From: Escherichia phage tootiki
Sequence record: MN850647.1
Reading direction: 5' to 3' (one strand)
Length of the DNA: 64,000 bases
Shown here: in pieces, positions 1-64,000 of the stretch
How the letters are laid out: each line of letters opens with the position of its first letter
Position numbering within the stretch: the first letter of the stretch is position 1
Notes under the pieces: generated by a model
Told to the model about the DNA's origin: nothing
What the model saw: only the letters and a program-made list of their open reading frames with translations
The model's database searches: none
Translations under genes and position numbers: made by a program

Positions 1-1393
1 AATAATCTTACAGTCTAAGCTATTAACAAGATAGTCAACAAACTCCAGCAAGTTATCTTGGTCAATTGCCCCTTGATGGTCTACGATGTGGATACGACGA
101 CCTTTAGACAGTTCTGCGTGTGCTTCCTTCAATTCATCCCAATCGCGTTCGTCATAAGGAATCTCAGAAATCTGCTTGCTAAGGTGGATTGCACAAAGCA
201 TCTCCATCAACTCTTCATAGGTATCTTCTACAGGAATTACACCAATATTGTAATCGGTTTCTTTCCAAGCTGTGTAAATCATTTCACGAGTGTATGCAGA
301 TTTACCCACTGAAGAGGGTGCTGCCAGAGTTGTAATCTCACCTAAACCATAACCGCCATAAGTCAGTCTGTTCAAATCTCCGAATGATTCTGGGAAAGGA
401 ATCAATGGAATCTGACCACGATTCTTCATTGCCTCAAAACCATCTGCGAAGTTCTTGATACCGGCAGGGCAGTAACGGGGTGCATTGTATATACGCTGCT
501 TAAACCCTTCAAGAACTGTATCTTTCTCTTTATAGAACTTTGTCCACCATTCGTTAAGGTCTTTTACACCCTCTGGATACTGGAATAAACGAACCTTCTC
601 GATAGGGAGAATGCCAGCAGCCTCTTTAGTGGCTTTAGCACCTGCTTCATCGTTATCAAAGCACAAGTAAATCTCATCAAATGATGTGATGTACTGATAG
701 TTGTCTTTGATAGACTTAATGTTTGCACCTGATGGTACAGATACGTGACAGTAATTCTTACGACGAGACTTATCTTTAATCGCAAGAGAAGTCATATAGA
801 TTGCTGTCGCACATTCCATCTCACCTTCCCAGATGAATAGACGGTTACCACCTTCTGGAGCAATCCATGAACCGAACATTGCCAGTTCACCTTTAATGTC
901 TCCAACACCACCAGAAAAGTCTTTTAGCTTACCACGTAGGTGCTCTTTTGGATGGTCTTCTGGGTAACGGTGACGAACACGGTAACCAACATGCTCTAGC
1001 TTACCATCTTCATTACGTTTGTAAGTTGGATAGAAATGCGCATCAATTTCACCGTCACTGTCAATGTCAACCTTGATACCTAAGCGTTCAAGGACTTTTG
1101 CAGGAATCTTCCTGTCTTTCAAGTCCATTGCTTCTAGGTTTTCTTTTACATCGTCTAAATCCATTCCACGGAAAGTACGGTTTTTGTTATCTGAACCAGT
1201 AGAATAAGTGCTCACGATTTGTCCTTTATCAAAATCCCACTCTGGGAAACCTTTGTTACAGCTAAAGCAAGTCATCGAATAAGAATCATCGTCATGATGA
1301 TAGATTGAACCAGCATCTGATGAACCACAACGTGGACATGCACAATGACCAATAAACTGACCAGCCTCTTTCAATTTACGACCTTTAGACATT
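1..1393 (-). CDS. DNA primase-helicase (T7 gp4-like), partial; start codon at 1393, continues beyond window start
   Basis: Minus-strand translation from ATG at 1393 gives a Cys4 zinc-binding region (CPRCGSSD...CFSC), a TOPRIM-like acidic motif (CFDNDEAG) and Walker A (APSSVGKS); no stop before coordinate 1. Confidence 0.8.
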
Positions 1394-1585
1394 AGCACCT
1401 CTTCGTTGTAGTTCTGCCTTCAATCCATTTTCAATCTTGTCCAGTTCATGAATTTCATCTGCAATCTCTTTCCTTCGTGATTCAACTCTCTTAAGACGTT
1501 CAATCATTACCTCATTGGAAAGAGATGAGAGTTCCACTAAACGGTGGTCAATAACTTTAAAATTGTCTTTTACTCTCATCTTCAT
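1385..1585 (-). CDS. hypothetical small protein
   Basis: 66-aa ORF, charged helical sequence, co-oriented with neighbours. Confidence 0.45.
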   Translation of the reverse strand: MKMRVKDNFKVIDHRLVELSSLSNEVMIERLKRVESRRKEIADEIHELDKIENGLKAELQRRGANV

Positions 1586-1593
1586 TCTCTCTT

Positions 1594-2337
1594 TTAAATC
1601 TTCAGGATAGCTCTTAGCTTACTTTCAAGGTCTGCAAGAGTACCATTATTATGGATAATGTCACGCGCATATTTGGTAGAAATTCCATTTTCTGAAACAT
1701 GTGATGAAACCTTGTCCACATTGTCTCTTTTTACTTCAATAGTCTGGTGTGCAAATCTACTCAGCCACTCAGCTTCAGAGTCAAACCTTAAGTCACTGAT
1801 TAAAACAACACCCTCTTGATTCATAAGTGAACAAGATTCAAAGAAGCGAGCCATTCGTTTTTCAAGGTCTTTAGCCCAGAATTTGTCACCCATAACTTTA
1901 CGGATGACTTCAGTACCCCAAATCTGTTGAATTTGTCTTGATGAGAATTTATACTTGTTGCTAAATCCTAGACGTGTTAATAGAGTCGGTTTAGCAATCT
2001 TCTTAAGCTCCATGATTAATCGTCCGGTTAGTTCTGACATAAGCTTAAAATCCATATGGTAACGTTCATCTTTGAAGGTAAACTCCATAGCTTCTGTAAC
2101 TTTGAACATCAATTCAGGATATGATAAATCAAAAACCTGTGGAGTCTCTTTAGTTTCACCATACAGGTCATTCCAAGTTAGGTCAAATATCTTTGATGCA
2201 GATAGTTTAAGGTTGTCTGCATAGGCCATTACTGCAACATTGTAGCCGTACTCATCCTCTAAGATGTTCTTCACAATAGAACACGAGGTGTCTTTTCCAG
2301 AACGTGCCTTTCCAGTAAATGCGATAATATTACTCAT
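1594..2337 (-). CDS. deoxynucleoside monophosphate kinase (T4 gp1-like)
   Basis: N-terminal P-loop FTGKARSGKDT and C-terminal NGTLADLESKLRAILKI closely resemble T4 gp1 (SGVKRSGKDT ... DGSLEELFSKIKNTLKVL). Confidence 0.75.
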   Translation of the reverse strand: MSNIIAFTGKARSGKDTSCSIVKNILEDEYGYNVAVMAYADNLKLSASKIFDLTWNDLYGETKETPQVFDLSYPELMFKVTEAMEFTFKDERYHMDFKLMSELTGRLIMELKKIAKPTLLTRLGFSNKYKFSSRQIQQIWGTEVIRKVMGDKFWAKDLEKRMARFFESCSLMNQEGVVLISDLRFDSEAEWLSRFAHQTIEVKRDNVDKVSSHVSENGISTKYARDIIHNNGTLADLESKLRAILKI

Positions 2338-2398
2338 TTTATCTCCCTTAATTACTAAAAAGCCCCCAACTAAGGAGGCTTGTAAGATTTATAAAGAC

Positions 2399-3199
2399 TT
2401 AGTGCAGTTGGTCAGCATACTCTTTTTCAGCCATAGCTGAGATTTGCTTCACAAAATCATCACCGAAGTTAATGCGTAGTTTTTCTTCAATGATTGAAGC
2501 ACCAATGTTCACCAAAACATCATTGATGGCTTGCATACTAACGCCACCAGTCATCTCCTCAATGAACTCAATACTTACACCCATCATCTGTGAAAGTTGG
2601 ATTAGTGCAACGATATTCATCATCGTAGAGATAGCTGGAATCATCAGTGCAACTTTCACCTGAAGTGGTTCTATATCAGCTACAGAGTCATTTTCAACAG
2701 CTTCTTCCAAAGAATCTTTGGTTTGCTGGATAATTTCTTGGATTCGTGGGTTTAGTTCTTCTACCCCCCAATCAAGTTTTTCATATCGTGACAGCTTCTC
2801 TCCCATTCGCTTCTCAAGAGCAGCCATAACAGCACTTGTTGATGAAATTATCATGGAAATTAACTCATTATTACCTAATGACAGTAATAAGTCCTTTTCT
2901 TCAGAGTTAAGGGAGATATAGTCATTTTTCTGCATCTCCTTAAAAATGAACTCTGCAAGAGCATCAACACCTACGACTATAGATGCTAAAGCAAGTGTAG
3001 TGTCTGTCAACATCATGTTAACCTGTTCTGCAAAAGCACCATTATCAGACTTGTCTTCAGGCAAGTTATAGCTTGAAGGCATAAACTGTTCTGTGTAGTT
3101 GTTCCCACGAAGAATCATAGCCATGCTTTCTACGGCATTGATTAAAAATGCTTCGTCAATACCTTTTTCTTCAAGCATCTTTTCTACATCGATATTCAT
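2399..3199 (-). CDS. hypothetical protein
   Basis: 266-aa ORF, tightly packed with neighbours. Confidence 0.6.
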   Translation of the reverse strand: MNIDVEKMLEEKGIDEAFLINAVESMAMILRGNNYTEQFMPSSYNLPEDKSDNGAFAEQVNMMLTDTTLALASIVVGVDALAEFIFKEMQKNDYISLNSEEKDLLLSLGNNELISMIISSTSAVMAALEKRMGEKLSRYEKLDWGVEELNPRIQEIIQQTKDSLEEAVENDSVADIEPLQVKVALMIPAISTMMNIVALIQLSQMMGVSIEFIEEMTGGVSMQAINDVLVNIGASIIEEKLRINFGDDFVKQISAMAEKEYADQLH

Positions 3200-3200
3200 A

Positions 3201-3623
3201 TTATTTCTCTCTCAGTTGGTTAAGTTTCTTTCTAGAACATTTTAAGTTTTCGGATGAAGAAAAGTCAAGTGTCTTTTCAGAACGTGGATAATAGTGCCTA
3301 TCCCAAGAAGTTTCAACATCGTTAATCAGTGACGCTAGATTACACAGGTCTGTACCACTTTGCAACCTCTTTTTAAGAGAGTCTAGTAAAGCAACTGTGT
3401 CTTTAGCTTTACGTCTCGCTGTAGCAACATCTTTCATATGCTCAAATACAGAGCATTTTAAGTCATCTTCATAGTTTTCAGACAACTCTATTTCATGTTG
3501 TATATCAACCATCCTCCTGTGATGGTGAGCATATTCCCGTTGAGCAGCAATGTCAAGTTCTTCCAACTTCTGCAAAGCTCTAACAAAGTCAGCTATGTCT
3601 GGGTGAACAAACATTTTCTGCAT
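3201..3623 (-). CDS. hypothetical protein
   Basis: 140-aa ORF. Confidence 0.6.
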   Translation of the reverse strand: MQKMFVHPDIADFVRALQKLEELDIAAQREYAHHHRRMVDIQHEIELSENYEDDLKCSVFEHMKDVATARRKAKDTVALLDSLKKRLQSGTDLCNLASLINDVETSWDRHYYPRSEKTLDFSSSENLKCSRKKLNQLREK

Positions 3624-3796
3624 GTAAGCCTCTTTTAAGTAACTATTAAGTTTTAATCTTTTATCTTAACGTATTCTATACGTTATACTTTAAAGCTTTT
3701 TAAAAGCTATTAAATAATCTTTTAAGAGTTTTAAAGTATCTGTATAGTTAAACTGTTAAGTAACCTTTTAAGTAAAAACCCACTTCGCAAAGATTA

Positions 3797-3821
3797 ACAC
3801 CTTGTCAAGTACATTGTCAAC
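3797..3821 (+). promoter_or_regulatory. conserved 25-bp element ACACCTTGTCAAGTACATTGTCAAC in a divergent intergenic region
   Basis: Near-identical copy at 46371-46395; both preceded by CCTTTTAAGT and located between divergent operons. Confidence 0.45.
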
Positions 3822-3880
3822 TTGCTTTTTATAATTTTTTGCAGTAATGTATGAGGTTAATGATTTTAGAGGGAGTAAAA

Positions 3881-6023
3881 ATGGAAAACGTAGATTTTAA
3901 AAACTTACATTTGGTTGGTGATACAGAAACTGATGGTTTACTCCTTGAGTTCACTAAAGTTCACGTAATGGCCTTTGCAGACTATAAATCTGACGATGAA
4001 GAGCCACCTGTATGGGTCTTTACAGATGAGCCTATCCTCGGTCACAAGTACACTAAGTACATTAAGGGTGGTTTACGTGAAGGTGTTGAGTTTGCGTTAA
4101 AGGCAAAACGACTTTGTATCCATAACGGCCTCGGTTATGACTGGTGGGTCTTCAATCACATTGCACCGGATTTATGGAACTTTGATAATCCAAAATGTAA
4201 GCCGTGGAGTAATTTCTTTCAGGATTCTCTTATTCAGTCTCGTGTTCAGTGGATGGATAGACCAACTCCAAAGGGTTATAAAGGTGCTCATGGTTTGGCT
4301 GCATGGGGTGCTCGTGTTGGTGTTCGTAAACCAGAGATTGAGCATTGGGGTGTATGGAATGCAGAAATCTTCACTCGTGTTGTAGAAGATATCCGTATTA
4401 ATGCCAAAACTAAACGGGCACTTGATAACGAGTATCTCAAGCTTAAGAAGTGTGGTATAGACACTTATGAGACTTACATGCGAGCTAAAGAGACATCTTT
4501 CTGGATGAGCCAGCAAGCTATCAATGGTTGGAAAGCTGATAAGGAGCTTATGGAGTTCCATGTAAAGGAACTTGACAAGTTGACTAATGAGCTTGCTTCA
4601 GAGGTTGAACCACATCTACCTCCAACTATTAAGACCAAAGGTAAAGTGACTGGAGAAGAGTTTGCAAAAGCTTGGAATGAGTATGTTGAAACATTTGGTC
4701 ATGCAGATGGACTGAAGAGAATTACCAAGTACCCTAAGACAAAGTACCGTCAGCAGGTACGTAACGGTGAGATGCAGACATACGAAATCAAACCATTTGG
4801 TAAGCCAACTACAAAGATTTTTAATATTGAAAAGAGAAATTGCTATACACCAACCAACTCTGTAACTGGTGAAGAGTACAAAGAGGGTTTTGTAGCGATG
4901 AAGGATGCTCGTGCAATCTGCAACGAGTTGAATGCAAAGATTGGCAAAAAATGCAAAGACTGGAAACCAGTAAAAACAGTCAAGACTGTGAAGTACTATA
5001 ACAGTCACGTTGTCAATCACTTTGAACTTGAGTCAAGTCGCTACACAGGTTTGATTGATGCACCATATACACCAATTGAGTTTGAAGTTTCTCGTATGAC
5101 TCAGGTAGCAGTTGTTAAAGACTACTTGAAATCAGTTGGTTGGATTCCAGATGACTGGAATTACAAGAAAGACTCAGATGGTCGCCCTATCAAAGTTTGT
5201 CGTTTCAAAGACAATAAAAAGATGATTACAAAGCATCCTAAGTGGCAGGAAATGGTTGAGCGGTGTGGTTTGAGTTATGTTGAACATGAAGGTGTACAGT
5301 ACATCGAGCATAACTGGTCTGTGAAGAAATACACAGATTTGCTTGAACCTTGCTTAATCCGTACTTCACCAAAACTTACTGAGTCATCTTATGATACGAT
5401 TGAAGGTGAACTTGGACAGAAGATTGCTAAGTACTACACTTTGATGCACCGACGCAGAACTATTGAGAACTCAAAGGATGATGAAAAAGGTTGGTTGAAC
5501 CAGATTCGTCCTGATGGTCGCCTTAGTGCTGGTGCAATGGTATTTGGTACTTCAACTGGACGTATGACACAATATGGTATTGTAAACGTACCGTCTGGTG
5601 CTGCTGTCTATGGAGCACCTATGAGGGAGGTGTGGACTTGTGAAGATGGTACAGATATCATCTCCGTAGACCAAAACTCAGCCCAGCTAGTTCTTCTTTG
5701 TAACTTTATGGGTGATGAAGACTTCACTAAAGCAGTAACCGAGGGTAAAGAGTCAGTAGAGTTCACTAAGCAAGATGATGGTAGGTACTACTGTAAGCAT
5801 CTTGACAAGTATCTTAACCCAGAAACTGACAAGTATCTGCGTTATGATGCTGAGAATGACCTCTATGAAGTCTACACAGGGACTGATGCGCATACACTGA
5901 ACAGTATTTACTTTGGTCTGAACAAGGAAGAAGATATTGTTCGTTGTAGGGAGACACAGGATGATGAGCTTCTTCACGAGATTACAAAAGGTCGTAAGAA
6001 GGCTAAGAATGGCATTTATGCGT
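3881..6023 (+). CDS. DNA polymerase, family A (T7 gp5-like), exon 1 (3'-5' exonuclease and N-terminal polymerase domain)
   Basis: ATG at 3881 after GGAGG; Exo I motif LVGDTETDGL; reading frame ends inside motif B (RKKAKNGIYA) and is followed by an in-frame stop at 6062. Confidence 0.85.
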
Positions 6024-6291
6024 CAGTGGCGCATGTAAAACGTTGTGAATTGCTGGAAGCCTAAGTCTGTAAAGATATGGTAATCAGCAGCGAAGCCTCT
6101 TAAGAGGAACGTTCAGAGACTATCGAAAAGCATACTTAACGTATGAACTGAGTAGAGTAGGGTGGTAAGCTAATGACCATCCCCAAGTGCAACGGTAGCA
6201 CCACTGCTACGTGATATAGTCCGACACTCCGTAGAAATGCGGAGAAGTTCATAAGAGAACTGGTACACCTTGCGAGTGTATTGACCAGATG
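6024..6291 (+). ncRNA. group I self-splicing intron (ORF-less) interrupting the DNA polymerase gene
   Basis: Q-like AATCAGCAGC (6082-6091), R element GTTCAGAGACTA (6111-6122), S element GATATAGTCC (6213-6222); 5' exon ATGCGU can pair with intron GCGCAU (6029-6034) as P1 with U.G at the splice site; intron ends in G at 6291. Confidence 0.65.
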
Positions 6292-6848
6292 TATTGTTCG
6301 GGGCTGGAGACGAGAAGTTTGCAAAAACTATCAAGGCATCATCTACGGAAGAAGGTGCATTGACTAAACAAACTTACTTTGTGCGTCTACCTAAGATTAA
6401 AAAACTGCTTGATAGACTAGAGGAAGACTTCAAAGCAACTAAGAAAGCACTTGAAGAGGTTTTCGGAAAAACTTCTGCAATTGCCAAAGGTGGTTATATC
6501 AAAGTTGCTGGAGCGTGGTTATGGTGTAAATCTCCACATAAGTTATTGAATTACACACTTATGGGCAGTGAGGCGCAGGTGCAGAATGAAGGTATTAACT
6601 TGGCTAACAGAGAGTTAACAGAGCGAAAACTCACAGTCCTAAATGGTAGGAAACCAGCTATTGGTGCTAGATGGGTCTGTAGTTACCACGATGAGGTATC
6701 TTTAGAGGTTCCAACCAAAGATGTACCTGATGTTAAGGAGATTATTGATAGAATGTATGGTCAAGCGTCAAAAAATCTTGGATTAAAGAGTAAGACGCTT
6801 GTTACAGGCACTGGTAAGGTAGGTAAGACATGGTACGCCGTACACTAA
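6292..6848 (+). CDS. DNA polymerase, family A, exon 2 (motif B second half and motif C)
   Basis: Spliced junction restores KNGIYA-LLFGAGDEK (T7 gp5: KTFIYGFLYGAGDEK); motif C SYHDEV; C-terminus KTWYAVH resembles T7 NWAICH. Confidence 0.8.
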
Positions 6849-7333
6849 CACTTCAAGATTACAAGGATAATTTTATTTACGACCCCGACAAAGGGGTCTT
6901 CTACAACAAGTATGACAGGAATAGACAAGCTAAAGCTGGGCAGATTGCCGGAGGTGCTGATGCTTACGGTTACAAAGTACTTAAATTCAAAGATGTCGTA
7001 ATAAAAATTCATCACCTCGTTTGGTGGTTTGAACATGGTTACAAACCCACTAAGATGATAGACCACATTGATGGTAACAGAAGTAATAATCACATTTCTA
7101 ATCTGAGGGAGACTGATAAATACGGAAATGCTCAAAATAGAGTAAAGCAGACGACTAACAAATCAGGTTACAAGGGTGTACATTACTTTAAAGACTGCAA
7201 TAAGTGGAGGGCAGCTATAACATGCAGAGGTAAAAGGACATCACTTGGTTTATTTGACACACCTGAAGAAGCCCATAAAGCTTACTGTGAAGCTGCTGTA
7301 AAACTCCACGGAGAGTTTGCAAAACTAAGTTGA
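6830..7333 (+). CDS. HNH homing endonuclease with AP2-like DNA-binding domain
   Basis: HHLVWWFEHGYKP...IDHIDGNRSNNHISNL HNH core plus C-terminal YKGVHYFK...WRAAI...LGLFDTPEEAHKAY AP2-like region. Confidence 0.7.
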   Translation: MVRRTLTLQDYKDNFIYDPDKGVFYNKYDRNRQAKAGQIAGGADAYGYKVLKFKDVVIKIHHLVWWFEHGYKPTKMIDHIDGNRSNNHISNLRETDKYGNAQNRVKQTTNKSGYKGVHYFKDCNKWRAAITCRGKRTSLGLFDTPEEAHKAYCEAAVKLHGEFAKLS

Positions 7334-7378
7334 CAAGGTGCTCATGGAAGAGTACCTTATACAATATCTTATATAGGA

Positions 7379-7594
7379 GTGATTATGAGCCACCGTGGAA
7401 GAACCCATGCAGCAATGATGAAAGGTGCTTCAAAGGAAACCATCAAGAATCGTAAGCAGAAGTTGTTTGAGAGAATGAACAGGCTAATTGATAATTCATC
7501 TCTTTCAGGTTCTGAGAAGGTTTTCTTGAAAGGTAATCTGAAAAGCATTGCACAAGAGCTTATTGACATTGAATATTGGAGACATCAAAAATGA
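7379..7594 (+). CDS. hypothetical protein
   Basis: 71-aa ORF preceded by GGAG. Confidence 0.5.
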   Translation: MIMSHRGRTHAAMMKGASKETIKNRKQKLFERMNRLIDNSSLSGSEKVFLKGNLKSIAQELIDIEYWRHQK

Positions 7595-7803
7595 CACTTG
7601 CAGACGTTATTCAGCAACTTCACGACAACTGCTACACCCCAGAGTTGATTCAAGAGATGCTTATTGTGGTGATGCCTAGTAAGTTCTTAAAAGGTTTTAA
7701 TAATGACTCTTTGAGGTCTGCGCATATCCTTATTGTTGATGGTAAGATTGCAAGGGACCGTACTGGAGTCCTTAAGGGCGAACGTATTAATATTAACCTC
7801 TAA
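7591..7803 (+). CDS. hypothetical protein
   Basis: ORF 7576..7803 trimmed to ATG 7591 preceded by GGAGA. Confidence 0.45.
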   Translation: MTLADVIQQLHDNCYTPELIQEMLIVVMPSKFLKGFNNDSLRSAHILIVDGKIARDRTGVLKGERININL

Positions 7804-7822
7804 ATATTGGAGATACCGAAAA

Positions 7823-7978
7823 TGAAACGCAAAGTTAAGTTTTTTAATTTATATGGAAGAGTTGGTAAAGGTTTTGACTGGCAACTGTTACGCTCAAATG
7901 TTAAAAGCAATGAATTAGCACCACTTATCATTCATTATCGACGTACATACAGAGAAGTAGAGCATCGTGAACAGTAAA
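7823..7978 (+). CDS. hypothetical small protein
   Basis: 51-codon ORF with GGAGA upstream; below the ORF track size cutoff. Confidence 0.3.
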
Positions 7979-7989
7979 CAGGGGTGTAT

Positions 7990-8227
7990 TATGTGGAAAT
8001 CAGTAATTGCGCTTGGTGTTATTTTTATATCTGGCTGCAACCCTTCTTATGAAGATAAAAATGCTTCTTACAGCCTCCCACCAGAGATGCAAGATTGCAG
8101 AGTATACAAGTTACATGGTGATGCTATAAGCAGAGATATTGTTGTTGTCAGATGTCCAAACTCCCAAACAACAACATCTTATAGCTATGGCAAAAATGGT
8201 CAATCACACACTACGGTTATTGAGTGA
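7990..8227 (+). CDS. putative lipoprotein
   Basis: Signal peptide with lipobox-like ISGC; start chosen at internal ATG 7990. Confidence 0.45.
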
Positions 8228-8238
8228 GGGTTTCACGA

Positions 8239-8444
8239 TGGAAGTCCTAGTAAACTATATCTATTGTTATGATGTTGTTCACTCTACTACAACGGTAGCT
8301 CAACGTAACCCAATCGTCCCACGAGAAGGTGAGTTGGTTCGCATTGATGGTTGGACTTACACTGTGGAAAGCATCATTCATAAGTTTGATGTTGCTGGTG
8401 ATGTTCAAGTTATTGACGTAGAAATTGGTGGCAAGAGGAAATGA
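8239..8444 (+). CDS. hypothetical protein
   Basis: ATG 8239 after GAGGG; 8139 start is less likely. Confidence 0.4.
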
Positions 8445-8632
8445 ACAAAGAAGATAAGCATAAAAATGCTGTACGGACTCCCGATGGAAAGATTCAGTCC
8501 TTCGTCCTGACAGTTGGTGGAAAGCCATTTCGTTGCCACTGCGGAACAAACTGTTTTCATAAACCAGATAAAAATGACTTAGAGCTTTACGCATGTAATG
8601 CTTGCAATACTTGGTATCACTCAGAGGAATAA
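8441..8632 (+). CDS. Cys-rich zinc-ribbon-like small protein
   Basis: CHCG...CNACN cysteine pairs. Confidence 0.5.
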   Translation: MNKEDKHKNAVRTPDGKIQSFVLTVGGKPFRCHCGTNCFHKPDKNDLELYACNACNTWYHSEE

Positions 8633-8634
8633 AA

Positions 8635-9738
8635 ATGACAATCCTATACAAACAAAATAAAGATGGCTCTTTCAACGTCTGGTCATGCGTTGCTGTAGGT
8701 GACAAAGTTATTACAACCTATGGTAAAGAAAATGGCAAGATGATGTTTGAAGAGTACACAGCAGAACCGAAAAACATCGGTAAAAAGAATGAGCGTAACG
8801 CTGAACAGCAAGCTCTCTTTGAAGTTGCTGCTAAGTATAAAAAGCAAGTTGACCGTAAAGGCTACGCTTACACAAAAGAGTCTGCAAAGAATACTGAGAA
8901 AGTAGGTGTACAACTTGCTCATGATGCTGCAAAGGTTAGTCATGCAAAGTATCTGAAGTTCCCTGCTGATGCTCAACCAAAACTTGATGGTGTACGTTGT
9001 AGAATTTCAAGACACTTAAGTATTGGCAGTGTATTTACAGCATATTCTCGTGAGAATACTGTTTACAAAATCCCTACTGAACTAATACCTGACATTATGG
9101 CAATGTTAAGGCTCCACAAAGATGTTGATGAATTTGATGGAGAGATTTATGCTCATGGGTGGGACTTAGAAGATATTGTCTCCATGATTAAAAATGAAGA
9201 CAATCCTGACAGACACTTACTTAAGTTCTACTGGTATGATATCTGTGACAGTACTAAAACGTGGCCTGAGCGTAGAGATATTATTGAGACTTCACCATTG
9301 AATGACTTTAGAGACGGCTGTAAAGTTGTCCCTGTTAAATCTCGTCGTGTAAATTCTTGGGAAGAGTTTGATGAAGCTCATGATAAGTGGGTTGAAGCTA
9401 AGTTTGAAGGTGCAATGTACCGTTCAATCTCTGAAGAATCTTTCTACGAGTGTGGTCACCGTTCATACTTCTTGATTAAACACAAGAAGATGCACACTGA
9501 AGAGTTTAAAGTGACTGGTGTAAAGACCGATAAGCGTGGTCATGGCAAGTTCGTTGTAGAGACTCTTCCTAATGTCTTTGTAGATGTTTCATGGAAAACT
9601 ACCCATGAGAAGAAGAAGTATCTTGCTGAACATCCTGAAGAGTTTATCGGGAAACCTTTAACGGTTCAGTTCCAGAAGATGACTCGTAAGGGGTCTTTAC
9701 AGTTCCCTGTAGGGCTAGTTATTAGGGATTATGAATAA
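8635..9738 (+). CDS. ATP-dependent DNA ligase
   Basis: Adenylation motif I KLDGVRC; start at ATG 8635 after AGGAA. Confidence 0.75.
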   Translation: MTILYKQNKDGSFNVWSCVAVGDKVITTYGKENGKMMFEEYTAEPKNIGKKNERNAEQQALFEVAAKYKKQVDRKGYAYTKESAKNTEKVGVQLAHDAAKVSHAKYLKFPADAQPKLDGVRCRISRHLSIGSVFTAYSRENTVYKIPTELIPDIMAMLRLHKDVDEFDGEIYAHGWDLEDIVSMIKNEDNPDRHLLKFYWYDICDSTKTWPERRDIIETSPLNDFRDGCKVVPVKSRRVNSWEEFDEAHDKWVEAKFEGAMYRSISEESFYECGHRSYFLIKHKKMHTEEFKVTGVKTDKRGHGKFVVETLPNVFVDVSWKTTHEKKKYLAEHPEEFIGKPLTVQFQKMTRKGSLQFPVGLVIRDYE

Positions 9739-9895
9739 ACTATGTTCAGTACAGTCATTCTGTTTATACTGGTTGTCTTTGTATTGTCATACGTTGCAAG
9801 TAAGCTTTTGGACACATCTTTTGCAATGGGTGTCTTGTTTACAATCTTTTGTTTCGTGACACATATAGCTATCAGAACTTTTTTATAAAAAGTTG

Positions 9896-9923
9896 TTGAC
9901 ATAGAAAATTTGGTGAGTATACT
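9896..9923 (+). promoter_or_regulatory. sigma70-type promoter candidate
   Basis: TTGACA (9896-9901), 16-nt spacer, TATACT (9918-9923), AT-rich upstream sequence. Confidence 0.5.
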
Positions 9924-9959
9924 GAGCAGCATAAACCAACGGGTACTCACCAACATCAC

Positions 9960-10230
9960 TTAAGAGTCTTTGAAAAGGGTTTTTTAAGTGATGTGGGGCG
10001 AGGCTCGGTGAGGTGGGGTAAGGCATAGTGCGGTGCTGTTTGGTATGGGTAGTTAGTCTCATCTACATTAAAATGAGACTTACCTTTTTAAAAGGTCTTT
10101 AAGAGGGTTTTTTAATGAGGTAGGGTAAAGTAATGCTTGGTCTGGTTTGGTAAGGTGCGGTCTGGTTTGGTAAGGTAAGGTTCGGTATGGTATGGGTGGA
10201 TGGTAGTATCCACGTTAAAAATCTACCAAG
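9960..10230. repeat. intergenic G/T-rich repeat region with GGTCTT-containing motif
   Basis: Tandem GGTCTGGTTTGGTAAGGT x2 (about 10138-10177), GGTAAGG/GGTATGG runs, AAAAGGTCTTTAAGAGGGTTTTTTAA box. Confidence 0.5.
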
Positions 10231-10285
10231 TTTCTAAAGAGTCTTCTGTTGAGGGTTCTTTACAAACAACTTAACAATCAACTAA

Positions 10286-10891
<606 letters not shown>

Positions 10892-10893
10892 TT

Positions 10894-11334
10894 ATGAATA
10901 CGAAAGCATTAGCAGCAAAGTTTAGTTACGGTGACACTGTATCACATTCTGAGATGGATATCTTCTTAGGTATTGTGAAGCCAACTTATCAAGGTGACAT
11001 TGTTAAGTACGAAGATGAAATGAAGGCTTATTCGCTTACACGTCTAAACCGACTTGAGAAGTTTATTGAGAAGCTTCTTAAAGAAGAGAAGATTTATCTG
11101 GTTGCTTCAATGGGTGTTGGTTATCGTGTGGTTGAACCTAAGCATCAAGCAACTATTGCAAAACGTAAAATGTCTGGTAAGATTGGTCGAGCTTTAAAGC
11201 AAGCCACTCAAGCAATTGAGAATGTGAACACTATGGCACTTAGCCATCAAGAACGTTCACGACTAATTGAACAGCAAAACCATTTAGCTGCTATGAAAGC
11301 TAACATTAACAAGCAACGTAGAAAACCTTTCTAA
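10894..11334 (+). CDS. hypothetical protein
   Basis: 146-aa ORF followed by a hairpin plus T-run terminator. Confidence 0.6.
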   Translation: MNTKALAAKFSYGDTVSHSEMDIFLGIVKPTYQGDIVKYEDEMKAYSLTRLNRLEKFIEKLLKEEKIYLVASMGVGYRVVEPKHQATIAKRKMSGKIGRALKQATQAIENVNTMALSHQERSRLIEQQNHLAAMKANINKQRRKPF

Positions 11335-11342
11335 GTTGACTA

Positions 11343-11369
11343 GGCAGCCTCTTCGGAGGCTCCTTTTTA
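11343..11369 (+). terminator. rho-independent terminator
   Basis: GCCTC-TTCG-GAGGC hairpin followed by TCCTTTTT. Confidence 0.6.
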
Positions 11370-11460
11370 AAAGGTCTTTAAGAGGGTCTTTTAACAAGGT
11401 ATTGTATGGTGTAGTTTGGTTAGGTATGGTTAGGTGTGGTAAGGTAAGGTATGGAAGGAT
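11366..11460. repeat. second copy of the GGTCTT box and G/T-rich repeats
   Basis: TTAAAAGGTCTTTAAGAGGGTCTTTTAA, then GGTTAGGTATGGTTAGGTGTGGTAAGGTAAGGTATGG. Confidence 0.5.
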
Positions 11461-11578
11461 AGCAGTAGCCTTATAAAAAATCTGCCAAATAAGCTATAAA
11501 ATCTGTTGACAGGTCAGGTGTTATAGCTTATTTTTATACTCAATGTAATACAAAATTTAATATAACTTTGAGGTCATT

Positions 11579-11962
11579 ATGAAAAAGGTTTTATTAGCTG
11601 CTGCAATGGTTATGGCAATGAATTTACCAGTTAATGCAACAGAACTTCCAAATGTGGACTTATCAGGTGTTCCAGAAGACACTTGCCAGATTGTTAAAGG
11701 TGTTGCTCTATCTAAAGGTGAGCTACTTAAACCAATCTCTGAAGAGTCTTTGACAGAGATGACTGATAAGGTAACTGACTACCAGTATCGCGTTCTTGCA
11801 GAGTATTTCCTGCAATCTGCAAATATTAAAGAGAAGCACCATGATGATATTGATGTACAGGCTATGCTCAACCATCGTATCCAGTTTAAAGAAGATTTGA
11901 TGCAAAAAGCTATGTACGGTGTTGAATATTTCTTAGAAAACAGAAGCTGCACAGGTATTTGA
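11579..11962 (+). CDS. putative secreted protein
   Basis: N-terminal signal peptide MKKVLLAAAMVMAMNLPVNA. Confidence 0.6.
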   Translation: MKKVLLAAAMVMAMNLPVNATELPNVDLSGVPEDTCQIVKGVALSKGELLKPISEESLTEMTDKVTDYQYRVLAEYFLQSANIKEKHHDDIDVQAMLNHRIQFKEDLMQKAMYGVEYFLENRSCTGI

Positions 11963-11963
11963 T

Positions 11964-12176
11964 ATGGCTCTTAAAAAGTTACATCCCAGAAGCGGTTATG
12001 GTAAGATAATTGACGATACAGACGGCTTTACAGTCTTTACAGTCATCTGTCAAGATGATTCACAGATTGAAAAGGCTCTTGACGATTATCTTAATGATGA
12101 ACGTGAAAAGGTTAGGGCTACAAACATAGATTCATTGATTGACACTTCACGCAAACGGAAGAAGAAAGATGAATGA
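11964..12176 (+). CDS. hypothetical protein
   Basis: 70-aa ORF. Confidence 0.5.
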   Translation: MALKKLHPRSGYGKIIDDTDGFTVFTVICQDDSQIEKALDDYLNDEREKVRATNIDSLIDTSRKRKKKDE

Positions 12177-12468
12177 GGTTTTTGACCCTTATGCCCCACA
12201 AGATGATTGGGAGGCTGATAGAGAGGCTGAAATGGAGAGTTATATTTGTCCAATGGATGTAGATGAAATGAGAGACTTCGTTGCACATCGTTTTAAGAGA
12301 GAGATTAAATCAAGAGGTCTTTCTCAAGAGCAAGTTGCTAAAATTTGTGGTATCTCTCAGGCTCGTGTATCCAACATAATCCACCTCACTGGTAATGTTT
12401 CCCTTGAGTATATGTTGGAAGTATGTGAAAAATTTGGTGTTAATTTCAATTTAAGGTTGGCAGACTAA
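12169..12468 (+). CDS. helix-turn-helix DNA-binding protein (XRE-like)
   Basis: LSQEQVAKICGISQARVSNI resembles an HTH_3 motif; start uncertain (12139 or 12169). Confidence 0.55.
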   Translation: MNEVFDPYAPQDDWEADREAEMESYICPMDVDEMRDFVAHRFKREIKSRGLSQEQVAKICGISQARVSNIIHLTGNVSLEYMLEVCEKFGVNFNLRLAD

Positions 12469-12469
12469 T

Positions 12470-12829
12470 ATGAAACGTGAAAACATTATCCACTCTGAAA
12501 ACTTCGCATTAGGCTTTTATGGTGTACCTACTCACCTTGAAAAGTATTATGGTGTAAAGATTCTTTCCAATCTCATTATGGCTTACAAAGATGGTAAGAT
12601 TAAGCATACTGAGAAGAAACGTGTCATGGGTTATATGGCTGTAGGTTCAGCAATCTCGAACATTAAGCTGGAAACAACTAGCAGCCAGATTGTGAAAGAC
12701 CACTTCATCAAAGAGCTTTACCAGAATCTTGAAGGTGTAGATGTTCAGGCTGTTTGGTTGGATGTTGATGGTCATAACTACACAAGTTTTGTTTTCAAAA
12801 ACGATGACATTAAGTGTCTGTTCCCATAA
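12470..12829 (+). CDS. hypothetical protein
   Basis: 119-aa ORF. Confidence 0.55.
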   Translation: MKRENIIHSENFALGFYGVPTHLEKYYGVKILSNLIMAYKDGKIKHTEKKRVMGYMAVGSAISNIKLETTSSQIVKDHFIKELYQNLEGVDVQAVWLDVDGHNYTSFVFKNDDIKCLFP

Positions 12830-12842
12830 TAGGTGATTAACT

Positions 12843-13358
12843 ATGATTGATAGCTTCTTACAAGATGCTCATGCAGACTTCCTTAAAGAGATGCTTAAAA
12901 AGTTTATGGCTTCACAGTATGAGAATGAAGCATCTTTTAAAATAGTTACATGTGGCGACGAAGCTGGTTTTGTTGAGATTGAGCATGAAGGTACTGGAAA
13001 GACTGTTTGTAAGTTACCTGATAGTATGTTCTCTAAAACGTTCTTAACAAAGACTAGTATAAATGTTAAGCTTGTACCACAGATTGAAACATACTCTGGT
13101 ACAGACTACCCTAAAGGTTTTAAGTCACTAATGAAGTACTTCTTGGATGACTTTGTGGGTAATCTTCTGAGGGAGGTAAAAGAAAGTCGTACAGTGTTGA
13201 CTGTAGAGAACATGGGAGGAACTATCAAGGTCACTTCTGACTGTTTTGTTATGAGCCTCTTCGACTTCGTTCCTAAGAACTTTGATGGTATTCTGGATGA
13301 AGAAGATGACTGTGTAGACTTTATATTGGTTCTTGAGCCAGTTTTTGAGGTTAAATAA
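12843..13358 (+). CDS. hypothetical protein
   Basis: 171-aa ORF. Confidence 0.6.
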   Translation: MIDSFLQDAHADFLKEMLKKFMASQYENEASFKIVTCGDEAGFVEIEHEGTGKTVCKLPDSMFSKTFLTKTSINVKLVPQIETYSGTDYPKGFKSLMKYFLDDFVGNLLREVKESRTVLTVENMGGTIKVTSDCFVMSLFDFVPKNFDGILDEEDDCVDFILVLEPVFEVK

Positions 13359-13619
13359 ATGAAAATTGAACACTGCTATGAGTCTGATGGAACACCTATC
13401 CGATGTCCACATTGTGGGTGTACAGACTTACAAGGTGAAGTAAGTGAAATAGTCAACGGTCATATTGCTGAAGAAAGTACCCGATGCACAGGGTGTAATG
13501 AAATTATCGCTTTCTGGGCTTATGGTTCATACCAACCCTCTCCACATTTTATCTACCATCGTAGTAAAGTTGTGAAGAGTGTCATCAACTGGTTCATTAA
13601 GAGAGGGTTTACAAAATGA
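13359..13619 (+). CDS. zinc-ribbon-like small protein
   Basis: CPHCGC...CTGC. Confidence 0.5.
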   Translation: MKIEHCYESDGTPIRCPHCGCTDLQGEVSEIVNGHIAEESTRCTGCNEIIAFWAYGSYQPSPHFIYHRSKVVKSVINWFIKRGFTK

Positions 13620-14161
13620 TTAAGCTAATATTTGCAAGTGGTGAAAACGGTGAATTTGGTACTCCAACTGGTATGCCGTGGCCTCGACATAAACAGGACA
13701 TGCAAGAGTTTAAGAGACTCACTAAAAATAACTTAGTAGTCATGGGTAATGAGACTTTTAAGACTCTGGGTAGTAAACCTTTACCAGAACGTGCAAACCT
13801 CATCTTAACAAATTCTGTACCATACTTAGGCATAGACTTTGGCAAAGATGATGTAATGTATGCTAAAGCCAGTAAAGAGTCATTTGGAGCATTTTTGAAG
13901 TATCTTGATAGCTCTATTGATGAAGATGTCTTTGTAATTGGTGGCGCAGGTGTCCTTGTCGATGCTTTGCCGTATGCTGGTGTAGTTTTCCATACAGTTT
14001 TCCATAAAGTTACTGAAGAGGCCACTGTGTATTTACCTTTTGAAAACTTCTTTGATAAACTGTATGATAGCCGTGTATTTGCAAAGGTGCAGTCAAGACC
14101 CTCAGATGATGGTAAAGCAACCTTTGAGATTTATGTTCCACAAGTAAAAGGACACTTTTGA
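13616..14161 (+). CDS. dihydrofolate reductase
   Basis: GMPWP, LVVMGNETFKTLGSKPLPERANLILT and VIGGAGV match the DHFR pattern (E. coli FolA: MPW, [24 protein letters not shown], VIGGG). Confidence 0.7.
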   Translation: MIKLIFASGENGEFGTPTGMPWPRHKQDMQEFKRLTKNNLVVMGNETFKTLGSKPLPERANLILTNSVPYLGIDFGKDDVMYAKASKESFGAFLKYLDSSIDEDVFVIGGAGVLVDALPYAGVVFHTVFHKVTEEATVYLPFENFFDKLYDSRVFAKVQSRPSDDGKATFEIYVPQVKGHF

Positions 14162-14162
14162 T

Positions 14163-15062
14163 ATGTCACAAGCTGATTTGAGTTACAAAAATATCCTGAA
14201 CCATGTTCTATCTGTTGGTGAACTGCGTACTACACGAACTGGGGATGTTATCTCTGCATTTGCTCCACCACAGTTTCGTTTTGATATGCGTACTGGTTTC
14301 CCACTCTTAACATCTAAACAGGTGTTTACACGGCAAGTTATTGGGGAAGCTTTATGGTTCCTGAATGGTGAGAATAAACTTGGCGAACTCCGTTACCGTA
14401 CTTGGGGTGAAAATGATGGGGAACGTTGGACTATCTGGTCAGATGATTTTAAACGCTGGTTAAGCTCTAACTATTCTTCTGAGCAAGACTGGTTAGAAGA
14501 TGCAGGTGGGAGAATCTACGGGGTTCAGTGGAGAAACTTTGAAGGTCATAACGGTTGTGTTGTAGACCAGTTAGAGACCTTAGTAACGAAGATGAAAGGT
14601 GATATCACAGACCGTTACATGCTTGTTAATGCTTGGAATGCAGCAGATATTGCAGCAAACTCAATGGCTTTAGCACCTTGTCATGTCCTGTTTCAGATTT
14701 ATATCACTAACGAAGGTGAAGTTGACTTACAATGGTATCAACGTTCTGTAGACACCTTTTTAGGACTTCCGTTTAATATTGCGTCTTATGGTTTTATTCT
14801 GGAAGTTCTTTGTAAGATGACTGGGTACACTCCACGATACTTGATAGGTGTCTTTGGGGATACTCAGATTTATCAGAATCATATGAAGCAGGTTTATGAA
14901 CTGATGAACAACGAAGAGTTCCATGCACCTACTTTTGAGATTGGTGTACCACTTAACACTTTAAGTGACTTAAAACATCTTACTGCAAGTGACTTTATTG
15001 GTGGCATCAACAACTACAAACATGCAGGAAAGATTGAAGCACCTTTGTCAGTAGGTAAGTAA
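14163..15062 (+). CDS. thyA: thymidylate synthase
   Basis: FPLLTSK, GVQWRNF, LAPCHVLFQIY and QWYQRSVDTFLGLPFNIASY active-site motifs. Confidence 0.85.
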   Translation: MSQADLSYKNILNHVLSVGELRTTRTGDVISAFAPPQFRFDMRTGFPLLTSKQVFTRQVIGEALWFLNGENKLGELRYRTWGENDGERWTIWSDDFKRWLSSNYSSEQDWLEDAGGRIYGVQWRNFEGHNGCVVDQLETLVTKMKGDITDRYMLVNAWNAADIAANSMALAPCHVLFQIYITNEGEVDLQWYQRSVDTFLGLPFNIASYGFILEVLCKMTGYTPRYLIGVFGDTQIYQNHMKQVYELMNNEEFHAPTFEIGVPLNTLSDLKHLTASDFIGGINNYKHAGKIEAPLSVGK

Positions 15063-15106
15063 AAACAAAAAAGGCTCCCGTCAAAAGGAGCCTTAAAATT
15101 TTATTT
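15061..15106. terminator. bidirectional rho-independent terminator between convergent genes
   Basis: Hairpin AGGCTCC/GGAGCCT flanked by an A-run (T-run on minus strand) and TTAAAATTTTATTTTT. Confidence 0.6.
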
Positions 15107-15472
15107 TTCAGTATTCTTTGTGTTCTTCTCAGTAATAGCTTGGAGGGCTGATACTGATTGAGCCAGATTATTCACACTGTCAGAGAATTTATCAAGAGTT
15201 TTGGTAAGTTTTGCGTTTTCACCCTTAACATTCTCTAACTGAACTTTCTGGTTCTCCATCCCTAGCTGAATCAGTCTCATGTCAGACTGTAAATCACGAA
15301 TAGCTGAATAGTTACTTTTGGAATAATTATCTAGCTGTTGTAACTTTGTTGTGACAGACACTTCTTGCTTACCACTTGAAACTTGCATAGTGGTATACAT
15401 CCCAATAACACTAAAAATACCAACTACAATTGCACCAATATTATTTTTAAAAGCTTCCTCTAGCCACTTCAT
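15101..15472 (-). CDS. membrane-anchored coiled-coil protein
   Basis: N-terminal hydrophobic segment then heptad-like sequence. Confidence 0.5.
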   Translation of the reverse strand: MKWLEEAFKNNIGAIVVGIFSVIGMYTTMQVSSGKQEVSVTTKLQQLDNYSKSNYSAIRDLQSDMRLIQLGMENQKVQLENVKGENAKLTKTLDKFSDSVNNLAQSVSALQAITEKNTKNTEK

Positions 15473-15667
15473 TTATTTCTCCCCCTTAAAAGCTTTTTCT
15501 AAGTTATCTACGAACTCATCATCAATAGGTGTGTCTGTTTTACTCGCAAGGTATCTTGCAAGCTTAAAGAACACTTTCTCAATCATGTATTCACTTAGAA
15601 GGGATAAAATGAGTTTCCAGAAGAAACTACCTAGATTTTTTAGAAGAATTGCTAGGATTGTAGGCAT
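15473..15667 (-). CDS. small membrane protein
   Basis: 64-aa ORF with hydrophobic N-terminus. Confidence 0.45.
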   Translation of the reverse strand: MPTILAILLKNLGSFFWKLILSLLSEYMIEKVFFKLARYLASKTDTPIDDEFVDNLEKAFKGEK

Positions 15668-15746
15668 TTAATCACCTCATCAGCCAAGATGGTGAGAATA
15701 CCCATAAAGAATATTAACACCATCTTAACAATCAGTCAACAAGGGA

Positions 15747-18098
15747 TTAAGCAGTTCTTACCCAAGCCATTAACTTGTAGAACTGGTTAGTAACACTAAA
15801 TGCTGAACCAGAACCTGTACCACCAGTGTTACCACTAACTGTATGAGTGTGAGCACCGATACCTACACTGTGAGCATGGTTACCAGCAGAAGCGGCAGTA
15901 CCACTTACAGAGTGGGTGTGAGCACCGTTAGCATCGGTGTAACCCGGTCCTACACCAATACTACCACCACCACCACCAGAGTAGTGTGTAGAGTTCTGAC
16001 CAATCCACGAAATGGAATGGTTGTGGTTACCAGCAGATGAAGTAGAGCCACTTACAGAGTGAGCGTGAGCACCAGTCGTGTTAGTGTTTTTAGTTCCGTA
16101 GTCAAAAGATGAAGTGGTAGCAGAAAAACTGTGAGTGTGTGAAGGTAAGTTCCCAACAGCTAACGTCACAGAGTCTGAACCACCAGTTGTAGCAACATCT
16201 GAACCGTTTGCTGCTGCAATTCTAATAGTTCTACCAACACCATTGTTGAGGTACGTCCAAGTTAGACCAGGCAGTGCTGTATTAGGGTTAACATTACTGT
16301 TAAACCATGTCACAATACCTACTGGATAGATTTTATTAAGGTCTGTAGAGTCACTTACTGCCTGTGCAATCTTCTGGTCAGTTTCAGCTTTAGTGTATGC
16401 ACCAAGCTCTGAAGGGGTTGGTTTCTGAGCCTCTGTGTAAACCTTAGACCACTTAGTCTCAAAACCTTTACTGTCTACAGATGTTCTGTACCACATCCCA
16501 CCATTTTTATACTGGAACTTTAGTTGCGCACAGGCAGTAGAAGAGGACACTCCCTGATACATTTGAAATACAAGTGATGTGTAATCACCATTTGGTGATG
16601 TTACATTATATAAGCCTGTTTTAGCGTTCCATGCCACACCATCTGCATTCTGCTCTGTAGCTTCTCCTGTAGAACCTGCAACCATGAATCTCTGATTAGC
16701 TGCTGACTGAGTGAAGTATCTAGCATCTAAGTTAGACCAATCAGAAGGTTTTACCTGTCCAGTAATCTGTAGAGATTTAGACAGAAGAATTTCGTCAGCT
16801 AAATCGAGTCTTGCACCAGTCAAGTAGTTATGGAAAGATGCAATACCAGAACCATTTGTCCCACAACCGATAAACCACTTATTTGTGTTATCAGTATTCT
16901 TACCAACAATGTAAGAAGAATTATTCTGAGCCTTGCTGTAGATTCTTAATGCTTCACCATCAGATTGAATATTCTGCTGTAAAGTGAATGTGTTAGCTTC
17001 ATTCTTCTTAGCAAGATTTGCGTATGAGCCGATAAGAACATAACGAGAGTCAATGTTAGTCCAATCTGAAGGTTGAACTTGACCAGTTACAGTTAGTGTT
17101 TTATTGATATTAACACTTGTCCCTACAGTAATCTTGCCACTAGTTTTGTAGTTTTCTAGAGCTACGTTATCACCTTCGTTACTATTACCAATGTACCATC
17201 TGTTGACACCTGTGCTATCAATCGCCTTAATGTACAATGGTTGTGCAGCATTGGCATTCTGTAGCCTAATTGCTTCACCATCTTTTTTGAAAACACTTAG
17301 TTGGTTGAATGTGTTTAAACCACTGAATGTGTTATTACCAACTAACTGTGCAAATCTCTGATTAGCTGCTGTCTGAGTAAAGTATCTAGCATCTAAGTTA
17401 GAGAAGTCAGAAGGTTGCACTTGACCATTGATTGATAAAGACCTATTAAAAGAAGCAGCCGTGCCTAGAGTGAGGATGGAACCTAGTTTACTCTCGATTT
17501 GAACATCAAGACTACCCCTAATCAGGTTCCCAATAGCCCAAGTTTTTTCATTACTTGCATCCCTACCTACAATAGCAGAGTATGCACTATCCCCACTCAC
17601 AGGAGACCTTAGTGTTAACTGTTCCCCATTTGCTACAATGGTCTGTTTAGAGTTAAATGTGTTTGTAACAGCCAACCTTGCATATCTTGCGTCATTCTCT
17701 TCATTAGTTCTCATCCCAAGTTCATTAGGACTTGGCTTATTAAGAGTATGATAAACAGTTGCAGACCTTGAAGCATCTGCAATAGTTAGTTTAAGACCAT
17801 TTGCGTTGATTTTAAAAGCCTTTAAAACATCCCCCATAGTAATCTCAGAAGAACCTGTAGGGTCAAATACTGCCTTACCACCATAAAGTAACTTGACAAT
17901 TCCTAAGTCACCCGTCATAGTGCTACCAGCAATCTGGACAAACCTTTCTAGTTTAAAAGATGCTAAGAAGTCTTGATAGGTCATTCGACGGTCTTCATCA
18001 CCCAACATTTCAGGTCTCTTTTTAACCCTGACATGAAGAAGGTCATCTGAACGAATTGTATCAATTGAGTTTAATTCACTCAACTTGTAATCTGCCAT
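15747..18098 (-). CDS. tail fibre protein with C-terminal HxH repeats
   Basis: Repeated GAHAHSVSG / AGNHNHS / GAHTHTVSG motifs near the C-terminus. Confidence 0.7.
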   Translation of the reverse strand: MADYKLSELNSIDTIRSDDLLHVRVKKRPEMLGDEDRRMTYQDFLASFKLERFVQIAGSTMTGDLGIVKLLYGGKAVFDPTGSSEITMGDVLKAFKINANGLKLTIADASRSATVYHTLNKPSPNELGMRTNEENDARYARLAVTNTFNSKQTIVANGEQLTLRSPVSGDSAYSAIVGRDASNEKTWAIGNLIRGSLDVQIESKLGSILTLGTAASFNRSLSINGQVQPSDFSNLDARYFTQTAANQRFAQLVGNNTFSGLNTFNQLSVFKKDGEAIRLQNANAAQPLYIKAIDSTGVNRWYIGNSNEGDNVALENYKTSGKITVGTSVNINKTLTVTGQVQPSDWTNIDSRYVLIGSYANLAKKNEANTFTLQQNIQSDGEALRIYSKAQNNSSYIVGKNTDNTNKWFIGCGTNGSGIASFHNYLTGARLDLADEILLSKSLQITGQVKPSDWSNLDARYFTQSAANQRFMVAGSTGEATEQNADGVAWNAKTGLYNVTSPNGDYTSLVFQMYQGVSSSTACAQLKFQYKNGGMWYRTSVDSKGFETKWSKVYTEAQKPTPSELGAYTKAETDQKIAQAVSDSTDLNKIYPVGIVTWFNSNVNPNTALPGLTWTYLNNGVGRTIRIAAANGSDVATTGGSDSVTLAVGNLPSHTHSFSATTSSFDYGTKNTNTTGAHAHSVSGSTSSAGNHNHSISWIGQNSTHYSGGGGGSIGVGPGYTDANGAHTHSVSGTAASAGNHAHSVGIGAHTHTVSGNTGGTGSGSAFSVTNQFYKLMAWVRTA

Positions 18099-18144
18099 TA
18101 TAAATTTTCCTCTTAAAAGGGGCTATAAAGCCCCTGTAAAGAAA

Positions 18145-19293
18145 CTAAGCTGTTCTCTGCCATACATACAATACGAAGGATGGCTGTTCAACACTAAATG
18201 CTTGACCAGAACCAGTTGGACCAGTTGTGCCAGAGTGTGAATGCTCACCTGCTCCGGTTACTGTTACTGTTGCTGAGTGGTTGTGGGAACCAATTGCAAC
18301 AGAATGGTTGTGAGCACCAATCCCAACTGTGTGATTATGCGCGCCAATTGCTACAGAGTGAGTGTGGTTGTTAGCTGTTGTCAACGTAGCTCTTGGGTCA
18401 TAGCTTGCCCCCTCAACCGATAAACCTCTCCAGCCACCATCAGCATAGCCACGGTTAATGAATGTTGTTTGTGTTAAGCCAGCGGCACTTGTTGTTCTGT
18501 TGCCATAGTCGTAAGTAGATACGGTCTTGGTTCCGTAGTCAAACGTTGTAGTCCCTTTAGTGCCATAATCAAAAGCACTGATAGAGGCCGTTGCACCATG
18601 AGTGTGACCACCACCAGTGACATACACTGAGTGGGTATGTGCAGGGATGTTATTAACCGTCAGTGCAGTAGTCTGTGAACCAAACGTTGAACCAACTGGC
18701 CTAGAATCACTATCATAACCTACAAGTGCTCTCCCTTTTGAGACTAACTCCCAAGTACCTCCACAAATTAAATATGTAGAGGGGTTTGCAGGATTCATAG
18801 AAAGATGGATAGTACCTACTGGATAAGAAGCCTGAACAGCCTTGTACAAGTTATTTACTGCTCTTGCTGTAGCATACTTATCTGCATCCTCATTATAAAG
18901 GTTAGATGTCACCCAGTTCTGAACATTACTTAACCCAACCTGTGCCTTAGTGGTGTTGTGTGGGTTGCTCTTATCATCAATATGTTGTTGAATAAGATTA
19001 TTAACCTCTTCTGAAGACATAATCTGTAGATTTGCTCTTGCCTCAGCTACATTAACAATATCTGATAAGTTATTTGCAGCAACTAACTGAAGAGCATTAA
19101 TAACATTGTCTAGACCAATTTGTGTCTTAGTAACACCATGAGGGTTGTTTCTTAGGCTTGAGTGTGGAGCAAGTAATTGCTCAAGAGTACATCTCTTATC
19201 CTCGATACCCTGTTTAAGATGGAAGATATCACTAAGGTCAATTGGTAAGGCTGCTTGAGGCAAGGCACTAATTTGAATTTCACCTACTGCCAT
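18145..19293 (-). CDS. tail fibre protein with HxH repeats
   Basis: AHTHSV, GGHTHG, NNHTHSVAIGAHNHTVGIGAHNHSVAIGSHNHS repeats. Confidence 0.7.
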   Translation of the reverse strand: MAVGEIQISALPQAALPIDLSDIFHLKQGIEDKRCTLEQLLAPHSSLRNNPHGVTKTQIGLDNVINALQLVAANNLSDIVNVAEARANLQIMSSEEVNNLIQQHIDDKSNPHNTTKAQVGLSNVQNWVTSNLYNEDADKYATARAVNNLYKAVQASYPVGTIHLSMNPANPSTYLICGGTWELVSKGRALVGYDSDSRPVGSTFGSQTTALTVNNIPAHTHSVYVTGGGHTHGATASISAFDYGTKGTTTFDYGTKTVSTYDYGNRTTSAAGLTQTTFINRGYADGGWRGLSVEGASYDPRATLTTANNHTHSVAIGAHNHTVGIGAHNHSVAIGSHNHSATVTVTGAGEHSHSGTTGPTGSGQAFSVEQPSFVLYVWQRTA

Positions 19294-19295
19294 TA

Positions 19296-27314
<8,019 letters not shown>

Positions 27315-27315
<1 letters not shown>

Positions 27316-27554
27316 TACATTTTTCCTGCTCTTCTAAGTTCGTTGTAAGCAATTTCCTCTTTATACGACCTCTGAATTTCAAGAAATTGTCTCAATGATA
27401 ATAAATCAGAGAATGTCATAGCAAAGAGTTGGTCAAGTGTTTCTTTACACCCTTCCATACCATAAATAGCAAGCACAAATTTCATCTCGTCTGCTTCTTC
27501 ATAGGTTGCCTCTACAGCAGCATCAGTTAGTGGTGTCTGTAGAGTGTTACCCAT
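27315..27554 (-). CDS. putative tail assembly chaperone
   Basis: Small ORF between tube and tape measure. Confidence 0.4.
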
Positions 27555-27556
27555 GT

Positions 27557-27955
27557 TTACTGAGAAGTTAGGCTTTTGAAAATGCTTGCTTCGAAAAAAC
27601 TTCCGAAGTTTGCCTCCAGCGCAAATGCTAAGTAATCAATGAACTCACCATAGTTTGCTTGGAAGTACGTATCAATATTAAGTGGGAAGTCATCAACAGT
27701 TGCCCCTTGAAATAACAGGGTTGCCATCTCTTCAAGGTTAATTTCTTCAATTCTGTCAAAACAAGCTTCAACAAGCTCTTTAAATGGAACCATTGGAGCT
27801 TCTTTCTTATCTTTATCCGTAAGACTTGACAGCATCTGTGCAAATGTTGGAACAACAATTTTACCCAACTTCATAGACATCTTAATACCATCTCTTGCCC
27901 CAAGCAGGATGATATTTACTTTCTTACCATTAATTACTCTAGATTCTGTTTTCAT
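27557..27955 (-). CDS. putative tail assembly chaperone
   Basis: Small ORF between tube and tape measure. Confidence 0.4.
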   Translation of the reverse strand: MKTESRVINGKKVNIILLGARDGIKMSMKLGKIVVPTFAQMLSSLTDKDKKEAPMVPFKELVEACFDRIEEINLEEMATLLFQGATVDDFPLNIDTYFQANYGEFIDYLAFALEANFGSFFEASIFKSLTSQ

Positions 27956-28028
27956 TGTGATTCCTTAATACTTTTAAAAGAAACAAAAAAGGGGAAGACC
28001 TTTTAAAGTCTCCCCCTTATAGGATTTA

Positions 28029-28475
28029 TTAAACACTTGACGCTGGAATTGTAGAAGTGTAGTCTAACTTCTCACAACCAAAAATCCAAGTTTTAGAGTT
28101 CTGGTCACGACCAAGTTCAATCTGTGGTAACTCCTGCAACCAAGCGTTAATACCAGTTGCCAGAACAGAGCCTGATGGGTCGTAGATTACGAAGTTAGAA
28201 GAGATATCTTCTTCAAGTTCCATATTGTCTTGTTTAGCTTGAATTGCAGAAAGCATCTGGTTAGAGAGAGAAGTCTGCATTAACTCAATCTCAATAGTAC
28301 CTGTCTTGTCTGCATTTCTTGTCAGAGCAACTTGACCACCTGCACCAACAACTGGTGTCACGAGTGGTGATGTTCTCTGTAGACGCAAGAATGAGTCTGG
28401 GGCAAAGCCTTCAATGGCAATACCATTCCAGCTACATACAACGTCTTTAGGGGAATATTGCTGATACATAGCCAT
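28029..28475 (-). CDS. putative tail tube protein
   Basis: 148-aa ORF immediately downstream of the putative sheath gene. Confidence 0.55.
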   Translation of the reverse strand: MAMYQQYSPKDVVCSWNGIAIEGFAPDSFLRLQRTSPLVTPVVGAGGQVALTRNADKTGTIEIELMQTSLSNQMLSAIQAKQDNMELEEDISSNFVIYDPSGSVLATGINAWLQELPQIELGRDQNSKTWIFGCEKLDYTSTIPASSV

Positions 28476-28490
28476 TCCAATTTACCTCTA

Positions 28491-29843
28491 TTATTCGTAA
28501 GCCACTGTACCTTTCAAGTCAACATCCAAGATAGCCCCTGCTAAGATACCTGCGAAGGTAACATCTTTCAGGATACGTGCTTTCTTGTCTGCTAAAGCAA
28601 CTTGAGAGGCTTTAGGAACATTAACTGTGTAAGATGACAGGAAGTTTCTGTTGACTGCTCTTTGCAGAGAGGTTTCAATGACTTGACGAATACGGGTAAT
28701 ACCAGTATCATCATAAGTAATCTTACCACCCTTCTGGTTAATTAGCAAGTCTCTCAGAGAAGTTTTCAGGTCTGATTCTAACCAGTCAACACCACGGACG
28801 ATATCAATCCATTCCCCACCAGAAGTAATCCCTCTACGAACCACTGGAACACCACCATCAAGGTCAATAAAGTTACAGTGACGTACATCTAAAGCAGACT
28901 TCTGAATACTTGTCAGAGGTCTCTGATTAGATGGTTGTAGAGAAGCTGCTACGCCAGTTAGCTGAGCATTACCCCAAGCAATTGAGCCTGCATCATATGG
29001 AGCACCATAAGCAATGTATGCCATCTCTGGATAATCTTCTGCTGCTGCGTGATGCCACAAGCAAACTGTACGAGTGTACATATTCTTAGCAAGCTGTGCT
29101 GGAACATCATTTGCACTGGCTAATTCTGTACCTTGTAGGGCTGTTACATCGGAGTTAGCCGTAAAGAAGATTTTCTTACGAGCCTGAATCTCAGAAGCCA
29201 TTGCTAAGACAAACTGTTGAGTTCTGTCTTCTGCTGCAATGAAATACCAGTCAGTAGAGTAAGCTTCGATAGCTGCCAGAGCAGTTGCTGCTGTATCAGC
29301 AGTTGTACTTGCAATATATACAGTCTGTGCTGTGGTTGTTACTTTCACAAAGTCATTATCACCAGCTTTGGTAATAATCATTGTGGCAGAGCCATTGCTA
29401 CCAGTTACATTCACAGAAACCTTATCTTTGATTGTTGGGTCAGCTTCAATCTGTGTTTTAAACTGTTGCAACACTACCTCAGCAGTGTCTGAATCTTGTG
29501 CTGTGTACTGGTATGGTTGAGAAATTCCACCGCCAACAGCTACAGTAATTGAGTAGTCTGTACTTTCGGTAACGGCATCAGGAATTGATACAGTGTACTG
29601 CATAGCGCGTCTACCGATATAAAGCTGAGTTACTTTAGGAGTCTGACTCCAAAGTTGTTTAGCAGCCTTATATGCAGCAGTATTCTCATCGAAATCTTCA
29701 GCAACTTCAGTTAAGGAAGTGTAACCACGCACTCTTTCTTCAAAGTTATCTGTTGAAGCTAAGAATAGTGGCAAACCAAAACCTTCTCTTGTAGTTCCTG
29801 CGGTGTTCAATGTAATATCTACATTAACAATTGGATTCCACAT
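28491..29843 (-). CDS. putative tail sheath protein
   Basis: 450-aa ORF in the sheath-tube-chaperone-tape measure order. Confidence 0.55.
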   Translation of the reverse strand: MWNPIVNVDITLNTAGTTREGFGLPLFLASTDNFEERVRGYTSLTEVAEDFDENTAAYKAAKQLWSQTPKVTQLYIGRRAMQYTVSIPDAVTESTDYSITVAVGGGISQPYQYTAQDSDTAEVVLQQFKTQIEADPTIKDKVSVNVTGSNGSATMIITKAGDNDFVKVTTTAQTVYIASTTADTAATALAAIEAYSTDWYFIAAEDRTQQFVLAMASEIQARKKIFFTANSDVTALQGTELASANDVPAQLAKNMYTRTVCLWHHAAAEDYPEMAYIAYGAPYDAGSIAWGNAQLTGVAASLQPSNQRPLTSIQKSALDVRHCNFIDLDGGVPVVRRGITSGGEWIDIVRGVDWLESDLKTSLRDLLINQKGGKITYDDTGITRIRQVIETSLQRAVNRNFLSSYTVNVPKASQVALADKKARILKDVTFAGILAGAILDVDLKGTVAYE

Positions 29844-30443
29844 TTATTTTACCCCTTTGGAGTCTACATCTAGATGGATAGTATATTCTGGTGGCTCTTG
29901 TCCTTCTTCATAAACCAACTCACCATCAACAATGACACGCTCAATAATACTTCCACGTTCATCCTTCAGGACTGAGTTTTTTACAAGAGTTACAACAAGA
30001 GGTGCAGAATTTTCGAAATCTGTATTGAGATAAGTATAGTCATTCGGGATAGCTCCAGTGTCTAGTACTGTAGCTCCTGTTTCTTCAAGGATTAAATCTC
30101 TGACTGAACTCATCTCTAATCGTTGTTTAAGCTCAAGCATAATACTGTGAGCACCTTTACCATTCACCGTAATTAATACTGGAATCTGAAAAGCAATTCT
30201 GTAGCAAACTACATCATCCTCAACAAACTTATCAAGAACCCAACCATAAGGTGTTGCAGCATCTTGACAATATACGGTAATAAATGGCTGGTCAGGTTTT
30301 AAACCTTTGTCATTTGAGTTATCAGAAGGGTAAGCTCTAATTACATTTGGTCTATTATTTTTATCACGAGCTAGTTTGTGACCAATAACACCCACTAAGG
30401 TTCTAACTAGACCTTTTTCAAGTTCTGCTGTTTCTAACTGCAT
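29844..30443 (-). CDS. putative head-tail joining/tail completion protein
   Basis: Synteny. Confidence 0.45.
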   Translation of the reverse strand: MQLETAELEKGLVRTLVGVIGHKLARDKNNRPNVIRAYPSDNSNDKGLKPDQPFITVYCQDAATPYGWVLDKFVEDDVVCYRIAFQIPVLITVNGKGAHSIMLELKQRLEMSSVRDLILEETGATVLDTGAIPNDYTYLNTDFENSAPLVVTLVKNSVLKDERGSIIERVIVDGELVYEEGQEPPEYTIHLDVDSKGVK

Positions 30444-30819
30444 TCATTTTATCCCTTCTAATAATGATATATTCATAATGGGATGTATGGGCTAATTGCT
30501 GTGACCAATCCATAGTCATAAATACTTCATACTCATGACCATCAATCATAACAATATCAGACTCATTCCACTCTACATCATCTGAAGTTCTAAGTCTATA
30601 TGTGGTATACAGGATTCTTGTATCGGTAAGCCTGATACCTTCCGGTAAAGCAATCTGTGTACCATTCTTTACAGAACCTTTGATATATGGCTGGATATTA
30701 CCTTTACAGTTAACCTCTACAATATCTTGTGAAGCTACCCAATCACCATCATCATTATAATAACCGTCTTCAGAGACTTTACGCTTTACTACAAAGCTGT
30801 GTCTGTTTAAGAGTCTCAT
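30418..30819 (-). CDS. putative head-tail joining protein
   Basis: Synteny. Confidence 0.45.
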   Translation of the reverse strand: MRLLNRHSFVVKRKVSEDGYYNDDGDWVASQDIVEVNCKGNIQPYIKGSVKNGTQIALPEGIRLTDTRILYTTYRLRTSDDVEWNESDIVMIDGHEYEVFMTMDWSQQLAHTSHYEYIIIRRDKMNAVRNSRT

Positions 30820-31298
30820 TTCTTAATACCCTTCTTAGTAGAAATTTTATAAGCAAGGTTATCTCTTAAGTCACCTGTCTCAACAAGAGGTGCGTTAAAG
30901 CCTTTTTTCTTGACTGTGGAAGGTGCGTTAGGAGGGAGGATAGCAGAATTACCAAAACCCCTTTTAATTGCCTTTTGAGCATTCTTTGCAAATGCTTCTA
31001 AGGTATTTGAAGGGTCTGTGTTGAGACTGCTAAGTTGCTTATATAGATTCTTCTTAGTCTGCTCTAACAAGGTCTGTTTGTTTAGCATCATAGTGATTTC
31101 AAACAACCTACGATATACTTTACCAGAAGCTGAAGGAACCCCAATAACTTCTTGTAAATACATTAAAGCAGGATAAGAAAAACCAGAGCTATGTTGACCT
31201 TGTTCTTGAAAATACCCAACTTGAGCATTAGCCGTTTGCAAGTTCTTCATAGCCCCGACTAATTTTGCTCTAGCGGGGTGAATAACCCTTTTAACCAT
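30816..31298 (-). CDS. putative head completion protein
   Basis: Synteny. Confidence 0.45.
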   Translation of the reverse strand: MVKRVIHPARAKLVGAMKNLQTANAQVGYFQEQGQHSSGFSYPALMYLQEVIGVPSASGKVYRRLFEITMMLNKQTLLEQTKKNLYKQLSSLNTDPSNTLEAFAKNAQKAIKRGFGNSAILPPNAPSTVKKKGFNAPLVETGDLRDNLAYKISTKKGIKK

Positions 31299-31747
31299 TA
31301 TTCATCTCGCTCGATAATAAATACGCCATTAACACGGTTGCAGTAATCTCTGCCTTCGTATCTGGCAGCATCACCATATTCTGTGTATTTCTTGACAGAG
31401 CAAGGATTCTGACGACGCATGTCAATATCACACTGATTAATACCACCTGCATAGGGTAGTCCTGAAACAGAGCTTTTAACAAGGTCGTCATAAACAGCTT
31501 TCAGAGACTTGAATCTGGAAGAGTTACGTAAATAAACACCACCAACCTTCTCATCTCCCATCTTGGCTACTTGAAAGAGTAAATATTTAAGAGCTTTGAT
31601 GGCTGCTTTCTTTTCATCCTTTCCAGATTCTAGATAGAACCACTCTAGCACAGACTGTTCAATAAGAATTTCATCATTATTGGTGTCTGTGCAGAGGATT
31701 CTTACTCTATCAAGAGGGTTATTGGCTGGGTCGCCTGTATAACACAT
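31298..31747 (-). CDS. putative head-tail connector protein
   Basis: Synteny. Confidence 0.45.
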   Translation of the reverse strand: MCYTGDPANNPLDRVRILCTDTNNDEILIEQSVLEWFYLESGKDEKKAAIKALKYLLFQVAKMGDEKVGGVYLRNSSRFKSLKAVYDDLVKSSVSGLPYAGGINQCDIDMRRQNPCSVKKYTEYGDAARYEGRDYCNRVNGVFIIERDE

Positions 31748-31768
31748 TCATAACCCTCCTTAAGAATA

Positions 31769-32875
31769 TTATTCGCCTTCAGCATCAGCGCGAACATCTA
31801 CCAGCAACTGAGGACGAGTACAGTATGGCAGCATGTAAGAGTGAGCTTCGAAGTCAATACCTTCGTCACGGTCTTTTTCGTATTCGAATACATACAGTTC
31901 CTGACCAAGTGTATTTGCGTAACCCATCTTAGGACATGGACCGTATGCAACTTCGAAGATGTTGTTAGCTTCACCAAGCATAGATACGTTAGGGAAAGCA
32001 TGACCAACACCAACAGTGTCTGCTACACTATCAATGCTCACCAGAGTGTGAACCTTACCACGCTTGTCTTTGAACTTACCGTTGTACTGGACAAACTTAA
32101 CACCACCGTAGTAGAAGGTGTTCATATGAGCCTGAACGCCGTCAGTACCACCAGTTCTCAGAGAACCAGTAATCTGTTGCCAAGCCAGTGGAGTCTGCTG
32201 TGCAAGATAGGCGTCACGAATCTTAGGGTGCTTAGTCAGTTTGCTGAAGAATACACGGTCAACAACTACGTGAATTTCTTCACCGTTGATTACAGTGCCA
32301 GTCTTAGCTTCGTCTTCCATGTGCATACGCAGTTCTTCAATAGAAGCGTCGATGTCAGCATTAGGGTTGTCAAGGTCGAAGTAAATAGTCTTCTTCTCAA
32401 CGTCGAACTGTTTGTACAGGTCAGCGTACAGAGTACCACGAGCATCAACAACTTTACCCTTCAGAGCTTGCATAAACAGGAACTCACGAGTAATATCAAA
32501 CTTGGTACGAATCTTCATCAGCTTCTTGGCACGTACTACAGCTTCAGTAGTCAGTTCGTTTGCAGTGCCTGGCTGACGTACACCCTGAATCTCATCAGGA
32601 GTAATGCTTTCAACTTCTTTGAAGTACATCATTGGGAAGCTGATTTGACGAACACGCTCAGGTGCGCTAGTCTCTGCTTTACGGCTATCACGGTCTACCG
32701 CATCAAGCAAGCTAACATCCCAATCAGTCAAGTCCATAAGGAAAGTAGTTTGGGTGATTGGTGCTGAACGGAACAGACCTAAGTTGGAAATATACCCATA
32801 AGTATTTGGGATAGACTGGACTTCACCAGTCAGGTCAGCAAGGAAAAATCTGCTTTTTTCAGAATTAGTCAACAT
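31769..32875 (-). CDS. major capsid protein
   Basis: 368-aa ORF directly downstream of the protease/scaffold and decoration genes. Confidence 0.65.
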   Translation of the reverse strand: MLTNSEKSRFFLADLTGEVQSIPNTYGYISNLGLFRSAPITQTTFLMDLTDWDVSLLDAVDRDSRKAETSAPERVRQISFPMMYFKEVESITPDEIQGVRQPGTANELTTEAVVRAKKLMKIRTKFDITREFLFMQALKGKVVDARGTLYADLYKQFDVEKKTIYFDLDNPNADIDASIEELRMHMEDEAKTGTVINGEEIHVVVDRVFFSKLTKHPKIRDAYLAQQTPLAWQQITGSLRTGGTDGVQAHMNTFYYGGVKFVQYNGKFKDKRGKVHTLVSIDSVADTVGVGHAFPNVSMLGEANNIFEVAYGPCPKMGYANTLGQELYVFEYEKDRDEGIDFEAHSYMLPYCTRPQLLVDVRADAEGE

Positions 32876-32908
32876 TGTAAAATTCTCCAGAATGTCTTAT
32901 TATTGTTA

Positions 32909-33286
32909 TTACAGGCCAGTTGGTACGAAATCAATACCTTTAGCAGCCAGAGCTGTCTTGACTGCATCAGCATCAACACCTGATTCAAGAGTAAGCAGGT
33001 CTTTTAGTTCTGCGTCACGGTAAATACCAACGACTTTCAACTGACCATGATAAGATAGTTGTAGGTCTGCGTAGAAGTTAACGATACATACAGAGTCTGC
33101 TTGGGCTTCTTCTCCAGCTTGTACCTTAGTACCATCTGCTTTCAGAACTTCACCTACACGGTATTCTGTTGAAGCAACTGGAGTGTACTCTTTACGAGAG
33201 TGGCCTGTTGGGGTAATCTGTTCCCAAAGAATGATATCATTCAGAGGTTCTCTGTTACCTAACTTAGTAAAACCTTGATATGCCAT
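32909..33286 (-). CDS. putative head decoration protein
   Basis: 125-aa ORF between protease and capsid genes. Confidence 0.4.
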   Translation of the reverse strand: MAYQGFTKLGNREPLNDIILWEQITPTGHSRKEYTPVASTEYRVGEVLKADGTKVQAGEEAQADSVCIVNFYADLQLSYHGQLKVVGIYRDAELKDLLTLESGVDADAVKTALAAKGIDFVPTGL

Positions 33287-33297
33287 TATTGTGTTCC

Positions 33298-34644
33298 TTA
33301 TTTGATAAGAGATTTTAGAGCATTCTGGAGAGCCAGTTTGCGTTGTTCAGCGGTGTCTTCGGAAGCATTTTTAGCTGGTTCTTTTTCTTCTTCAACCAAA
33401 TCAGCTTCGCCGTCATTACCCACTTCTTCCATAGCGTTGGAATGTTCAAGAACAGCACCAGCAGTTTCTTTCAGCTTGGTAATTTCTGATTCTTTTTCTT
33501 CCATTGCAGAAGCATGGGACGCGATAGTTTCATTAAGTTTCTGGTTAGCACCTTCCATAGCATTCATAAACAGAACACTCAGAGGGTTATCAAGACCAGC
33601 ACCTAAAATAGTCGTTGCAGCTTCTTTTGCATCAAACCCAAAAGCTTCAGCAGAAGCAGAAATCTTATTAGTCAAATCTGACAAAGCAGCTTCCTGTTCT
33701 TTAGCTTTCATTTGAGCAACCTGAAGACGCAAAGCTTCTAGTTCTTGCTTTTCTTGTTCAGTCATTTCTTCACCTGAATTGTTAACGTTTAAACTTACAG
33801 GAGCCTCTTCAGAACCTTGTAAGTAATTTAAGAAATCATCTTGAGACATGATTGAGTTAATTAAACCAAGTTCAAGAGCTTCCTGAGCAGAATAAACATT
33901 CGCCTCAGTATTCTTTACAGCTTCTTCAGAGAGATTACGAGATTCGGCTACAAAACCTGTAAAGGTTGCGTAGGTATCATTAATTCTCTTTTGAAGTCTT
34001 TCTTTGCTTTCTTCTGAAAGTGCTTGGAATGGTGAACCCATACCTTTAAACTCACCAGCTTTGATGACGTTAATTGTTACGCCATTCTTTTCAAATGCTT
34101 TAGTTAATTCCTGATGAACCATAATTACACCAATAGAACCAACATCTGCATCTGGTGATGCAATAATTTCTTCAGCAGAAGATGCAAGAGCGTATGCAGC
34201 GGAACAAGCGAACTCATCTACATAAGCAATAATTTTCTTTTGGCCTCTTGAAGCCATGATGTGACGTGCTAATTCAAAGCAACCTGAAGCTTCACCGCCA
34301 CCAGAATCAATGTGCAGAACAATAGTCTTGATTGACTCATCTGCTAAAGCTTCGTCAAAGCCTCTACGCAAACCTTCATAAGAGCTTAATCCACCTGTAC
34401 ACATTGCATCAATGAATGTCATACGATGGGTTAAACCACCCATAATAGGGATAATAGCAATGTCATCTTTTACTTTTAAAAGACTTCTTGCGTCACCTTT
34501 GGGTTTATCAAAGTTTACTGCTGCTTGGACATCACCCAGCAATCTGTTATTCACATAAGTTGCTGCTGAGTGAGCTAATGATTCAGTGGCTAGTAAAGGT
34601 TGGTTGAATAATCTATCAGCAAGTCTGAAGATATTCGAACTCAT
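33298..34644 (-). CDS. prohead protease (S49/ClpP-like) fused to scaffold-like coiled-coil domain
   Basis: S49/ClpP-like core IVLHIDSGGGEASG...YVDEFACSAAYALASSAEEII; C-terminal half is charged and helical. Confidence 0.7.
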   Translation of the reverse strand: MSSNIFRLADRLFNQPLLATESLAHSAATYVNNRLLGDVQAAVNFDKPKGDARSLLKVKDDIAIIPIMGGLTHRMTFIDAMCTGGLSSYEGLRRGFDEALADESIKTIVLHIDSGGGEASGCFELARHIMASRGQKKIIAYVDEFACSAAYALASSAEEIIASPDADVGSIGVIMVHQELTKAFEKNGVTINVIKAGEFKGMGSPFQALSEESKERLQKRINDTYATFTGFVAESRNLSEEAVKNTEANVYSAQEALELGLINSIMSQDDFLNYLQGSEEAPVSLNVNNSGEEMTEQEKQELEALRLQVAQMKAKEQEAALSDLTNKISASAEAFGFDAKEAATTILGAGLDNPLSVLFMNAMEGANQKLNETIASHASAMEEKESEITKLKETAGAVLEHSNAMEEVGNDGEADLVEEEKEPAKNASEDTAEQRKLALQNALKSLIK

Positions 34645-34655
34645 TTTTACTCACC

Positions 34656-34988
34656 CTATTTGTTTAAATCTACAGAGACTGAAGAGATAACATAAATACC
34701 TTCTTCAGCAAAGAATTGAGGTTTGCTAAGAGCACCAGTTGCCACGCATTTATCGTTAGCATCCCACAAGCTATAGTGTGAGACCGTTGCAGAAGCTGGG
34801 ACAGTAATGTTAACTGTGTCTTCTGAGGCAATTAAGCCATTATCCGGTTCAGAAAAATAAATAGCCACTGGCTGAGTAACCTTATTTGCTGTAGGGTCTG
34901 CCGTTGGGTCTACATTGTGTAAAATAATAGTCGTTGGGGTTAGCGTGGCGAGGATTTTATTCTTACCATCAATAGTTAATGTTCCCAT
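34656..34988 (-). CDS. hypothetical structural protein
   Basis: Synteny. Confidence 0.45.
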   Translation of the reverse strand: MGTLTIDGKNKILATLTPTTIILHNVDPTADPTANKVTQPVAIYFSEPDNGLIASEDTVNITVPASATVSHYSLWDANDKCVATGALSKPQFFAEEGIYVISSVSVDLNK

Positions 34989-35488
34989 TAATTAAACCTT
35001 ACTTTTTGTTTAAGGACTGTTGAATGGTTACCAGATTCATCTACCACATTTACAATCATATCATAAACTTTACCTTTGACAAGTACTTTGTAATCATTTT
35101 GTGAAAAAATGTACTCAAGTCTGTTTGTTTCTTTATTAACTGTCATTGGAGATTGAAATGCAGTGTCGAGGGTAATGAAAGCGGCTTCAATGCTATTAAC
35201 ATTGATACGTTTATTCTCGCAGTTATATAACTTTACACCCAAAAGGCATGAACTGTCAAATGGAATTTTAACAATTTCACTACAATTTCCTGAAATAAAC
35301 GGTTTTCCACTCATTGGTGCATCAAGTAACCTGCAAATAGTGAAAACGTCAGAGGCTCCACCATCACTTACATAACCTGAAAGGCTGACCCTTGAGCCAG
35401 CCTCTACAGATAATTTGTCAGTGATAATAAGAACACCTCTATACGAATGCACTCGTGTAGCATTTGAAATAGAGATAACTTCAGCCAT
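34988..35488 (-). CDS. hypothetical structural protein
   Basis: Synteny. Confidence 0.45.
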   Translation of the reverse strand: MAEVISISNATRVHSYRGVLIITDKLSVEAGSRVSLSGYVSDGGASDVFTICRLLDAPMSGKPFISGNCSEIVKIPFDSSCLLGVKLYNCENKRINVNSIEAAFITLDTAFQSPMTVNKETNRLEYIFSQNDYKVLVKGKVYDMIVNVVDESGNHSTVLKQKVRFN

Positions 35489-36963
35489 TATTTATTTGCC
35501 TTATTTGCTGTGCTTGGGTCTTTTGCTGAAGGTGTCTTTGCAGTACCTTCTCCAGCGGTCTTATAACCATCTCCTGAACGGCTTTGGCTATTTGGAGAAA
35601 GCTTTTCAGATACTGGCTGAGACTCATCAGCAGGAGGAAGACCAATATGCTCTCTAAGCTTGTTAGATAGCTCTTTGTCAACTTCCAAAGCACCTACTGC
35701 AACAGTCTTCTGAATATAAGAACCAATTGCTTCAAGGTCTGGAGTTTCGATATCATCATATGTGATTTGCACATGTTCTTCATCATCCCACATATTAAGA
35801 GCATAAGTCTGTGCAACTAAATCACGGTTAATTACATTCTTAATTTGCTTCAGCAGGATATCTACTGACATCGCTAATAAGCTTGTCTTAGAATCTGCAA
35901 GAGAGAATGAACCATATTTTGACTGACCCATAGCAAGAACATCTGACATAAATGCCATCATAATCTGCTTGGAATATCTGTCAATAATAGAACCTGTGTC
36001 GTATGCTTTAGCACCCTGTCTAGAGACTAATGAGAACTCAAAAATATCCTCTTTAGTATCTGGGTCGATATATCTAGGCCAGATTAAACCTGCTCTGTCA
36101 TTTGCAATCATATCATTAACAACAGTTTTGCAGTATTGTACGAAAGCTTTCTTTTCAGGTTCTGCATTCTCATCCAGATAGTCCGGTGGTAAACCAATCT
36201 TTGGCATACCAACCAAGTCTCTTGAAACACCAACAGCTTCGTACTCTTCAATCTGTACTTTATATTTCCACGGTACATAAGCATTAAGTAATGGTGAACG
36301 ACCTTCTGGGTTTCCATATTCATCGTCATACTTGAACAGCATGAATTTAGCTCGTGGAAGTTTTCTTGTTAGTGGTCTTTCTCCAAGATTAATTGCTCCA
36401 GCAATATGTGAAACATTTCTCAGATTCTGTCTAACACCAGTAACTTTTCTAAAGTCTTCGTCAAAATACCACTTATCAAGTGTTGATTGGTTTCTGATTG
36501 GTAATTTAGCCCATCCAATTAGACCATCATCAAATTTTGACTGGTACTTTCCTTTTTTACCCTGACGCTTCTTATAAACTTTCTCGTTAACACAGAACCC
36601 ATAAGTGCAGAATGACATTACAGAGTTAATAAAATCTGCCCAATCATGCTCCATGTCATCCATTAAAGAATTAAAGAAGTCTGCTCTTTCAAGCATTTTA
36701 GGGTCTTGCTCTTTTCCCTTTGGAGGTACGAATCTCCAGTTGACTTTTCTGACAAACATCTTAATAATATTTACAGATGCTGCTACAGCAGGGTCACGCA
36801 TCATTAATTGGAAAGTTTTAATACTTTCAGGGAACCTTAGTGCCTGACGAGGTTCTTCATAGATTCTTCCATTCTTAACCTTCAGACCCAAAGAACCTAC
36901 TTCACCCATTCTAAATGGTGGTAAGCTTTCTTGTGTTTCTGTAATTTCTGCCATTCTTCTCAC
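35488..36963 (-). CDS. portal protein
   Basis: 491-aa ORF immediately downstream of the large terminase. Confidence 0.7.
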   Translation of the reverse strand: MRRMAEITETQESLPPFRMGEVGSLGLKVKNGRIYEEPRQALRFPESIKTFQLMMRDPAVAASVNIIKMFVRKVNWRFVPPKGKEQDPKMLERADFFNSLMDDMEHDWADFINSVMSFCTYGFCVNEKVYKKRQGKKGKYQSKFDDGLIGWAKLPIRNQSTLDKWYFDEDFRKVTGVRQNLRNVSHIAGAINLGERPLTRKLPRAKFMLFKYDDEYGNPEGRSPLLNAYVPWKYKVQIEEYEAVGVSRDLVGMPKIGLPPDYLDENAEPEKKAFVQYCKTVVNDMIANDRAGLIWPRYIDPDTKEDIFEFSLVSRQGAKAYDTGSIIDRYSKQIMMAFMSDVLAMGQSKYGSFSLADSKTSLLAMSVDILLKQIKNVINRDLVAQTYALNMWDDEEHVQITYDDIETPDLEAIGSYIQKTVAVGALEVDKELSNKLREHIGLPPADESQPVSEKLSPNSQSRSGDGYKTAGEGTAKTPSAKDPSTANKANK

Positions 36964-36970
36964 CTAGCTA

Positions 36971-38587
36971 TCAACGTCTAAGCCCCTCATATGGGTTTCC
37001 TCTCACTAAGTCTGTGTGAGCACCCATTGATGGTGGCTTGAATAATTTAACTTCGTTAAGACTGTTGAAAGCATCACTGGTAGCATCCACTTGGTCATCT
37101 TTAGTTTTACCATCACCACAAAAACCTTCAAGTTCTTGAAAGTAAGCTTCGTTCCAACTGCCTCTCAAGACTTTTACAAGTCCAGCTTCAGAAGCAGCAG
37201 AAAATCCCGCAAAGCGGGTAACTTTATCTTTATTTGTTGGTTTAGCTCTTGCGCGATAACCTTTCTCGGCAAGTTTCCTGATGAGGGATGTTGCATAGGA
37301 TTTACCAGCAGCGCCTGGGTCTTGAGGGATAAAAATACCAGTTCGCTTACCGTCACTTTCAGCAGTCAAATTAATTTGTGTTTCGACTCCAGAGGGTCTA
37401 TCTCTAAATCTTACTACATCAATGATATAATAGCAACCGTCTTTTTTAGATTTACCCATCTTAACACCCGCTGTCCAGTCTGGGTTAGGGTTAATTTCAG
37501 ATGGTAAAGTCGCTGCTAAGTCCCATGCTCTGACATCAAACACATCTTCTGGGAGTGAATCAACAATCTCACACCATTGTCTTTGCCAATAGTTTGAACC
37601 TTCTGCACGAGCCTTCCAGTTACCGAAACGAAGTCTTGCAACGTTTACAGGTGTGTTGTTTTCCAACTTACCACGATATTTAGGCTCTAAGAAGTCAAGA
37701 ATTGGGTTATCATCAATCGTACCAGAGATGAAGGTGTATGTCTGAGGAATCTCAAGAGGGAACATTTCAAGAATCTTGTCTCTCTCCCAATCAGAAACCA
37801 TCACACCATCATTCATAACATACCAACGAATACGACCACACTTCTCAGGGTCTGGGTAACCTTCTTCATCTAAGAATGGCTCTACCCAATCATAAATGAA
37901 GTGGTCTCTGTCTGGGTTCATAGAAATCTTCATGTATGAATCGCCTTCAGCACCAGAACGTAGACGGGTCTGTAGGTATGAAATCTGTGAAGCAGAGAAG
38001 TGTGTACCTTCGTCAAAGTAGATAGCTGAGTATTCAATACCCTGATGACCTTCAGCGTGCTTTTCAAGTTCTAAGTAGGTGAACTTAATAGTTGCCCCAG
38101 AAGGGAACGTGATAGTCATCTTCTGCTCGTGAGGAACCCCACCAAACTTACCAAATAGTTTCTTTGCAGCAGGCCATAAACCACCTTGTAACTGTGTTGT
38201 ATTTCGACGGAAATATACAGCATTATAGTTAGGGTCTTCAATAAACCTTAAAGAGTCCATTAACAATGCAGCAGTTTTACCAGCACCAGCAGCACCACCA
38301 TAGAGTACCAAGTCAGCATTAGTGTTTAAAAAGACCTCTTGAGAACCCGGCTGAGGGGCTACATAGTTCTTATCAGTCATCAACTTAAAGATAAGGCGAA
38401 CTTGGTCTGGTGTGTATCTTAATAAAGTCAGAATTTGAGTTGGAAGGAATTTAGAGGGGTCTTTACCGAATGATTTGATAATTTCTTTTACTTCATCAGA
38501 AAGCCCCAACTCTCCAGCTAGGACTTTCCTAACATCTTCCACTCGCTTCTGCTTAACAGCATTTAAATCCATTAAGCGCCTCCGCAA
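36971..38587 (-). CDS. terminase large subunit
   Basis: Walker A YGGAAGAGKTAAL, Walker B-like IYFDEGTHF, C-terminal nuclease-like acidic motifs. Confidence 0.85.
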   Translation of the reverse strand: MRRRLMDLNAVKQKRVEDVRKVLAGELGLSDEVKEIIKSFGKDPSKFLPTQILTLLRYTPDQVRLIFKLMTDKNYVAPQPGSQEVFLNTNADLVLYGGAAGAGKTAALLMDSLRFIEDPNYNAVYFRRNTTQLQGGLWPAAKKLFGKFGGVPHEQKMTITFPSGATIKFTYLELEKHAEGHQGIEYSAIYFDEGTHFSASQISYLQTRLRSGAEGDSYMKISMNPDRDHFIYDWVEPFLDEEGYPDPEKCGRIRWYVMNDGVMVSDWERDKILEMFPLEIPQTYTFISGTIDDNPILDFLEPKYRGKLENNTPVNVARLRFGNWKARAEGSNYWQRQWCEIVDSLPEDVFDVRAWDLAATLPSEINPNPDWTAGVKMGKSKKDGCYYIIDVVRFRDRPSGVETQINLTAESDGKRTGIFIPQDPGAAGKSYATSLIRKLAEKGYRARAKPTNKDKVTRFAGFSAASEAGLVKVLRGSWNEAYFQELEGFCGDGKTKDDQVDATSDAFNSLNEVKLFKPPSMGAHTDLVRGNPYEGLRR

Positions 38588-38593
38588 ATAGAA

Positions 38594-38794
38594 TTATTCA
38601 GAGTCTGTAGCAGTCTCTTCTTTCTTAACTTCGAACTTTGCATCAACAGCATCAAGAAGTGCATCCATAGATGCCTCTTTAATATCAATACCTGTTGCTA
38701 CAGACAATCTGTCTGCAATTGCCATGATAGTATTCTGCATAAATTCTAGCTTCTTATTAGCTTCATAAAGTTCTTTATAAACGGTCTCGCTCAT
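38594..38794 (-). CDS. hypothetical small protein
   Basis: 66-aa ORF immediately upstream of the terminase. Confidence 0.45.
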   Translation of the reverse strand: MSETVYKELYEANKKLEFMQNTIMAIADRLSVATGIDIKEASMDALLDAVDAKFEVKKEETATDSE

Positions 38795-38915
38795 TATGTT
38801 TTCTCCAAATAGTTAACCATGTTTCCCCTTAAAAAAGACGGCACAGAGACCGTCAAGGAGAAACCACAATGTACGTCAGAGACATACTGTATAAGTCTTC
38901 TTATAAAGTATAACT

Positions 38916-38980
38916 CTGTAAAAAAGCCCTGTCTAAAAATACTCTTCGGTAGCGAAAGGAAGAATACTTATAGCAGGGCA
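38916..38980 (-). terminator. putative rho-independent terminator downstream of the tRNA array
   Basis: Long imperfect hairpin closed by GCCCTG/CAGGGC, followed on the minus strand by a T-run. Confidence 0.45.
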
Positions 38981-39016
38981 TTATTATTATTTTAATTGAG
39001 AGAGAGTAAAATAAAT

Positions 39017-39092
39017 TGGAGAATCCGAAGGGACTCGAACCCTTATAAACCTGTTCTGCAGACAGGTACATATCCATTTCTGTCACGGATTC
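39017..39092 (-). tRNA. tRNA-Cys (anticodon GCA)
   Basis: Cloverleaf by eye: acceptor GAATCCG/CGGATTC, anticodon stem CCTGT/ACAGG, loop CTGCAGA, T-loop TTCGAGT, CCA encoded. Confidence 0.7.
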
Positions 39093-39096
39093 AAAT

Positions 39097-39189
39097 TGGA
39101 GGAAGATACCAGACTTGAACTGGTACACCGATTTCTCAGCTACTGGCAGTTTAGCAAACTGCTCCCTTACCTTTTAGGGTTAATCTTCC
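39097..39189 (-). tRNA. tRNA-Ser (anticodon GCT), long variable arm
   Basis: Acceptor GGAAGAT/ATCTTCC, anticodon loop TTGCTAA, 21-nt variable arm, T-arm ACCAG-TTCAAGT-CTGGT. Confidence 0.7.
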
Positions 39190-39190
39190 A

Positions 39191-45872: not shown

Positions 45873-46244
45873 TTATTTTTTGAGAGTCGCTACAGCAGAG
45901 AACGTTGGTTTGTTATCTGTCTGTTGTTGACCACCATTATCAGGAGTCTTCTTAGTGTCTGCTGCAAGTGCTTTCATCTCACCTGCTGAGTGAGTAAAGA
46001 TAGTTTTACCGACCTCAATCATACTCTTGATGGTTACATCATCTGTGTTTAACCCGAACTCTGCAAGCTTAGCAGCGTCCCTTGTAACAATCGCCTCAAA
46101 CAACTTTGCAGCAAACTCAGCAGAATTATCAATGGTCAGTTGAGCTTTTACGAGTGAGCTTTTGTTACGAGAGCCTTTTGGTCTTCCAGATGGGTTTCCA
46201 GACTGGCCTTTTTTAAACTGGCCTTTGTTTGTTCTGTTTTTCAT
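45873..46244 (-). CDS. hypothetical protein with basic Gly-rich N-terminus
   Basis: N-terminal KGQFKKGQSGNPSGRPKGSRNK motif. Confidence 0.55.
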   Translation of the reverse strand: MKNRTNKGQFKKGQSGNPSGRPKGSRNKSSLVKAQLTIDNSAEFAAKLFEAIVTRDAAKLAEFGLNTDDVTIKSMIEVGKTIFTHSAGEMKALAADTKKTPDNGGQQQTDNKPTFSAVATLKK

Positions 46245-46370
46245 TGGTATGCCTCTTATAAGACCTCTTAAAAGGCTTTTAAGATAAAAGATAGATATCC
46301 AGAAAGATATCTGTTTAAATAGCCTTTTTAGAGGAACCTTTTAAGTTATCTTCTAAGTATTTATAAGCCT

Positions 46371-46395
46371 ACACCTTGTCAAGTACTTTGTCAAC
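46371..46395 (+). promoter_or_regulatory. second copy of the conserved TTGTCAA-containing element
   Basis: ACACCTTGTCAAGTACTTTGTCAAC; followed by TTGACT-N17-TACCAT. Confidence 0.45.
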
Positions 46396-46493
46396 AACTT
46401 TTTTAACTTGCAATAGTTCTTGACTTGTTGTATGGATTACTGTACCATCTTACTTAAAGCTGTAGGTCTGCCTTGTTCTACAAAGGAGACTTA

Positions 46494-46655
46494 ATGAGAA
46501 AATCAAACAACCCGAAGAAAGGTAAAAATACCAATCACTGTAAGGAATCAAAAAGGGTAGAGTTACTCTACTATTCATCCTCTGAAATTGGTCTGTACCT
46601 GTTCTTTCAAAATTACAGAAGACAAGAGGATTATCTATGTGTAGTTCCCAATTAG
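46494..46655 (+). CDS. hypothetical small protein
   Basis: ATG 46494 after AAGGAG; 46473 start is less likely. Confidence 0.4.
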   Translation: MRKSNNPKKGKNTNHCKESKRVELLYYSSSEIGLYLFFQNYRRQEDYLCVVPN

Positions 46656-46870
46656 AAATCGCAGATATTATAGATTTATATCAAACTGCAAAGAGTCATG
46701 GCTATATAACCTCAATTGGAAAGAATAGTCACTATGATGCTTTGACTGGAATGTATTTCAGGGCAATGGCTCAATCTAGTGAACAACACTTAGTAGTTTC
46801 TTCCAGTGAGTTTACTTCGTTTCTCTATTGCAGCAAAATTATAAATCGCAGGAGAACTGAAAAATGTTAA
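46637..46870 (+). CDS. hypothetical small protein
   Basis: 77-aa ORF. Confidence 0.4.
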   Translation: MCSSQLEIADIIDLYQTAKSHGYITSIGKNSHYDALTGMYFRAMAQSSEQHLVVSSSEFTSFLYCSKIINRRRTEKC

Positions 46871-47454
46871 CAGTAAGTTTTAATTACAATAGTGATGGCT
46901 CTGTATCAATTAATTCACCATATGCAAATGACCTGCTTAAAGAGCTAGTCAATCAGTGTGATAGAGGTCTTCACTATGTTCAAAATTCTTTTAAACAGAA
47001 GACTATTGCTAATAACTTGATGCGTGTAACAGTGACGGCATCGAATCTAAATTATGACTTTGATAGTGAAAGTCCGTACTCATTAGTTGCGCTTGGAGAG
47101 AGCAGCCAATTCAAACTTGTTTGCCACGACTCAGAAACATTCCTTAAGGTATTTTCCAACCTTATCCATAATAATAAGTACAGCTACGTTGATGGTAGTG
47201 TAAACTTCTATCCAGCAAACTATACATGTTTGTTGGTTGATAATATGAGAAAAAGTAAGCAAGAGCCTACAGAAATTTCATTTGATGTGAACTCTAGTCC
47301 AGACGCAGAAACAAGTAAGAACTTTGATATGAGTTACGCATTGTCACTTAGTAAGAAATCCGAGTTCATTGATTATGTCAATGGATTTGGTTTTAAGTTT
47401 GATGAGAGTATGAATCTTAAAAAACTTAAGAACCTACTTAAGACCAAAGCTTAA
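46864..47454 (+). CDS. hypothetical protein
   Basis: 196-aa ORF. Confidence 0.55.
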   Translation: MLTVSFNYNSDGSVSINSPYANDLLKELVNQCDRGLHYVQNSFKQKTIANNLMRVTVTASNLNYDFDSESPYSLVALGESSQFKLVCHDSETFLKVFSNLIHNNKYSYVDGSVNFYPANYTCLLVDNMRKSKQEPTEISFDVNSSPDAETSKNFDMSYALSLSKKSEFIDYVNGFGFKFDESMNLKKLKNLLKTKA

Positions 47455-47501
47455 GTGTGAATAGGGGCTGATGCCCCTTTAACTATTTATAAGGATATTT
47501 A

Positions 47502-47873
47502 ATGAAAGCTAAGAGTGCAAAAGACTTTTATTGCTTCCTACAATCCTATATCAATTCCGTGCAAAATGGTGAAAGGTACAACCTTAATGATGTTATCCCA
47601 ACACCTTTGACATGGAGACTCAGCAAATGGCCTGAAGAAGATATTACACCAACAATCGAACAGCGTACCTACAAACCTGAAATCAATATTCCAGATTCTG
47701 AGAACCTATTATATCCAATGTTCCATATTGTTGGACTTGGAAGATTCCTTATGGATATCCAGTATGTAATTGGTAAAGGCTATAAGGTTAAAGGTATTGT
47801 TGTTGGTGATGTATCTCCGCATCACAAAGGTTATTTTAGACTAAACGCACATTTAGAGGCTAAAAAGAAATGA
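47502..47873 (+). CDS. hypothetical protein (paralog of the N-terminal domain of the next gene)
   Basis: Similarity to 47870..48754 N-terminus: KxKxxxDFxxFxxxxIxxVxxGxRY, W/YxPEADI, YKPExxxPxSxxLLY, FxMDxQYxI. Confidence 0.55.
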   Translation: MKAKSAKDFYCFLQSYINSVQNGERYNLNDVIPTPLTWRLSKWPEEDITPTIEQRTYKPEINIPDSENLLYPMFHIVGLGRFLMDIQYVIGKGYKVKGIVVGDVSPHHKGYFRLNAHLEAKKK

Positions 47874-48754
47874 TTAAAGCAAAGACTTACCCAGACTTCA
47901 AAGAGTTTGTGAAGGGTTTCATTGCAAATGTAAAGGCTGGTAAGAGGTATGATTTTAGAACATATCAAGAGGCTATTTTACCACTTACCTATAGTTCATA
48001 TTGGCCTGAAGCTGATATTGCAGAAGTTGAGAAGTTTGACTACAAACCAGACTACAAAGTTCCATTTAGTGATGAATTGCTTTACAGTGTTGGTGCACAG
48101 ATGAGAACTGCTGATTTCTTCATGGATTTGCAGTATGCAATCATCAATGGTAAAGATGTTGACACAATTTACTGTGAATGGTTGGCAAGAGTTAAGCCGT
48201 TCTCAATGTTGAATGCTAAGTTGAAGGATGCTATTAAGCCACCAGCAATTACTCAGCAACCGACAGGTCAAACAGTCAATGAGGGTGGCACACTTACTCT
48301 AAGCATTCTAGCAACTAACGCCACTGGATATCAGTGGAAGAAGGATGGTGAGGACATCCCTAGTGCCAATTCTGCAACTTACACAAAACAGTCAGTAGCA
48401 CCTTCTGATGCTGGTTCATACACTTGTGTTGTATCTGGAGAGGGTGGAACAAGTGTTACCTCAGATGCAGCAACAGTGACTGTGAATGCACTTCCTGTCA
48501 TCACTCAACAGCCAACCAATCAAGAAATCAATGAAGGTGAGACCTTAACGTTGAATGTTGTGGCAACAGGTGCAACAGGTTATCAGTGGAAGAAAGATGA
48601 GGAAGACATCCTCGATGCAACTACTGCAACCTACACCAAAGAAGGAGCAACCGCTGCTGATTCAGGAAGCTACACCTGTGTAGTTACTGGTGCAGGTGGC
48701 TCTGTAACATCTAATGCGGCAACAGTTACAGTTAACCCAGCAGGGGAGGCATAA
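47870..48754 (+). CDS. protein with two C-terminal Ig-like domains
   Basis: Tandem repeats ITQQPTxQxxNEGxTLTLxxxATxATGYQWKKDxEDIxxAxxATYTKxxxxxxDxGSYTCVVxGxGGxSVTSxAATVTVN. Confidence 0.6.
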   Translation: MIKAKTYPDFKEFVKGFIANVKAGKRYDFRTYQEAILPLTYSSYWPEADIAEVEKFDYKPDYKVPFSDELLYSVGAQMRTADFFMDLQYAIINGKDVDTIYCEWLARVKPFSMLNAKLKDAIKPPAITQQPTGQTVNEGGTLTLSILATNATGYQWKKDGEDIPSANSATYTKQSVAPSDAGSYTCVVSGEGGTSVTSDAATVTVNALPVITQQPTNQEINEGETLTLNVVATGATGYQWKKDEEDILDATTATYTKEGATAADSGSYTCVVTGAGGSVTSNAATVTVNPAGEA

Positions 48755-49218
48755 TGCAACTCTCAAGAAAAGGTTTAGAAGCTATTAAGTTCTTTGAAGG
48801 TCTGAAGTTAGAGGCTTACAAAGACTCCGCCGGAATCCCAACAATTGGGTATGGTACAATCCGTATTGACGGAAAACCTGTTAAGATGGGTATGAAAATT
48901 ACTGCTGAACAAGCTGAACAGTATCTTCTCGCAGATGTTGAAAAGTTTGTTGCAGCAGTGAACAAAGCTATCAAGGTTCCAACCTCTCAGAATGAGTTCG
49001 ATGCACTTGTAAGTGAAACATACAACATTGGTATCACAGCTATGCAGGATTCTACATTTATTAAGCGCCACAATGCTGGTAATAAGGTAGGTTGTGCAGA
49101 AGCTATGCAGTGGTGGAACAAGATTACAGTCAAAGGTGAGAAGGTCACTTCAAACGGTCTGAAAAACAGACGTAGAATGGAAGCTGACATTTATCTTGAC
49201 AGTGTATATCCAAAGTAA
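48754..49218 (+). CDS. endolysin (T4 lysozyme-like)
   Basis: FEGLKLEAYKDSAGIPTIGYG catalytic-region pattern (Glu ... Asp ... Thr). Confidence 0.8.
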   Translation: MQLSRKGLEAIKFFEGLKLEAYKDSAGIPTIGYGTIRIDGKPVKMGMKITAEQAEQYLLADVEKFVAAVNKAIKVPTSQNEFDALVSETYNIGITAMQDSTFIKRHNAGNKVGCAEAMQWWNKITVKGEKVTSNGLKNRRRMEADIYLDSVYPK

Positions 49219-49227
49219 TATCTTCAT

Positions 49228-49256
49228 AGGCTCCTTCGGGAGCCTTTTTTATTTTC
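49228..49256 (+). terminator. rho-independent terminator
   Basis: AGGCTCC-TTCG-GGAGCCT hairpin followed by TTTTTTATTTT. Confidence 0.65.
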
Positions 49257-49269
49257 TAAGGAGAAAACT

Positions 49270-49668
49270 ATGAAGCTTTGGGCTAGTGACTTTGGGACTT
49301 TTAAGTACACTCGTAATGGTTCGCTTGTACGCATTGTCGGAAACAATGTGGTTTCAAGAGGCGACAAGGTGTATACACGGTTTACTGTAGAGCTTGTTGA
49401 ACTGTCACCTATTGAGTCTGTGAACAATGGCCTGTTCAAGTTTGAGACTTACAATGTCAATGAGCATGGACAATTCAATCCTCTTGGCGAAAGTGGACTT
49501 GATATTATTTCAGAACACCCGTTGACAAAAGAGCAACTTGCAGGTTATTATAAAACTGTTCTTGAAAGGCAGTTAGCAACACATGAACAAGAAGCTAACT
49601 ACCATTTACAACATTGCGAAATTTTAAGAGCAAAAATCGAACAAGCAGAGAGAGGTTTTTATGAATAA
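49270..49668 (+). CDS. hypothetical protein
   Basis: 132-aa ORF with AAGGAGAA upstream. Confidence 0.55.
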   Translation: MKLWASDFGTFKYTRNGSLVRIVGNNVVSRGDKVYTRFTVELVELSPIESVNNGLFKFETYNVNEHGQFNPLGESGLDIISEHPLTKEQLAGYYKTVLERQLATHEQEANYHLQHCEILRAKIEQAERGFYE

Positions 49669-50056
49669 TAACAGTCATATCCATGTTAAGGTTGATGTCA
49701 GCCGTTACAGCGAAAATGAGGAACTAGGCCTGCAAGATGCTCTTCTATTTGAGAAGAATGGTAATCTCCATTTGCATTTTGAAGGTACAAACACATATCT
49801 CCACAGATGTCGAGATGATGCAGATGGTTGCCCTGTTTTTGCTTGGTATAATTTAGAGTTTCCACTTTACGCAATCCACTACCCAGATGGTGGAGAAGAC
49901 TGGACAACTCAATCAATCTTTGATGAGCTTAACGGTATTCCGGTTGAGCAGGAAGAACAAGAGCCTGTTGAACTTACCTTCACCTTCGTCAAAGAAGAAA
50001 CGGTTGGTGATTTGTCAGTAACTGAAGCTATTCAGGTAACACAGGTCATTCGCTAA
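49661..50056 (+). CDS. hypothetical protein
   Basis: 131-aa ORF. Confidence 0.55.
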   Translation: MNNNSHIHVKVDVSRYSENEELGLQDALLFEKNGNLHLHFEGTNTYLHRCRDDADGCPVFAWYNLEFPLYAIHYPDGGEDWTTQSIFDELNGIPVEQEEQEPVELTFTFVKEETVGDLSVTEAIQVTQVIR

Positions 50057-50349
50057 TGAGTAAAGTACAGGTTATTTTCCCTATTTGTGACTTCTCACTA
50101 GAGCGTGAACTTGACCTGTACGAAGAAATTACTGACGAAATCATCTGGTCTGTTGTAGAAGAGGCTATCAAGAAACTGTATGGTGGCCTCTTAAACCCAT
50201 CAAGTAAAAAGCTCAATACCAAACAAGTAGCTGATACGTACACGTCATATGATGCCTACAACAAACCTTTTGAGAACACCTGCTTTGACCTTATGGTAGG
50301 TAATAATAAAGTCAACTACTTCTTCGTCAGAGAGTTTAACGATGAGTAA
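50056..50349 (+). CDS. hypothetical protein
   Basis: 97-aa ORF. Confidence 0.5.
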   Translation: MSKVQVIFPICDFSLERELDLYEEITDEIIWSVVEEAIKKLYGGLLNPSSKKLNTKQVADTYTSYDAYNKPFENTCFDLMVGNNKVNYFFVREFNDE

Positions 50350-50686
50350 GCTCCATGTCACAGTATACAAAAACTTCTCAGATATCAAAGAGTCTTTAAC
50401 AAATAAGCTTGACTTACAACGTAAAAGACTCTTTTTAATGTACGACATAGACAACTACAACCATCCTAAAGAGTTTAACTACAAAGATGGTACAAAGGTT
50501 GTCGAATTTGAAGATTCTGTGACGGTGTATGTCAAATATGACTTACCAGCAAAGTACATAGGAATGTTAGAGTATTACATATTCAAACATACAGGTATGC
50601 GTGGTGAAGCTGTCAAGATATCTTCTATAGAAGTTTTTGAGAAACCTAACACACAACTTAAAAAGTATTTAATGAGGAAACTGTAA
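50342..50686 (+). CDS. hypothetical protein
   Basis: 114-aa ORF. Confidence 0.5.
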   Translation: MSKLHVTVYKNFSDIKESLTNKLDLQRKRLFLMYDIDNYNHPKEFNYKDGTKVVEFEDSVTVYVKYDLPAKYIGMLEYYIFKHTGMRGEAVKISSIEVFEKPNTQLKKYLMRKL

Positions 50687-51267
50687 TGTCCGAAGAGCAA
50701 CAGGATATCATTCCACAAGTAACACTTGTACAACACTTTGGAAATATTGAAGGGTGTGTAGCACTTTTTCAACCAAGCATCAACTCTCCTGCAAAAGTTT
50801 GCAAGCTGACTATGAATGTTAACAACATCAGTGTTTGCCTTGTTGATGAAGTTCAGTACTTCAAGTTTAATGACAGAGAGGTTGATGCTGCACTATTGAA
50901 GTACCGAGCAAGCCTCGAAAAAGACATCGACCACAAAGAACTTGTAACACTGTTTGGTGACCTTCACAAGCTTCTTGAAAAGGTTATGAAGCGTACATAT
51001 TACATGAACAATGGCTCAATCATCACCACTTTGATTTCACCATGTATTTCAGAGCCGATTTTAACTGATGACGGTGGGTACTACGTGGTAGCATCAGCAG
51101 ACCCTGATTGGTGGATGAAGAACACAGCACTTAAGACGGTTATCGAGGCTATCCGTGAACATATCCCTTCATTCAGCCCGTGGAAAGGTAAAAGTGATGA
51201 TTTTATCGCACTATTGAGTGAAGAGAGTAACAAGCGCAGTGCATTACTGCCTAAAAAATACTCTTGA
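50686..51267 (+). CDS. hypothetical protein
   Basis: 193-aa ORF. Confidence 0.55.
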   Translation: MSEEQQDIIPQVTLVQHFGNIEGCVALFQPSINSPAKVCKLTMNVNNISVCLVDEVQYFKFNDREVDAALLKYRASLEKDIDHKELVTLFGDLHKLLEKVMKRTYYMNNGSIITTLISPCISEPILTDDGGYYVVASADPDWWMKNTALKTVIEAIREHIPSFSPWKGKSDDFIALLSEESNKRSALLPKKYS

Positions 51268-51350
51268 CCGAGTATACAAAACTGATTATGATGGGAGCTA
51301 TCGAGAGGTAGTTCCCTTTTTAGTTTCTAGATAAGAGACATGGTAAAAGA

Positions 51351-51569
51351 ATGAAAAAACTAACTACAGTTGAAGATTACTACAAACTTTCCCTGTTAGA
51401 ACAGTATCGCAGGAGACAGAATAGCAGAAAATGTTACGGTAAGCACGCTGAAGGTGATTTTTACCATTGCTATGATGCAGATTTAAAAGGCGTAACACCT
51501 AGAGGGAAAGTCCTGCAAAGACTTGTTGACCTTGAGTGGAACAAACGATTGAGAGGGGTTGGAAAATGA
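51351..51569 (+). CDS. hypothetical small protein
   Basis: 72-aa ORF. Confidence 0.45.
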   Translation: MKKLTTVEDYYKLSLLEQYRRRQNSRKCYGKHAEGDFYHCYDADLKGVTPRGKVLQRLVDLEWNKRLRGVGK

Positions 51570-52069
51570 TTTACGAAGAAAGATACAAGATAGATTTTCA
51601 GGATACTTGCCATCATACTTCTTTAAGAGTGACGAAACCAAATGGAGAGGTTGGTATCATAGCACATTTTGGTGGTGATTATTGGTATGGTACAGGTTGC
51701 TTTGAAGGCTACACTCAAGAATACCTGAAAGCTTTCTACAGAGACTTTGCAAATGACTACAACAGAGTTGTTGACGAAAAGAATAAGTGTATTAAGCATG
51801 AACACCATGCCAGAGGTTGCCTAAGTATTGTTATGGTACTGGCGTTCTTCTTAGCAATGCTACTGGCAGTATCAGCAATTAGCTGCATAGCTCAAGATTT
51901 GACCATTACACAGATTACTACAAAGATACATGATATCTGGTACTTGTATGCTGTTCCTTTAGCTGGTATTATCATCTCACTAATAAGGTTCAGAGTTCAT
52001 AAGAAACGACTTAAGGATTCTGAGGTTAAACTTGAAGAGGTAAGTAAAGAATGCAACCTACAATTATAG
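51536..52069 (+). CDS. membrane protein (start uncertain)
   Basis: Two hydrophobic segments in the C-terminal half. Confidence 0.5.
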   Translation: MEQTIERGWKMIYEERYKIDFQDTCHHTSLRVTKPNGEVGIIAHFGGDYWYGTGCFEGYTQEYLKAFYRDFANDYNRVVDEKNKCIKHEHHARGCLSIVMVLAFFLAMLLAVSAISCIAQDLTITQITTKIHDIWYLYAVPLAGIIISLIRFRVHKKRLKDSEVKLEEVSKECNLQL

Positions 52070-52145
52070 CTGTATGTGTTCGTTTTGCAATCGCTGAAAT
52101 GATTAACAAGGCAATCTTAAAAGATGCCTATGGAGAGACTAAGTA

Positions 52146-52370
52146 ATGATTAAGACACCTGTACCAATTTTTGGATTTCCTTCTATAGAAGAGTTTAAAG
52201 TTTATCTTGACAAAAACTTCTACAACGAGCAGCCTGTTACTTTGCTGAAGAGTGACTTATCAGAGCTTCTTGATATGGTTATTAAGGCAACTTCTGAGAA
52301 GGAACCTGAGCAGAAAGCTGAGAAGAAGACTAGTAAGAAATCCGATAAGAAGACTGAAAAGTCTGAGTAA
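52146..52370 (+). CDS. hypothetical small protein with Lys/Glu-rich tail
   Basis: 74-aa ORF. Confidence 0.5.
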   Translation: MIKTPVPIFGFPSIEEFKVYLDKNFYNEQPVTLLKSDLSELLDMVIKATSEKEPEQKAEKKTSKKSDKKTEKSE

Positions 52371-52422
52371 TAGCTTAGGGGTTACTTGATAGCCCCTTTG
52401 TAGAAACTTAGAAGGTAGCGAA

Positions 52423-52887
52423 ATGAAAATTAAAGAAGTCGTTCAAAAAGCAATGCTTGACAACTCAACTAAAGATGAAATGTACAAAGAGATTTGTGAT
52501 AAGTTGAATTGTTCAAGACATGCTGCTAAGGCTCTTGTACATTGTTTTATCTGGGAATGCTCAGAGGCTTATATGCAATATGTAGCTTTTGAAAGTTCTC
52601 ACTTGCTAGGTGATGTAGAAGTTGGTGAGAAGCTAAAAGAACCTGAGATGAAAACAGTTCCTAAAGTTGGTAATACATACCCTCTTAAAGATTTCAAGAC
52701 TGGAAAGATTGTTGCAAAAGGTGTAGTAGAATCTGTCTATCATGATGGTAAATACTTACTTAAAATATTTGAGTATGACAGCCACTATACGCACTTATGT
52801 GGGATTACATTCTTAGTAACAGAAGAAGACCTTATTAAGAACAACAGCAACAAGTTTGCAGTACCAGCCTACCAAGTTTTACGATAA
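52423..52887 (+). CDS. hypothetical protein
   Basis: 154-aa ORF. Confidence 0.55.
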   Translation: MKIKEVVQKAMLDNSTKDEMYKEICDKLNCSRHAAKALVHCFIWECSEAYMQYVAFESSHLLGDVEVGEKLKEPEMKTVPKVGNTYPLKDFKTGKIVAKGVVESVYHDGKYLLKIFEYDSHYTHLCGITFLVTEEDLIKNNSNKFAVPAYQVLR

Positions 52888-53449
52888 TGGTGTGATAGCT
52901 ATGGAAAAAGATAACTTAAAAGAAGTTGAAGGTAACTACCTAGTACTTGACTGGAACGATGTTCGAGAAGCACTCTCCGAAGAAAATCTTGACTGGTTCG
53001 AACAAATTATCTTTGCAGTACGGCATAACAGAGAAGTTGAAAATGGTAAAGAGCCACTTGAAGGAATCTTTGTAGAGAAGTCTTATCCGTTCTATGAAGA
53101 TACTTTGCAGAAAGTTAAAATGTACTTTAAACAGAAGAACCGTAAAGTGGTCACTATGGTATCTTTTGGTGGACAGAGTATGTCTGTGATGGAAGATATC
53201 AACCCTAAGAGACCGAGCAAAGGTGTCTGTATAAAAATCACAGGGCATGAAGAGTATATCTCAGTGGACGATTTTAGTGTGTTCTGTAATGGTTCTGCTG
53301 TCTTTAATGGGTTTCACTATGATATCCGAGTGTACCCAATCAAGGGAGATGATATCATGATGCAGATATTCGATAACAACAATGGATTTACTCATTTTTA
53401 TCAGACAACCAAGTCATCATTAAAAACAGTTCTGGAAACACTGATTTAA
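52856..53449 (+). CDS. hypothetical protein (start uncertain)
   Basis: 197-aa ORF; last gene before the ORF-free region. Confidence 0.5.
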   Translation: MQYQPTKFYDNGVIAMEKDNLKEVEGNYLVLDWNDVREALSEENLDWFEQIIFAVRHNREVENGKEPLEGIFVEKSYPFYEDTLQKVKMYFKQKNRKVVTMVSFGGQSMSVMEDINPKRPSKGVCIKITGHEEYISVDDFSVFCNGSAVFNGFHYDIRVYPIKGDDIMMQIFDNNNGFTHFYQTTKSSLKTVLETLI

Positions 53450-55086
53450 AATATCTTAAGAGCCTCCTTAATTGGGGGCTTTTTAATTTTTATAAAATTT
53501 TATCGGTTGTCCCAACCTCTGGGTCACCATCATATGTGAATAAAATATCTACCCTTCTTAACAACCTTCTTAATCTTACTCTCTATATAGTTATATAGTA
53601 CTATATAGTATCTTAGTAACTATCTAGTGGTCTTAATAGCCCTCTGTATAGCCCTTCTAAATAGCCTTCTAAACACTCTTCTAACAAGCCCTCTTAACCA
53701 CCTATACAATCACCTTAACCATCCCTCTACACCCTCTTAGAAGCTCCTATACACCTCTTAATCTCTAGGTTAGCTATGGCACTCTCTATAGGTGTTCACT
53801 AGGTAATACTAAGCCTCTATATAGACTGTTTTAACAAACTTAACAGGAATATCTTTACAGACCTTACCTCACAAGGTCTAACACGGTACTAACAAGGTAT
53901 CTTGTAAGCCTGTTTCTACCTGTATTTTTAAAAGACTGTATAGGTAATTATTCAGAATTTTAAAATTTTTATAAAATAGGACTATCAAGTCATTTTTTAG
54001 GGTCTTTGAAGGAACTGAAAAATATCTGTCTAGGATGTATATCTGCTTGGTAGCCCTTAACAGCTCCCTTACAAGTACTTTGCAAAATTTTAAAATATCC
54101 TTAACAATCTCTTAACAGTTCTCACATCTTCTTAACAACTCTTCAAAGGTCTTAACAGATTCTTAACAGAACTAACAAGGCTGTAACAGTTTCTTAACAG
54201 TTGATACATAATCTTTACAGAGGCTTAACAGATGACTAACAAGAGCTAACAAGTTAATTTTAAAGAGTTATTTTGTTAAGATTATTAACAAGTTTCTAAC
54301 AAGTCTTTAATCTTTTTAACAAGCTATTAACATGGTCACTATCTCTTTCTTATCGTTCCCTTTCCTTTCTTAGTGATTCTTTAAACATACCTCTTAAAAG
54401 CTCTCTATAGCTCTTTATAAGCTCTTTTAAGTCTCTTCCTAGTAGTTACACCCCAACTGTACAGATAGCTCTCTATAGGGCTTTACAGGAGCTTTTAAGG
54501 CTATGTCAAAGACTCTTACAAGGCTTTTACGTGGTCTTAACAGAGATTTAACAAGGGGCTAACAAGTTGCTAACAAGTGTCTTAAAAGCATAACTATGTA
54601 GGGATTGTTAAGAAATTGTTAAGAAAATGTTAAGGGGGCTAGTATTTACGTAACTTTTAAGCTACTTCAAAATAACTTTTAAGCTACTTCAAAATAACTT
54701 TATAGCCCCCTTCTTAGATATTCACAAGATAACTAATGAGATGATAAAGCTTACACCCTTATAAGATTCTTTTAAGGCTCTGGGAAGCTTTATAAAGGGC
54801 TTTTAATGGTGAGGTAATGCAATCCCTTAAGTTAGGTTAATAAGGTCGTTATAGGGCTTTATAGAGCGTTTAAATGGTTGCCCTTCCCTTTCGGGTTATG
54901 GGCTTATATTTAAGTTGATTTGATAAGGGGCTATAGAGTAAGCTATAGAGTTATTGTTTTTTAAGGTCTGATAAGATTCTGGAAAGGAAAGGGAAAGGGT
55001 TGTATAAGGGATTTGATAAGACGTAAAAAAGCCCCATATAAAGGGGCTGTAAAGGTATCTGGGGCTATTTAGCCCCGTTGCGGCGT
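53450..55086. repeat. 1.6-kb ORF-free region dense in short direct repeats (iteron-like)
   Basis: No ORF of 60 aa or more in any frame; many copies of CTTAACAG / CTAACAAG / TTAACAAG, CTATATAG and CTCTATAG motifs; tandem 22-bp repeat at about 54655-54700. Confidence 0.6.
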
Positions 55087-55335
55087 TTAGTTAGTGCCTT
55101 CTTTGTCGTAGTACAAGGAGACAATTTTTTCACCCCAGTAGTGGTATGTATAACCCTCTTTGAGAACTTCCTCTTTTGTTTCTTTCCAGAATTCATCAGA
55201 GGGGTTGTAGTCACTGATGGTCTGGCTGATAAGGCCTTTCACCATTTCAAAGGCGTTATCAGTACCTACAAGGTCAAATTTAACGTCCAGAGAGTAGAAG
55301 CCAAATTCGTTAACAGTTGCGCGGATAGTAGCCAT
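55087..55335 (-). CDS. hypothetical small protein
   Basis: ATG immediately follows the conserved leader module. Confidence 0.55.
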   Translation of the reverse strand: MATIRATVNEFGFYSLDVKFDLVGTDNAFEMVKGLISQTISDYNPSDEFWKETKEEVLKEGYTYHYWGEKIVSLYYDKEGTN

Positions 55336-55441
55336 TTTAGAATCTCCAGTTTAGGAAGTTGATTAAGGGTTTTGTTTAGCGGGGAAGGTCATTCCCTCCC
55401 CGTTGATTGACAATTTACAGACTTTTGATTGTTTCGTCAAT
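55336..55441 (-). promoter_or_regulatory. conserved promoter-leader module, class B
   Basis: Minus-sense TTGACG-N17-TAAATT, leader hairpin CGGGGAGGGAATGACCTTCCCC, then CTAAACTGGAGAttctaaaATG. Confidence 0.5.
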
Positions 55442-55944
55442 ATCTTTTTCAATATCTTTTAAAGTTTTTTCTAAGTTCTTGATATTGAAAGATAAACCTT
55501 CTCCCAGTGTCTTAGAGTAACCGCTAGGACGTGAGTCATATAGTTCAATTTCTTCTACTTCGAAGAGGCTAACCAACTCACCGCTTACACTGTAAGCCAT
55601 TGAAACAGTATTTACAGGGGCTTTATAAAACTTGTTTAAGGACTTGATAGAACGTTCATAAGCCATTTTATAGCTATTTAAAAGGTTTTTAACGTGGCTG
55701 TGAACGTTTTTACACTCATCTAAATAAAGACCTAAAAACATCGGGAGAAGTTCCGCGACAGCTTGCATAAAGTGAGAGACTACAACGGTTGCAACATTAC
55801 GACGATGAACGTAATAAGCCCCGTTTTCTGATTTGGTAATGGTTGCAAAGTGTACCCCATTACAACGAAATTCATAGGTATCTTTAACAGGCTTAGACAT
55901 TACATTATTTGAACGAATATAGTTGATAGCTTTGAACTTGTTCA
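55415..55944 (-). CDS. hypothetical protein
   Basis: Start set at ATG 55944 directly after the conserved leader (ORF track start 56038 lies inside the module). Confidence 0.5.
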
Positions 55945-56037
55945 TTTTAGAATCTCCTAGTTTAAGGACTTTACTTAGTAGGGAGGTTATTGCCTCCCCG
56001 TTGATGAGTAATTTACTTGTTTTGATATCTGATTGCA
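55945..56037 (-). promoter_or_regulatory. conserved promoter-leader module, class B
   Basis: TTGCAA-N17-TAAATT, GGGGAGGCAATAACCTCCC hairpin, AGGAGA RBS. Confidence 0.5.
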
Positions 56038-56167
56038 AGCAATTTTTTAAGTTTATCTATAAAGAATCTTTTAAGTTAATCCCTTTTAGATAAACCCCCT
56101 CGAACAAATCTACCAATGTCAAGGGGCGTTGTCAATACTTTTTTGAAAGTTTTTTGTAAGTTATTGA

Positions 56168-56509
56168 TTAACTGATGAATATTTTTTCAGGTTTTACATA
56201 GCTGATACGCTGACTTTTTAGCAGGTCATCCCAGATTAACGCGGCGATATGGGCATAACCGGATTCACGTAAAAGCTTCATTGTTTTACTTCTCGTTTCA
56301 AAACGGCTTGCGTAGTACTCACTATTTAAAACCGTTTTATTCCCTTCGTTATCTACATGGATAATCTGCATCACTTGAAAGGGGCTTGTGTCCTCGCCTT
56401 TGTTCCACTGTTCAAAGTATTTTAGGCACTGCATAGGTGACATCTTATCACTTACTTGAGTTGACCAAGATGAATTTTCTTTATCGGTAATTACGGTTAC
56501 ATAAGCCAT
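56168..56509 (-). CDS. hypothetical protein
   Basis: 113-aa ORF following the leader module. Confidence 0.55.
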   Translation of the reverse strand: MAYVTVITDKENSSWSTQVSDKMSPMQCLKYFEQWNKGEDTSPFQVMQIIHVDNEGNKTVLNSEYYASRFETRSKTMKLLRESGYAHIAALIWDDLLKSQRISYVKPEKIFIS

Positions 56510-56600
56510 TTTTGAATCTCCTAGTTTAAGGATTGTACTTAGTGGGGAAGGTCATTCCCTCCCCGTTGATTGACAATTTACAGATTTTTATCAGGCTTGT
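56510..56600 (-). promoter_or_regulatory. conserved promoter-leader module, class B
   Basis: TAGACA-N17-TAAATT, GGGGAGGGAATGACCTTCCCC hairpin, AGGAGA RBS. Confidence 0.5.
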
Positions 56601-56834
56601 CTAGTCTTTTTCAATGATAATTTCATACTGACCATCTACGCTGTCAAAATAGATACCGTCTTCATCTTCTGTCTTAAAGTAACATTGTATATCATCACTA
56701 GCGGGATAGTCTTGTCTTGCTATCTGACAGACCTGAACAGCATTTTCTTTACTTCCTGTAAACTCCTCAAGCCCTTTAAAATCACATGAATGACCATTAC
56801 AAATAGAAAGGATAAGATAAACGGTTGTAAGCAT
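56601..56834 (-). CDS. putative lipoprotein/secreted small protein
   Basis: N-terminal hydrophobic segment ending in Cys; preceded by hairpin AGCCCC/GGGGCT instead of the conserved module. Confidence 0.45.
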   Translation of the reverse strand: MLTTVYLILSICNGHSCDFKGLEEFTGSKENAVQVCQIARQDYPASDDIQCYFKTEDEDGIYFDSVDGQYEIIIEKD

Positions 56835-56900
56835 GATTTAAGCCTCTTAAAAGCCCCTGTGAGGGGCTAATCAGTGTTTATAAGGTGATTGCATAGGTTT

Positions 56901-57443
56901 TTAGAAAAAGCTCTTTAAATCTCTCTCTGTGATGTTTCCCGCTAGTGTATCCATGATGTCACAAAAAACCTGAATACTATCCGACTGTTGAATACTTTTA
57001 GCAAGAAGCTCCAGAGACTCATCAAGATAATTTAAATTTGGGTTATCCAATGAAGGAAGACAAAAAGGCGAAAACATCGCATTAAACTCGGTTACGTAAA
57101 CCTTTTTAATCCAATTTAAATCGAAGTATTCTGTAAAACTTGCTACGCCAGACATATTATCACAAGAATAATCATCATTCAGGTCATCCTCTGGGATATC
57201 AAGTTCTAAGATAACAATATTTTGGGTTTTCATCTGGAAAGCGGCCGTAATAGTGGCATTACCTAACGCTTGCTGGATGCCTTCGGCTGTTATCTCTTCC
57301 TCATCGTCGCCATAGATTTTATTTTCTGGATACACGTAAAAATTGCCGTCCATGTCCGAACAATTCCATGCACCTGATGGCTTGTCACCGTTATTAATCA
57401 GGTTGAGGAAATTTTCTTGAGTAGTACCGTGAAAGCATTTCAT
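56901..57443 (-). CDS. hypothetical acidic protein
   Basis: 180-aa ORF following a class A module. Confidence 0.55.
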   Translation of the reverse strand: MKCFHGTTQENFLNLINNGDKPSGAWNCSDMDGNFYVYPENKIYGDDEEEITAEGIQQALGNATITAAFQMKTQNIVILELDIPEDDLNDDYSCDNMSGVASFTEYFDLNWIKKVYVTEFNAMFSPFCLPSLDNPNLNYLDESLELLAKSIQQSDSIQVFCDIMDTLAGNITERDLKSFF

Positions 57444-57535
57444 TTTTGAATCTCCAGTTTAGGATTTAGTGGTAAAGCTCTTTATCTGGGGCTTACTTTA
57501 TCGAACTATAAGCCCCTTGTAAAGTACTTTATTTG
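57444..57535 (-). promoter_or_regulatory. conserved promoter-leader module, class A
   Basis: Minus-sense TTTACA-N17-TAAAGT overlapping hairpin GGGGCTTA...TAAGCCCC, then CCACTAAATCCTAAACTGGAGATTCAAAAATG. Confidence 0.5.
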
Positions 57536-57732
57536 TTATTTTTTACTACTTTTAAAACCGCACGATAGCCTAAGCAATAGGAATCACCGAAGAGCGACCG
57601 ACCCATGAAGGAGTCCTCTGTAATATCTTTCGCCGTGACGGTTTTTTCTACGCCGTGAAAGAGAACTACATCACCGACTTTAATATCTTTGATGTGTGTA
57701 GTTTCAATGGTTAAACCGTTAATAATAGCCAT
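57529..57732 (-). CDS. hypothetical small protein
   Basis: 67-aa ORF following a class B module. Confidence 0.5.
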   Translation of the reverse strand: MAIINGLTIETTHIKDIKVGDVVLFHGVEKTVTAKDITEDSFMGRSLFGDSYCLGYRAVLKVVKNNK

Positions 57733-57842
57733 TTTTGAATCTCCAGTTTAGGACTTTATTTAGTGGGGAAGGTCATTCCCGCCCCGTTGATGTGTAATTT
57801 AATCTATCTGAAAACCAATGTCAACAATTTTTTTTTTTTTTT
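57733..57842 (-). promoter_or_regulatory. conserved promoter-leader module, class B, preceded by A15 tract
   Basis: Minus-sense A15 tract (57828-57842), TTGACA-N17-TAAATT, GGGGCGGGAATGACCTTCCCC hairpin. Confidence 0.5.
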
Positions 57843-58245
57843 AGAGTTCTGCATAAATTGCATCACAGATACCACGAAAATCATGATTTGTCAAATTACG
57901 TTGTAACCAAGTGGCGAAAAAGTCAGCGATTGCAAAGTTAGCGTCATACTCGACAGATAGCCACACTTTAACAGCAAACCGAAACATTTTCAAATCAAGC
58001 TCTTTATTCATTACCTTAGATTTGCCTAACATGTCGGACATTTCATATTGTGCACCGTCTAGCGTGATACCTGCTGCAACGTCAGCCAATGAGTTTTTTA
58101 CGTTTTCAACGTCTAAGATAACGCTTTGAATCTTCCCAATAATGTTGTGCAATGTTTCGTCCGGTGCTGATGACGTAATAACATTAATCCGGTTAACGGT
58201 CAAACGTGCTTTTAAGATTGATAACTCGCGATTATTAATAGCCAT
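57841..58245 (-). CDS. hypothetical protein
   Basis: Start set at ATG 58245 (MAINN...) by leader alignment; ORF track start 58260 lies inside the module. Confidence 0.5.
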   Translation of the reverse strand: MAINNRELSILKARLTVNRINVITSSAPDETLHNIIGKIQSVILDVENVKNSLADVAAGITLDGAQYEMSDMLGKSKVMNKELDLKMFRFAVKVWLSVEYDANFAIADFFATWLQRNLTNHDFRGICDAIYAEL

Positions 58246-58331
58246 TTTTAAGTTCTCCAATTTAGGATTTAGTGGTAAAGCTCTTTATCTGGGGCTTACT
58301 TTATCGAACTATAAGCCCCTTGTAAAGTACT
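58246..58331 (-). promoter_or_regulatory. conserved promoter-leader module, class A
   Basis: Near-identical to the 57444, 59920 and 60299 modules. Confidence 0.5.
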
Positions 58332-58604
58332 TTATACTAAATGCAGCTTTTTACCTTTTACTATGATGTAACTCGATGCGCTATTGCTTTGCACATCCTG
58401 ATAAATTCTGCGCAAACGGCCTTCGTAGTATACTTTCCAACTGGTTGGAATCTTTTTCCCGTATCCTGTAGCAGTTTTTTGTAGTCCTGCAAGTTGCCAA
58501 TCTAAGATATGTTGTTCGGCTTGTAAATCCTCGAAGTGCATTACACCGTTCACATAGTGACGAAGGGTTATGTTTAAGGTGCGACCGTTGTTAGTAGTAT
58601 ACAT
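58332..58604 (-). CDS. hypothetical small protein
   Basis: 90-aa ORF. Confidence 0.5.
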   Translation of the reverse strand: MYTTNNGRTLNITLRHYVNGVMHFEDLQAEQHILDWQLAGLQKTATGYGKKIPTSWKVYYEGRLRRIYQDVQSNSASSYIIVKGKKLHLV

Positions 58605-58690
58605 TTTGAATCTCCTAGTTTAAGGACTTTGTTTAGTGGGGAGGTCATTACCTCCCGTTGATTAGTAATTTACTTGTTTTAAAAACCAAA
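58605..58690 (-). promoter_or_regulatory. conserved promoter-leader module, class B
   Basis: TTGATT-N17-TAAATT, GGGAGGTAATGACCTCCCC hairpin. Confidence 0.5.
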
Positions 58691-58691
58691 A

Positions 58692-59024
58692 TCAAGAGAA
58701 ATTTTTTCGTTTGCTCAATTCTTGAACAATTACAGCGTAGTAGTCTTTTAAGTCACTGACATTTAAAGCATTTATCAGAGAATTATAATCATCGACTAAC
58801 TGAAAATCATCTTTGAAAATGTCGCTGATTTGATAAGTTTTTGATTGAAATCTGAAGCTCATTTCTAGCCGCTTTATTTGCTCATCACTGAGGCGCCCTA
58901 GAAAGCTTTCTACAAGGTTATTGCTAACCTGCTGTGTGATTGCCTTATTTGCTAGATTATAGGCTTTATATGCCTTATATAGCGCGAAAATGGCAATGAT
59001 TGCAGTGATACCAGTCATTAACAT
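58692..59024 (-). CDS. small membrane protein
   Basis: N-terminal transmembrane segment ITAIIAIFALY; not preceded by the conserved module. Confidence 0.5.
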   Translation of the reverse strand: MLMTGITAIIAIFALYKAYKAYNLANKAITQQVSNNLVESFLGRLSDEQIKRLEMSFRFQSKTYQISDIFKDDFQLVDDYNSLINALNVSDLKDYYAVIVQELSKRKNFS

Positions 59025-59314
59025 GGTGTTTCCTCTTTACGTGATACTTTGCCATTTACAGTTATCTCATAAGAATCTAGTAAGTCACTTTTAGACTTTA
59101 CTGGACTTTTAAAAGTATCATCATAAATATTTACTTGCAATACAGGTTTTTTATACTCCCTGCAACTATTCCATAAGCAAATCACTACGCGACGGCCTTT
59201 TATTTTGCCGTGCAACCATTCCATAACATCATGATTATTTCTTGATGTCTCGATAAAATCAATTTTGTTGAGTAATTTGCTCAGATTTTCACGCACTTGA
59301 TTTGATAATTTCAT
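59018..59314 (-). CDS. hypothetical small protein
   Basis: 98-aa ORF following a class A variant module. Confidence 0.5.
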   Translation of the reverse strand: MKLSNQVRENLSKLLNKIDFIETSRNNHDVMEWLHGKIKGRRVVICLWNSCREYKKPVLQVNIYDDTFKSPVKSKSDLLDSYEITVNGKVSRKEETPC

Positions 59315-59400
59315 TTTAGAATCTCCTAGTTTAAGGGCTTTATTTGATAAATCTCTTTATCTGGGGCTATCTTACCAGCTTGATAACCCCGTGTAAAGAA
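59315..59400 (-). promoter_or_regulatory. conserved promoter-leader module, class A variant
   Basis: Same leader 3' end; divergent hairpin GGGGCTAT... Confidence 0.45.
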
Positions 59401-59406
59401 ATCTAT

Positions 59407-59919
59407 TTAGTTCTTAAAGATATTCATCACTGAGTCTTTCAACGATTCCAAACGTTCTAATACTTCAGTTTCTGCGTCTGAATTGTTCACCTCTTCTTTT
59501 AGTCTATCTTCTAAATCCTCACCGTCACTATAGCACCAATCGAAAGCGTAACCAATATAAAAGCTGTCTAAAACCGTTTTACCGTTTGCATCTACAACTT
59601 TCGCGGCAATGTTATACTCTGAAGCTTCTAAATCTCTTTCTAGTTCTTCCTGTAAGCTTGCGTAAGCCTCTTTTGATGGATTTTCCCGGCCTTGTTTTGC
59701 ATAGTCACTAGAAAGCTGCTTAAGGCTGTAATGTAAAGGGATTGCATATTTAAAATCATTACGCTGACAGTTAGGATTTTTAATCGTCACACCACCTTGA
59801 TGGTCATCTGTAAACTTCCAATTATCAAGATTATGGCTTGCTTCAAAGCAATTTACCGCTTCATAGATAATGGTGAATTTTTCTTTTACAACTTCAAAAG
59901 TAGCGTCTACAGTTTTCAT
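59407..59919 (-). CDS. hypothetical protein
   Basis: 170-aa ORF. Confidence 0.55.
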   Translation of the reverse strand: MKTVDATFEVVKEKFTIIYEAVNCFEASHNLDNWKFTDDHQGGVTIKNPNCQRNDFKYAIPLHYSLKQLSSDYAKQGRENPSKEAYASLQEELERDLEASEYNIAAKVVDANGKTVLDSFYIGYAFDWCYSDGEDLEDRLKEEVNNSDAETEVLERLESLKDSVMNIFKN

Positions 59920-60000
59920 TTTTGAATCTCCAATTTAGGATTTAGTGGTAAAGCTCTTTATCTGGGGCTTAAGATATCAACTTTTAAACCCCATGTAAAG
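59920..60000 (-). promoter_or_regulatory. conserved promoter-leader module, class A
   Basis: Shares the leader and first hairpin arm (GGGGCTTA) with the other class A copies; second arm and -35 region divergent. Confidence 0.5.
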
Positions 60001-60004
60001 TACT

Positions 60005-60298
60005 TTATTTGTTAATTTTCAGCTTTGCATAACTTCTCATTGTACGAATGGTGGATGTTAATGCTACGCGTCTAATGTATGCCTTTTTCGTGTATACATT
60101 TGTCTTCCCGATAGTGTTTACACATGTAAAAAGGTTTATCGGTGAATTTTTTAACTTCAACTGTTTATCAGCCTTCACGCCCCACCTTACAGCAGATTGT
60201 TTTCCGTTGTCAACCACTTTCCCGCATAACTTTTTAGCCATAACGCGAGCGTCATCACGAGTTTTTGCAGCAATTACAACGTTTTTGATAATAGCCAT
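60005..60298 (-). CDS. hypothetical protein
   Basis: Start set at ATG 60298 (MAIIKN...) by leader alignment. Confidence 0.5.
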   Translation of the reverse strand: MAIIKNVVIAAKTRDDARVMAKKLCGKVVDNGKQSAVRWGVKADKQLKLKNSPINLFTCVNTIGKTNVYTKKAYIRRVALTSTIRTMRSYAKLKINK

Positions 60299-60384
60299 TT
60301 TTAAGTTCTCCAATTTAGGATTTAGTGGTAAAGCTCTTTATCTGGGGCTTACTTTATCGAACTATAAGCCCCTTGTAAAGTACT
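60299..60384 (-). promoter_or_regulatory. conserved promoter-leader module, class A
   Basis: Near-identical to the 58246 module. Confidence 0.5.
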
Positions 60385-60591
60385 TTATTTATCGTAGTAG
60401 TAAATTGCTGTCTGTCTTGTAAACTTCTTAGTATTTCTTGTCAGATAGCAATTAGAATTAATAGCCGTTTCTACATAGTTGCAATAGTCAGCTTCTGATA
60501 TTCTAGACCATACGCCACAGATTTGCATGTAAAAACGTTTTACCTTTGTGTGAATGTTAGTTGTAACCATCAATTCGCGACTGTACAGCAT
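60385..60591 (-). CDS. hypothetical small protein
   Basis: 68-aa ORF following a leader variant. Confidence 0.45.
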   Translation of the reverse strand: MLYSRELMVTTNIHTKVKRFYMQICGVWSRISEADYCNYVETAINSNCYLTRNTKKFTRQTAIYYYDK

Positions 60592-60839
60592 TTTTAGATT
60601 CTCCAGTTTAGGAAGTGGGCTTGATTGCCCGTCTGATGCAGATATTAGATAACTATACTCAAAGAGTCAATAGGAATTTTAAAAATATTTTTTGCAAAAA
60701 TTGTAATGAAACGGGTGCGCGCGACTACCACAAAACAGAACTACAATCAAGAATTATTTTTCAATCCGCTACAAATTTTTCTGTTGACTTTTATTTCCAG
60801 ATGTGGTAGCCTTGTGAGAAATGGCGACATCCCCACCTG

Positions 60840-61040
60840 TACCCACCTACCTGCACAATTCTAAAATGATTTTTCTTGCCCGACCTGAGCGGGGTCTGCA
60901 CGTTTTGAAAATGAAAAAGCTCTTTGGAGATTACCTGCACAGTTTAAAAATGAATTTTCTCTTTGGAGTTCAAAATTCTCTCTACAGATTTCTCTACAGA
61001 ACTCTACCTGCACAAATCTGAAATGAAAAAGCCCTCCTTA
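60840..61040. promoter_or_regulatory. cluster of direct repeats upstream of the leftward small-gene array (candidate operator/promoter region)
   Basis: Three copies of TACCTGCACAnnTnTnAAATGA at 60848-60869, 60932-60953 and 61005-61026; repeated CTCTTTGGAG and AAATGAAAAAG. Confidence 0.5.
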
Positions 61041-61099
61041 CCTGAAAAATTTACCAGATAAGAAAGGCTTAGGCTATTGTGAATATCCTACAGAGTTTC

Positions 61100-61885
61100 T
61101 TAGTTCTTTGCGTCTAAGAAGGTAACTTCTGGTGAAGAGAAAACTGTCTCGATATCCTCATCAGTTCTTGCATAGATATAAGTATCTGCATCACTGCCAA
61201 ATGTTACTGCAATCCTGTGATTGCTCTTCGACAGGTGGGTAACTAGAGCGTTACTCAGAGACATCTTTTCAACCGGAGGGTTACTTTGATGTATCTTACC
61301 TTTTCTTCGTCTGAAGAGGGTAACTGCGTTATCTGTGAACACTGCTACACCTGCAAAGTATTCTGGTTCACAGTAGTTCTTCCAACCTGAGCGTAACTTG
61401 TGGTACATCTCTCCTTCGTAGACATAAAGATACACATCTACACTCTTCATCACCTGATTAATGATAACTGTGACGGCTTGAGGGTCTAGCCCACCGATAC
61501 CTGCACCAATCATAGGTAAACCAACCTTCTTCAACTGGTTGACTTCACAGTATCTGTTAAGCTGCTTCAAAGATGACTCTAAAGCACTGTATCGGGCATC
61601 TTTACCAGTCTTAAGCTGAGTGTAAAGGTTAGCTATACGGCCTTGTTCTAAACGTGCTACAGAGAAATTACCCAGTAAATTTTCACAGGGTTTGTGACCT
61701 ATACCACCTGCATAGAGGTAAACTTCTGTATCGGTCTCATATGCTTTTGGGTAAAGTTTAGAAATCTTGTCAGCGATACCTACACCCATTAAATTCATAC
61801 AGTTGCAACCGTGACCAATAATATCAAACTTACCTTTATCAAATGCTGAGAAGATATCCCCATTGATGATTTTTACAATACCCAT
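61100..61885 (-). CDS. macro-domain (ADP-ribose binding/processing) protein with C-terminal extension
   Basis: N-terminal IINGDIFSAFDKGKFDIIGHGCNCMNLMGVGIADKI matches the macro-domain pattern (GDIT ... DAIVNAAN ... GGGVAGAI) by eye. Confidence 0.55.
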   Translation of the reverse strand: MGIVKIINGDIFSAFDKGKFDIIGHGCNCMNLMGVGIADKISKLYPKAYETDTEVYLYAGGIGHKPCENLLGNFSVARLEQGRIANLYTQLKTGKDARYSALESSLKQLNRYCEVNQLKKVGLPMIGAGIGGLDPQAVTVIINQVMKSVDVYLYVYEGEMYHKLRSGWKNYCEPEYFAGVAVFTDNAVTLFRRRKGKIHQSNPPVEKMSLSNALVTHLSKSNHRIAVTFGSDADTYIYARTDEDIETVFSSPEVTFLDAKN

Positions 61886-62086
61886 TTAGCATCTCTCCCA
61901 AGATTCTTTATCTTCTGAAGGTTTTACACGTTGTCCTTCGTGGTCTACCCAGATACATCCACAACCTTCACAGATTACTGGCATTGCATAGCCAGCTTTA
62001 AAGTCATCTTCAGTGATAAGACCTTTTAAGTCACCTGTATCACGTCCGAACATTTCGATAGAACAGTCTTTGCAGAAGTCAGCCAT
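61886..62086 (-). CDS. Cys-rich small protein
   Basis: CKDC ... CEGCGC pairs; start at ATG 62086 after AGAGG. Confidence 0.45.
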   Translation of the reverse strand: MADFCKDCSIEMFGRDTGDLKGLITEDDFKAGYAMPVICEGCGCIWVDHEGQRVKPSEDKESWERC

Positions 62087-62306
62087 GAATAATTGCCTCT
62101 TGAATGATGATACCTTTACCACAACGACTTTTAAAGTTTTCCAATGGTTCAGAGATGAAGCCACGTAAGCAGTCAGTGAATACTAAGTTCTTCCTGTAAG
62201 CTATCACATCATTTGCTGTAAATGGGATGACCTCATTTCGTCCAATGAACACTGCTGACCTGATAAGTTTTCGTGCCTTTTTATCTCTGGCTAGTATTAC
62301 TTTCAT
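62079..62306 (-). CDS. hypothetical small protein
   Basis: 75-aa ORF with GAAGG upstream. Confidence 0.45.
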   Translation of the reverse strand: MKVILARDKKARKLIRSAVFIGRNEVIPFTANDVIAYRKNLVFTDCLRGFISEPLENFKSRCGKGIIIQEAIIHG

Positions 62307-62607
62307 AGTTTACCTTCTCGGTTAGCTCATATAAATCAACATGCTCAATACTATCAATGTTGATATCAATCTTTTTGAAACGCTCCTTCACTTCGTTGTC
62401 AGTCATCCATATCAGACACCAATGATTATGGATGGATTCTTCAAGAAGTTCAACACAATCTTTGAAAGTTTTTGTATCACTTCTCGTTCCAACTACTGCG
62501 ATTGTTCCATATAGCCACTTACCATTGCCATAAGACACTTGTGCTACGCCAACTTCTTTACCTTTCTCGTAGTAAACGGCTACAAAGTCTCTTCCATTAA
62601 TCTGCAT
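62281..62607 (-). CDS. hypothetical protein
   Basis: 108-aa ORF. Confidence 0.5.
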   Translation of the reverse strand: MQINGRDFVAVYYEKGKEVGVAQVSYGNGKWLYGTIAVVGTRSDTKTFKDCVELLEESIHNHWCLIWMTDNEVKERFKKIDINIDSIEHVDLYELTEKVNYESNTSQR

Positions 62608-62609
62608 AG

Positions 62610-62879
62610 TTACTTCCTCGTTTTAAGAACTGCTAAGATTTCTTTAGAGTCTGGTAAGAACCACGTGTAGTGATTCTCTTTGATTTCTGGATGAGTGTCA
62701 ACCTTTATTTTGCAGTCTTTACCGACATGCTTAAGCTGTGCTGTGACACCTTGCATAAAGATATGACACATCACATTATCCATAATGGTTGGTATGAAGT
62801 CAATTCGCATATAAGTTTCTTTTGGTCGCGGTAACAGTAAGTACCCTTCTACGTAAAAAGTATCTTCATGCTCTGTCAT
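62610..62879 (-). CDS. hypothetical small protein
   Basis: 89-aa ORF. Confidence 0.5.
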   Translation of the reverse strand: MTEHEDTFYVEGYLLLPRPKETYMRIDFIPTIMDNVMCHIFMQGVTAQLKHVGKDCKIKVDTHPEIKENHYTWFLPDSKEILAVLKTRK

Positions 62880-62881
62880 TG

Positions 62882-63145
62882 CTATTTATTTCCTAATAAA
62901 ATCATATCAATAAGGTTATTAGCTTTGATTGTGCACTGGTAAAATCCATCACGATAGAACTCAAGGGCTGCTGCTACATCACTGCCTGTGTTGCCTTTGA
63001 TGGTATACCGTGATTCTTCTTGAGTGTACTTGTCACTCTCACTTACTTGGGAGTTTTTGAATGTACTGTTCACTTTGTTCGTTGAACACCCTGACATAAT
63101 TATCAGTAACACAAACATTATAAAACTCTGGCTTAGTTTTTTCAT
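62882..63145 (-). CDS. lipoprotein (candidate o-spanin)
   Basis: Signal peptide with lipobox LIIMSGCS; AAGAGG upstream; overlaps the 3' end of the upstream membrane-protein gene in another frame. Confidence 0.45.
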   Translation of the reverse strand: MKKLSQSFIMFVLLIIMSGCSTNKVNSTFKNSQVSESDKYTQEESRYTIKGNTGSDVAAALEFYRDGFYQCTIKANNLIDMILLGNK

Positions 63146-63386
63146 ATGTTAGTACCTCTTTTGTATGCTTATTCTTAGCAAGCACATCTTTCAAATCATT
63201 TTTGTAATTGGTGCTCAGTGTGACTAAACCTTCCTGATAAGCATCTTTAGCAACACTGATTAGTTTCTCATTGTTTAGCTCAGCTTCAGCAACTTGATAG
63301 TCTCTGTAAGAGTATCCTCCCCAGACACCTGCTCCAACTAAGAAAACAATTATGAAAGTAGCTTGACAGAACTCTTTAAATGTCAT
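63039..63386 (-). CDS. membrane-anchored protein (candidate i-spanin)
   Basis: N-terminal transmembrane segment FIIVFLVGAGVWGGY followed by helical charged region. Confidence 0.4.
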   Translation of the reverse strand: MTFKEFCQATFIIVFLVGAGVWGGYSYRDYQVAEAELNNEKLISVAKDAYQEGLVTLSTNYKNDLKDVLAKNKHTKEVLTYEKTKPEFYNVCVTDNYVRVFNEQSEQYIQKLPSK

Positions 63387-63432
63387 TTAACAATCTCCTG
63401 AAATGAAAAAGGCTCCCGAAGGAGCCTGTGTA

Positions 63433-63969
63433 TTATTCTTGACTGTAATAGTTGACAAGTGAAATCGCTTGATTCATCAACAACTTATCAGCCTGTGCTC
63501 CGCGACCAGCTTGTAATGCCAGTTGGTATACCTCTGTAACATATTTGTTAGACATACCTTCACAGTAGTCATTATAGTCTTCCCAAAAGGAAAATGCAGC
63601 ATCACCATATAGGCGTAGTGTAATTAACATTGCTGCACGAATCCCAGAAGAATATTTCCGTTTTGCGTTTACTACACCTTTAAGCTGTACTTCAAGAGAA
63701 TCAATTTGTTCCAGCTCATTTTTAAAGTCATTAAGATATTTAACTGTTTCAGTGTTAGAGACCTGTTGTACACCGTAGTATGCAGCAACATATTTAATAG
63801 CAGTTGCCCAAGATGCTTTCATCAGTTCTGACTCTGGGTTGAAAGAAATCATCTTCATATTTCCGTAATAAACTTCTGAAGGTTTTTCTCTTGCTAACTC
63901 AGAGTCAAAATGAGTGTACAAATCTGTGACATCCAATATGGAGTTCACATGGTATATAACTGCAATCAA
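63433..63969 (-). CDS. hypothetical protein
   Basis: 178-aa ORF. Confidence 0.5.
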   Translation of the reverse strand: MIAVIYHVNSILDVTDLYTHFDSELAREKPSEVYYGNMKMISFNPESELMKASWATAIKYVAAYYGVQQVSNTETVKYLNDFKNELEQIDSLEVQLKGVVNAKRKYSSGIRAAMLITLRLYGDAAFSFWEDYNDYCEGMSNKYVTEVYQLALQAGRGAQADKLLMNQAISLVNYYSQE

Positions 63970-64000
63970 GTTTTCTGGTCGTGTCAGGTTACCAACTTTC

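What the first reader, a model, noticed from the sequence alone, without database searches (positions are those of the whole stretch)
3797..3821. Conserved TTGTCAA-doublet element at two divergent promoter regions
ACACCTTGTCAAGTAC(A/T)TTGTCAAC occurs upstream of the DNA polymerase gene and again at 46371-46395 upstream of the rightward block that contains the endolysin. Both sit in divergent intergenic regions and are preceded by CCTTTTAAGT. The two TTGTCAA half-sites 12 bp apart look like a dimer-binding operator or phage-specific promoter rather than a canonical sigma70 promoter.
Basis: seen in the sequence. Interest (0 to 1): 0.45.

Follow-up and report, generated by a model that had tools for sequence, protein, structure and literature searches.

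The report
Double −35 host-type phage promoters
The repeated 25-base element is real, but on the opposite strand it is the core of two ordinary host-RNA-polymerase promoters of a Felix O1-like phage; these, with a third promoter, share an unexplained, strictly conserved second copy of the −35 box.

Summary
ACACCTTGTCAAGTAC(A/T)TTGTCAAC occurs at 3797-3821 and 46371-46395, 24/25 identical, with none expected by chance and exactly two copies per complete genome.

The window is a Felixounavirus, in reverse orientation to Felix O1. The two sites are the gene 96/97 and gene 40/41 divergent gaps.

Read on the minus strand, each TTGTCAA is TTGACAA, the perfect sigma-70 −35 hexamer. The outer hexamer has an upstream A-tract and a TAnnnT −10 placed 17-18 bp downstream. 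This matches about ten other promoters in the genome. Felix O1 "P41" and the AYO145A record already annotate it as a promoter.

So the promoters most likely fire leftward, towards genes 97 and 41.

The new part is the second TTGACA inside the spacer. It recurs at a third promoter (56107-56135). It is invariant across three genera while neighbouring bases vary. It always comes with CT(T)AAAAGG in the leader.

The function of the inner hexamer is unknown. Overall this is a modestly interesting variant of a known kind.

The parts
3797..3821 (-). Site A element (the finding). On the minus strand it reads GTTGACAATGTACTTGACAAGGTGT, which is the -35 hexamer plus the spacer of the leftward promoter 'P97'.
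   Evidence: conserved in three genera
3815..3820 (-). Site A outer TTGACA, the inferred -35 hexamer
   Evidence: AYO145A annotates a minus-strand promoter equivalent to window 3820-3791
3803..3808 (-). Site A inner TTGACA, 12 bp after the outer one and inside the spacer; function unknown
   Evidence: invariant in 6 sequences from 3 genera, while 3 of the 6 linker bases vary
3791..3796 (-). Site A inferred -10 hexamer TAATCT (spacer 18); it reads TAGTCT in Mooglevirus
3821..3835 (-). Site A A-tract upstream of the -35 (ATTATAAAAAGCAAG), UP-element-like. On the + strand it reads as the T-run and the TATAAT.
   Evidence: the same context occurs at other TTGACA promoters
3764..3772 (-). It starts 48 nt after the first base of the outer hexamer.
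46371..46395 (-). Site B element. On the minus strand it reads GTTGACAAAGTACTTGACAAGGTGT, the core of the leftward promoter 'P41'.
   Evidence: Felix O1 P41; AYO145A promoter annotation
46389..46394 (-). Site B outer TTGACA, the inferred -35 hexamer
46377..46382 (-). Site B inner TTGACA
   Evidence: invariant in 3 genera, while 5 of the 6 linker bases vary
46366..46371 (-). Site B inferred -10 hexamer TAGGCT (spacer 17); variants in other genera are TAGCCT and TAGTAT
46395..46408 (-). Site B A-tract upstream of the -35 (AGTTAAAAAAGTTG)
46337..46345 (-). Site B leader motif CTTAAAAGG, starting 49 nt after the first base of the outer hexamer
56107..56149 (-). Site C, the third double-hexamer promoter 'P22': A-tract, TTGACA (56130-56135), ACGCCCC, TTGACA (56117-56122), TTGG, TAGATT (56107-56112)
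   Evidence: lies between Felix O1 ORF21 and ORF22
56068..56089 (-). Site C leader motifs CTAAAAGG (56082-56089) and CTTAAAAG (56068-56075)
46420..46448 (+). Rightward promoter candidate for the gene 40 to 24 (endolysin) block: TTGACT-N17-TACCAT. It is separate from the element.
   Evidence: promoter scan; identical in all three genera
3822..3850 (+). Rightward promoter candidate for pol: TTGCTT-N17-TAATGT (TAGGGT in Mooglevirus). It lies back-to-back with P97. This assignment is inferred only.

Best explanation
The 25-bp element is the -35 hexamer plus spacer of two host-RNA-polymerase (sigma-70 type) promoters that fire leftward in window coordinates, which is rightward in Felix O1 coordinates.

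- P97 (site A) heads the gene 97 unit, which carries dNMP kinase and primase/helicase.
- P41 (site B) heads genes 41 and 42, followed by the tRNA cluster.

Proposed mechanism (inferred): RNA polymerase docks through an upstream A-tract and the outer TTGACA. It opens DNA at a weak TAnnnT hexamer 17-18 bp downstream. Transcription should then start near 3784 (site A) and 46359 (site B).

These two promoters, together with a third (P22, 56107-56135), form a small subclass. Its members carry a second, strictly conserved TTGACA 12-13 bp downstream of the first, and a CT(T)AAAAGG motif at about +10 to +20 of the transcript.

What is shown: the sequence anatomy, its conservation and its non-randomness.

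What is inferred: the direction, the start sites and the use of sigma-70.

What is unknown: the job of the inner hexamer. My leading guesses are a second docking site for sigma region 4, or a site for an unidentified phage factor that tunes these three promoters.
For: (1) On the minus strand both half-sites are TTGACA.

(2) The outer hexamer shares its context with about ten other promoters in the genome. Examples are tataaaaagttgTTGACA-N16-TATACT at 9896 and tcaataaagttgTTGACA-N17-TATAGT at 42866, which is Felix O1 P45.

(3) Footprints over Felixounavirus, Suspvirus and Mooglevirus at the three sites:
- outer hexamer: 0 of 18 columns variable
- inner hexamer: 0 of 18
- linker: 11 of 19
- inner hexamer to -10: 8 of 15
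- -10 hexamer: 5 of 18, with T1, A2 and T6 always kept

(4) The full architecture (TTGACA-N6/7-TTGACA with TAnnnT 16-18 bp after the outer hexamer) occurs 3 times in the complete relative humlepung, against 0.003 expected. It occurs twice in Erwinia phage Hena2, against 0.007 expected. All copies are on the coding strand.

(5) Earlier annotators independently called the outer hexamer a sigma-70-like promoter on this strand (Felix O1 P41; AYO145A).

(6) The + strand reading fails:
- TATAAT at 3830-3835 becomes TGAAAC or TGAAGA in the other genera.
- Site B has its own invariant rightward promoter.
- Site C has no divergent gene.

(7) Of about 12 A-tract/TTGACA promoters in the window, only the three double-hexamer ones carry CT(T)AAAAGG at +46 to +49 from the outer hexamer.
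Against: - No transcript 5' ends are available for any Felix O1-like phage in the literature I could search.
- The -10 hexamers are weak: TAATCT and TAGGCT match 3 of 6, and TAGATT matches 4 of 6. They failed the standard promoter scan.
- Site A needs an 18-bp spacer.
- Nothing in standard sigma-70 promoter anatomy explains an invariant second -35 hexamer in the spacer. The explanation is therefore incomplete, and a bound factor may be essential rather than accessory.
- The published RT-PCR timing is crude. It puts genes 41, 42, 97 and 98 at a 25-min maximum but gene 22 at 5 min. The three promoters are thus not obviously co-regulated.
Confidence: 0.7

Rival explanations
1. The doublet is chiefly an operator or activator site. 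A phage-encoded DNA-binding protein, for example the Cro/C1-type HTH at 12169-12468, would bind the two half-sites and switch the divergent promoters during infection. The resemblance to a -35 hexamer would be secondary.
For: - Both hexamers are invariant while the linker varies, which is the classic pattern of two contacted half-sites.
- The inner hexamer has no -10 hexamer at 16-18 bp.
- The -10 hexamers are weak, as in factor-dependent promoters.
- An HTH_3 protein is encoded in the pol transcription unit (phrog_1373).
- How transcription is timed in this phage group is unknown.
Against: - The hexamer is exactly the sigma-70 consensus, and the outer copy has full promoter context.
- The repeats are direct, whereas Cro/C1-type dimers normally read inverted repeats (general knowledge of that family, not tested here).
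- Spacing is 12 bp at sites A and B but 13 bp at site C.
- Hena2 has two promoters with the same geometry but no homologue of the HTH protein.
- The element's position relative to the rightward promoters differs between sites A and B.
Confidence: 0.18
2. The inner TTGACA is a functionless leftover of a 12-bp tandem duplication of the -35 region. It would be carried along because it is harmless.
For: At sites A and B the two 12-mers match at 9 of 12 positions (TTGACAATGTAC versus TTGACAAGGTGT), which fits a duplication origin (sequence).
Against: - The inner hexamer shows 0 of 18 variable columns across three genera, whereas 19 of 34 neighbouring spacer columns vary.
- The arrangement recurs independently at site C and at two unrelated Hena2 promoters.
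- Genome-wide expectation is about 0.003-0.05.
Confidence: 0.05
3. The element is a loading module for a processive antiterminator, analogous to the lambdoid late promoter PR'. The repeated hexamers between -35 and -10 would act as the protein-binding element. The leader motif would hold the polymerase so that transcripts can read through the many terminators of these long units.
For: - In phage 21 the Q-binding element is a 6-bp direct repeat between -35 and -10, read by a sigma-region-4-like HTH. Lambda Q needs an extra -35-like element.
- The Felix O1 paper notes that read-through of numerous terminators is unexplained.
- The three promoters share a leader motif at a fixed position.
Against: - There is no consistent -10-like (TAnnnT) pause element in the three initial transcribed regions (sequence).
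- No Q-like gene is annotated in the relatives.
- The few window proteins scanned gave no Q-family match.
- Repeat spacing differs: 12-13 bp here against 8 bp in phage 21.
- The outer repeat is the -35 hexamer itself.
Confidence: 0.04
4. The element is a rightward, phage-specific or activator-dependent promoter for the polymerase gene and the endolysin block.
For: - In Felixounavirus a perfect TATAAT lies 8 bp after site A, and TAACTT lies at the same offset after site B.
- Pol is transcribed within 5 min according to the text of the Felix O1 paper.
Against: - That TATAAT is not conserved in Suspvirus or Mooglevirus, although the element is.
- It is the reverse complement of the A-tract of the leftward promoter.
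- Site B has an invariant TTGACT-N17-TACCAT further downstream.
- Site C and both Hena2 doublets have no divergent gene.
- No phage RNA polymerase or sigma factor is known in this group.
Confidence: 0.03

Closest known systems
Strong sigma-70 early promoters of virulent coliphages, which have an A-rich upstream region, TTGACA-type -35 and -10 hexamers (for example T5 and T7 early promoters; from general knowledge)
   Same: - A-tract immediately upstream of a consensus TTGACA
- 17-18 bp spacer and a TAnnnT hexamer
- Use of unmodified host polymerase, consistent with the Felix O1 paper finding no phage RNA polymerase or sigma-modifying genes
   Different: - A second consensus -35 hexamer is embedded in the spacer at +12/13, invariant across genera.
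- The -10 hexamers are unusually weak.
- A conserved CT(T)AAAAGG lies in the early transcribed region.
Lambdoid late promoter PR' with its Q-binding element (phage 21 Q and lambda Q; PMC6606751)
   Same: - A 6-bp direct repeat sits in the -35 to -10 interval of a sigma-70 promoter.
- In lambda there is an additional -35-like hexamer used by sigma region 4.
- Both sit at the head of long, terminator-containing units.
   Different: - Here one repeat is the -35 hexamer itself.
- Spacing is 12-13 bp, not 8 bp.
- No -10-like pause element and no Q homologue were found.
- There are three promoters per genome rather than one.
Lambda CII-dependent promoters (TTGC-N6-TTGC direct repeats straddling the -35 region; from general knowledge)
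   Same: - Direct repeats beginning TTG overlap the -35 region of a promoter with a weak -10 hexamer.
- The linker between the repeats is free to vary.
   Different: - The period is 10 bp in lambda against 12-13 bp here.
- CII promoters lack a good -35 hexamer, whereas these have a perfect one.
- This is a virulent phage with no CII-like gene identified.
Pho box and other OmpR/PhoB-family sites (CTGTCAT direct repeats with 11-bp period replacing the -35; from general knowledge)
   Same: On the + strand the element shows TGTCA direct repeats about one helical turn apart, 10 bp before a TATAAT at site A.
   Different: - The period is 12-13 bp, not 11 bp.
- The downstream TATAAT is not conserved.
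- The orientation relative to the conserved -10 hexamer is opposite.
T4 middle promoters (MotA box at -30 plus a -10 hexamer, with AsiA remodelling sigma region 4; PMC2988021 appeared in search results but was not read, so this is from general knowledge)
   Same: A phage-specific promoter subclass is defined by an extra conserved box upstream of a sigma-70 -10 hexamer.
   Different: - The MotA box TGCTT replaces the -35 hexamer. Here a consensus -35 is retained and duplicated.
- No MotA or AsiA homologues are reported in Felix O1.

Membership tests
Sigma-70 (host RNA polymerase) promoter | -35 hexamer close to TTGACA | tested here: met
   Matches 6 of 6 at 3815-3820, 46389-46394 and 56130-56135 on the minus strand.
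Sigma-70 (host RNA polymerase) promoter | -10 hexamer TATAAT-like (A at position 2, T at position 6) 16-18 bp downstream | tested here: met
   TAATCT (N18), TAGGCT (N17) and TAGATT (N17). These match only 3-4 of 6, but T1, A2 and T6 are invariant over three genera. They fall below the threshold of the generic scan.
Sigma-70 (host RNA polymerase) promoter | Points towards a gene at a plausible distance | tested here: met
   Leaders are about 160 nt to gp97 (start 3623), about 115 nt to gp41 (start 46244) and about 155 nt to gp22 (start 55945).
Sigma-70 (host RNA polymerase) promoter | Transcription start mapped downstream of the -10 hexamer; binding by E-sigma-70 | not testable with these tools
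   No TSS or in vitro data were found for this phage group.
Operator of a dimeric Cro/C1-type HTH repressor | Inverted-repeat (dyad) symmetry of the site | tested here: not met
   The two half-sites are direct repeats. The 19-mer matches its own reverse complement at only 12 of 19 positions, although each heptamer TTGnCAA is internally symmetric (sequence).
Operator of a dimeric Cro/C1-type HTH repressor | Fixed half-site spacing at all sites | tested here: not met
   12 bp at sites A and B, 13 bp at site C.
Operator of a dimeric Cro/C1-type HTH repressor | Cognate HTH protein co-occurs with the site | tested here: not met
   Hena2 has two promoters with the architecture but no tblastn match to the HTH_3 protein at E<=0.01.
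Operator of a dimeric Cro/C1-type HTH repressor | Specific protein binding | not testable with these tools
   Needs EMSA or footprinting.
Single-subunit phage RNA polymerase promoter (T7-like) | Phage-encoded RNA polymerase, and about 20 bp conserved upstream of many genes in the direction of transcription | tested here: not met
   No RNA polymerase is annotated in complete relatives, and Felix O1 is reported to have none. There are only two copies per genome.
Q-dependent lambdoid late promoter | Protein-binding repeat between -35 and -10 | tested here: inconclusive
   The inner TTGACA lies in that interval, but its partner is the -35 hexamer itself. Compare the phage 21 Q-binding element.
Q-dependent lambdoid late promoter | -10-like sigma-dependent pause element in the initial transcribed region | tested here: not met
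   No shared TAnnnT occurs in the first ~25 nt of the three leaders. TACTTA and TAAAAG lack the final T (sequence).
Q-dependent lambdoid late promoter | Q-family antiterminator gene | tested here: inconclusive
   None is annotated in humlepung or Hena2. Only 12 window proteins were scanned against Pfam/PHROGs.
PhoB/OmpR-type direct-repeat box | Direct repeats with 10-11 bp period, about 10 bp upstream of a conserved -10 hexamer | tested here: not met
   The period is 12-13 bp. The + strand TATAAT is not conserved.

The most novel reading that the evidence does not exclude
The double TTGACA plus the CT(T)AAAAGG leader may be a dedicated control module. An unidentified factor, for example a sigma-region-4-like or Q-like protein, would read it. 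This factor could be encoded by a phage group that is reported to have no polymerase-modifying proteins. It would give P22, P41 and P97 a distinct timing or resistance to terminators. That would answer the open question of how Felix O1-type phages schedule transcription.
Probability: 0.12. Interest if true: 0.75.

Novelty: new variant of a known kind. Interest (0 to 1): 0.35.

Why it matters
Felix O1-type phages are widely used for Salmonella typing, biocontrol and therapy. Yet the genome paper states that their temporal control of transcription and their read-through of many terminators are unexplained.

This analysis shows that the two junctions dividing the genome into four transcription units carry paralogous host-type promoters of a special three-member subclass. 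That gives concrete targets: three 45-bp sequences, with predicted starts near 3784, 46359 and 56100. They can be used for transcript mapping, promoter-reporter work and protein pull-downs.

If the inner hexamer proves to be a protein site or a second sigma contact, it would add a new way of tuning sigma-70 promoters. If it does not, these are simply strong early or middle promoters, and the finding is ordinary.

Tried and rejected
- **IMG/VR scan.** A scan with TTGTCAAGNNNNWTGTCAA returned mostly chance hits in unrelated contigs and was uninformative.
- **Rfam.** The window scan at gathering thresholds found nothing in the leaders, only tRNAs and a group I intron.
- **Literature.** Searches for transcript maps of Felix O1-like phages found none. 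The wV8 paper does not mention promoters. The UAB_Phi87 and PhageMaP/Bas63 papers say nothing about these sites.
- **Coordinated evolution of the two copies.** Felix O1 and the window differ by the same A/G change at both sites. This is not general: 63 records have G at site A, about 9 match the G variant at site B, and PQ064465 is discordant.
- **A -10 hexamer for the inner TTGACA.** None exists at 16-18 bp in any site.
- **Other sigma factors and host factors, compared by eye against consensus sequences from memory.**
  - Sigma-32: site C's CCCCTTGACA resembles a sigma-32 -35 element, but no CCCCAT -10 follows.
  - IHF: the consensus does not fit.
  - PhoB: the period is wrong.
- **PDB sequence searches.** Searches with gp41, gp97 and the HTH protein gave nothing useful.
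- **RT-PCR timing.** The Felix O1 classes do not unify the three promoters.

Full report
**1. Observation**

The element is present exactly as described. 3797-3821 reads ACACCTTGTCAAGTACATTGTCAAC and 46371-46395 reads ACACCTTGTCAAGTACTTTGTCAAC. With up to three mismatches these are the only two matches in the window, against none in 100 shuffles. CCTTTTAAGT precedes them by 23 and 24 bp. The bare heptamer TTGTCAA is only marginally enriched, 30 against 20.3 expected.

**2. Identity of the genome**

The window is about 97% identical to Salmonella phage Felix O1 and to some 250 other Felixounavirus records. It is in reverse orientation relative to Felix O1.

Site A is the gap between Felix O1 genes 96 (DNA polymerase) and 97. 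Site B is the gap between genes 40 and 41. The Felix O1 genome paper names exactly these two gaps as the boundaries of four "transcriptons" (97-131/1-23, 96-80, 40-24, 41-79). It finds no phage RNA polymerase or sigma-modifying genes, and it says temporal control and terminator read-through are not understood.

Complete genomes of the genus carry exactly two copies of the element. The 401-bp stretch around site A is at least 99% identical in 188 of 258 records. That is tighter than the adjacent polymerase gene, where most records fall at 90-95%.

**3. The other strand**

The reverse complement of the element is GTTGACA-A(T/A)GTAC-TTGACA-AGGTGT. That gives two perfect sigma-70 -35 hexamers 12 bp apart.

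I listed every TTGACA in the window and in the complete relative humlepung. This reveals a family of about a dozen intergenic promoters with a common layout: an A-tract, then (g)TTGACA, then 16-18 bp, then TAnnnT. Examples:
- tataaaaagttgTTGACA-N16-TATACT at 9896
- tcaataaagttgTTGACA-N17-TATAGT at 42866, which is Felix O1 "P45"
- ttaaaaagggtaTTGACA-N17-TAATAT at 44357

The outer hexamer of both copies fits this layout:
- Site A: ataaaaagcaagTTGACA-N18-TAATCT
- Site B: ttaaaaaagttgTTGACA-N17-TAGGCT

The T-run and the TATAAT that follow site A on the + strand are therefore the reverse complement of an upstream A-tract.

Previous annotators reached the same reading for the outer hexamer. Felix O1 "P41", TTGACA(N15)TATAGG at 21515-21541, is this hexamer. 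The AYO145A record annotates minus-strand promoters over both sites.

**4. Phylogenetic footprints**

I aligned the sites from Felixounavirus, Suspvirus and Mooglevirus and counted variable columns. Summed over sites A, B and C:

| Segment | Variable columns |
|---|---|
| Outer hexamer | 0 of 18 |
| Inner hexamer | 0 of 18 |
| Linker between hexamers | 11 of 19 |
| Inner hexamer to -10 | 8 of 15 |
| -10 hexamer | 5 of 18 (T1, A2, T6 never change) |

The -10 variants are TAATCT/TAGTCT at site A, TAGGCT/TAGCCT/TAGTAT at site B, and TAGATT/TAACTT/TACATT at site C.

The + strand reading does not survive this test.
- TATAAT at 3830-3835 becomes TGAAAC or TGAAGA in the other genera, while the element itself is unchanged.
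- At site B a separate rightward promoter, TTGACT-N17-TACCAT (46420-46448), is identical in all three genera.
- A plausible rightward pol promoter is TTGCTT-N17-TAATGT (3822-3850), lying back-to-back with P97. This assignment is inferred only.

**5. A third member and a composite class**

A third promoter on the same strand also has a second TTGACA in its spacer. It reads ttcaaaaaagtaTTGACAacgccccTTGACAttggTAGATT (56107-56149), with the inner hexamer 13 bp after the outer. It lies between Felix O1 ORF21 and ORF22 and is conserved in all three genera.

In humlepung there are exactly three TTGACA pairs 10-14 bp apart, against 0.055 expected. If a TAnnnT is also required at 16-18 bp from the outer hexamer, the expectation falls to 0.003.

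Among about 12 A-tract/TTGACA promoters in the window, only these three carry CT(T)AAAAGG at a fixed place, 46-49 nt after the first base of the outer hexamer.

The broader family CTnTTAAG is five-fold enriched in the window, 63 against 12.4 expected. It is concentrated in the two gaps and in a 1.6-kb non-coding region.

**6. Deeper relatives**

Erwinia phage Hena2 (Kolesnikvirus) shares about 62% amino-acid identity in Pol. At the equivalent gaps it has single-hexamer promoters pointing away from pol and towards the gene-41 homologue.

It has two other promoters with the identical geometry:
- TTGACAtcaactTTGACAgaacgTATGTT, upstream of rIIB
- TTGACAttctacTTGACAggggcTAAAGT, after the last gene and pointing into a repeat-rich non-coding region

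Only 0.007 such sites are expected.

Hena2 has homologues of gp22, gp40, gp41 and gp97. It has no detectable homologue of the Cro/C1-type HTH protein at 12169-12468.

**7. Interpretation**

The best-supported reading is that the element is the -35 hexamer plus spacer of leftward host-polymerase promoters P97 and P41. These are paralogues within a three-member subclass.

What remains unexplained is the invariant inner hexamer.
- It has no -10 hexamer of its own.
- The linker next to it is free to vary. An A/G polymorphism there segregates independently at the two sites.

A dimeric HTH operator is disfavoured by three things: the direct-repeat geometry, the 12 versus 13 bp spacing, and the Hena2 result.

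A neutral duplication remnant is disfavoured by the conservation and by independent recurrence.

The lambdoid PR' promoter offers a precedent. It has 6-bp direct repeats between -35 and -10, read by a sigma-region-4-like protein, and an extra -35-like element for lambda Q. However, no shared -10-like pause element and no Q gene were found here, so this stays a low-probability analogy.

The published RT-PCR timing does not unify the class: genes 41, 42, 97 and 98 peak at 25 min, whereas gene 22 peaks at 5 min.

**8. Verdict**

The repeat is real and conserved. It is largely explained as ordinary sigma-70 promoter cores read on the opposite strand and already partly annotated. It has one unexplained and, in the literature I could search, undescribed feature: a duplicated -35 hexamer coupled to a leader motif. 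I rate it a new variant of a known kind, of modest interest.

Noticed in passing
window 5961-6244: A group I catalytic intron (Rfam RF00028, 61.3 bits against a gathering score of 50) interrupts the DNA polymerase gene. The pol reading frame stops at 6064 and resumes in the ORF at 6294-6848. Felix O1 and humlepung have an uninterrupted 2721-bp pol gene.
   Followed up: partly
window 53449-55078: A 1.6-kb non-coding region is packed with short repeats (CTGTTAAG, CTTGTTAG, CTTAAAAG, CTATAGAG). A comparable repeat-rich region (TGTTAAGA, TTCTAAG) sits at the record ends of Erwinia phage Hena2, directly downstream of one of its double-hexamer promoters. It might be a packaging, terminal-repeat or origin region.
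   Followed up: partly
window 3668-3684: The palindrome AACGTAT-TCT-ATACGTT lies in the leader between P97 and gene 97. It keeps its symmetry through paired changes in Suspvirus (TACGTAT...ATACGTA) and Mooglevirus (TATGTAT...ATACATA). It could be a small RNA hairpin or a dimer-binding site.
   Followed up: partly
window 46420-46448: The rightward sigma-70-like promoter TTGACT-N17-TACCAT and its whole leader down to the gene 40 start are identical across Felixounavirus, Suspvirus and Mooglevirus. This is unusually strong conservation for non-coding DNA.
   Followed up: partly
window-wide; densest at 3501-4000, 46001-46500, 54001-55000: The octamer family CTnTTAAG is five-fold over-represented (63 against 12.4 expected) and clusters in non-coding regions. 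What reads it is unknown.
   Followed up: partly
window 44330-44360 (minus strand): The promoter ttaaaaagggtaTTGACAatgtgtttgatacccttTAATAT overlaps a hairpin (GGGTATTGACAATGTGTTTGATACCC) that the Felix O1 paper lists as terminator t42. The terminator of genes 41-42 and the next promoter, for the tRNA cluster, therefore share the same bases.
   Followed up: no
window 39017-44210 and 44376-45791: A cluster of 24 tRNA genes lies on the minus strand, directly downstream of a 471-aa vWFA-type protein (Pfam DUF7788/DUF2828; PHROG label 'RNA-binding protein').
   Followed up: no
window 45873-46244: The first gene of the P41 unit encodes a basic 123-aa DUF5681 protein, upstream of the packaging module. 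Felix O1-like phages are reported to lack a recognisable small terminase. Whether this protein binds DNA was not tested.
   Followed up: no
window 1059-1070 (minus strand): Two abutting hexamers, TTGACATTGACA (offset 6 bp), lie inside a coding region. The same sequence occurs at 51588 in humlepung, inside the primase/helicase gene. It is probably coincidental coding sequence.
   Followed up: no

Follow-up and report, generated by a model that had tools for sequence, protein, structure and literature searches.

The stretch analysed here, called the window in the following, comprises 64,000 nt of the genome of Escherichia phage tootiki (MN850647.1). Its polymerase region (3851-7400) is matched by 259 phage records, nearly all of them from Felix O1-like myoviruses with 88-97% identity; the hosts of these Felix O1-like phages are Salmonella, Escherichia, Shigella and Citrobacter. 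The source of the window is a Felix O1-like myovirus (Felixounavirus). An Rfam scan found 24 tRNA genes in the window, as is expected for Felixounavirus. The locus under study contains a DNA polymerase gene in two pieces followed by an endonuclease gene, and the features as read from the sequence are the following:

3851-6023, + strand: exon 1 of the DNA polymerase (family A), from the 3′-5′ exonuclease domain to the first half of motif B (ORF list)
6024-6291, + strand: group I intron, 268 nt, without ORF, IA2-like (P7.1 and P7.2 present, P2 absent)
6062-6064, + strand: in-frame TAA, 13 codons into the intron and inside P5, which closes the exon 1 frame in unspliced RNA
6291, + strand: terminal guanosine (omega G) and predicted 3′ splice site, from the sequence and as the only boundary restoring A-L-L-F
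6292-6848, + strand: exon 2 of the DNA polymerase, which contains the rest of motif B (LLFGAGDEK), then motif C (YHDE) and the C-terminal end; stop codon at 6846-6848
6016-6305, + strand: putative co-conversion patch, consisting of the intron, 8 nt of exon 1 and 14 nt of exon 2
6830-7333, + strand: free-standing HNH_3 + AP2 endonuclease gene, overlapping the polymerase stop codon and located outside the intron

The start codon of the polymerase is uncertain, with ATG codons at 3851, 3860 and 3881 as candidates. Exon 1 is 96-97% identical to the polymerase gene of Felix O1, and exon 2 aligns with residues 517-702 of T7 gp5. A sequence-only reading of this DNA had noticed that the polymerase frame stops at 6062 inside motif B and resumes behind a gap of 268 nt, and had proposed a group I intron without ORF as the cause. 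The frame starting at 3851 indeed meets the TAA at 6062-6064, and the ORF list contains no + strand ORF of at least 40 aa within 6024-6291.

Comparison with related phages defines the interruption precisely. In Felix O1 (NC_005282) the two exon anchors abut (gap of 0 nt), while they are separated by 268 nt in the window and in phage Meda and by 780 nt in VpaE1. Exactly the 268 nt of the window are missing from Felix O1 and 24 other Felixounavirus loci. Salmonella phage Meda (MH586731) carries the same 268 nt, 100% identical, at the same site in the same gene, and its polymerase CDS is annotated as a join. The uninterrupted polymerase of Felix O1 and the other intron-less loci encodes the same ...KNGIYALLFGAGDEK that is obtained by joining 6023 to 6292 in the window. 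The codons at the junction are GCC CTG TTA TTT in Felix O1 and GCG T|TA TTG TTC in the window, both encoding A-L-L-F, and a shift of either intron boundary by one base changes the protein. In group I introns the 5′ exon ends in U and the intron ends in G. No interval other than 6024-6291 agrees with these rules as well as with the protein, with U6023 as the last base of exon 1 and predicted 5′ splice site, and G6291 as the last base of the intron; both splice sites are those of the sequence-only reading. The predicted exon junction thus reads ...TATGCGT|TATTGTTC..., and it falls within a Leu codon (T|TA) halfway along the motif B O-helix, so that the placement of the break inside this motif was correct as well. 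All intron-plus alleles share the flank ATGCGT|TATTG, with the exon 1 end and the exon 2 start both kept. The spliced product would have the same length as the Felix O1 polymerase; 8 of 910 residues differ, none of them near the junction. It also aligns without gaps to T7 gp5 (...RDNAKTFIYGFLYGAGDEK...) across the junction, in agreement with the alignment proposed earlier.

A covariance-model search, which had been named as a check of the intron, was positive. When all Rfam families were scanned against the whole 64-kb window, RF00028 was found on the + strand with 61.3 bits (E 4.1e-13), above the curated gathering threshold of 50, and it was the sole match in the window that is not a tRNA. 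The Rfam coordinates, 5961-6244, were rejected as intron boundaries, being off at both ends compared with 6024-6291; they are misplaced because the generic model, in which a P2 is expected although this intron has none, forces P1 and P2 into the exon and stops at P9, omitting P9.1 and P9.2. The Q-, R- and S-like elements were found at the positions expected from the sequence-only reading (AATCAGCAGC from 6082, GTTCAGAGACTA from 6111 and GATATAGTCC from 6213). A full P1-P10 fold could be drawn, in which every helix is fully base-paired with standard pairs. It has the canonical order of P3-P9 with a P3/P7 pseudoknot. The predicted elements, all on the + strand, are:

6018-6023 (AUGCGU) with 6029-6034 (GCGCAU, internal guide): P1, 6 bp, loop CAGUG at 6024-6028
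6024-6028 (CAGUG) with exon 2 6292-6296 (UAUUG): P10 guide and its predicted pairing, 5 bp (C-G, A-U, G.U, U-A, G.U)
6041-6045 (CGUUG) with 6190-6194 (CAACG): P3, forming a pseudoknot with P7
6051-6056 (UGCUGG) with 6084-6089 (UCAGCA): P4, part of the P4-P5 domain (6051-6089)
6060-6061 (CC) with 6079-6080 (GG): P5
6065-6068 (GUCU) with 6073-6076 (AGAU): P5a, with the GNRA loop GUAA at 6069-6072
6090-6091 (GC) with 6111-6112 (GU): P6; P6 and P6a together span 6090-6112
6096-6099 (CCUC) with 6104-6107 (GAGG): P6a, loop UUAA, site of the endonuclease ORF in sister alleles
6118-6122 (GACUA, in the R element 6111-6122) with 6217-6221 (UAGUC, in the S element 6213-6222): P7
6131-6135 (CAUAC) with 6141-6145 (GUAUG): P7.1
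6160-6166 (GGGUGGU) with 6176-6183 (ACCA-CCC): P7.2, with one bulged U
6195-6210: P8, GUAGCA with UGCUAC, loop CCAC
6227-6244: P9, CUCCGUA with UGCGGAG, GAAA loop
6246-6261: P9.1, AGUUC with GAACU
6262-6286: P9.2, GG+UACAC with GUGUA+CC

The P1 helix proposed in the sequence-only reading is confirmed by the letters: AUGCGU and GCGCAU are complementary, with the wobble pair U6023.G6029 at the cleavage site. P2 is absent, as P1 and P3 are separated by GUAAAA only. P7.1 and P7.2, the extra helices of group I subgroup IA, sit between the 5′ strand of P7 and the 3′ strand of P3, which is the arrangement found in subgroup IA2. In IA2 introns these two helices are described as joined by G-U-A (PMC3428280); the linker in the window is the 14-nt AACUGAGUAGAGUA (6146-6159), which contains GUA twice, is longer than a bare GUA and agrees with this description only loosely. 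The L5 loop is GUAA in the window and GGAA in another ORF-less allele (L013), so that the GNRA type is preserved. Unconstrained energy folding recovered P3, P4, P5, P6a, P7.1, P7.2, P8, P9 and P9.1, but the folding energy is only modestly better than that of shuffled sequences (z = -1.74).

The fold was then compared with that of related introns. Viral contigs were scanned by pattern for R and S elements at the right spacing, which yielded more than 80 loci. A covariance model made from three Felixounavirus alleles gave 83 matches in these loci, representing 75 distinct related viral introns, and on that alignment the P3 and P7 pairs were counted as a pseudoknot. Across the 75 introns 92.0% of the pair cells are paired, compared with 32-42% in slid controls with the pairing partners moved by 1-3 columns, double changes occur at 47 of 53 pairs and none of 500 shuffles reached the observed pairing values; these counts are inflated because the alignment was fitted to the fold model for all helices except P3 and P7. 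P3, which was neither fitted nor selected, is paired in 66.8% and shows double changes at all five pairs, and P7, scored as a pseudoknot, is paired in 89.3%, its bases being partly preset by the retrieval pattern, which includes P7 bases. Among the fitted helices, those of the P4-P5 domain are paired in 94-96%, P6/P6a in 91-95%, P8 in 96.4% and P9 in 96.3%; P7.1 (92%) and P7.2 (99%) were scored in the relatives having these helices. Compensatory changes are also seen between the Felixounavirus alleles themselves: a C-G to U-A exchange in P6, and in the allele of phage Mushroom a C-G to U-A exchange in P8 together with a G-C to G.U change in P7.2. P1, P10, P9.1 and P9.2 are invariant among the alleles and are proposed from their complementarity. 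The IA2-like fold is kept by the 75 distinct related viral introns. The nearest ribozyme relatives do not share the insertion site; they are located in capsid-like, family B polymerase and RNA polymerase genes.

Splicing is required for a working polymerase, because the unspliced product would end at 6062-6064, halfway through motif B and before motif C. From the fold, the standard group I pathway would proceed as follows. The pre-mRNA would fold into P1-P9.2, and the internal guide would pair with the end of exon 1 and present U6023.G6029. A free guanosine bound in P7 would attack after U6023. CAGUG would hold the start of exon 2 in P10, and the 3′-OH of U6023 would then attack after G6291, joining the exons into one frame of 909 codons. 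Catalysis and the order of these steps are what we infer from the model. Taken with the boundaries and the fold, it is highly probable that 6024-6291 is a phage IA2-type group I intron in its ORF-less state, which interrupts a family A polymerase gene and is spliced by the standard pathway.

An improbable variant is that the RNA is a group I intron which no longer splices by itself, either because its folding depends on the ribosome or on a protein of the phage or the host, or because it splices so poorly that it is mainly a brake on polymerase expression. P2 is missing, P7.1 and P7.2 are connected by a long linker (14 nt) and the exon 1 frame extends 13 codons into the core. Since the stop codon lies that far into the intron, translating ribosomes would cross the guide and the 5′ strands of P3 and P4 and could disturb folding. 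The introns of phage T4 depend on translation in vivo, according to a passage in PMC10914365 that cites Sandegren and Sjoberg 2007. Against this, all core helices of the window intron are intact and conserved, and the likewise P2-less IA2 introns of Pf-WMP3 and PhiI/W31 are described in PMC3428280 as self-splicing in vitro. In addition, the polymerase is essential, yet phages with the intron are common isolates: at least 80% of the intron is present in about 96 of the 259 GenBank records matching the polymerase region, all of which come from plaque-forming isolates. We therefore retain an intron with the standard pathway as the preferred reading.

Sampling of 36 loci including the window showed that 25 are intron-less and 11 carry the intron. 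The alleles found were:

25 loci: empty site
window, Meda and L013: ORF-less intron of 268 nt
L014-L017: intron of 801-805 nt with an intact 161-aa ORF (in L015 180 aa when counted from an upstream ATG)
VpaE1 (counted as both L002 and L018): intron of 780 nt, ORF frameshifted by a 22-nt deletion
Mushroom: intron of 311 nt, ORF deleted, both ends of the insert kept including the last ORF codons and the stop codon

In the sister alleles the endonuclease ORF is located in the P6 loop. The 161-aa ORF encodes two zinc-ribbon-like CxxC pairs followed by an Endonuclease_7 domain (PF02945, E 9e-20), and its pattern CxxC...DHDH...R...CxxCN is that of the DHHRN homing endonuclease family, which was defined for F-CphI (PMC6083498). 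According to the ORF list, no intron-encoded homing endonuclease gene is present within 6024-6291 in the window allele, and no homing endonuclease domains were found in the ten other window ORFs that were scanned. The window allele is an ORF-less form of this element, which in the sister alleles contains an Endo VII-type (DHHRN) gene. A single genus thus presents all stages of the homing cycle, that is, the empty site, the intact, the frameshifted and the deleted ORF and the clean ORF-less intron.

The exons next to the intron retain a trace of how it arrived. Between the polymerase exons of the window and those of Felix O1 there are 106 differences in 3282 positions; those located between -7 and +14 of the junction number nine and are all synonymous. 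Informative sites were those at which Felix O1 differs from a divergent intron-plus lineage; between -7 and +14 the window is of the donor (intron-plus) type at all nine. Upstream, in the comparison of Felix O1 and VpaE1 from -200 to -16, the window is of the Felix O1 type nearly throughout (one site is donor-type and two are neither), and downstream, from +17 to +194, it is Felix O1-type at every informative site. Beyond the patch the exons follow Felix O1, up to 6007 on one side and from 6308 on the other. The polymerase gene of the window is therefore a Felix O1-type gene with the intron and a 22-nt donor patch, a very short co-conversion tract. This tract is unusually short and cleanly delimited, and such a tract is a trace of past intron mobility. 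By this account gene conversion would have carried the intron into a Felix O1-like polymerase gene, along with only about 8 and 14 nt of donor exon. As three of the nine sites of the patch lie in P1 and two in P10, the patch supplies exon bases needed by the ribozyme. A patchy distribution in close relatives and co-conversion of the flanking exon, as expected of a mobile intron, are thus both seen. Meda has another genome backbone and another type of downstream HNH-AP2 gene than the window, and its 5′ co-conversion boundary is at -4 and not at -7. This difference in the boundary implies separate transfer events for the two phages. We also considered whether the nine synonymous differences reflect a recoding of the Felix O1 flank for immunity. 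This was rejected; the differences are just those of a donor-type patch, and the flank common among intron-less loci resembles the intron-plus flank more than it resembles that of Felix O1.

The ORF directly downstream of the polymerase (6830-7333) matches Pfam PF13392 (E 1e-11) and PF00847 (E 1e-9). Among the sampled loci this slot is highly variable, containing at least six N-terminal types or nothing, and the types share the C-terminus ...EEAHKAYCEAAxKLHGEFAKLS. An ORF-less intron next to a free-standing endonuclease gene could form a pair for collaborative homing, with the HNH enzyme cutting the intron-less motif B site and the intron protecting its own genome. The arrangement resembles S-PM2 psbA, where an ORF-less group I intron likewise lies beside the free-standing gene for F-CphI (PMC6083498), and an HNH-AP2 gene adjoins the polymerase in four of four loci with an ORF-less or ORF-deleted intron and in only one of five ORF-containing ones. 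However, about 15 of the 25 intron-less loci have such a gene too, and Felix O1 and L007-L009, all intron-less, carry essentially the one of the window; the presence of HNH-AP2 is thus independent of the intron. Moreover, the four HNH genes linked to introns are of four different types. In loci with the window-type HNH gene the last ~350 nt of the polymerase gene are strongly divergent (63-67% identity to all other loci, compared with 80-93% in exon 1), but this block does not reach up to the intron site, as its start lies about 100 nt farther downstream. Because intron-less loci carry HNH-AP2 and the divergence begins about 100 nt downstream, there is no support for the HNH-AP2 gene serving the intron. 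Collaborative homing with this neighbour, for which the sampled loci gave no supporting association, is thus very improbable. The window differs from the S-PM2/F-CphI pair in that its neighbour is of the HNH-AP2 type, occurs also beside intron-less alleles and has nothing tying it to the intron site.

Introns in family A polymerase genes are known from other phages, and some interrupt motif B. The family A polymerase gene of LUZ24 is likewise interrupted in motif B by a group I intron; this intron has a length of 669 bp (19,143-19,811), is spliced in vivo (PMC10914365) and, unlike the window allele, carries an ORF (gp35, an Endo VII / DHHRN endonuclease). The published coordinates reproduce ...KTFIY|AFIYGAG..., which shows that the LUZ24 intron is inserted 6 nt upstream of the window site and splits the Tyr codon of KTFIY. 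The sister-allele endonuclease has its closest outside homologs (51% identity) in LUZ24 gp35 and ORFs of Berlin-like Yersinia pestis phages, both of which are listed as intron-encoded in polymerase genes (PMC6083498). Counting the codons of motif B from the invariant Lys, four insertion sites can be distinguished:

Berlin-like Yersinia phage: codon 3, Phe (TT|T), predicted
LUZ24: codon 5, Tyr (T|AT), from the published intron coordinates (PMC10914365)
Felixounavirus, window intron: codon 7, Leu (T|TA), from the intron-less alleles
KarlSchell_Bas89: codon 9, Tyr (T|AT), predicted; the record annotates a joined CDS

Three of the four sites house introns with homologous Endo VII-type endonucleases, while the intron ORF of KarlSchell gave no Pfam match. 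By the O-helix residues R754, K758, F762 and Y766 of the Klenow fragment, the window intron splits what we take to be codon ~764 in E. coli Pol I numbering, and the four sites correspond approximately to 760, 762, 764 and 766. The ribozymes at these sites are only distantly related; the cores of LUZ24 and the Yersinia phage match the model made from the Felixounavirus alleles only weakly (22 and 12 bits). None of the ORF-containing introns of LUZ24, the Yersinia phage and KarlSchell was detected by Rfam at the gathering threshold, presumably owing to the interruption of their cores by the ORFs. One might speculate that the 18 nt of the O-helix (K-x3-Y-x3-Y) are a hot spot with several intron sites, at which one lineage of endonucleases has paired repeatedly with different introns, although we regard this as rather unlikely. 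If it were true, the window allele would be at a stage after loss of the endonuclease gene, and relatives with the ORF could still mobilise it in trans in a co-infected cell.

Published sites elsewhere in family A polymerase genes, as given in PMC3428280 in E. coli Pol I positions, are 674 (SPO1, SP82, Bastille and Pf-WMP3), 676 (phiL7) and 881 (PhiI and W31). The introns of the T7-like phages PhiI/W31 and of cyanophage Pf-WMP3 are described there as IA2 introns that lack P2, have P7.1 and P7.2 and carry their ORF in P6a, an architecture that recurs in the window intron and, with the ORF, in its sister alleles. They encode endonucleases of the HNH family (PMC3428280), whereas those of the Felixounavirus sister alleles are of the Endo VII family.

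The intron is not new. It was mentioned in one sentence of the 2019 announcement of the Meda genome, without class, fold or splicing data (PMC6486253), so that the object is known and barely described. The genome paper of Felix O1 rightly reports no introns for that phage (PMC3185647). A genus-wide comparison from 2021 took the endonuclease of the intron for a repair enzyme (PMC8300805), and most Felixounavirus records list two "DNA polymerase" fragments and an "endonuclease VII". We found no paper that gives a class, fold, splice-site logic, allele series or splicing experiment for this intron. That the gene is truly split, with pieces of 737 aa (to 6064) and about 184 aa (from near 6294) assembling without RNA splicing, would fit the two separate polymerase CDSs annotated in many relatives, and no cDNA or in vitro splicing data were found for this intron or for Felixounavirus, but it is extremely improbable. 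Such a split would cut the O-helix of motif B halfway, and the second piece could start in frame only at a TTG, which serves as a Leu codon within the conserved LLFGAG. Covariance model and covariation identify the 268 nt in between as a genuine group I ribozyme, and intron-less relatives encode the same polymerase as a single chain.

The element of the window is best described as a typical phage IA2-like group I polymerase intron, free of an endonuclease gene and with a clear trace of recombination into this genome. Biologically it is a further member of the well-known class of polymerase-gene introns and will not surprise a specialist; the cluster of sites in motif B and the complete homing-cycle series in one genus are the sole aspects that go slightly beyond routine. 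With the exact splice sites and the fold, correction of the Felixounavirus records becomes possible. Felixounavirus phages are easily grown and are used in biocontrol, and the genus could be a convenient system for studying intron homing in phages of Gram-negative bacteria.

The coding sequence for motif B contains four distinct group I intron insertion sites within 18 nt, one for each of four phage groups. Three of the four introns carry homologous genes for Endo VII-type endonucleases. Counted from the invariant Lys, the sites taken as a set are:

Codons 3, 5, 7 and 9: introns of a Yersinia phage (locus L159), LUZ24 (L158), the window and KarlSchell_Bas89 (L157).

Close relatives of the window ribozyme are also found in other genes. 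Scores are those of our covariance model, which was built from three Felixounavirus intron alleles:

509-704, phage ZQ2 (L005): intron interrupting the "RNA polymerase" gene of an N4-like phage, 104 bits.
2996-3195, crAss-like cr3_1 (L006): intron interrupting the gene for a crAss-like DNA polymerase of family B, 62 bits.

A homing endonuclease ORF is located near each of these two introns. In the sister alleles of VpaE1 and Mushroom, the endonuclease gene is decaying:

Intron positions about 109-569, VpaE1 (L002/L018): endonuclease gene frameshifted by a 22-nt deletion.
3001-3311, Mushroom (L004): deletion of approximately 470 nt, sparing only the stem and the last ORF codons.

Two IMG/VR contigs (L030 and L031) are intron-less, with the junction at locus positions 4492-4495. 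Their flank, TATGCG TTG/TTA CTG, nearly matches that of the intron-containing alleles and shares with it the U of the splice position. These alleles could be natural homing sites or the outcome of precise intron loss.

The exon 1 reading frame of the window stays open for 13 codons past the intron start and ends with a stop codon at 6062-6064, inside P5. Ribosomes would therefore traverse the guide sequence plus the 5′ halves of the P3 and P4 helices. Some other phage introns have a stop codon at their very beginning.

Relatives vary in the last part of the polymerase gene and in the gene that follows it:

About 6390-6848: mosaic block, 3′ part of polymerase exon 2.
6830-7333, plus strand: free-standing endonuclease gene with HNH_3 and AP2 domains, overlapping by 19 nt the end of the polymerase gene, where the polymerase stop codon lies.

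Among loci bearing the HNH gene of the window/Felix O1 type, the block is at least 95% identical; in all other loci its identity is 63-67%, compared to 80-93% for exon 1. The polymerase protein around motif C likewise differs between the block types. It looks as if the polymerase 3′ end was imported jointly with the window/Felix O1-type HNH gene. Across relatives, the HNH-AP2 slot is either empty or occupied by one of at least six divergent N-terminal types, all with the common C-terminus ...EEAHKAYCEAAxKLHGEFAKLS.

Felix O1-like polymerase or intron sequence with 97% identity is also present in GU169904 (Staphylococcus phage SA1) and in two Campylobacter phage records, MG065664 (A132) and MG065668 (A126). 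All three bear the names of unrelated hosts and have probably been mislabelled or contaminated. Elsewhere in the window, 24 tRNA genes are clustered at 39020-44210 (minus strand), and an ORF matching DUF7338 (40377-40934, E 2e-61) is located between tRNA genes of this cluster.

Follow-up and report, generated by a model that had tools for sequence, protein, structure and literature searches.

An HNH-AP2 homing endonuclease gene in a fixed slot behind the intron-containing polymerase gene of a Felix O1-like phage

Felix O1-like phages are widely isolated and are used in typing and biocontrol. In other phages, gene 5.3 of T3 and I-TslI, an intron endonuclease from phage PhiI, were reportedly the subject of work by Bonocora and Shub in 2009, and the free-standing and intron-borne enzymes of this T3/PhiI system are said to be homologous. 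A free-standing endonuclease accompanied by an ORF-less intron is a known kind of arrangement. The pair formed by F-CphI and the psbA intron of cyanophage S-PM2 is described as a case of collaborative homing (Zeng et al. 2009, as presented in PMC6083498). Trans homing is represented by MobE of phage T4 and the nrdB intron with its defunct I-TevIII, where inheritance of the intron was MobE-dependent in crosses and where T4 co-conversion tracts reach about 2 kb (PMC2790892). HNH-AP2 proteins of Felix O1 itself were already mentioned by Magnani et al. (2004; cited in PMC5318435). For the intron/endonuclease pattern in Felix O1-like phages, no description turned up in literature searches.

Here, we analysed a stretch of 64,000 nucleotides from Escherichia phage tootiki (MN850647.1), referred to below as the window. 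It comes from a Felix O1-like phage, and its endonuclease gene at 6830-7333 is ORF95 of Felix O1. Taken alone, this gene is the already annotated homing endonuclease of the Felix O1 type and an ordinary mobile gene. We lean slightly towards the view that it encodes an active free-standing homing endonuclease, as predicted from its domains, which spreads without needing the intron and occupies a fixed slot for which several alleles compete.

Polymerase gene, intron and endonuclease gene

The family A DNA polymerase gene of the window is split at motif B. Exon 1 (3851-6023, + strand), delimited with the ORF list and by comparison with Felix O1, starts at 3851, while the Felix O1 CDS annotation has it 9 nt later, at 3860; the last nucleotides of the exon are ...AAT GGC ATT TAT GCG T. 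It is followed by a 268-nt intron (6024-6291, + strand), whose exact boundaries were obtained from the alignment with the intron-less polymerase gene of Felix O1. The Rfam model Intron_gpI (RF00028) scores 61.3 bits on the intron, compared with a gathering score of 50, and excision yields a polymerase of 910 aa in which ...KNGIYA is joined to LLFGAGD, so that the insertion lies between YA and LL. In P1, ATGCGT (6018-6023) pairs with GCGCAT (6029-6034), a U precedes the 5' splice site, and the 3' end of the intron (...GATG) provides the terminal G. The covariance score, the restored frame, the P1 pairing and the terminal G together identify a group I intron, which is predicted to be self-splicing. 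Phage Meda carries this intron with 100% identity, and the Meda polymerase is given in GenBank as a joined CDS. Sampled copies of the ORF-less 268-nt intron from apparently viable phages are 96-100% conserved, and a 311-nt derivative shows 83%.

The first-pass annotation had described the intron as lacking an ORF, which is borne out by the ORF list: inside 6024-6291, the + strand contains no ORF of at least 40 aa. Comparison with relatives revealed instead a short hairpin, CCTCTTAAGAGG (6096-6107, + strand), at whose position relatives carry a longer stem around a 160-aa ORF of the Endonuclease VII type (PF02945, E 9e-20). Exon 2 (6292-6848, + strand), recognized by its Pfam DNA_pol_A match and by its linkage pattern described below, runs from motif B on and closes with the stop codon TAA (6846-6848). 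Between the 3' splice site at 6291 and the start of the endonuclease gene at 6830, we counted 538 nt, in line with the distance of about 540 bp given earlier.

The endonuclease gene (6830-7333, + strand), hereafter allele A, was characterized by the ORF list, Pfam, comparison with Felix O1 and dN/dS analysis. It encodes 167 aa, with an ATG start and the stop codon TGA at 7331-7333. The previous assignment as an HNH endonuclease with an AP2-like domain agrees with the Pfam results, in which both domains exceed their cut-offs. The nuclease core (aa 60-98; 7007-7123, + strand) matches HNH_3 (PF13392) with 44.8 bits and an E-value of 9.6e-12 (cut-off 24.8 bits), and the C-terminal DNA-binding domain of the AP2 type (aa 112-161; 7163-7312, + strand) matches AP2 (PF00847) with 39 bits and an E-value of 1e-9 (cut-off 33.3 bits). 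The PDB matches of the latter region are AP2/ERF domains. The closest solved nuclease core is I-HmuI (PDB ID: 1U3E; E 3.6e-4), with residues 56-109 aligned to residues 51-105. The core motif IDHIDGNRSNNHISNLRE, within the segment 7061-7108 that encodes DHIDGNRSNNHISNLR, aligns with VVDHKDGNKDNNLSTNLRW of I-HmuI, and the catalytic motif DH...N...N is intact, as it is in all alleles found at this site. According to its domains, its motif and its presence as an optional gene, the predicted protein belongs to the class of homing endonucleases combining an I-HmuI-like HNH_3 core with AP2. No paralogues of the endonuclease were found within the window.

The start of the gene inside the last codons of exon 2, as first annotated, corresponds to an overlap of 19 nt (6830-6848, + strand), seen by sequence comparison. 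This segment, ATGGTACGCCGTACACTAA, forms the last 19 nt of the polymerase frame and holds the endonuclease start codon, the ATG being built from the polymerase codons ACA TGG. Allele A is 99.0% identical at the nucleotide level to Felix O1 ORF95 (NP_944955.1, annotated as HNH endonuclease), and it is under purifying selection, with dN/dS values of 0.03-0.16 and dS up to 0.53. For the gene with its domains, the overlap, the intron and the distance between intron and gene, chance is excluded as an explanation.

The endonuclease slot and the linked polymerase end

The endonuclease genes of Felix O1-like phages occupy one fixed slot, reaching from the polymerase stop codon to a conserved TTGACA block, which belongs to the following transcription unit. 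The block, TTGACAAGGTGCTCATGGAAGAG (7330-7352, + strand), was recognized by comparison with relatives and forms the right border of the slot. It may represent a promoter -35 element; a consensus scan did not call it as a sigma-70 promoter, and it is therefore kept as a conserved block only. When the slot is empty, which is the case in about 40% of close relatives, the block follows the polymerase stop after only 5-6 nt (usually TTAGTA), and the empty site reads CACTAA-TTAGTA-TTGACA. Occupied slots contain 481-534 nt coding for homologous HNH-AP2 proteins of 167-177 aa. These fall into at least four deeply diverged alleles with protein identities of 40-56%, the exception being alleles P and M1 with 84%. 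At the same time, the last 24 residues are identical among the slot alleles. The 3' end of the gene (7228-7333, + strand), encoding ...TPEEAHKAYCEAAIKLHGEFAKLS, shows 87-100% nucleotide identity in all of them and probably serves as the right-hand arm of homology when alleles are exchanged, as a regulatory sequence, or as both.

On the left side, allele S is informative, as it occurs on four different exon 2 backgrounds. The polymerase changes linked to S are confined to the last ~15-20 nt (CTT to TAT and CAC TAA to CAT TGA), and the left junctions of S exchange between backgrounds lie within ~20 nt of the polymerase stop codon. Furthermore, over about 35 nt on either side, the intron insertion site of S and M2 carriers is identical to that of endonuclease-free genomes with an empty slot. 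Taken together, these two observations favour a target near the slot for these enzymes.

A sliding-window identity profile showed a mosaic zone (5640-7260, on neither strand in particular) comprising the intron site, exon 2 and the slot, in which identity to relatives drops from mostly ~95-100% to 45-80% before returning to at least 90% on the right. Over the corresponding positions, the polymerase gene is a poor phylogenetic marker in Felix O1-like phages. From ~6379 on, exon 2 of the window is of a variant, the F-type, that was seen only together with allele A. In the 17 GenBank records with allele A, and in no others, the last 155 polymerase residues match this type with at least 98% identity, and the next best match reaches 80% protein identity; in the upstream polymerase sequence, allele A carriers do not cluster. 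No donor of this divergent polymerase C-terminus was found in the phage collection. Because the variant is so diverged (45-70% nucleotide identity), crossovers inside it are not expected. The cleavage site of allele A was also sought in the comparative data, and this approach was ruled out, since A is always accompanied by its own exon 2 variant.

A protein of this kind might also have ceased to be a mobile nuclease, being either inactive or recruited, for example as a DNA-binding regulator of the AP2 type, in which case its proximity to the intron would be incidental. The low dN/dS, which a purely selfish gene would not usually show once it is fixed, and the embedding of the gene in the polymerase operon, where its start codon falls inside the polymerase gene, speak for this explanation. 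We nevertheless consider it very improbable: every allele has an intact catalytic motif, the frequently empty slot shows that the gene is not essential, and active homing is indicated by the diverged alleles, the exchange of cassettes and the local mosaic zone.

Intron and endonuclease across related genomes

The first-pass annotation had also expected the endonuclease and the intron to be linked in related phages. For allele A, this expectation failed. Of the 17 GenBank records with full-length allele A, just 2 contain the intron and 15 lack it, and the intron is equally absent from the three IMG/VR loci and the one metagenome contig carrying this allele; the scan for further carriers in metagenomes gave just this one, intron-less. 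Including the window, the intron is thus present in 3 of 22 carriers, while the insertion site is uninterrupted in 19 of 22. Among genomes without allele A, in contrast, about 94 of 242 (~39%) have the intron, and the association is negative (odds ratio 0.21, Fisher p ~0.03 (0.035)). Since most allele A carriers are intron-less, the intron is not needed to protect a carrier from cleavage by its own enzyme, and carriage of a protecting intron is not what characterizes this allele.

These counts bear directly on strict collaborative homing, in which the enzyme would cut uninterrupted motif B at the insertion site and the intron would protect its carrier and be copied into the cut alleles. The arrangement proposed earlier on these grounds, a free-standing endonuclease beside an ORF-less intron, is indeed present; the intron's role as protection is contradicted by the 19 uninterrupted sites. 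The layout corresponds to that of the defining cases (PMC6083498, PMC3984707), and T3 likewise has a free-standing HNH_3 endonuclease directly after its family A polymerase gene. [quoted passage not shown] The shortness of the flanks suggests breaks at the insertion site by a nuclease other than the intron's own, and their difference suggests separate acquisitions following such breaks. As proof of a break at the site, however, the 14-nt 3' co-conversion tract is weakened by phage Meda, where this intron already occurs together with the identical 87-nt 3' flank, and the window haplotype may therefore simply have been inherited and recombined.

Further observations make strict collaborative homing improbable. 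The site sequence of the allele A carriers is also found in genomes with other alleles (L028, L030 and L036), and S and M2 carriers have an insertion site of their own that is indistinguishable from that of empty-slot genomes. Moreover, cleavage at the site should often move the intron alone, leaving behind the endonuclease gene 560 nt away, yet no ORF-less intron was found in empty-slot genomes. We also considered whether the insertion site of the carriers is a special immunised variant, and rejected this, because the site differs from the common type at no higher density than the rest of the mosaic zone does, and because the identical sequence occurs in other-allele genomes.

When the whole allele family is considered, the form of the intron follows the state of the slot. 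ORF-less introns account for at least 47 of the 60 listed records having both an intron and a slot endonuclease, and among these 47 or more ORF-less intron records none has an empty slot. Both the 268-nt form and the deletion derivative of 311 nt are represented in this set, as are four endonuclease alleles and two backgrounds of exon 1. Where the intron encodes an Endonuclease VII of its own, the slot is empty in 26 of 39 records. With relatedness ignored, Fisher's test gives p ~1e-12 for this association, which we regard as only moderately strong, since the records are phylogenetically non-independent and represent ~8 distinct haplotype combinations. In the proposed comparison of intron and endonuclease presence, allele A shows no positive linkage, and for the family as a whole every ORF-less intron was found beside an occupied slot. 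Allele A and the intron usually travel separately, with only a loose hint that slot nucleases aid the spread of the intron.

The family-wide pattern fits hitch-hiking of the intron, i.e. trans homing. The enzyme would then cut in exon 2 or in the slot rather than at the insertion site, and tracts of at least ~830 nt upstream would bring in the ORF-less intron; such introns would persist only beside a slot endonuclease because they are carried by its conversion tracts. The association across four alleles, the frequent empty slots beside ORF-containing introns and the position of the intron, 538 nt from the endonuclease gene and hence inside the ~2-kb co-conversion range of T4 (PMC2790892), agree with this mechanism, and the family-wide association and the co-conversion range together make it plausible that slot endonucleases mobilise the intron in trans. 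As the full account of the locus, it seems rather unlikely to us. Most allele A carriers are intron-less, so that the cassette is usually transferred without the intron, and the conversion tract of the P-allele genomes L028 and L030 halts at ~6379, before the intron site. The short donor-type flanks of the window intron are also unlike one long tract starting from the slot, and the association itself reduces to the few haplotype combinations of related records.

We return to the slightly favoured reading, an endonuclease that spreads independently of the motif B intron. In a mixed infection, the enzyme would nick or cut the polymerase 3' region or the slot of genomes without the endonuclease gene, and repair on the template of the carrier would bring in this gene together with the neighbouring segment of the polymerase C-terminus. 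The outcome would be intronless homing with co-conversion, or marker exclusion, and the four or more diverged alleles would compete for the slot. The intron would not serve as a means of self-protection. The window would then be a rare recombinant haplotype, a Felix O1-type polymerase/endonuclease cassette that also gained an ORF-less intron. Because the intron is only ~540 nt away from the endonuclease gene, its occasional carriage in a long conversion tract is possible, as a side effect rather than by design.

Some points argue against this reading. Judged from the alleles compared, A always occurs with its own exon 2, and the short-tract argument derived from S would thus not be transferable to A. 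The linkage between allele A and exon 2 would equally result from cleavage at a more upstream position, as far as the intron site. The short donor-type flanks of the intron in the window and in fBSPA4, with the breaks at the insertion site that they suggest, count on this side as well. Finally, full independence of both elements does not predict the strict co-occurrence of ORF-less introns and occupied slots.

Comparison with known systems

The polymerase 3' end of Felix O1-like phages is a compact hot spot, which combines four diverged endonuclease alleles, an intron with or without its own unrelated endonuclease and an allele-linked polymerase variant. Tentatively, three mobile elements could interact here, with ORF-less introns surviving only through trans mobilisation by a slot endonuclease. 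The three may be the ORF-less intron, the same intron with an Endonuclease VII-type gene and the multi-allelic HNH-AP2 endonucleases. If true, stages of the proposed route from an independent intron and endonuclease to a composite mobile intron would exist side by side, and ~260 sequenced genomes would be at hand for testing this idea. The comparison set also allows collaborative versus trans homing, allele replacement and the co-evolution of nuclease and host gene to be tested in easily grown coliphages.

In the F-CphI system, the intron blocks self-cleavage, while most carriers of allele A have no intron. The enzymes also differ, as F-CphI has an Endonuclease VII-type motif and the window enzyme is of the HNH-AP2 type; the Endonuclease VII-type enzyme of Felix O1-like relatives is located inside the intron, unlike the free-standing F-CphI.

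T3 resembles the window in having an HNH_3 endonuclease gene immediately 3' of a family A DNA polymerase gene and related phages with a polymerase intron. Its gp5.3, however, has 101 aa and lacks AP2, and its similarity to the window enzyme is marginal (BLASTP E 0.027). Homology between the two was considered and set aside, as they have the Pfam family alone in common. In contrast to the reported situation in T3 and PhiI, the free-standing (HNH-AP2) and intron-borne (Endonuclease VII) enzymes of the Felix O1-like system are unrelated.

I-HmuI, an HNH nicking endonuclease from the SPO1 DNA polymerase gene, shares the DH..N..N motif with the window enzyme. It is encoded by an intron and differs in its DNA-binding C-terminus, whereas the window enzyme is free-standing and ends in AP2.

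With T4 MobE, the window shares a free-standing HNH endonuclease gene located between two conserved genes and co-transcribed with the upstream one, a non-autonomous intron within conversion range, and probably also regulatory sequence of the downstream gene that abuts or overlaps the endonuclease 3' end. MobE reportedly failed to show activity in vitro. Compared with the T4 case, the association seen here is at the population level only, and allele A is mostly found without the intron. Felix O1 ORF95 is the nearest counterpart; it occupies the same slot, overlaps the polymerase gene by the same 19 nt and is linked to the same variant of the polymerase C-terminus. In Felix O1 and 14 other GenBank records, this cassette follows a polymerase gene without intron, to which the window adds the 268-nt intron.

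The endonuclease gene and the polymerase intron

The window derives from a Felix O1-like myovirus of the genus Felixounavirus. A 3.6-kb query around the endonuclease gene matched 259 phage records, the best at 94-98% identity, and by name nearly all of these are Escherichia, Salmonella, Shigella and Citrobacter phages of the Felix O1-like group. Felix O1-like polymerase, intron and endonuclease sequences are also present at 96-98% identity in GU169904.1, MG065664.1 and MG065668.1, labelled Staphylococcus phage SA1 and Campylobacter phage A126/A132, which are probably contaminated or mislabelled records. Elsewhere, the window holds an array of 23 tRNA genes (39020-44210, minus strand).

The endonuclease ORF (6830-7333, plus strand) encodes 167 aa with an HNH_3 nuclease domain (aa 60-98, E 9.6e-12) and an AP2 domain (aa 112-161, E 1e-9), both above the curated Pfam cut-offs. 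The solved structure nearest to the nuclease core is that of I-HmuI (1U3E), whose motif VVDHKDGNKDNNLSTNLRW aligns with IDHIDGNRSNNHISNLRE of the endonuclease, and the C-terminus is matched by solved plant AP2/ERF domains. Its start codon falls within the final 19 nt of the polymerase gene, 538 nt from the 3' splice site of the intron. The gene is already known and its arrangement is of a known kind: ORF95 of Felix O1, annotated as an HNH endonuclease, shares 99.0% nucleotide identity with it, HNH-AP2 proteins of Felix O1 were reported by Magnani et al. 2004 according to PMC5318435, and homologues at E <1e-8 occur in 2,561 phage records. Since a dN/dS of 0.03-0.16 (dS up to 0.53) indicates strong purifying selection on this lineage, here called allele A, the enzyme is likely active. 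An inactive or domesticated protein seems very improbable.

The group I intron (6024-6291, 268 nt; Rfam match of 61.3 bits against a gathering score of 50) was delimited by alignment with the uninterrupted Felix O1 polymerase. Its 5' splice site directly follows GCGT, P1 is formed by ATGCGT/GCGCAT, and the last intron base is G. Removal of the intron yields a 910-aa family A polymerase, with KNGIYA joined to LLFGAGD in motif B. No plus-strand ORF of at least 40 aa was found within the intron, nor a second group I intron anywhere in the 64-kb window. The first-pass annotation had described this arrangement and was correct in every detail: the domains, missing ORF, overlap and distance were all confirmed.

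The intron core is 96-99% identical to that of relatives, among which three forms exist. Besides the 268-nt ORF-less form of the window, a 780-805 nt form (relative loci L003, 3725-4525, and L004, 3725-4504) carries a 160-aa Endonuclease VII-type ORF (PF02945, E 9e-20) with Cys-rich motifs at its N-terminus, frameshifted in VpaE1, in an extended hairpin located where the window has the CCTCTTAAGAGG hairpin. The third form, 311 nt in garuso (L081) and Mushroom, derives from the ORF-containing form by deletion, with a clean internal loss of the ORF and both its 5' and 3' flanks kept. Parts of the core also match unrelated phages at 72-85% (NC_070874.1, vB_EcoP-ZQ2; NC_055874.1, crAss-like cr3_1; PQ850613.1, KarlSchell_Bas89), in some cases within annotated DNA polymerase genes, which suggests that such polymerase introns form a broader family.

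Endonuclease alleles in the slot behind the polymerase

In relatives with an empty slot, 5-6 nt (usually TTAGTA) lie between the polymerase stop codon and the conserved block TTGACAAGGTGCTCATGGAAGAG. The window holds 481 nt in place of those 5-6 nt, with the stop codon of the endonuclease falling inside TTGACA. Other relatives carry other HNH_3-AP2 genes here, so that the slot lineages comprise allele A (this window and Felix O1, 167 aa), S (phage Si3, 170 aa), P (phage pSJ21, 177 aa), M1 (loci L011, L012 and L027, 175 aa) and M2 (loci L024, L031 and L034, 170-174 aa). Protein identity between lineages is only 40-56%, except for P and M1 (84%). The last 24 residues are nevertheless identical in all of them, and the last 70-106 nt (window 7228-7333; loci L003, L005, L011, L024 and others), which directly adjoin the TTGACA block, are common to the slot alleles at 87-100%. 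Allele replacement could use this common end as a homology arm; alternatively, it could be a deletion-resistant regulatory sequence such as that described for T4 mobE. Just 3' of the slot, a 69-aa gene (7386-7594) is present or absent among close relatives (missing in VpaE1, L010, L011, L029 and L030), and more indels occur near 7800-8000.

In carriers of S and M2, the sequence of the intron insertion site is identical to that of empty-slot genomes over about ±35 nt, so this site offers no means of telling self from target. Four different exon 2 backgrounds carry allele S, and each of them also occurs with another allele or an empty slot; S-linked changes are confined to the final 15-20 nt of the polymerase gene (CTT to TAT, CAC TAA to CAT TGA). 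For these sister alleles of A, the sequence comparison favours the slot over the intron site as the target. Breaks and exchanges would then fall where the polymerase stop codon meets the slot, the common 3' end serving as right-hand arm, and the background swaps of S are as expected from such events.

Allele A, the intron and the polymerase C-terminus

Seventeen GenBank records contain full-length allele A; their intron status was read from match spans and piece counts of the 3.6-kb query. Fifteen, Felix O1 included, are intron-less, and the intron is present only in the near-identical fBSPA4 and fKMPT1. Three IMG/VR loci and one metagenome contig, possibly overlapping with the GenBank records, likewise carry allele A without the intron. 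With the window counted, the intron is present in 3 of 22 carriers, against about 39% of genomes lacking allele A (96 of about 259 records overall have it). If anything, then, the association is negative (odds ratio 0.21, p 0.035, kinship of records ignored). Linkage across related genomes was the first-pass annotation's own criterion for its proposal that the endonuclease drives intron spread, and by it allele A shows no positive linkage with the intron.

Collaborative homing, according to PMC6083498 and PMC3984707, requires a free-standing enzyme that cuts at the insertion site and an intron that blocks self-cleavage, F-CphI/psbA being such a case (PMC6083498). The adjacency and the ORF-less intron suit this model, but because most allele A carriers are intron-less, the intron cannot be what protects them from their own enzyme. 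Collaborative homing by allele A in the strict sense is accordingly improbable.

A different linkage is complete. For the final 155 polymerase residues, the 17 allele A GenBank records, and no others, share an allele-A-linked, F-type form at 98% identity or more, the next best match anywhere being 80%, while upstream polymerase sequence does not group these carriers together. The F-type variant (6381-6845) includes motif C and diverges by about 20-24% in protein from every other relative; no donor lineage for it was found in the phage collection. The linkage fits a cassette moving as a unit, and can also be explained by too little homology inside the block (45-70% nucleotide identity); it gives no position for the cut. 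On balance, we lean towards an active free-standing HNH-AP2 homing endonuclease that would spread by intronless homing, independently of the intron, taking the polymerase C-terminal segment along.

The window has a mosaic zone (5640-7260) between flanks mostly about 90-100% identical among relatives. To either side of the intron its sequence is Felix O1-type, save for donor-type exon bases next to the intron (5' ATT TAT GCG T; 3' TA TTG TTC GGG GCT). The intron of phage Meda (allele S) is 100% identical to that of the window, and the two share 3' exon sequence for 87 nt before Meda switches to another exon 2 type; the fBSPA4 intron differs slightly (97.4%), as do its flank lengths. Judging from these comparisons, recombination near the insertion site has united the intron with allele A, probably more than once. 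The window adds a rare haplotype; of greater interest is the comparative pattern surrounding it.

Intron form, slot occupancy and known systems

Chimeric queries, whose pieces are joined only in particular arrangements, sorted the records by intron and slot state. An intron with a slot endonuclease was found in 69 records, 60 of which were classed by span, with spot checks: the 268-nt ORF-less intron accompanies allele P in 32, S in 7, A in 2 and M2 in 2, the 311-nt ORF-deleted intron accompanies M2 in 4, and the ORF-containing intron accompanies S in 13. An intron with an empty slot was found in 27 records, 26 of them with the ORF-containing form. The exception, Salmonella phage GEC_vB_BS (L037, MW006475.1), has a 311-nt intron, and no other record appears to combine an ORF-less intron with the lack of a slot endonuclease. 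Only about 90 nt of exon 2 (L037 2814-2906) separate its intron from the downstream genes, so its polymerase would lack motif C, and the record probably reflects an assembly error, a deletion anomaly or a defective genome. With it set aside, an ORF-less intron with an empty slot was seen in none of at least 47 records, whereas the slot is empty in 26 of 39 records with the ORF-containing intron among the matches listed, and filled in roughly half of intron-less genomes (about 86 of 163). Fisher tests gave p ~1e-12 and ~1e-11 on related records, and as there are about eight distinct haplotype combinations, the true support for the association is moderate.

This family-level association fits the earlier idea of an intron assisted by a neighbouring endonuclease, and T4 MobE is the better analogy for it: MobE cuts away from the insertion site, and the non-autonomous intron is co-carried within a conversion range of ~2 kb (PMC2790892). 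Mobilisation of the intron in trans by slot endonucleases is a possibility on this pattern, though a less likely one. Intronless homing of allele A with the polymerase end is the reading we prefer. T3 gene 5.3/PhiI is reportedly another collaborative homing case; gp5.3 resembles the window endonuclease in its HNH_3 domain and its position directly after a family A polymerase gene, but it lacks the AP2 domain of the window protein and is barely similar to it in sequence.

Follow-up and report, generated by a model that had tools for sequence, protein, structure and literature searches.

The VIPR (Viral Interference Programmable Repeat) systems were introduced by the Doudna laboratory in a bioRxiv preprint first posted on 27 April 2026, with a version of 25 June 2026 (10.64898/2026.04.26.720920). 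Their protein, Vipr (~20 kDa, with an RRM core, a G-loop and a thumb), branches early among the relatives of the CRISPR RAMP proteins; it is accompanied by an accessory vap gene and by the vrRNAs, which carry 9-16 YNNGG repeats followed by an invariant tail; in the SUSP1 clade this tail contains a pseudoknot (10.64898/2026.04.26.720920). In the case of phage SUSP1, the vrRNAs were sequenced as RNAs of ~100 nt and co-purified with Vipr, the ribonucleoprotein binds dsDNA under a 1-nt skip rule, and transcription is repressed on either strand without a PAM-like flanking motif (10.64898/2026.04.26.720920). In such targets the skipped base often falls on the wobble position of a codon. Perturbation of the GGY bases abolished silencing (the tested mutants include single GGY substitutions, GGY>GGA among them), and the natural SUSP1 guides are mostly aimed at a satellite that parasitises the phage (10.64898/2026.04.26.720920). 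In the structural preprint (10.64898/2026.04.26.720927), cryo-EM places one Vipr protomer on each repeat in a right-handed filament, with the GGY bases flipped into protein pockets, the NN bases paired with the target strand so that every third base is skipped (NNxNNx...), and the pseudoknot capping the 3' end of the filament. VIPR is a newly described form of RNA-guided DNA recognition with a non-contiguous code and a proposed ancestor of CRISPR effectors.

The effector backbones of Class 1 CRISPR systems (Cas7/Csm3 on crRNA) resemble VIPR in their RAMP fold, in the binding of one protomer per fixed RNA step, in a thumb that flips bases at regular intervals and in a variable guide that is capped by a structured handle. 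They differ in that each VIPR step covers 5 nt, of which three are sequestered and two pair, and in that the target skips one base per step; the guides are tracts of pentamers, unlike the contiguous spacers of CRISPR. VIPR is moreover encoded by a virulent phage.

The VIPR locus of phage tootiki

The window analysed here is a stretch of 64,000 nucleotides from Escherichia phage tootiki (MN850647.1), a member of the Felixounavirus. The region of interest (9960-10230) is flanked by the DNA ligase gene (8602-9738) and a 48-codon hydrophobic ORF (9742-9888) on one side and by a 195-codon gene starting at 10304 on the other. Escherichia phage heid is 99.3 % identical over the region. The repeats of this region are not discussed in the genome papers of Felix O1 and UAB_Phi87.

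The 195-aa product of the downstream gene (10304..10891, + strand) belongs to the RAMP family, which has the fold of CRISPR Cas5/6/7, and is identical at 191 of 195 positions (98 %; E-value 8e-128) to PDB 36pp_D, deposited as 'SUSP1 Vipr protein'. When the family profile was compared with solved structures, a single match was obtained, again PDB 36pp (E-value 4e-80). The AlphaFold2 model of the protein (pLDDT 95.7) was matched by Foldseek to Csm3/Cas7 RAMP chains, with an E-value of about 3e-5 to Csm3, and the RNA-contact residues H17, K33, E71, M72, R138, C173, D177, W178 and R179 are all present. The next gene on the + strand (10894..11334; 146 aa; PHROG 5926) encodes a protein identical at 145 of 146 positions (99 %) to the product of the SUSP1 gene downstream of vipr, and it is taken here to be vap1, the gene of the Vipr accessory protein. 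Pfam and PHROGs returned no function for vipr or vap1, and no Pfam match to TRAP was found.

On the basis of these two identities the locus was assigned to type II VIPR and its repeats were read as vrRNA guides. We put the probability that the region consists of two vrRNA guides of a type II VIPR system, with a third downstream of the vipr-vap1 operon, at about 95 %. All VIPR features that can be tested in silico were found here except for the target rule, which holds for guides A and C and does not hold for guide B (see below). The locus is already known in kind: it belongs to the same clade as the experimentally characterised SUSP1 system, and therefore no new kind of system is added. What is new are the predicted targets of guides A and C, a guide B for which no target was found, and the leader hairpin.

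Compared side by side with SUSP1 (L018), the tootiki locus occupies the same position between the DNA ligase gene and the next operon, uses the same leader types, three tail types and GGY/NN unit, and has the same predicted target class, an E. coli satellite with tape-measure and baseplate homologues. The two loci differ in their NN series and in arrangement, since SUSP1 has one vrRNA upstream and three downstream whereas tootiki has two upstream and one downstream; the phages also belong to different genera (Suspvirus and Felixounavirus, respectively). By analogy, at 98-99 % protein identity, Vipr and the vrRNAs of tootiki would be expected to work like those of SUSP1 in expression, loading and repression. 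CRISPR-Cas was also looked for at the locus, and neither a repeat-spacer array nor adaptation genes were found; only vipr and vap1 lie between the ligase-side genes and the downstream genes.

About 520 homologues of Vipr were found, mostly unnamed proteins of ~190 aa without a Pfam domain. Arrays of GGY on the + strand accompany the gene pair in most of the distant loci examined (Vipr identity 37-40 %), including those of Rhodococcus and Xanthomonadaceae; because the arrays stay beside the gene pair at this depth, protein and repeats were shown to form one system before a name was attached to it. In one distant locus (L027) the two genes are preceded, separated and followed by GGT arrays, another (L026) has GGC arrays, the Xanthomonadaceae locus has three tandem modules after the gene pair, and L022 has a single weak array far from the pair. 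In the case of the two Streptomyces loci (L030/L031), the script detected no array and only a degenerate tract is present. Where the gene downstream of vipr was read in distant loci (L027, L028, L030/L031 and L032), it encodes a partner of 146-178 aa. Closer to tootiki, the whole cassette is found in about half of the Felixounavirus records and the others, many of them from Salmonella-infecting phages, keep only the flanks, so that the cassette is an accessory module.

Two further observations were made among the homologous loci. The records matched by the cassette include 'Staphylococcus phage SA1' and 'Campylobacter phage A132', which look mislabelled or contaminated. On the chromosome of Rhodococcus globerulus (L028, 5117-5646), five tandem vrRNA-like modules follow the vipr/vap pair, and modules 1-4 end in a constant element, GGTGGTCCGGGATGGTCACAACGGCGGTTCGATTCCGCCGCCGGACA, that resembles a tRNA acceptor/T-arm minihelix; the same locus gave weak T-arm matches to the tmRNA model and two odd ARAGORN calls ('tRNA-???'). 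These elements may be handles for host tRNA-processing enzymes.

Guide modules, leader hairpins and tails

When the G/T-rich DNA was read in register, it resolved into NN-GGY units with a 5-nt period. A preliminary description of the region, made from its letters, had listed GT-rich repeats, and these do occur where they were placed: GGTAAGG was found at 10017, 10149, 10169 and 10174, and the tandem GGTCTGGTTTGGTAAGGT at 10139 and 10159 (Tandem Repeats Finder: period 20, 1.9 copies, 100 % match). The true regularity is stricter, however, and the 20-nt tandem (10139-10176) simply falls within the guide tract of the second module.

Three modules were observed, all on the + strand: A (9995-10084), B (10117-10231) and C (11396-11490). 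Modules A and B lie upstream of the two-gene pair (10304-10891, 10894-11334), and module C lies downstream of it, behind an intrinsic terminator-like hairpin with a T run after vap1 (terminator scan; 11346..11368, + strand). Each module consists of a leader with a box, a repeat tract and a 40-nt tail. In-phase GGY was found in 8 of 10 units at 9995-10044, 13 of 15 at 10117-10191 and 9 of 11 at 11396-11450, and no GGY run was present on the - strand. Among 200 first-order Markov simulations of the window, none contained a run of at least 7 in-phase GGY, the largest being 5. The third module is outside the coordinates of the preliminary description and was missed there, as was the recurrence of the box.

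The guide tract of vrRNA A (9995..10049, + strand; phase analysis) holds 11 NNGGY units with NN = gg ga tc ga gg aa at gc gc tt at, the count following the convention of SUSP1 vrRNA1, by which the last NNGGG unit is included. That of vrRNA B (10117..10196, + strand) holds 16 units with NN = ga ag aa aa tt ct tt aa gc ct tt aa aa tc at at; this series recurs unchanged in at least 3 other phage loci, among them L009, L010 and L017. The tract of vrRNA C (11396..11455, + strand) holds 12 units with NN = aa at at gt tt ta at ta gt aa aa at, and the same guide is also present in L008 and L010.

A strong sigma-70-type promoter, TTGACA-16-TATACT, precedes modules A and B on the + strand, as had been noted earlier (9896..9923, with TTGACA at 9896 and TATACT at 9918; consensus scan 11/12). 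Judging from its position, transcription of vrRNA A, vrRNA B and the vipr-vap1 operon probably starts here. Module C sits behind the terminator-like hairpin, and the promoter scan gave no good sigma-70 site for it. The region had been described as a long untranslated region, which is correct in so far as it would be transcribed on the + strand from this promoter, but it is not merely the regulatory 5' UTR of the gene at 10304; as read from the sequence, 9960-10230 encodes two stand-alone guide RNAs, with a third after the operon.

The variability within the units was measured in 59 unique arrays (685 units), taken from 19 loci with Vipr proteins 97-99 % identical. The information content is 0.05 and 0.10 bits at the two N positions and 1.28, 1.86 and 1.49 bits at G, G and Y, respectively, which means that hypervariable NN bases are set in a constant framework. 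Across 18 close loci both proteins are 97-99 % identical and the number of modules varies, the arrays detected by script ranging from 0 to 3 upstream and from 0 to 3 downstream per locus (lower bounds).

Each tract runs into a tail that can be folded as an H-type pseudoknot. The tail of vrRNA A is of type t2 (ATGGGTAGTTAGTCTCATCTACATTAAAATGAGACTTACC; 10045..10084, + strand; tail alignment and covariation), its pseudoknot being followed by a T run. The tail of vrRNA B is of type t1 (ATGGGTGGATGGTAGTATCCACGTTAAAAATCTACCAAGT; 10192..10231, + strand), the type of SUSP1 vrRNA1, and that of vrRNA C is of type t3 (ATGGAAGGATAGCAGTAGCCTTATAAAAAATCTGCCAAAT; 11451..11490, + strand), the type of SUSP1 vrRNA4. 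A single H-type pseudoknot fits all four tail types (28 distinct tails), with helix 1 formed by columns 5-8 with 19-22 and helix 2 by columns 11-15 with 32-36. In these helices 99.2 % of the cells pair (30-44 % in slid-partner controls) and changes on both sides were seen in 8 of 9 pairs, a covariation count that is supportive and not a probability because four tail types represent few independent events. No Rfam match with an E-value of 1 or lower was found in 9880-11560, and none at the gathering score; Rfam 15 has no model for the repeats.

The 26-nt box AAAAGGTCTTTAAGAGGGTTTTTTAA of the preliminary description is indeed present at 10090-10115. It proved to be one of four copies of the pattern GTCTT-N3-7-AGGGTNYTT (9966, 10095, 10241 and 11374), all on the + strand in the VIPR locus, where 0.04 copies were expected. 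At the level of sequence, the box makes up both arms and the loop of a predicted 10-bp RNA hairpin before each guide, for example AAAAGGUCUU-UAAG-AGGGUCUUUU. The box copy at 10095 corresponds to a leader hairpin of type 2, AAAAGGTCTT-TAAG-AGGGTTTTTT (10090..10113, + strand), in which 10 of 10 positions pair, 3 of them as G-U, and a second hairpin of type 2, AAAAGGTCTT-TAAG-AGGGTCTTTT, was identified before guide C by pattern match and pairing (11369..11392, + strand). Guide A is preceded by a leader of type 1, CATCACTTAAGAGTCTTTGAAAAGGGTTTTTTAAGTGATG (9954..9993, + strand; pattern match), the type also found in SUSP1 vrRNA1 and vrRNA4, which contains the first box copy (core 9966-9984). At minimum free energy this leader folds into a stable hairpin (z = -3.7 for 9945-10088), lengthened by the arms CAUCACUUAA/UUAAGUGAUG. 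The remaining copy belongs to a leader-type hairpin without a guide behind it, AAAGAGTCTT-CTGTTG-AGGGTTCTTT (10236..10261, + strand), which lies just 5' of the vipr ribosome-binding site and is kept in all close loci.

Among 30 distinct hairpin variants, all ten positions pair in 24, compensatory changes occur at pairs 1, 4 and 5, and the loop varies in both sequence and length. Three of the pairs are normally G-U, so the complementary strand is unable to form the hairpin. If the mature RNAs are ~100 nt long, the hairpin would lie outside them, and for this reason it is read as a putative signal for processing, loading or assembly of the guides. Our tentative proposal, to which we give somewhat worse than even odds, is that the hairpin before every guide and before vipr marks maturation or the start of the filament in type II vrRNA arrays. 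If this is true, the array would be a series of hairpin-guide-handle units, formally nearer to a CRISPR repeat-spacer array than has yet been described. The maturation of type II vrRNAs is not mentioned in the text of the discovery preprint (10.64898/2026.04.26.720920), where cleavage is named only in the legend of a ribozyme array, nor in the accessible part of the structural preprint (10.64898/2026.04.26.720927). The leader hairpin itself is likewise absent from the text of the two preprints as far as this was available, and it could explain how guides are excised or loaded.

Predicted guide targets and the satellite

In the supplement of the VIPR preprint, proteins of the satellite are reported as homologous to the tape-measure and baseplate hub proteins of SUSP1. 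Of 5426 complete E. coli genomes, 474 gave matches, annotated 'phage baseplate protein', to the window gene that follows the tape-measure gene (24287-25084, - strand); nucleotide identity is 90-96 % over the first ~545-780 nt, and these matches led to the satellite loci L044-L063. Identity of this order suggests recent gene exchange between helper phage and satellite. The satellite is ~10-12 kb long and encodes a small recombinase, a Dam-type methyltransferase, a helix-turn-helix protein, small ORFs, tape-measure and baseplate genes and a large recombinase; at least 4 insertion sites were observed (mdtG, yciI/tonB, ymdF/wrbA and a DUF72 gene).

The published target rule was applied to 53 unique guides from 19 phage loci and 7 satellite variants. 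With a cut-off of at least 80 % NN match, 26 of the 53 guides found a match at a skip of 1 nt, compared with 1, 0 and 0 guides at skips of 0, 2 and 3, respectively. The 1-nt skip rule was thereby replicated independently.

The three guides of the window were then scanned against 20 satellite loci (out of about 500 carrier genomes), using 100 unit-order shuffles of each guide as the control. Guide A matched 21 of 24 NN bases as scanned (L057, L060 and L061), or 19 of 22 (86 %) over its 11 true units, with a shuffle maximum of 19. The site, GGAGAATCAGAGAGGAAGATTGCAGCGTTACA, lies in the large recombinase gene and is in frame, the skipped base being the wobble position. Guide C matched 22 of 24 in L056, L059 and L061 (shuffle maximum 20) at AAAATGCTAGTATTGTATATATAAGTTAACAGAAT, in the divergent promoter region upstream of the satellite operon; this site overlaps a promoter-like site, TTGACA-17-TAGTAT, and covers its -10 element and start region. 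Both sites are present in one satellite, that of strain VL46 (L061); E166 and SCEC020001 are further strains that carry a satellite. The predicted target of guide A is thus the recombinase gene of an E. coli satellite ~10-12 kb in size, which carries copies of this phage's tape-measure and baseplate genes, and that of guide C is a promoter-like site in the same satellite, at its -10 element and start region. From these matches we infer that the phage may silence its parasite with guides A and C.

In the case of guide B, no target was found among the 20 satellite variants; its best match (22 of 32) was equalled by 46 of 100 shuffles. Its exact pattern (10 units) gave 0 matches in viral contigs and 7 in genome contigs, all from unrelated taxa. 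The exact pattern of guide A (8 units) had 10 matches in viral contigs, none of which extended beyond chance. No self-target was detected in the window, where the best 1-nt skip match (0.71) equalled the background; the SUSP1 guides are likewise without a self-target (VIPR preprint). A BLAST search of the tail-plus-leader junction against E. coli genomes gave no match, and no GGY array was found in the first 15 satellite loci fetched. Guide C also gave a skip-3 match (20/24 in L055), which was considered as a possible satellite vrRNA and was dismissed as an AT-rich chance match.

The GGTCTT hexamer and other readings of the repeats

The preliminary description had read the region as a long untranslated region and had suggested a common DNA- or RNA-binding factor for the GGTCTT box and the tRNA-spacer box. 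In the corresponding model, the tract is a long 5' UTR in which a single factor binds the repeats and the box as well as the boxes between the tRNA genes, co-regulating the gene at 10304 and the tRNA cluster. The tract does lie between a strong promoter and that gene, the hexamer is present in both motifs, and the hairpin at 10241 and the tRNA-spacer box have the 8-mer GTCTTCTG in common. When counted over the window, however, GGTCTT occurs 43 times on the + strand against 39.5 expected under a maximal-order Markov model and is not over-represented. The tRNA-spacer box is a separate 20-mer, TTGCTGWAWWYGGTCTTCTG, with four copies on the + strand (43379-43398, 43468-43487, 43856-43875 and 44022-44041; 0.09 expected), and it lies in the spacers of tRNA genes encoded on the - strand. 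Apart from the hexamer it bears no relation to the leader box, and its orientation relative to transcription is opposite. The box pattern, in turn, is confined to the VIPR locus, and modules also occur downstream of the operon in numbers that vary between near-identical phages. A common factor is therefore very unlikely. The earlier suggestion of a factor that binds nucleic acid in a sequence-specific manner, with the repeats as its platform, is supported, but the recognised motif is not GGTCTT: it is GGY at a 5-nt period, which would be bound, one protomer per repeat, by Vipr, encoded immediately downstream.

Further GGTCTT contexts at 41693, 46260 and 47440 (- strand) are box-like, but none of them fits the hairpin pattern. 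The tRNA cluster itself (39017-44210, - strand) comprises 24 genes by ARAGORN, and a further weak Rfam tRNA match (33 bits) without an ARAGORN call was seen at 42555-42633.

The TRAP site in the trp leader of B. subtilis consists of (G/U)AG triplets separated by 2-nt spacers, in about 11 or more copies of single-stranded RNA. The present repeats share with it the conserved triplet, the 2-nt spacers and thus the 5-nt period, and the copy number (11-16), and the arrays of L027 abut ribosome-binding sites. One could accordingly suppose that a ring- or filament-forming protein binds GGU repeats in the mRNA leader and controls termination or translation, without any target in trans. The triplet is GGY and not (G/U)AG, however, and the binder is identified as Vipr, a protein with the different RAMP fold, which assembles into a filament where TRAP closes into an 11-mer ring, and which reads DNA by means of the NN bases. 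The spacers, irrelevant in TRAP sites, are informative here: a site acting purely in cis leaves their hypervariability unexplained among loci with Vipr proteins 97-99 % identical, and it is only with a 1-nt skip that the NN strings find matches in satellite DNA. Arrays also follow the operon. Such leader control is very improbable, and the repeats are best read as vrRNA guides.

The sequence also fits the minimal pattern of two-tetrad G-quadruplexes, (GG-N3)n, which might act structurally in RNA or DNA, for example as pause or stability elements. The conserved pyrimidine after GG (1.49 bits) is needless for a quadruplex, perturbation of GGY abolished silencing in SUSP1 (10.64898/2026.04.26.720920), and the guanines are flipped into protein pockets in the cryo-EM structure (10.64898/2026.04.26.720927), all of which makes this reading scarcely credible. 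Hardly any weight can be given either to dsDNA iterons for partition or replication proteins, as implied by the GenBank labels 'possible binding site of StbAB' (KhF3) and 'DR_4' (wV8), which are corrected here, and by a lag-10 autocorrelation that equals lag-5 in some arrays, since the arrays are on a single strand in every locus, the leader hairpin needs G-U pairs and so can form only in + strand RNA, the tail pseudoknot covaries, and sequencing detected RNAs from the corresponding regions of SUSP1, which co-purified with Vipr (10.64898/2026.04.26.720920). Readings of the region as a Rho site or as Chi-like or boxA-like elements, made from sequence alone, were dropped after Vipr had been recognised.

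Some other features of the window were recorded. A 12-bp tandem, CTTAACAAACAA, is found at 10258-10283, between the hairpin that lacks an array and the vipr ribosome-binding site, where a weak promoter-like site, TTTACA-18-TAAAGT (10259-10288), overlaps it. The tandem is similar to the CTTAACA repeats of a non-coding region of ~1.6 kb near 54 kb (53450-55080), which is dense in 10-12 bp periodic repeats (CTTAACA, CTCTTAA and CTCTATA) and includes an exact 22-bp tandem at 54651-54701. Possible roles of this non-coding stretch are those of an origin, a terminus or a regulatory region. Finally, a match to the Rfam group I intron, whose 61 bits exceed the gathering score, was obtained at 5961-6244 on the + strand, where it overlaps the end of a 737-codon ORF (3851-6064).

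Follow-up and report, generated by a model that had tools for sequence, protein, structure and literature searches.

The segment at positions 11340–11490 of Escherichia phage tootiki (MN850647.1; the 64,000-nucleotide stretch analysed here is called the window) very probably encodes a VIPR guide RNA (vrRNA) belonging to the type II or SUSP1 clade. It is an instance of a system that has already been described, from the same clade as the model phage, and does not represent a new kind of element. An earlier note on this DNA had taken the segment for a repeated regulatory cassette. That it is repeated, modular and conserved was borne out; cis regulation of the flanking genes was not, since the GGY/NN architecture of the repeats, a covarying pseudoknot, an adjacent gene for a Vipr protein with 98% identity to that of the model phage and a match to a satellite promoter point instead to a guide RNA acting in trans.

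VIPR was recently described, in two 2026 bioRxiv preprints, as a CRISPR-like RNA-guided DNA-binding system, for which the model is phage SUSP1 of the Ounavirinae (10.64898/2026.04.26.720920; structural companion 10.64898/2026.04.26.720927). According to the first preprint it comprises a phage-encoded minimal RAMP protein of ~20 kDa with an RRM core, G-loop and thumb, Vipr, an accessory gene, vap, and vrRNAs, each made up of 9–16 YNNGG repeats and an invariable tail that is a pseudoknot in the SUSP1 clade; in SUSP1 itself the vrRNAs lie beside vipr and vap, one upstream and three downstream (10.64898/2026.04.26.720920). The companion preprint describes one Vipr protomer per repeat, in a helical filament that buries GGY and presents NN (10.64898/2026.04.26.720927). 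The NN dinucleotides are reported to base-pair with dsDNA, leaving out one target base in three, with no PAM and with either strand targetable, and binding represses transcription (10.64898/2026.04.26.720920). The vrRNA length of ~100 nt, co-purification with Vipr, DNA binding and repression are presented there as experimental results for the SUSP1 and P. fulva systems only (10.64898/2026.04.26.720920, 10.64898/2026.04.26.720927). The system has been proposed to be older than CRISPR. By homology to SUSP1, the region in the window would be transcribed and matured to an RNA of ~90–100 nt consisting of GGY/NN repeats and a 3' pseudoknot; one Vipr protomer would take up each repeat to form a helical filament with GGY buried and NN presented, the NN dinucleotides would pair with dsDNA with every third target base skipped and no PAM, and binding would repress transcription.

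The window belongs to a Felix O1-like coliphage myovirus (Felixounavirus). The region 9800–11800 matches 230 phage records, mostly named for Escherichia or Salmonella and with Felixounavirus records among them, and is closest to Escherichia phage garuso (97% DNA identity). All features of the locus lie on the plus strand in the order promoter, hairpin, vrRNA A, hairpin, vrRNA B, hairpin, vipr, vap1, terminator, hairpin, vrRNA C. A sigma-70-type promoter at 9896–9923 (TTGACA-16-TATACT, 11/12), identical to the one that precedes vrRNA1 in phiSUSP1, would drive the upstream vrRNAs together with vipr and vap1. It is followed by a box hairpin of class I at 9953–9994 (CAUCACUUAAGAGUCUU...AGGGUUUUUUAAGUGAUG; RNAfold −18 kcal/mol and a consensus hairpin with covariation), which stands 5' of vrRNA A (9992–10080). 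The latter has ~11–12 partly degenerate GGY/NN repeats at 9992–10046 and a tail pseudoknot at 10047–10080. A class II hairpin at 10081–10122, supported by the fold and the consensus hairpin, leads into vrRNA B (10119–10227), which has 15 repeat slots at 10119–10193 and a tail pseudoknot, GGGUGG..CUACC, at 10194–10227. Between vrRNA B and the ribosome-binding site of vipr there is a class III hairpin (10230–10267), assigned from the box pattern and the fold.

Within 11340–11490 the order is terminator, RNA hairpin, 11 GGY/NN pentanucleotide repeats and a 34-nt covarying H-type pseudoknot. The intrinsic-terminator-like element that closes vipr–vap1 occupies 11346–11368, with the hairpin AGCCTCTTCGGAGGCT at 11346–11361 followed by CCTTTTT, and its U-run is at the same time the 5' arm of the class II box hairpin at 11362–11399 (5'-CCUU.UUAAAAGGUCUU-UAAG-AGGGUCUUUUAA.AAGG-3'). 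The box string of the window, TTAAAAGGTCTTTAAGAGGGTCTTTTAA, lies at 11366–11393, and the 3' arm of the hairpin extends into the first repeat of vrRNA C. The guide region of vrRNA C, with 11 pentanucleotide slots, is at 11398–11452, and its 3' tail, the H-type pseudoknot, is at 11453–11486. Beyond the tail, a 12-bp inverted repeat (11488–11499 with 11521–11532) and a U-run, together spanning 11488–11534, enclose the −35 element of a promoter-like site at 11506–11534 (TTGACA-17-TATTTT); this inverted repeat is likely to mark where the vrRNA transcript ends and the next operon begins. The box, G/T-rich run, terminator and TTGACA site that the earlier note had listed are thus all present where it had put them, with the cassette between the terminator and the promoter-like segment. 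Its span of 11340–11470 located the element correctly and ended it too early, as the element runs to 11486. A small ORF with a TTG start at 11336–11476 (46 amino acids) overlaps the structured RNA and found no support as a gene.

The product of vipr (10304–10891), predicted to be a minimal Cas7-like RAMP of 195 residues, is identical at 191 of 195 positions to phiSUSP1 ALH47069, whose ORF lies directly 3' of SUSP1 vrRNA1, as the cloning description given in the preprint requires. It keeps nine of the ten named RNA or DNA contact residues (H17, K33, E71, M72, R138, C173, D177, W178 and R179), and none of its four differences to the SUSP1 protein falls on these; the tenth, T175, is V175 in both proteins. 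The AF2/AlphaFold model built from a 66-sequence alignment has a pLDDT of 95.3 (a single-sequence AlphaFold prediction, pLDDT 45, was unusable). When this model was compared with the PDB using Foldseek, the best 50 of 51 matches at E ≤ 0.001 were all CRISPR effector complexes or RAMP subunits. Those listed are of type III Csm/Cmr and type VII, the subunit being Csm3 wherever one is named; E-values start at 3.7e-5, the probability is 1.0 for almost all of them, and TM-scores are ~0.4–0.5. The protein models as a Cas7-type RAMP. It has no Pfam match and falls in PHROG 4652, function unknown; Pfam and PHROGs searches with eight neighbouring proteins gave nothing useful. The adjoining vap1 (10894–11334) encodes a 146-residue protein identical at 145 positions (99%) to phiSUSP1 ALH47068, and its designation as a VIPR accessory protein follows the preprint. 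The association of array and protein extends beyond this clade: when unrelated IMG/VR loci were collected solely by the DNA pattern (GGTNN)6GGT, 36 of the 120 proved to contain a gene for a Vipr homologue, in several cases immediately next to the array.

The window and SUSP1 have in common the gene order, the GGY/NN repeat, the tail classes, the promoter, the terminator and the hairpins between vrRNAs, and they share a target class, a satellite with Ounavirinae-like tail genes, that is matched through the same code with one skipped nucleotide. They differ in that the host of the window system is a Felixounavirus and SUSP1 a Suspvirus, in that two arrays lie upstream and one downstream in the window whereas SUSP1 has one and three, and in that the NN sequences of the window guides are unlike those of the four SUSP1 guides.

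The G/T-rich run of cassette C (11398–11454) is a strict array of period 5. Its slots read GGUau UGUau GGUgu AGUuu GGUua GGUau GGUua GGUgu GGUaa GGUaa GGUau, that is nine GGU triplets, one UGU and one AGU, a number of slots within the 9–16 repeats of a vrRNA, and its NN string is AU AU GU UU UA AU UA GU AA AA AU. The pattern (GGTNN)4GGT with at most one mismatch occurs 14 times in the window, always within 10139–10196 or 11408–11455, against an expectation of 0.00 from 100 shuffles. Tandem Repeats Finder reported periods of 5, 10, 15, 20 and 25 at the locus. The direct repeats of 23–50 nt with unique spacers of similar length that characterize a CRISPR array are not found there, where the periods are 5–25 nt only; beside the multiples of five, repeat finding detects the duplication of the whole cassette. 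The second copy that the earlier note had recognized, near 10087–10210, is real: cassette C aligns with 10083–10175 over 93 nt at 77% identity (repeat family D13). The likeness is concentrated in the box and the GGT frame, and the dinucleotides between the GGT triplets differ. A third copy, more degenerate, occupies ~9950–10085, and a fourth box, without repeats, is at 10237–10259.

Comparison of the copies in related phages, which the earlier note had proposed, proved informative. Among 19 related loci, taken from IMG/VR contigs, GenBank phages and phiSUSP1, the unit is conserved, always with a 5' box, 7–19 pentanucleotide slots and a 34-nt 3' element that occurs in several covarying versions, and there are one to three units per intergenic region; phage heid, for example, carries three units downstream against one in the window. 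Statistics were drawn from 50 unique vrRNAs of the clade with 626 slots. Position 1 is G in 79% of slots (0.95 bits), position 2 is G in 99% (0.13 bits) and position 3 is a pyrimidine in 100% (0.51 bits), and positions 4 and 5 accept any base (1.91 and 1.88 bits). The last NN, AU, is nearly invariant (38 of the 50 guides) and is for that reason perhaps part of the tail rather than of the guide.

These statistics bear on the idea that the cassette is purely structural, its GG tracts forming a G-quadruplex or its GT-rich run serving as a recombination or R-loop hotspot, so that it would be a terminator, a stabilizer or a signal for replication or recombination, with no sequence-specific guide function. 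GG runs spaced 3 nt apart can form two-tier quadruplexes, the sense strand is in all cases the G-rich one, and the arrays of several unrelated contigs end in GGTAAGGTAAGGT and a T-run, at the usual positions of terminators. However, quadruplex formation requires no exact 5-nt period and no pyrimidine at position 3, and yet the pyrimidine is there in every one of the 626 slots, while position 1 tolerates A or U in 21%. Moreover, the covariation of pseudoknot and hairpin speaks for an RNA that is folded and bound by protein, the guanines in the cryo-EM structure of the SUSP1 complex are held by protein (10.64898/2026.04.26.720927), and the NN-to-target matches described below would be left unexplained. 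We regard a purely structural role as extremely unlikely.

The tail of vrRNA C folds into two stems, S1 (11455–11458 with 11469–11472) and S2 (11461–11465 with 11482–11486), with an A-rich loop 3. Over 16 distinct tails, 92% of the cells are paired, compared with 28–39% in slid controls, and nine of the 11 pairs show changes on both sides. Each of the three tails in the window agrees at 33 of 34 positions with tail sequences present in phiSUSP1; for vrRNA B the partner is the tail of phiSUSP1 vrRNA1 (33/34). In the tail of vrRNA C a G-to-A change at 11461 creates an A.C opposition at the outer pair of S2. The topology and the A-rich loop 3 are shared with preQ1-I-like pseudoknots, but there was no Rfam match to these at E ≤ 10. 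In fact, Rfam at gathering thresholds returned only tRNAs and a group I intron for the whole window, and a search of 9850–11600 at E ≤ 10 gave only noise (E ≥ 1.6).

E. coli genomes were searched with the locus. Units resembling vrRNAs are present in 91 E. coli chromosomes, in unannotated DNA, and lie in an island of ~11.5 kb that carries genes for a large serine recombinase, a baseplate protein, a tape-measure protein and an HNH endonuclease, as well as small ORFs. The island is integrated at wrbA–ymdF, at tonB–yciI or inside a DUF72 gene. Its baseplate protein has 68% identity to the phage product encoded at 24290–25063 and its tape-measure protein 32–45% identity to that encoded at 25090–27315, homologies that fit a satellite of these phages. 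The first satellite locus (L140) is full of IS elements, and intact copies were used. None of 14 satellites encodes Vipr.

Guide–target matching was assessed by running the 50 clade guides against 14 satellite variants under the code with one skipped nucleotide, with an NN match of at least 80% as the cut-off. With a skip of one, 34 of the 50 guides reached it; with skips of zero, two and three nucleotides the numbers were 0, 1 and 2, respectively. The one-nucleotide-skip code is thereby reproduced computationally from public genomes alone, which constitutes independent support for it. In SUSP1-clade phages, 18 of 20 assignable guides are reported to target a satellite in E. coli genomes (10.64898/2026.04.26.720920). 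Under the one-nucleotide-skip code vrRNA C matches 20 of 22 positions (91%) in four satellites and 18 of 22 in two more, at one and the same site throughout. None of 300 order-shuffled guides attained the 20/22 score, and the other skip rules gave at most 77%. Within the window there is no self-target, the best match being 16 of 22 (73%), and a search of IMG/VR for the exact guide C pattern gave no match.

The site matched by vrRNA C is ATGCTAGTATTGTAYATATAAGTTAACAGAAT in the satellite and ATGCTAGTATTGTACATATAAGTTAACAGAAT in E. coli SCU-387 (NZ_CP051688.1, ~1825503–1825534). It overlaps the −10 element (TAGTAT) and the start region (−10/+1) of a promoter, TTGACA-17-TAGTAT with an extended −10 TG, that is predicted by consensus scan only, and it lies 30–61 nt before the first gene of the long leftward satellite operon, at whose far end are the tape-measure and baseplate genes. 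Phage heid has a variant guide, with TG and AG in place of TA and AA, and this guide matches a satellite variant that has TGA and AGA at those slots, which looks like guide–target co-variation. The target region is found in 377 of 5426 complete E. coli genomes (~7%). We infer that vrRNA C guides the silencing by the phage of a satellite that would parasitize it, and that this long leftward operon would be silenced during infection. The assignment of a guide to the −10/+1 region of the main satellite promoter makes the conflict between phage and satellite directly testable in Felix O1-like phages. Phages of this group are used in typing and biocontrol.

The NN string of vrRNA A matches 19 of 22 positions in the satellite serine-recombinase gene, in frame, such that the skipped bases fall on codon wobble positions. 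For vrRNA B there was no match of at least 80% on the 14 satellites. Its ten-slot core has one exact in-frame match, in a gene of Hafnia phage yong1 that is annotated as a tail fiber assembly protein and that, read from its sequence, would encode a tail-fibre protein. The matched sequence is absent from E. coli genomes; for this reason, and because ~0.1–1 chance matches were estimated for the scan, yong1 was rejected as the target of guide B.

The target results also weigh on a reading in which the cassette is a cis-acting leader or attenuator like those controlled by TRAP, an oligomeric protein binding 5-nt-periodic GGU triplets so as to control termination or translation of the flanking genes. 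TRAP sites consist of 9–11 (G/U)AG triplets with spacers of 2–3 nt and are bound by an 11-mer β-ring. Both have a periodicity of ~5 nt, a conserved triplet, sequence-free spacers of 2 nt in the present case, and one subunit of an oligomer per repeat. The modal span of 11 slots is suggestive, cassettes A and B lie in a 5' leader and C between a terminator and a promoter, and the second stem of the copy A tail followed by UUACCUUUUU has the look of a terminator. Yet the triplet is GGY and not (G/U)AG, the adjacent protein is modelled as a Cas7-like RAMP, expected to form a helical filament, and not as a TRAP fold, and no neighbouring protein has a Pfam match to TRAP. The predicted fold contains no alternative antiterminator pairing with the terminator. 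The spacers carry targeting information, as the 34 of 50 guides match a foreign satellite under a skip of one and not under other codes, which places the action in trans on DNA and not in cis on a terminator. In the satellites, in addition, the repeats and tail stand as an independent gene that has its own promoter and terminator, and there is no gene downstream for it to regulate. A TRAP-like leader is highly improbable on this evidence.

If the cassette is a vrRNA gene, it might nevertheless be a decayed one, a remnant of a longer downstream array, with expression or loading now lost. Among the points that count against a functional vrRNA gene are the UGU and AGU triplets (two of 11), the A.C opposition in S2 and the best target match of 91% rather than 100%; the first two of these would suit decay, as would the position directly behind a terminator and the single downstream vrRNA of the window, relatives having as many as three. 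Against this, at least five loci of the sample retain the identical NN string, and the UGU and AGU slots are conserved in the relatives that share it, which does not resemble random decay. A base other than G at position 1 is in any case found in 21% of clade vrRNA slots, and the specific match lies at a promoter. Decay is very unlikely in our view.

Nevertheless, the expression of vrRNA C calls for comment. A promoter scan found no convincing promoter of its own, and the cassette follows a strong-looking terminator; expression would therefore need read-through or an unrecognized promoter. In SUSP1 the vrRNA in the same context is reported to be expressed (10.64898/2026.04.26.720920), and by analogy vrRNA C would be transcribed, matured and loaded with Vipr. 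A literature search for a Felixounavirus transcriptome gave nothing useful.

Class 1 CRISPR systems, in which a crRNA is held in a Cas7 filament, offer a close comparison. Common to both are a RAMP fold with a G-loop and thumb, one protomer per RNA segment of fixed length, periodic base flipping, a variable guide joined to a conserved structured handle, and RNA-guided recognition of invading DNA. VIPR, in contrast, has no repeat–spacer array, adaptation genes or PAM; its guide is noncontiguous, with two of every five RNA bases reading two of every three DNA bases; and it is carried by a lytic phage and directed at a competing mobile element, with repression and not cleavage as the outcome.

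Two other candidates were considered for the cassette. The GGTAAG strings might be a decoy for BREX, but they are a by-product of GGY/AA slots, and the BREX labels in the record of phage Tribble lie elsewhere. The antisense strand is C-rich, as a Rho rut site would be, but there is no evidence for one. That a reading of the raw sequence picked out a vrRNA indicates that such scans can surface this class of element.

The 5' hairpin is the part of the unit that we wish to flag, being conserved and a likely maturation signal. The 'GGTCTT box' is not a DNA box; it makes up the apex of a ~17-pair RNA hairpin. In the alignment, 95.8% of the cells are paired, compared with 49–70% when slid, six pairs have compensatory changes and the covariation score is above those of all 500 shuffles, although the covariation comes mainly from three hairpin classes and so represents few independent events. 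The apical GUCUU/AGGGU contains nearly invariant G.U and U.G pairs. The structure is accordingly read on the sense RNA, because the complementary strand would have C.A mismatches. The box pattern occurs four times in the window, always at the VIPR locus, where 0.34 are expected. A boxA/nut-like antitermination signal was rejected: GGUCUUUAA resembles GCUCUUUA, but the box is specific to VIPR within the window and forms a hairpin. No Rfam family matches the apical GUCUU/AGGGU with its invariant wobble pairs, and no mention of the 5' hairpin was found in the available text of either VIPR preprint (10.64898/2026.04.26.720920, 10.64898/2026.04.26.720927).

The hairpin is most likely a signal for maturation, or for a unit boundary, by which vrRNAs are freed from the operon transcript. 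In support of such a role, it precedes every phage-borne vrRNA and the vipr ORF, and is absent from the satellite vrRNAs, which are free-standing with their own promoter and terminator. Furthermore, a mature length of ~100 nt excludes the hairpin, and at the equivalent position in other VIPR types there are hammerhead ribozymes, which lie between the vrRNAs of types I and V (10.64898/2026.04.26.720920). The stronger proposition, that the box is a dedicated hairpin with a covarying lower stem and an invariant, wobble-rich top, recognized by its sequence and structure, that defines the 5' ends of vrRNAs in type II VIPR loci, is one we advance tentatively and with slightly less than even confidence. 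RNase III or a phage factor may cleave at the hairpin, or the hairpin may halt the Vipr filament as it grows in the 3'-to-5' direction. Like the early RNase III sites of T7, the CRISPR repeat hairpins and the hammerheads of VIPR types I and V, the box is placed where cleavage would release individual units; it differs from them in being a putative cleavage signal, with an apical GUCUU/AGGGU outside any Rfam family. If this assignment is true, the hairpin would couple the maturation of vrRNAs to the production of vipr mRNA, and the box would be the type II counterpart of the CRISPR repeat hairpins and of the hammerhead ribozymes that separate vrRNAs in other VIPR types.

The vrRNA genes A and B, located upstream of the RAMP-protein gene vipr, occupy window positions 9950-10267 together with their box hairpins, the conserved RNA hairpins found 5' of phage vrRNAs. 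Guide A, with its NN dinucleotides compared with DNA under a code that skips one nucleotide, matches at 19 of 22 positions within the serine-recombinase gene of the E. coli satellite. The match is in frame with the recombinase codons and the skipped base corresponds to the wobble position. Guide B had no target at a match of at least 80% in the 14 satellites searched. The only exact match to its core is in a single gene of Hafnia phage yong1, for which the record gives the product "tail fiber assembly protein"; this match is compatible with chance.

The satellites carry a vrRNA gene of their own, placed at 14927-15122 in the copy from E. coli SCU-387 (L141) and with equivalents in L140-L153. 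This gene combines a GGY/NN array and a covarying tail, GGGUGGAUUGUCGUAGCCAC..CGAC, with its own sigma-70 promoter and terminator. Neither the vipr gene nor the box hairpin is present in these satellites (L140-L153). Lacking their own vipr, they would therefore need to borrow Vipr from the helper phage.

The third vrRNA gene of the phage locus, vrRNA C, differs from 17 related copies in its tail, where position 11461 is A rather than G (GGAUAGCAG versus GGAUGGCAG). As a result of this A, stem 2 of the pseudoknot has A.C as its outer pair in the window. Beyond the tail, the segment 11488-11534 holds an inverted repeat with perfect 12-bp arms (AATAAGCTATAA / TTATAGCTTATT) and, after it, a U-run; the -35 hexamer of the promoter that follows lies within the repeat. 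The repeat may serve both to terminate the vrRNA transcript and to occlude that promoter.

In unrelated environmental phage contigs from IMG/VR (L019-L138), GGY/NN vrRNA-like units form long tandem arrays with as many as 13 units in a row, for example at 2217-3404 of L038, 3396-3841 of L028 and 3331-5316 of L027. The linkers between units are short and specific to each system (AAGGCTAATG or GGAATGGTTTAATGAATTTAATTT, for instance), and many of the arrays lie directly 3' of a gene for a Vipr homologue. Presumably these represent other VIPR types.

In a structural preprint (10.64898/2026.04.26.720927) a contact in the pyrimidine pocket is named T175. Residue 175 of Vipr is valine in the window protein (codon 10826-10828) as well as in the GenBank entry for the phiSUSP1 protein, and the mismatch is probably a slip of numbering or typing in the preprint text.

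Other RNA elements in the window are a group I catalytic intron on the plus strand at 5961-6244 (Rfam RF00028, 61.3 bits, E 4e-13) and a cluster of 23 tRNA genes on the minus strand at 39020-44210.

Short tandem repeats are densely packed at 53580-54700; most notably, at 54100-54233 an 11-nt unit, CTTAACAGATT, is repeated about 13 times. Similar words, CTTAACAG / CTGTTAAG, are found in the satellite's right arm, which is non-coding (L141 13990-14700); the words common to both may be regulator or origin sites, mimicked by the satellite. Further along, at 55300-60620, there are several families of intergenic repeats of 40-128 nt, probably reiterated promoter/terminator modules. Each family is present four times; examples are TTTAGAATCTCC... 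and a hairpin, GGGGAAGGTCATTCCCTCCCC, followed by TTGACA-like words.

Follow-up and report, generated by a model that had tools for sequence, protein, structure and literature searches.

Two adjacent paralogous genes, the second of which encodes Ig-like domains, lie directly upstream of the endolysin gene of Escherichia phage tootiki, raising the question of what an Ig-bearing protein does beside a lysis gene and what its Ig-less neighbour contributes. We addressed this question in a stretch of 64,000 nucleotides from this phage (sequence record MN850647.1), referred to here as the window. The source phage is a Felix O1-like myophage (Felixounavirus), and the locus shows 98.8% nucleotide identity to Felixounavirus phages. 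The explanation that we consider very likely for the locus as a whole is that the long gene encodes the head decoration protein Hex-Dec, whereas the short gene is a derived duplicate encoding nothing but the capsid-binding domain (CapBD). The relevant features are the following:

47464..47490, plus strand: weak terminator, read directly as a short G+C hairpin with a T-rich tail (ggggctgatgcccc tttaactattta)
47502..47873, plus strand: short paralog, 123 aa, an open reading frame at exactly these coordinates
47870..48754, plus strand: Hoc-like capsid decoration protein of the Hex-Dec/gp20 type, 294 aa, an open reading frame at exactly these coordinates
47870..48238, plus strand: CapBD of Hex-Dec, aa 1-123, delimited by alignment to 9c2d_S and 9ncf_S
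48248..48499, plus strand: Ig-like (I-set) domain 1, aa 127-210 (Pfam Ig_3/I-set; pLDDT 90-97)
48500..48751, plus strand: Ig-like (I-set) domain 2, aa 211-294 (Pfam Ig_2/I-set), equivalent to the last repeat where the gene is longer
48754..49218, plus strand: GH24 endolysin (Pfam Phage_lysozyme, 8.9e-41; PHROG 7)
49228..49255, plus strand: strong intrinsic terminator (AGGCTCCTTCGGGAGCCT + TTTTTATTTT), from a terminator scan
31769..32875, minus strand: major capsid protein (MCP), the predicted docking partner of Hex-Dec, an open reading frame with Asp221 present

The short gene, the Hex-Dec gene and the lysin gene form a compact late unit that is translationally coupled and bounded by terminators. 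The weak hairpin, identical in sequence to 't38' of Felix O1 (Felix O1 paper, Table 2), sits between an upstream gene for a 196-aa protein and the short paralog, which has an AAGGA Shine-Dalgarno sequence 7 nt 5' of its ATG. The stop codon of the short gene overlaps the start of the long gene (ATGA), with a GAGG Shine-Dalgarno sequence located 10 nt upstream of this start. The stop codon of the long gene, in turn, overlaps the endolysin ATG (TAATG), and the Shine-Dalgarno sequence of the lysin gene (GGGGAGG) lies within the last codons of Ig domain 2. The strong terminator that closes the unit is the equivalent of Felix O1 t35 (Felix O1 Table 2). The structural module, as mapped in the window, lies elsewhere: the genes for TerL, the portal protein, the MCP and the tail fibres are found on the minus strand at 38.6-15.7 kb, and an array of 24 tRNA genes separates them from the Hex-Dec locus. 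A gene of the Hex-Dec type is also located just upstream of the lysin gene in Felix O1, Sf14, ASO1A, a Hafnia phage and an Erwinia phage; the Hafnia phage and the Erwinia Kolesnikvirus each have a single CapBD gene, followed by the lysin gene. This arrangement represents the ancestral placement of the CapBD gene across the subfamily Ounavirinae.

The long protein is an ortholog of Bas63 Hex-Dec and Sf14 gp20 and, as such, the hexamer-centre head decoration protein of the genus. Its best matches in the PDB are 9ncf_S (E=5.8e-248) and 9c2d_S (E=7.4e-165), both covering aa 1-290 (phmmer), and it matches PHROG 3995 over its full length. It is 100% identical in the phages garuso, bumzen, ekra and LF82P3 and shows 92.5% identity to Felix O1 gp36. 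Near-identical orthologs have been modelled in cryo-EM structures of the capsids of Bas63 (9NCF chain S) and Sf14 (9C2D/9C3A chain S). The CapBD encoded in the window is ~95-98% identical to that of Bas63 Hex-Dec and ~88% identical to that of Sf14 gp20, and the three proteins share Arg79 and Arg107, an Asp221 in the cognate MCP, C-terminal I-set Ig repeats, a gene position upstream of the lysin gene and a short paralog further upstream. The number of Ig domains, with two in the window, four in Bas63 and three in Sf14, is the sole difference between them. The main finding is already known, because the presence of the protein in virions, its location on the capsid, the position of its gene, its misannotation and its range of one to four Ig domains have all been published, in the Felix O1 proteome study of 2010 and the Sf14 and Bas63 cryo-EM studies of 2025.

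For Bas63, the CapBD of Hex-Dec was described as N-terminal and bound at the centres of edge hexamers, with the gene lying >10 kb outside the structural module and relatives of the protein carrying 1-4 Ig domains (Bas63 paper). Sf14 gp20 was detected by mass spectrometry and binds only pentamer-proximal hexamers, with R79 and R107 forming salt bridges to Asp221 of the MCP; its exclusion from the true three-fold hexamers was attributed to a different geometry of Asp221 (Sf14 paper). Since this docking geometry has been shown in the orthologs and all three contact residues are present in the window, a similar arrangement can be proposed for the source phage. The N-terminal 120-aa CapBD would plug as a monomer into the centre of a hexamer, where salt bridges from Arg79 and Arg107 to MCP Asp221 would hold it in place, and the occupied sites would be the 60 pentamer-proximal hexamers of a T=9 capsid. 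Both arginine residues are conserved in every member of the long family examined. The MCP encoded in the window is ~99% identical to that of Bas63 (9ncf_A) and ~93% identical to that of Sf14 (9c2d_A), and its residue 221 is an aspartate within the sequence KIRDAYL. Binding to hexamer centres in the source phage is predicted by homology, from orthologs with a CapBD identity of 92-98%.

The two tandem Ig-like repeats recognised in the initial annotation were borne out as 84-aa units that are 68% identical to each other (E=5e-33), and the corresponding region matches the Pfam families Ig_3 (3.5e-23), Ig_2 (4e-18) and I-set (3.4e-16). Structure prediction, which had been proposed as a check, likewise supports an Ig fold: in the AlphaFold2 model, both units are beta-sandwiches with pLDDT values of 90-97, and the top 50 PDB matches obtained with Foldseek for the long-protein model are all tandem Ig structures, such as Robo2 Ig2-3 (I-set). 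An exhaustive CapBD profile search returned 58,073 matches, all of them giant bacterial Ig-repeat proteins; the profile had retained Ig columns (211 positions), making this result uninformative on the anchor. The assertion that Ig-like domains usually decorate virions also held, and the virion proteomics suggested as a further check is available in the literature for the ortholog Felix O1 gp36, which was found in CsCl-purified virions with 44% peptide coverage (Felix O1 proteomics, 2010). With T4 Hoc and T5 pb10 as models, the two acidic I-set domains may extend from the capsid as a flexible fibre. The most likely role of this putative fibre would be to attach the particle weakly to surfaces, such as the host envelope, mucus or other glycans, or to influence how particles aggregate. 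As to function, the sole hint on Ounavirinae Ig domains comes from Bas63 gene 124, which has a modest and strain-specific effect on fitness in E. coli S17-1.

Like Hex-Dec, T4 Hoc is a monomer that sits at hexamer centres and bears several acidic Ig-like domains in a row; it can be dispensed with, and its relatives differ in how many Ig domains they have. The PHROG families named 'Hoc-like head decoration' match the long protein only at residues 120-292, the Ig region, and there is no sequence similarity between Hoc and Hex-Dec outside the Ig domains. Moreover, the capsid-binding domain is C-terminal in Hoc but N-terminal in Hex-Dec, and Hex-Dec differs in binding only 60 of the 80 hexamers. 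The Hex-Dec anchor was also described as topologically distinct from that of Hoc, larger and pseudo-two-fold symmetric (Bas63 authors). T5 pb10 (PDB 5LXK, 8ZVI) contains an Ig domain homologous to residues 129-207 of the long protein (E ~2e-12), but residues 1-122 do not resemble the pb10 capsid-binding domain in sequence, pb10 has a single Ig domain, and no Ig-less paralog of pb10 is known.

As in other phage structural proteins with appended Ig domains, Hex-Dec carries an accessory, surface-exposed Ig module on a virion protein. Ig-like domains of the I-set, Big_2 and FN3 classes are said to have been recognised in phage virion proteins by Fraser and colleagues in 2006. The same Ounavirinae anchor carries I-set domains in the window, a Big_2 domain in the Erwinia phage and other beta-domains in the Hafnia phage. 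Many phages rely on programmed frameshifting to append the Ig module and so produce forms with and without Ig domains. The window differs from this situation in that the two forms are products of two paralogous genes, with the Ig-less form apparently missing from the virion.

The paralogy of the genes at 47502 and 47870, as claimed in the initial annotation, was confirmed (38% identity over 101 aa, E=9e-17, BLASTP), although the domain common to the two proteins comprises ~118-120 aa rather than the ~110 aa given there. The short protein is a CapBD-only paralog, ending after the CapBD. A comparison of ~45 short and 40 long homologs revealed 35 positions that are conserved and identical in both families and 41 positions that are conserved inside each family but differ between them. 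In the short family, the position of Arg79 is taken by an invariant Gly and that of Arg107 by H, Q or R; the pI is 9.1 for the short protein versus 5.5 for the CapBD of the long one. A Pfam search detected no domain or recognisable motif in the short protein, which belongs to PHROG 4463 (unknown function) and has equivalents in Felix O1 gp37, Sf14 FDI99_gp021 and Bas63 gene 125. In a sequence search of the PDB, its only matches were 9ncf_S and 9c2d_S. Its AlphaFold2 model similarly matches only the CapBDs of Sf14 and Bas63 in the PDB (TM 0.59 and 0.57), at a modest confidence (pLDDT 63) and with an input alignment that included long-family sequences; this fold comparison was calibrated by the identical order of secondary-structure elements in the short and long models. 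Compared with Hex-Dec and gp20, the short paralog thus has the CapBD fold, lacks the Ig domains and the anchoring arginines, is basic and appears in neither of the published virion models.

A tandem duplication of the CapBD alone, in the ancestor of Felixounavirus and Mooglevirus, gave rise to the short gene as the derived copy; of the two copies, the long one is the closer to the outgroup CapBD. It is present in ~233 of 252 records from the two genera, and its low omega values identify it as a gene under purifying selection: omega is 0.03-0.06 for comparisons inside a genus and 0.17-0.20 for those between genera, where dS reaches ~1. Between genera, the short protein has diverged in amino-acid sequence twice as far as the long CapBD (dN 0.19 versus 0.09). 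A conserved and selected Ig-less copy of the capsid anchor adjoins the Hex-Dec gene in two genera, a point that is not discussed in the cryo-EM papers. The short gene is nevertheless dispensable in culture, with near-neutral knockout fitness for Bas63 genes 124 and 125, and it has been lost in one natural clade: Z31, REP9, CECAV_041 and EcF-vB share a deletion allele of it, while retaining the t38-type hairpin. This loss in a natural clade, together with the neutrality in culture, shows that the function of the short protein, whichever it may be, is conditional. In REP9 and CECAV_041, Hex-Dec is intact despite the destruction of the short gene. A role of the short paralog as an obligate Hex-Dec chaperone is unlikely, as phages of the natural deletion clade still have an intact Hex-Dec gene.

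The short protein is not among the reported virion proteins of Felix O1, in a shotgun proteome that did detect a 9.7-kDa protein, nor among the 22 virion proteins of VpaE1; these absences are negative evidence, since a low-copy 14-kDa protein could be missed. No density was attributed to it in the cryo-EM maps of Bas63 or Sf14, and neither paper mentions the short paralog. The Sf14 paper and its supplements contain no mass-spectrometry evidence for Sf14 gp21, the table being restricted to proteins of the structural list and the supplements including no protein list, and the wV8 proteome paper covers mass spectrometry of the tail fibre only. Tentatively, we favour the possibility that the short protein is a soluble late protein that has retained a transient recognition of capsid hexamers or procapsids; it would be an accessory to head decoration, or tune it, and be absent from the mature particle. 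A more specific and more doubtful proposal is that it represents a new kind of accessory factor of decoration-protein origin, produced late and in translational coupling with Hex-Dec. Soluble and basic, it would mimic the capsid anchor and might engage hexamer centres, in procapsids or at the 20 facet-centre hexamers, transiently or at low occupancy, thereby tuning the sites and the number of the Ig fibres on display, or it might have been re-purposed to another target in late infection. Should the short protein prove to influence decoration or the assembly of heads, it would represent a novel class of regulator, through which capsid display might be controlled in therapeutic phages of the Felix O1 type.

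Nearly on a par with transient capsid recognition, although still unlikely in itself, is the recruitment of the short paralog to an entirely new, non-capsid role, for instance to bind a host or defence component, or nucleic acid, in late infection, with only ancestry and fold in common with the anchor. The reversal of charge, the 41 conserved positions unlike those of the long family and the loss of both capsid-anchoring arginines would all fit such a role, as would the lack of reports from virions and the doubled inter-genus dN; conditional dispensability, moreover, is typical of accessory host-interaction genes. However, the protein has no recognisable motif or Pfam domain, and a related function better explains why its gene always adjoins that of Hex-Dec and is tightly coupled to it in translation. 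Furthermore, the PhageMaP text describes no phenotype of Bas63 gene 125 in the 12-system defence screen and reports no role of this gene in triggering or countering defence.

It is improbable that the short paralog is a second head decoration protein that occupies the 20 facet-centre (true three-fold) hexamers by means of a re-tuned, arginine-free basic surface. The short protein does keep the whole fold and core of the CapBD, with contact residues altered in a family-conserved manner, and its gene is expressed late, alongside the morphogenesis genes; in addition, the three-fold hexamers, with their different Asp221 geometry, offer a vacant and different site (Sf14 paper), on which icosahedral averaging would blur a monomer. 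However, both cryo-EM studies report the other hexamers to be devoid of density, the protein is unreported in the Felix O1 and VpaE1 virions, and phages do without the gene both in culture and in one natural clade. Less probable still is the notion that the short gene is a functionless, slowly decaying leftover of the tandem duplication. In one clade it has become a pseudogene with no obvious ill effect, its knockout in Bas63 is close to neutral and no function is known for it, but the reading frame is intact in most records across two genera, omega is low within and between them, and the 41 family-specific invariant positions and the conserved Shine-Dalgarno sequence and start codon indicate selection on the protein.

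For the long protein, the reading as a tail protein, or as a non-structural Ig protein that aids the endolysin by binding cell-wall carbohydrate, is highly improbable. The initial annotation had rightly placed the locus outside the structural block and next to the endolysin gene, but the non-structural or lysis-related protein that this position implied did not stand up to the capsid cryo-EM of the orthologs and the finding of Felix O1 gp36 in virions. The gene does adjoin the lysin gene and is translationally coupled to it, and labels in GenBank and PHROG read 'tail protein' or 'HK97 major tail subunit'. However, the 'tail' label stems only from the likeness of the Ig domains to those of major tail proteins, with PHROG major-tail matches limited to residues 96-208. 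The long protein has no tail-tube Pfam domain, and its residues 1-122 match the capsid-bound CapBD, which sits on capsid hexamers in the orthologs. The 'tail protein' annotation of Hex-Dec has accordingly been called incorrect in explicit terms (Bas63 authors). A lysis-related role was rejected on the virion evidence (capsid orthologs in the PDB and mass spectrometry of Felix O1 virions). Moreover, Felix O1 ORFs 36 and 37 both reach maximal transcription late, and the transcription peak of the lysin gene precedes theirs. The practical value of the assignment is corrective, because most database records and PHROG 3995 still label Hex-Dec a 'tail protein'. A fusion with two capsid-binding domains, made by -1 ribosomal frameshifting at the AAAAAG run that precedes the ATGA overlap and reminiscent of the frameshift-appended Ig domains of many phages, has a negligible likelihood. 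The long frame does lie at -1 with respect to the short frame, and 'GCT AAA AAG AAA TGA' does hold an A-rich, slippery-like run. We reject this reading, however, because the run is missing in Sf14 (GCT AAG AAA TGA), with GAGG and the ATGA overlap being invariant, and because phages with a destroyed short gene retain an intact Hex-Dec, expressed from its own start; nor were any gp37 peptides reported in Felix O1 virions.

In-register recombination between the tandem repeats is what makes the number of Ig domains vary from one relative to another. This source of copy-number change is added by the present analysis, in which the hybrid repeats were mapped. The two-Ig gene of the window equals the three-Ig gene of VpaE1_ev78 minus exactly the middle repeat, with 98% nucleotide identity between the two Ig1 repeats and likewise between Ig2 of the window and Ig3 of ev78. 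In Felix O1, Ig2 is a hybrid that combines the middle repeat with the last one, the crossover lying at the GYQWKK block, and in the one-Ig protein P0064 the Ig1 of the window passes into the tail of Ig2 at GSYTCVV. Recombination of this kind accounts for the variation between one and four Ig domains, a point that both cryo-EM papers left open, and suggests that the length of the display is easily changed, by nature or by engineering.

The window carries two adjacent open reading frames, a short and a long gene, directly upstream of a GH24 endolysin gene (the lysin gene):

47502-47873, + strand, short gene (open reading frame, 123 aa)
47870-48754, + strand, long gene, Hex-Dec (open reading frame, 294 aa; PDB matches 9ncf_S and 9c2d/9c3a_S)
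aa 127-210 and aa 211-294 of the long protein, Ig repeats 1 and 2 (internal repeat and Pfam)
48754-49218, + strand, GH24 endolysin (Pfam)

The initial annotation had described the pair as paralogs sharing a domain, the second with two tandem Ig-like repeats, next to the endolysin, and this observation is confirmed in every respect. The two proteins are 38% identical across 101 residues (BLASTP, E=9e-17), and the long one ends in two 84-aa units that are 68% identical to one another (E=5e-33) and match the Pfam families Ig_3 (3.5e-23), Ig_2 and I-set. No Pfam family matches the short protein. Structure prediction, proposed as a check, also supports the Ig fold, with AlphaFold2 giving both domains pLDDT values of 90-97 and the closest structural matches of the model being tandem I-set Ig domains, such as Ig2-3 of Robo2.

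The long gene encodes a known Felixounavirus capsid decoration protein; the observation is real, and its explanation is already published. Nucleotide identity of the locus to Felixounavirus phages of E. coli is 98.8%, and 252 phage records contain this locus, with proteins of phages garuso, bumzen, ekra and LF82P3 being 100% identical to the long protein. In the PDB, the long protein aligns from residue 1 with chain S of 9ncf ('Immunoglobulin-like domain protein', E=5.8e-248) and of 9c2d/9c3a ('tail protein', E=7.4e-165), entries from the icosahedral reconstructions of the Bas63 and Sf14 capsids. The Bas63 ortholog, named Hex-Dec, has flexible Ig-like domains following its capsid-binding domain (CapBD) that are not resolved in the reconstruction (PMC12609058). 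Its Sf14 counterpart, gp20, was seen by mass spectrometry and sits on pentamer-proximal hexamers only, with an N-terminal CapBD of 118 residues whose Arg79 and Arg107 form salt bridges with Asp221 of the major capsid protein (MCP) (PMC11821841). Felix O1 gp36, 92.5% identical to the long protein, had earlier been detected in CsCl-purified virions with 44% coverage (PMC3185647). The long protein of the window possesses both arginines, and the MCP of the window, ~99% identical to that of Bas63, contains Asp221. The PDB matches, the virion evidence for orthologs and the presence of these residues therefore place the long gene in this characterised family, all of whose sequence-testable defining features are found in its product. 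The protein would be expected to dock on the capsid in the manner shown for Sf14 and Bas63, and its Ig fibre may, by analogy with T4 Hoc, act outward in adhesion or aggregation control.

T4 Hoc and T5 pb10 work like the long protein, yet it belongs to neither family: the similarity is limited to the Ig domains, and its anchor lies at the N-terminus and has, in the description of the Bas63 authors, a topology different from that of the T4 Hoc anchor (PMC12609058). We reject its identity as a tail protein, a label that the same authors declare wrong (PMC12609058). Database labels for 47870-48754 disagree, including 'tail protein' (also used for PHROG 3995, to which the long protein belongs), 'HK97 major tail subunit', 'major tail protein', 'multidomain protein with s-layer homology region, glug motif, ig...' and 'immunoglobulin I-set domain protein'; 'decoration protein' is rare among public records, and UniRef calls the short paralog 'Tail protein' too. 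One database match (H184), GenBank GU169904.1 142309-143190 in the 147-kb 'Staphylococcus phage SA1', is a Felixounavirus Hex-Dec locus (91.8% amino-acid identity), and this record is probably chimeric or contaminated.

The position of the long gene had been considered unexpected. It indeed lies on the + strand away from the other structural genes, but the puzzle is already answered by the ortholog studies, which identify its product as a virion decoration protein. The surroundings comprise the following features:

15747-19293, - strand, tail fibres (structural module)
31769-32875, - strand, MCP (structural module)
35488-36963, - strand, portal (structural module)
36971-38587, - strand, TerL (structural module)
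39017-44210, - strand, 24-tRNA array between the terminase gene and the Hex-Dec locus
47464-47490, + strand, weak hairpin before the three-gene unit, identical to Felix O1 terminator t38
49228-49255, + strand, strong terminator after the unit, equivalent of Felix O1 t35

Between the structural module and the + strand block lie the tRNA array, a usual feature of Felix O1-like phages, and a divergent intergenic region. In the + strand block, the short gene, the long gene and the lysin gene form a compact three-gene unit. The short gene has the Shine-Dalgarno sequence AAGGA and overlaps the long gene at ATGA, with GAGG 10 nt upstream of the long-gene start; the long gene in turn overlaps the lysin gene at TAATG, with GGGGAGG within its own 3' end. 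A frameshift fusion of the short and long genes can be rejected because Sf14 lacks the AAAAAG run in front of the ATGA overlap, whereas GAGG and ATGA themselves do not vary. By RT-PCR, ORF 36 and ORF 37 of Felix O1, the latter being the counterpart of the short gene, are transcribed late, peaking at 60 min along with the portal and tail-fibre genes, and lysin expression peaks at 25 min (PMC3185647). A CapBD gene followed by the lysin gene is also found in Mooglevirus (Sf14), an unclassified Hafnia Ounavirinae phage and Erwinia Kolesnikvirus. As this order is conserved beyond the genus, the lysin-adjacent position dates back to the ancestor of the subfamily rather than being a recent peculiarity, and it is a conserved, previously noted subfamily feature. 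What this anchor carries differs between lineages, the I-set domains being replaced by a Big_2 domain in the Erwinia phage and by other beta-domains in the Hafnia protein; the anchor itself stays constant, and the displayed module is exchangeable. Immediately upstream of the unit, 46864-47454 (+) encodes a conserved 196-aa protein (PHROG 4034), which we count to the Hex-Dec neighbourhood because homologs occupy the same position in Hafnia and Erwinia Ounavirinae phages.

The remaining interest lies in the recombination behind the variation in Ig copy number and in the undescribed CapBD-only paralog. Felixounaviruses carry one to four Ig domains per protein (PMC12609058). We compared the Ig repeats of the window, VpaE1_ev78 and Felix O1 at the DNA level, together with the metagenomic protein P0064. 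Ig1 of the window shares 98% identity with Ig1 of the three-Ig gene of VpaE1_ev78, and Ig2 of the window shares 98% with Ig3 of that gene, so that the window gene corresponds to the VpaE1_ev78 gene minus exactly the middle repeat. The second Ig of Felix O1 is a hybrid of the middle and last repeats: nt 1-70 are 80-93% identical to the middle repeat vs 57-63% to the last, whereas from ~nt 76 onward the values are 90-100% for the last and 53-77% for the middle repeat, placing the crossover in the conserved GYQWKK block. P0064, with a single Ig, is identical to window Ig1 through GSYTCVV and to window Ig2 beyond. The in-register hybrids, with crossovers at GYQWKK and GSYTCVV, map to the window and two relatives' loci:

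48248-48751, window
2949-3701, locus L002
3499-3750, locus L003

The in-register form of these chimeras shows the copy-number variants to arise by unequal homologous recombination between tandem repeats, which accounts for the published range. This mechanism is a modest addition to both cryo-EM papers, which left the cause of the variation open (PMC12609058, PMC11821841).

The same two papers make no mention of the short paralog (PMC12609058, PMC11821841). It spans the complete CapBD and nothing beyond, and its only PDB matches by sequence are the two Hex-Dec chains. An AlphaFold2 model of modest confidence (pLDDT 63) has the same order of secondary-structure elements as the long-protein CapBD and matches only 9c2d_S (TM 0.59) and 9ncf_S (TM 0.57). 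The short paralog adjoins Hex-Dec in ~233 of the 252 records, across Felixounavirus and Mooglevirus, and neither the Hafnia nor the Erwinia lineage has it. Given this distribution and the closer similarity of the Erwinia CapBD to the long copy (50 bits vs 35 bits to the short one), the short gene is a derived tandem duplicate born in the common ancestor of Felixounavirus and Mooglevirus. Its dN/dS ratio ranges from 0.03 to 0.06 among members of the genus and from 0.17 to 0.20 in comparison with Sf14 (dS ~1); judged by these substitution patterns, it is under purifying selection, which rules out a decaying remnant. At the amino-acid level, it has diverged about twice as much as the long CapBD. 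A comparison of ~45 short and ~40 long sequences revealed 35 conserved positions at which both families have the same residue and a further 41 that are conserved inside each family but differ between them. In the short family, an invariant Gly replaces Arg79, and H, Q or R stands at the position of Arg107. The short protein has a pI of 9.1 (net charge +3.8), compared with 5.5 for the long CapBD and 4.6 for whole Hex-Dec. Thus, it shares ancestry and fold with the Hex-Dec/gp20 family but departs from it in two defining features, the anchoring arginines and Ig display; for these reasons, and because published virion protein lists and capsid maps did not reveal it, it is not classed here among the decoration proteins.

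Knockouts of Bas63 genes were scored in the PhageMaP screen, where gene 123 encodes the endolysin and gene 124 Hex-Dec; by gene order, we take gene 125 to be the short paralog. Genes 124 and 125 score near or above zero on S17-1 and a second host, with noisy values for gene 125 on the latter (-1.3 to +1.1; essential genes ~-1 to -3), and the authors consider gene 124 somewhat more important on strain S17-1. By this screen, the short paralog is dispensable in culture. It has also been lost in nature: phages Z31, REP9, vB_CECAV_041 and EcF-vB, from China, USA, Spain and Egypt and from three host genera, have one pseudogenised allele in common, which lacks the start codon and contains frameshifts and a ~220-bp internal deletion with breakpoints identical in all four. 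Compared with window 47502-47873, it lies in four relatives' loci:

2806-2997, locus L005
2306-2497, locus L008
2313-2497, locus L009
locus L010

About 19 of the 252 records fall in this loss class. Hex-Dec remains intact in REP9 (293 aa) and CECAV_041 (210 aa), making an obligate Hex-Dec chaperone unlikely; in Z31, a frameshift affects the Hex-Dec Ig region as well.

Our tentative preference is that the short protein could be a soluble late protein that transiently recognises hexamers or procapsids and might thereby tune decoration or assembly. Recruitment to an unrelated late-infection target is a somewhat doubtful alternative, and it is rather unlikely that the paralog is a decoration-derived regulator of assembly or occupancy or a re-purposed factor. 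A low-copy second decoration protein, missed on the 20 facet-centre hexamers, is improbable; the short paralog is not among the 17 listed Felix O1 virion proteins, which include a 9.7-kDa protein (PMC3185647), or the 22 listed for VpaE1, and no density was reported on the unoccupied hexamers of Bas63 or Sf14 (PMC12609058, PMC11821841).

Further genes of the region were also noted. Abutting the tRNA array, 44376-45791 (-) encodes a 471-aa protein with DUF2828 and DUF7788, termed 'RNA-binding protein' in relatives, whose adjacency to the tRNA genes may be meaningful. A 123-aa DUF5681 protein is encoded at 45873-46244 (-); its apparent counterpart by DUF5681 label and gene order, Bas63 gene 129, belongs to the genes that PhageMaP scored as most strongly required (~-0.9 to -3.5). 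The Bas63 endolysin g123, ortholog of 48754-49218, was more dispensable under several defence systems in PhageMaP and was assayed for an ability to trigger the Ec67 retron.
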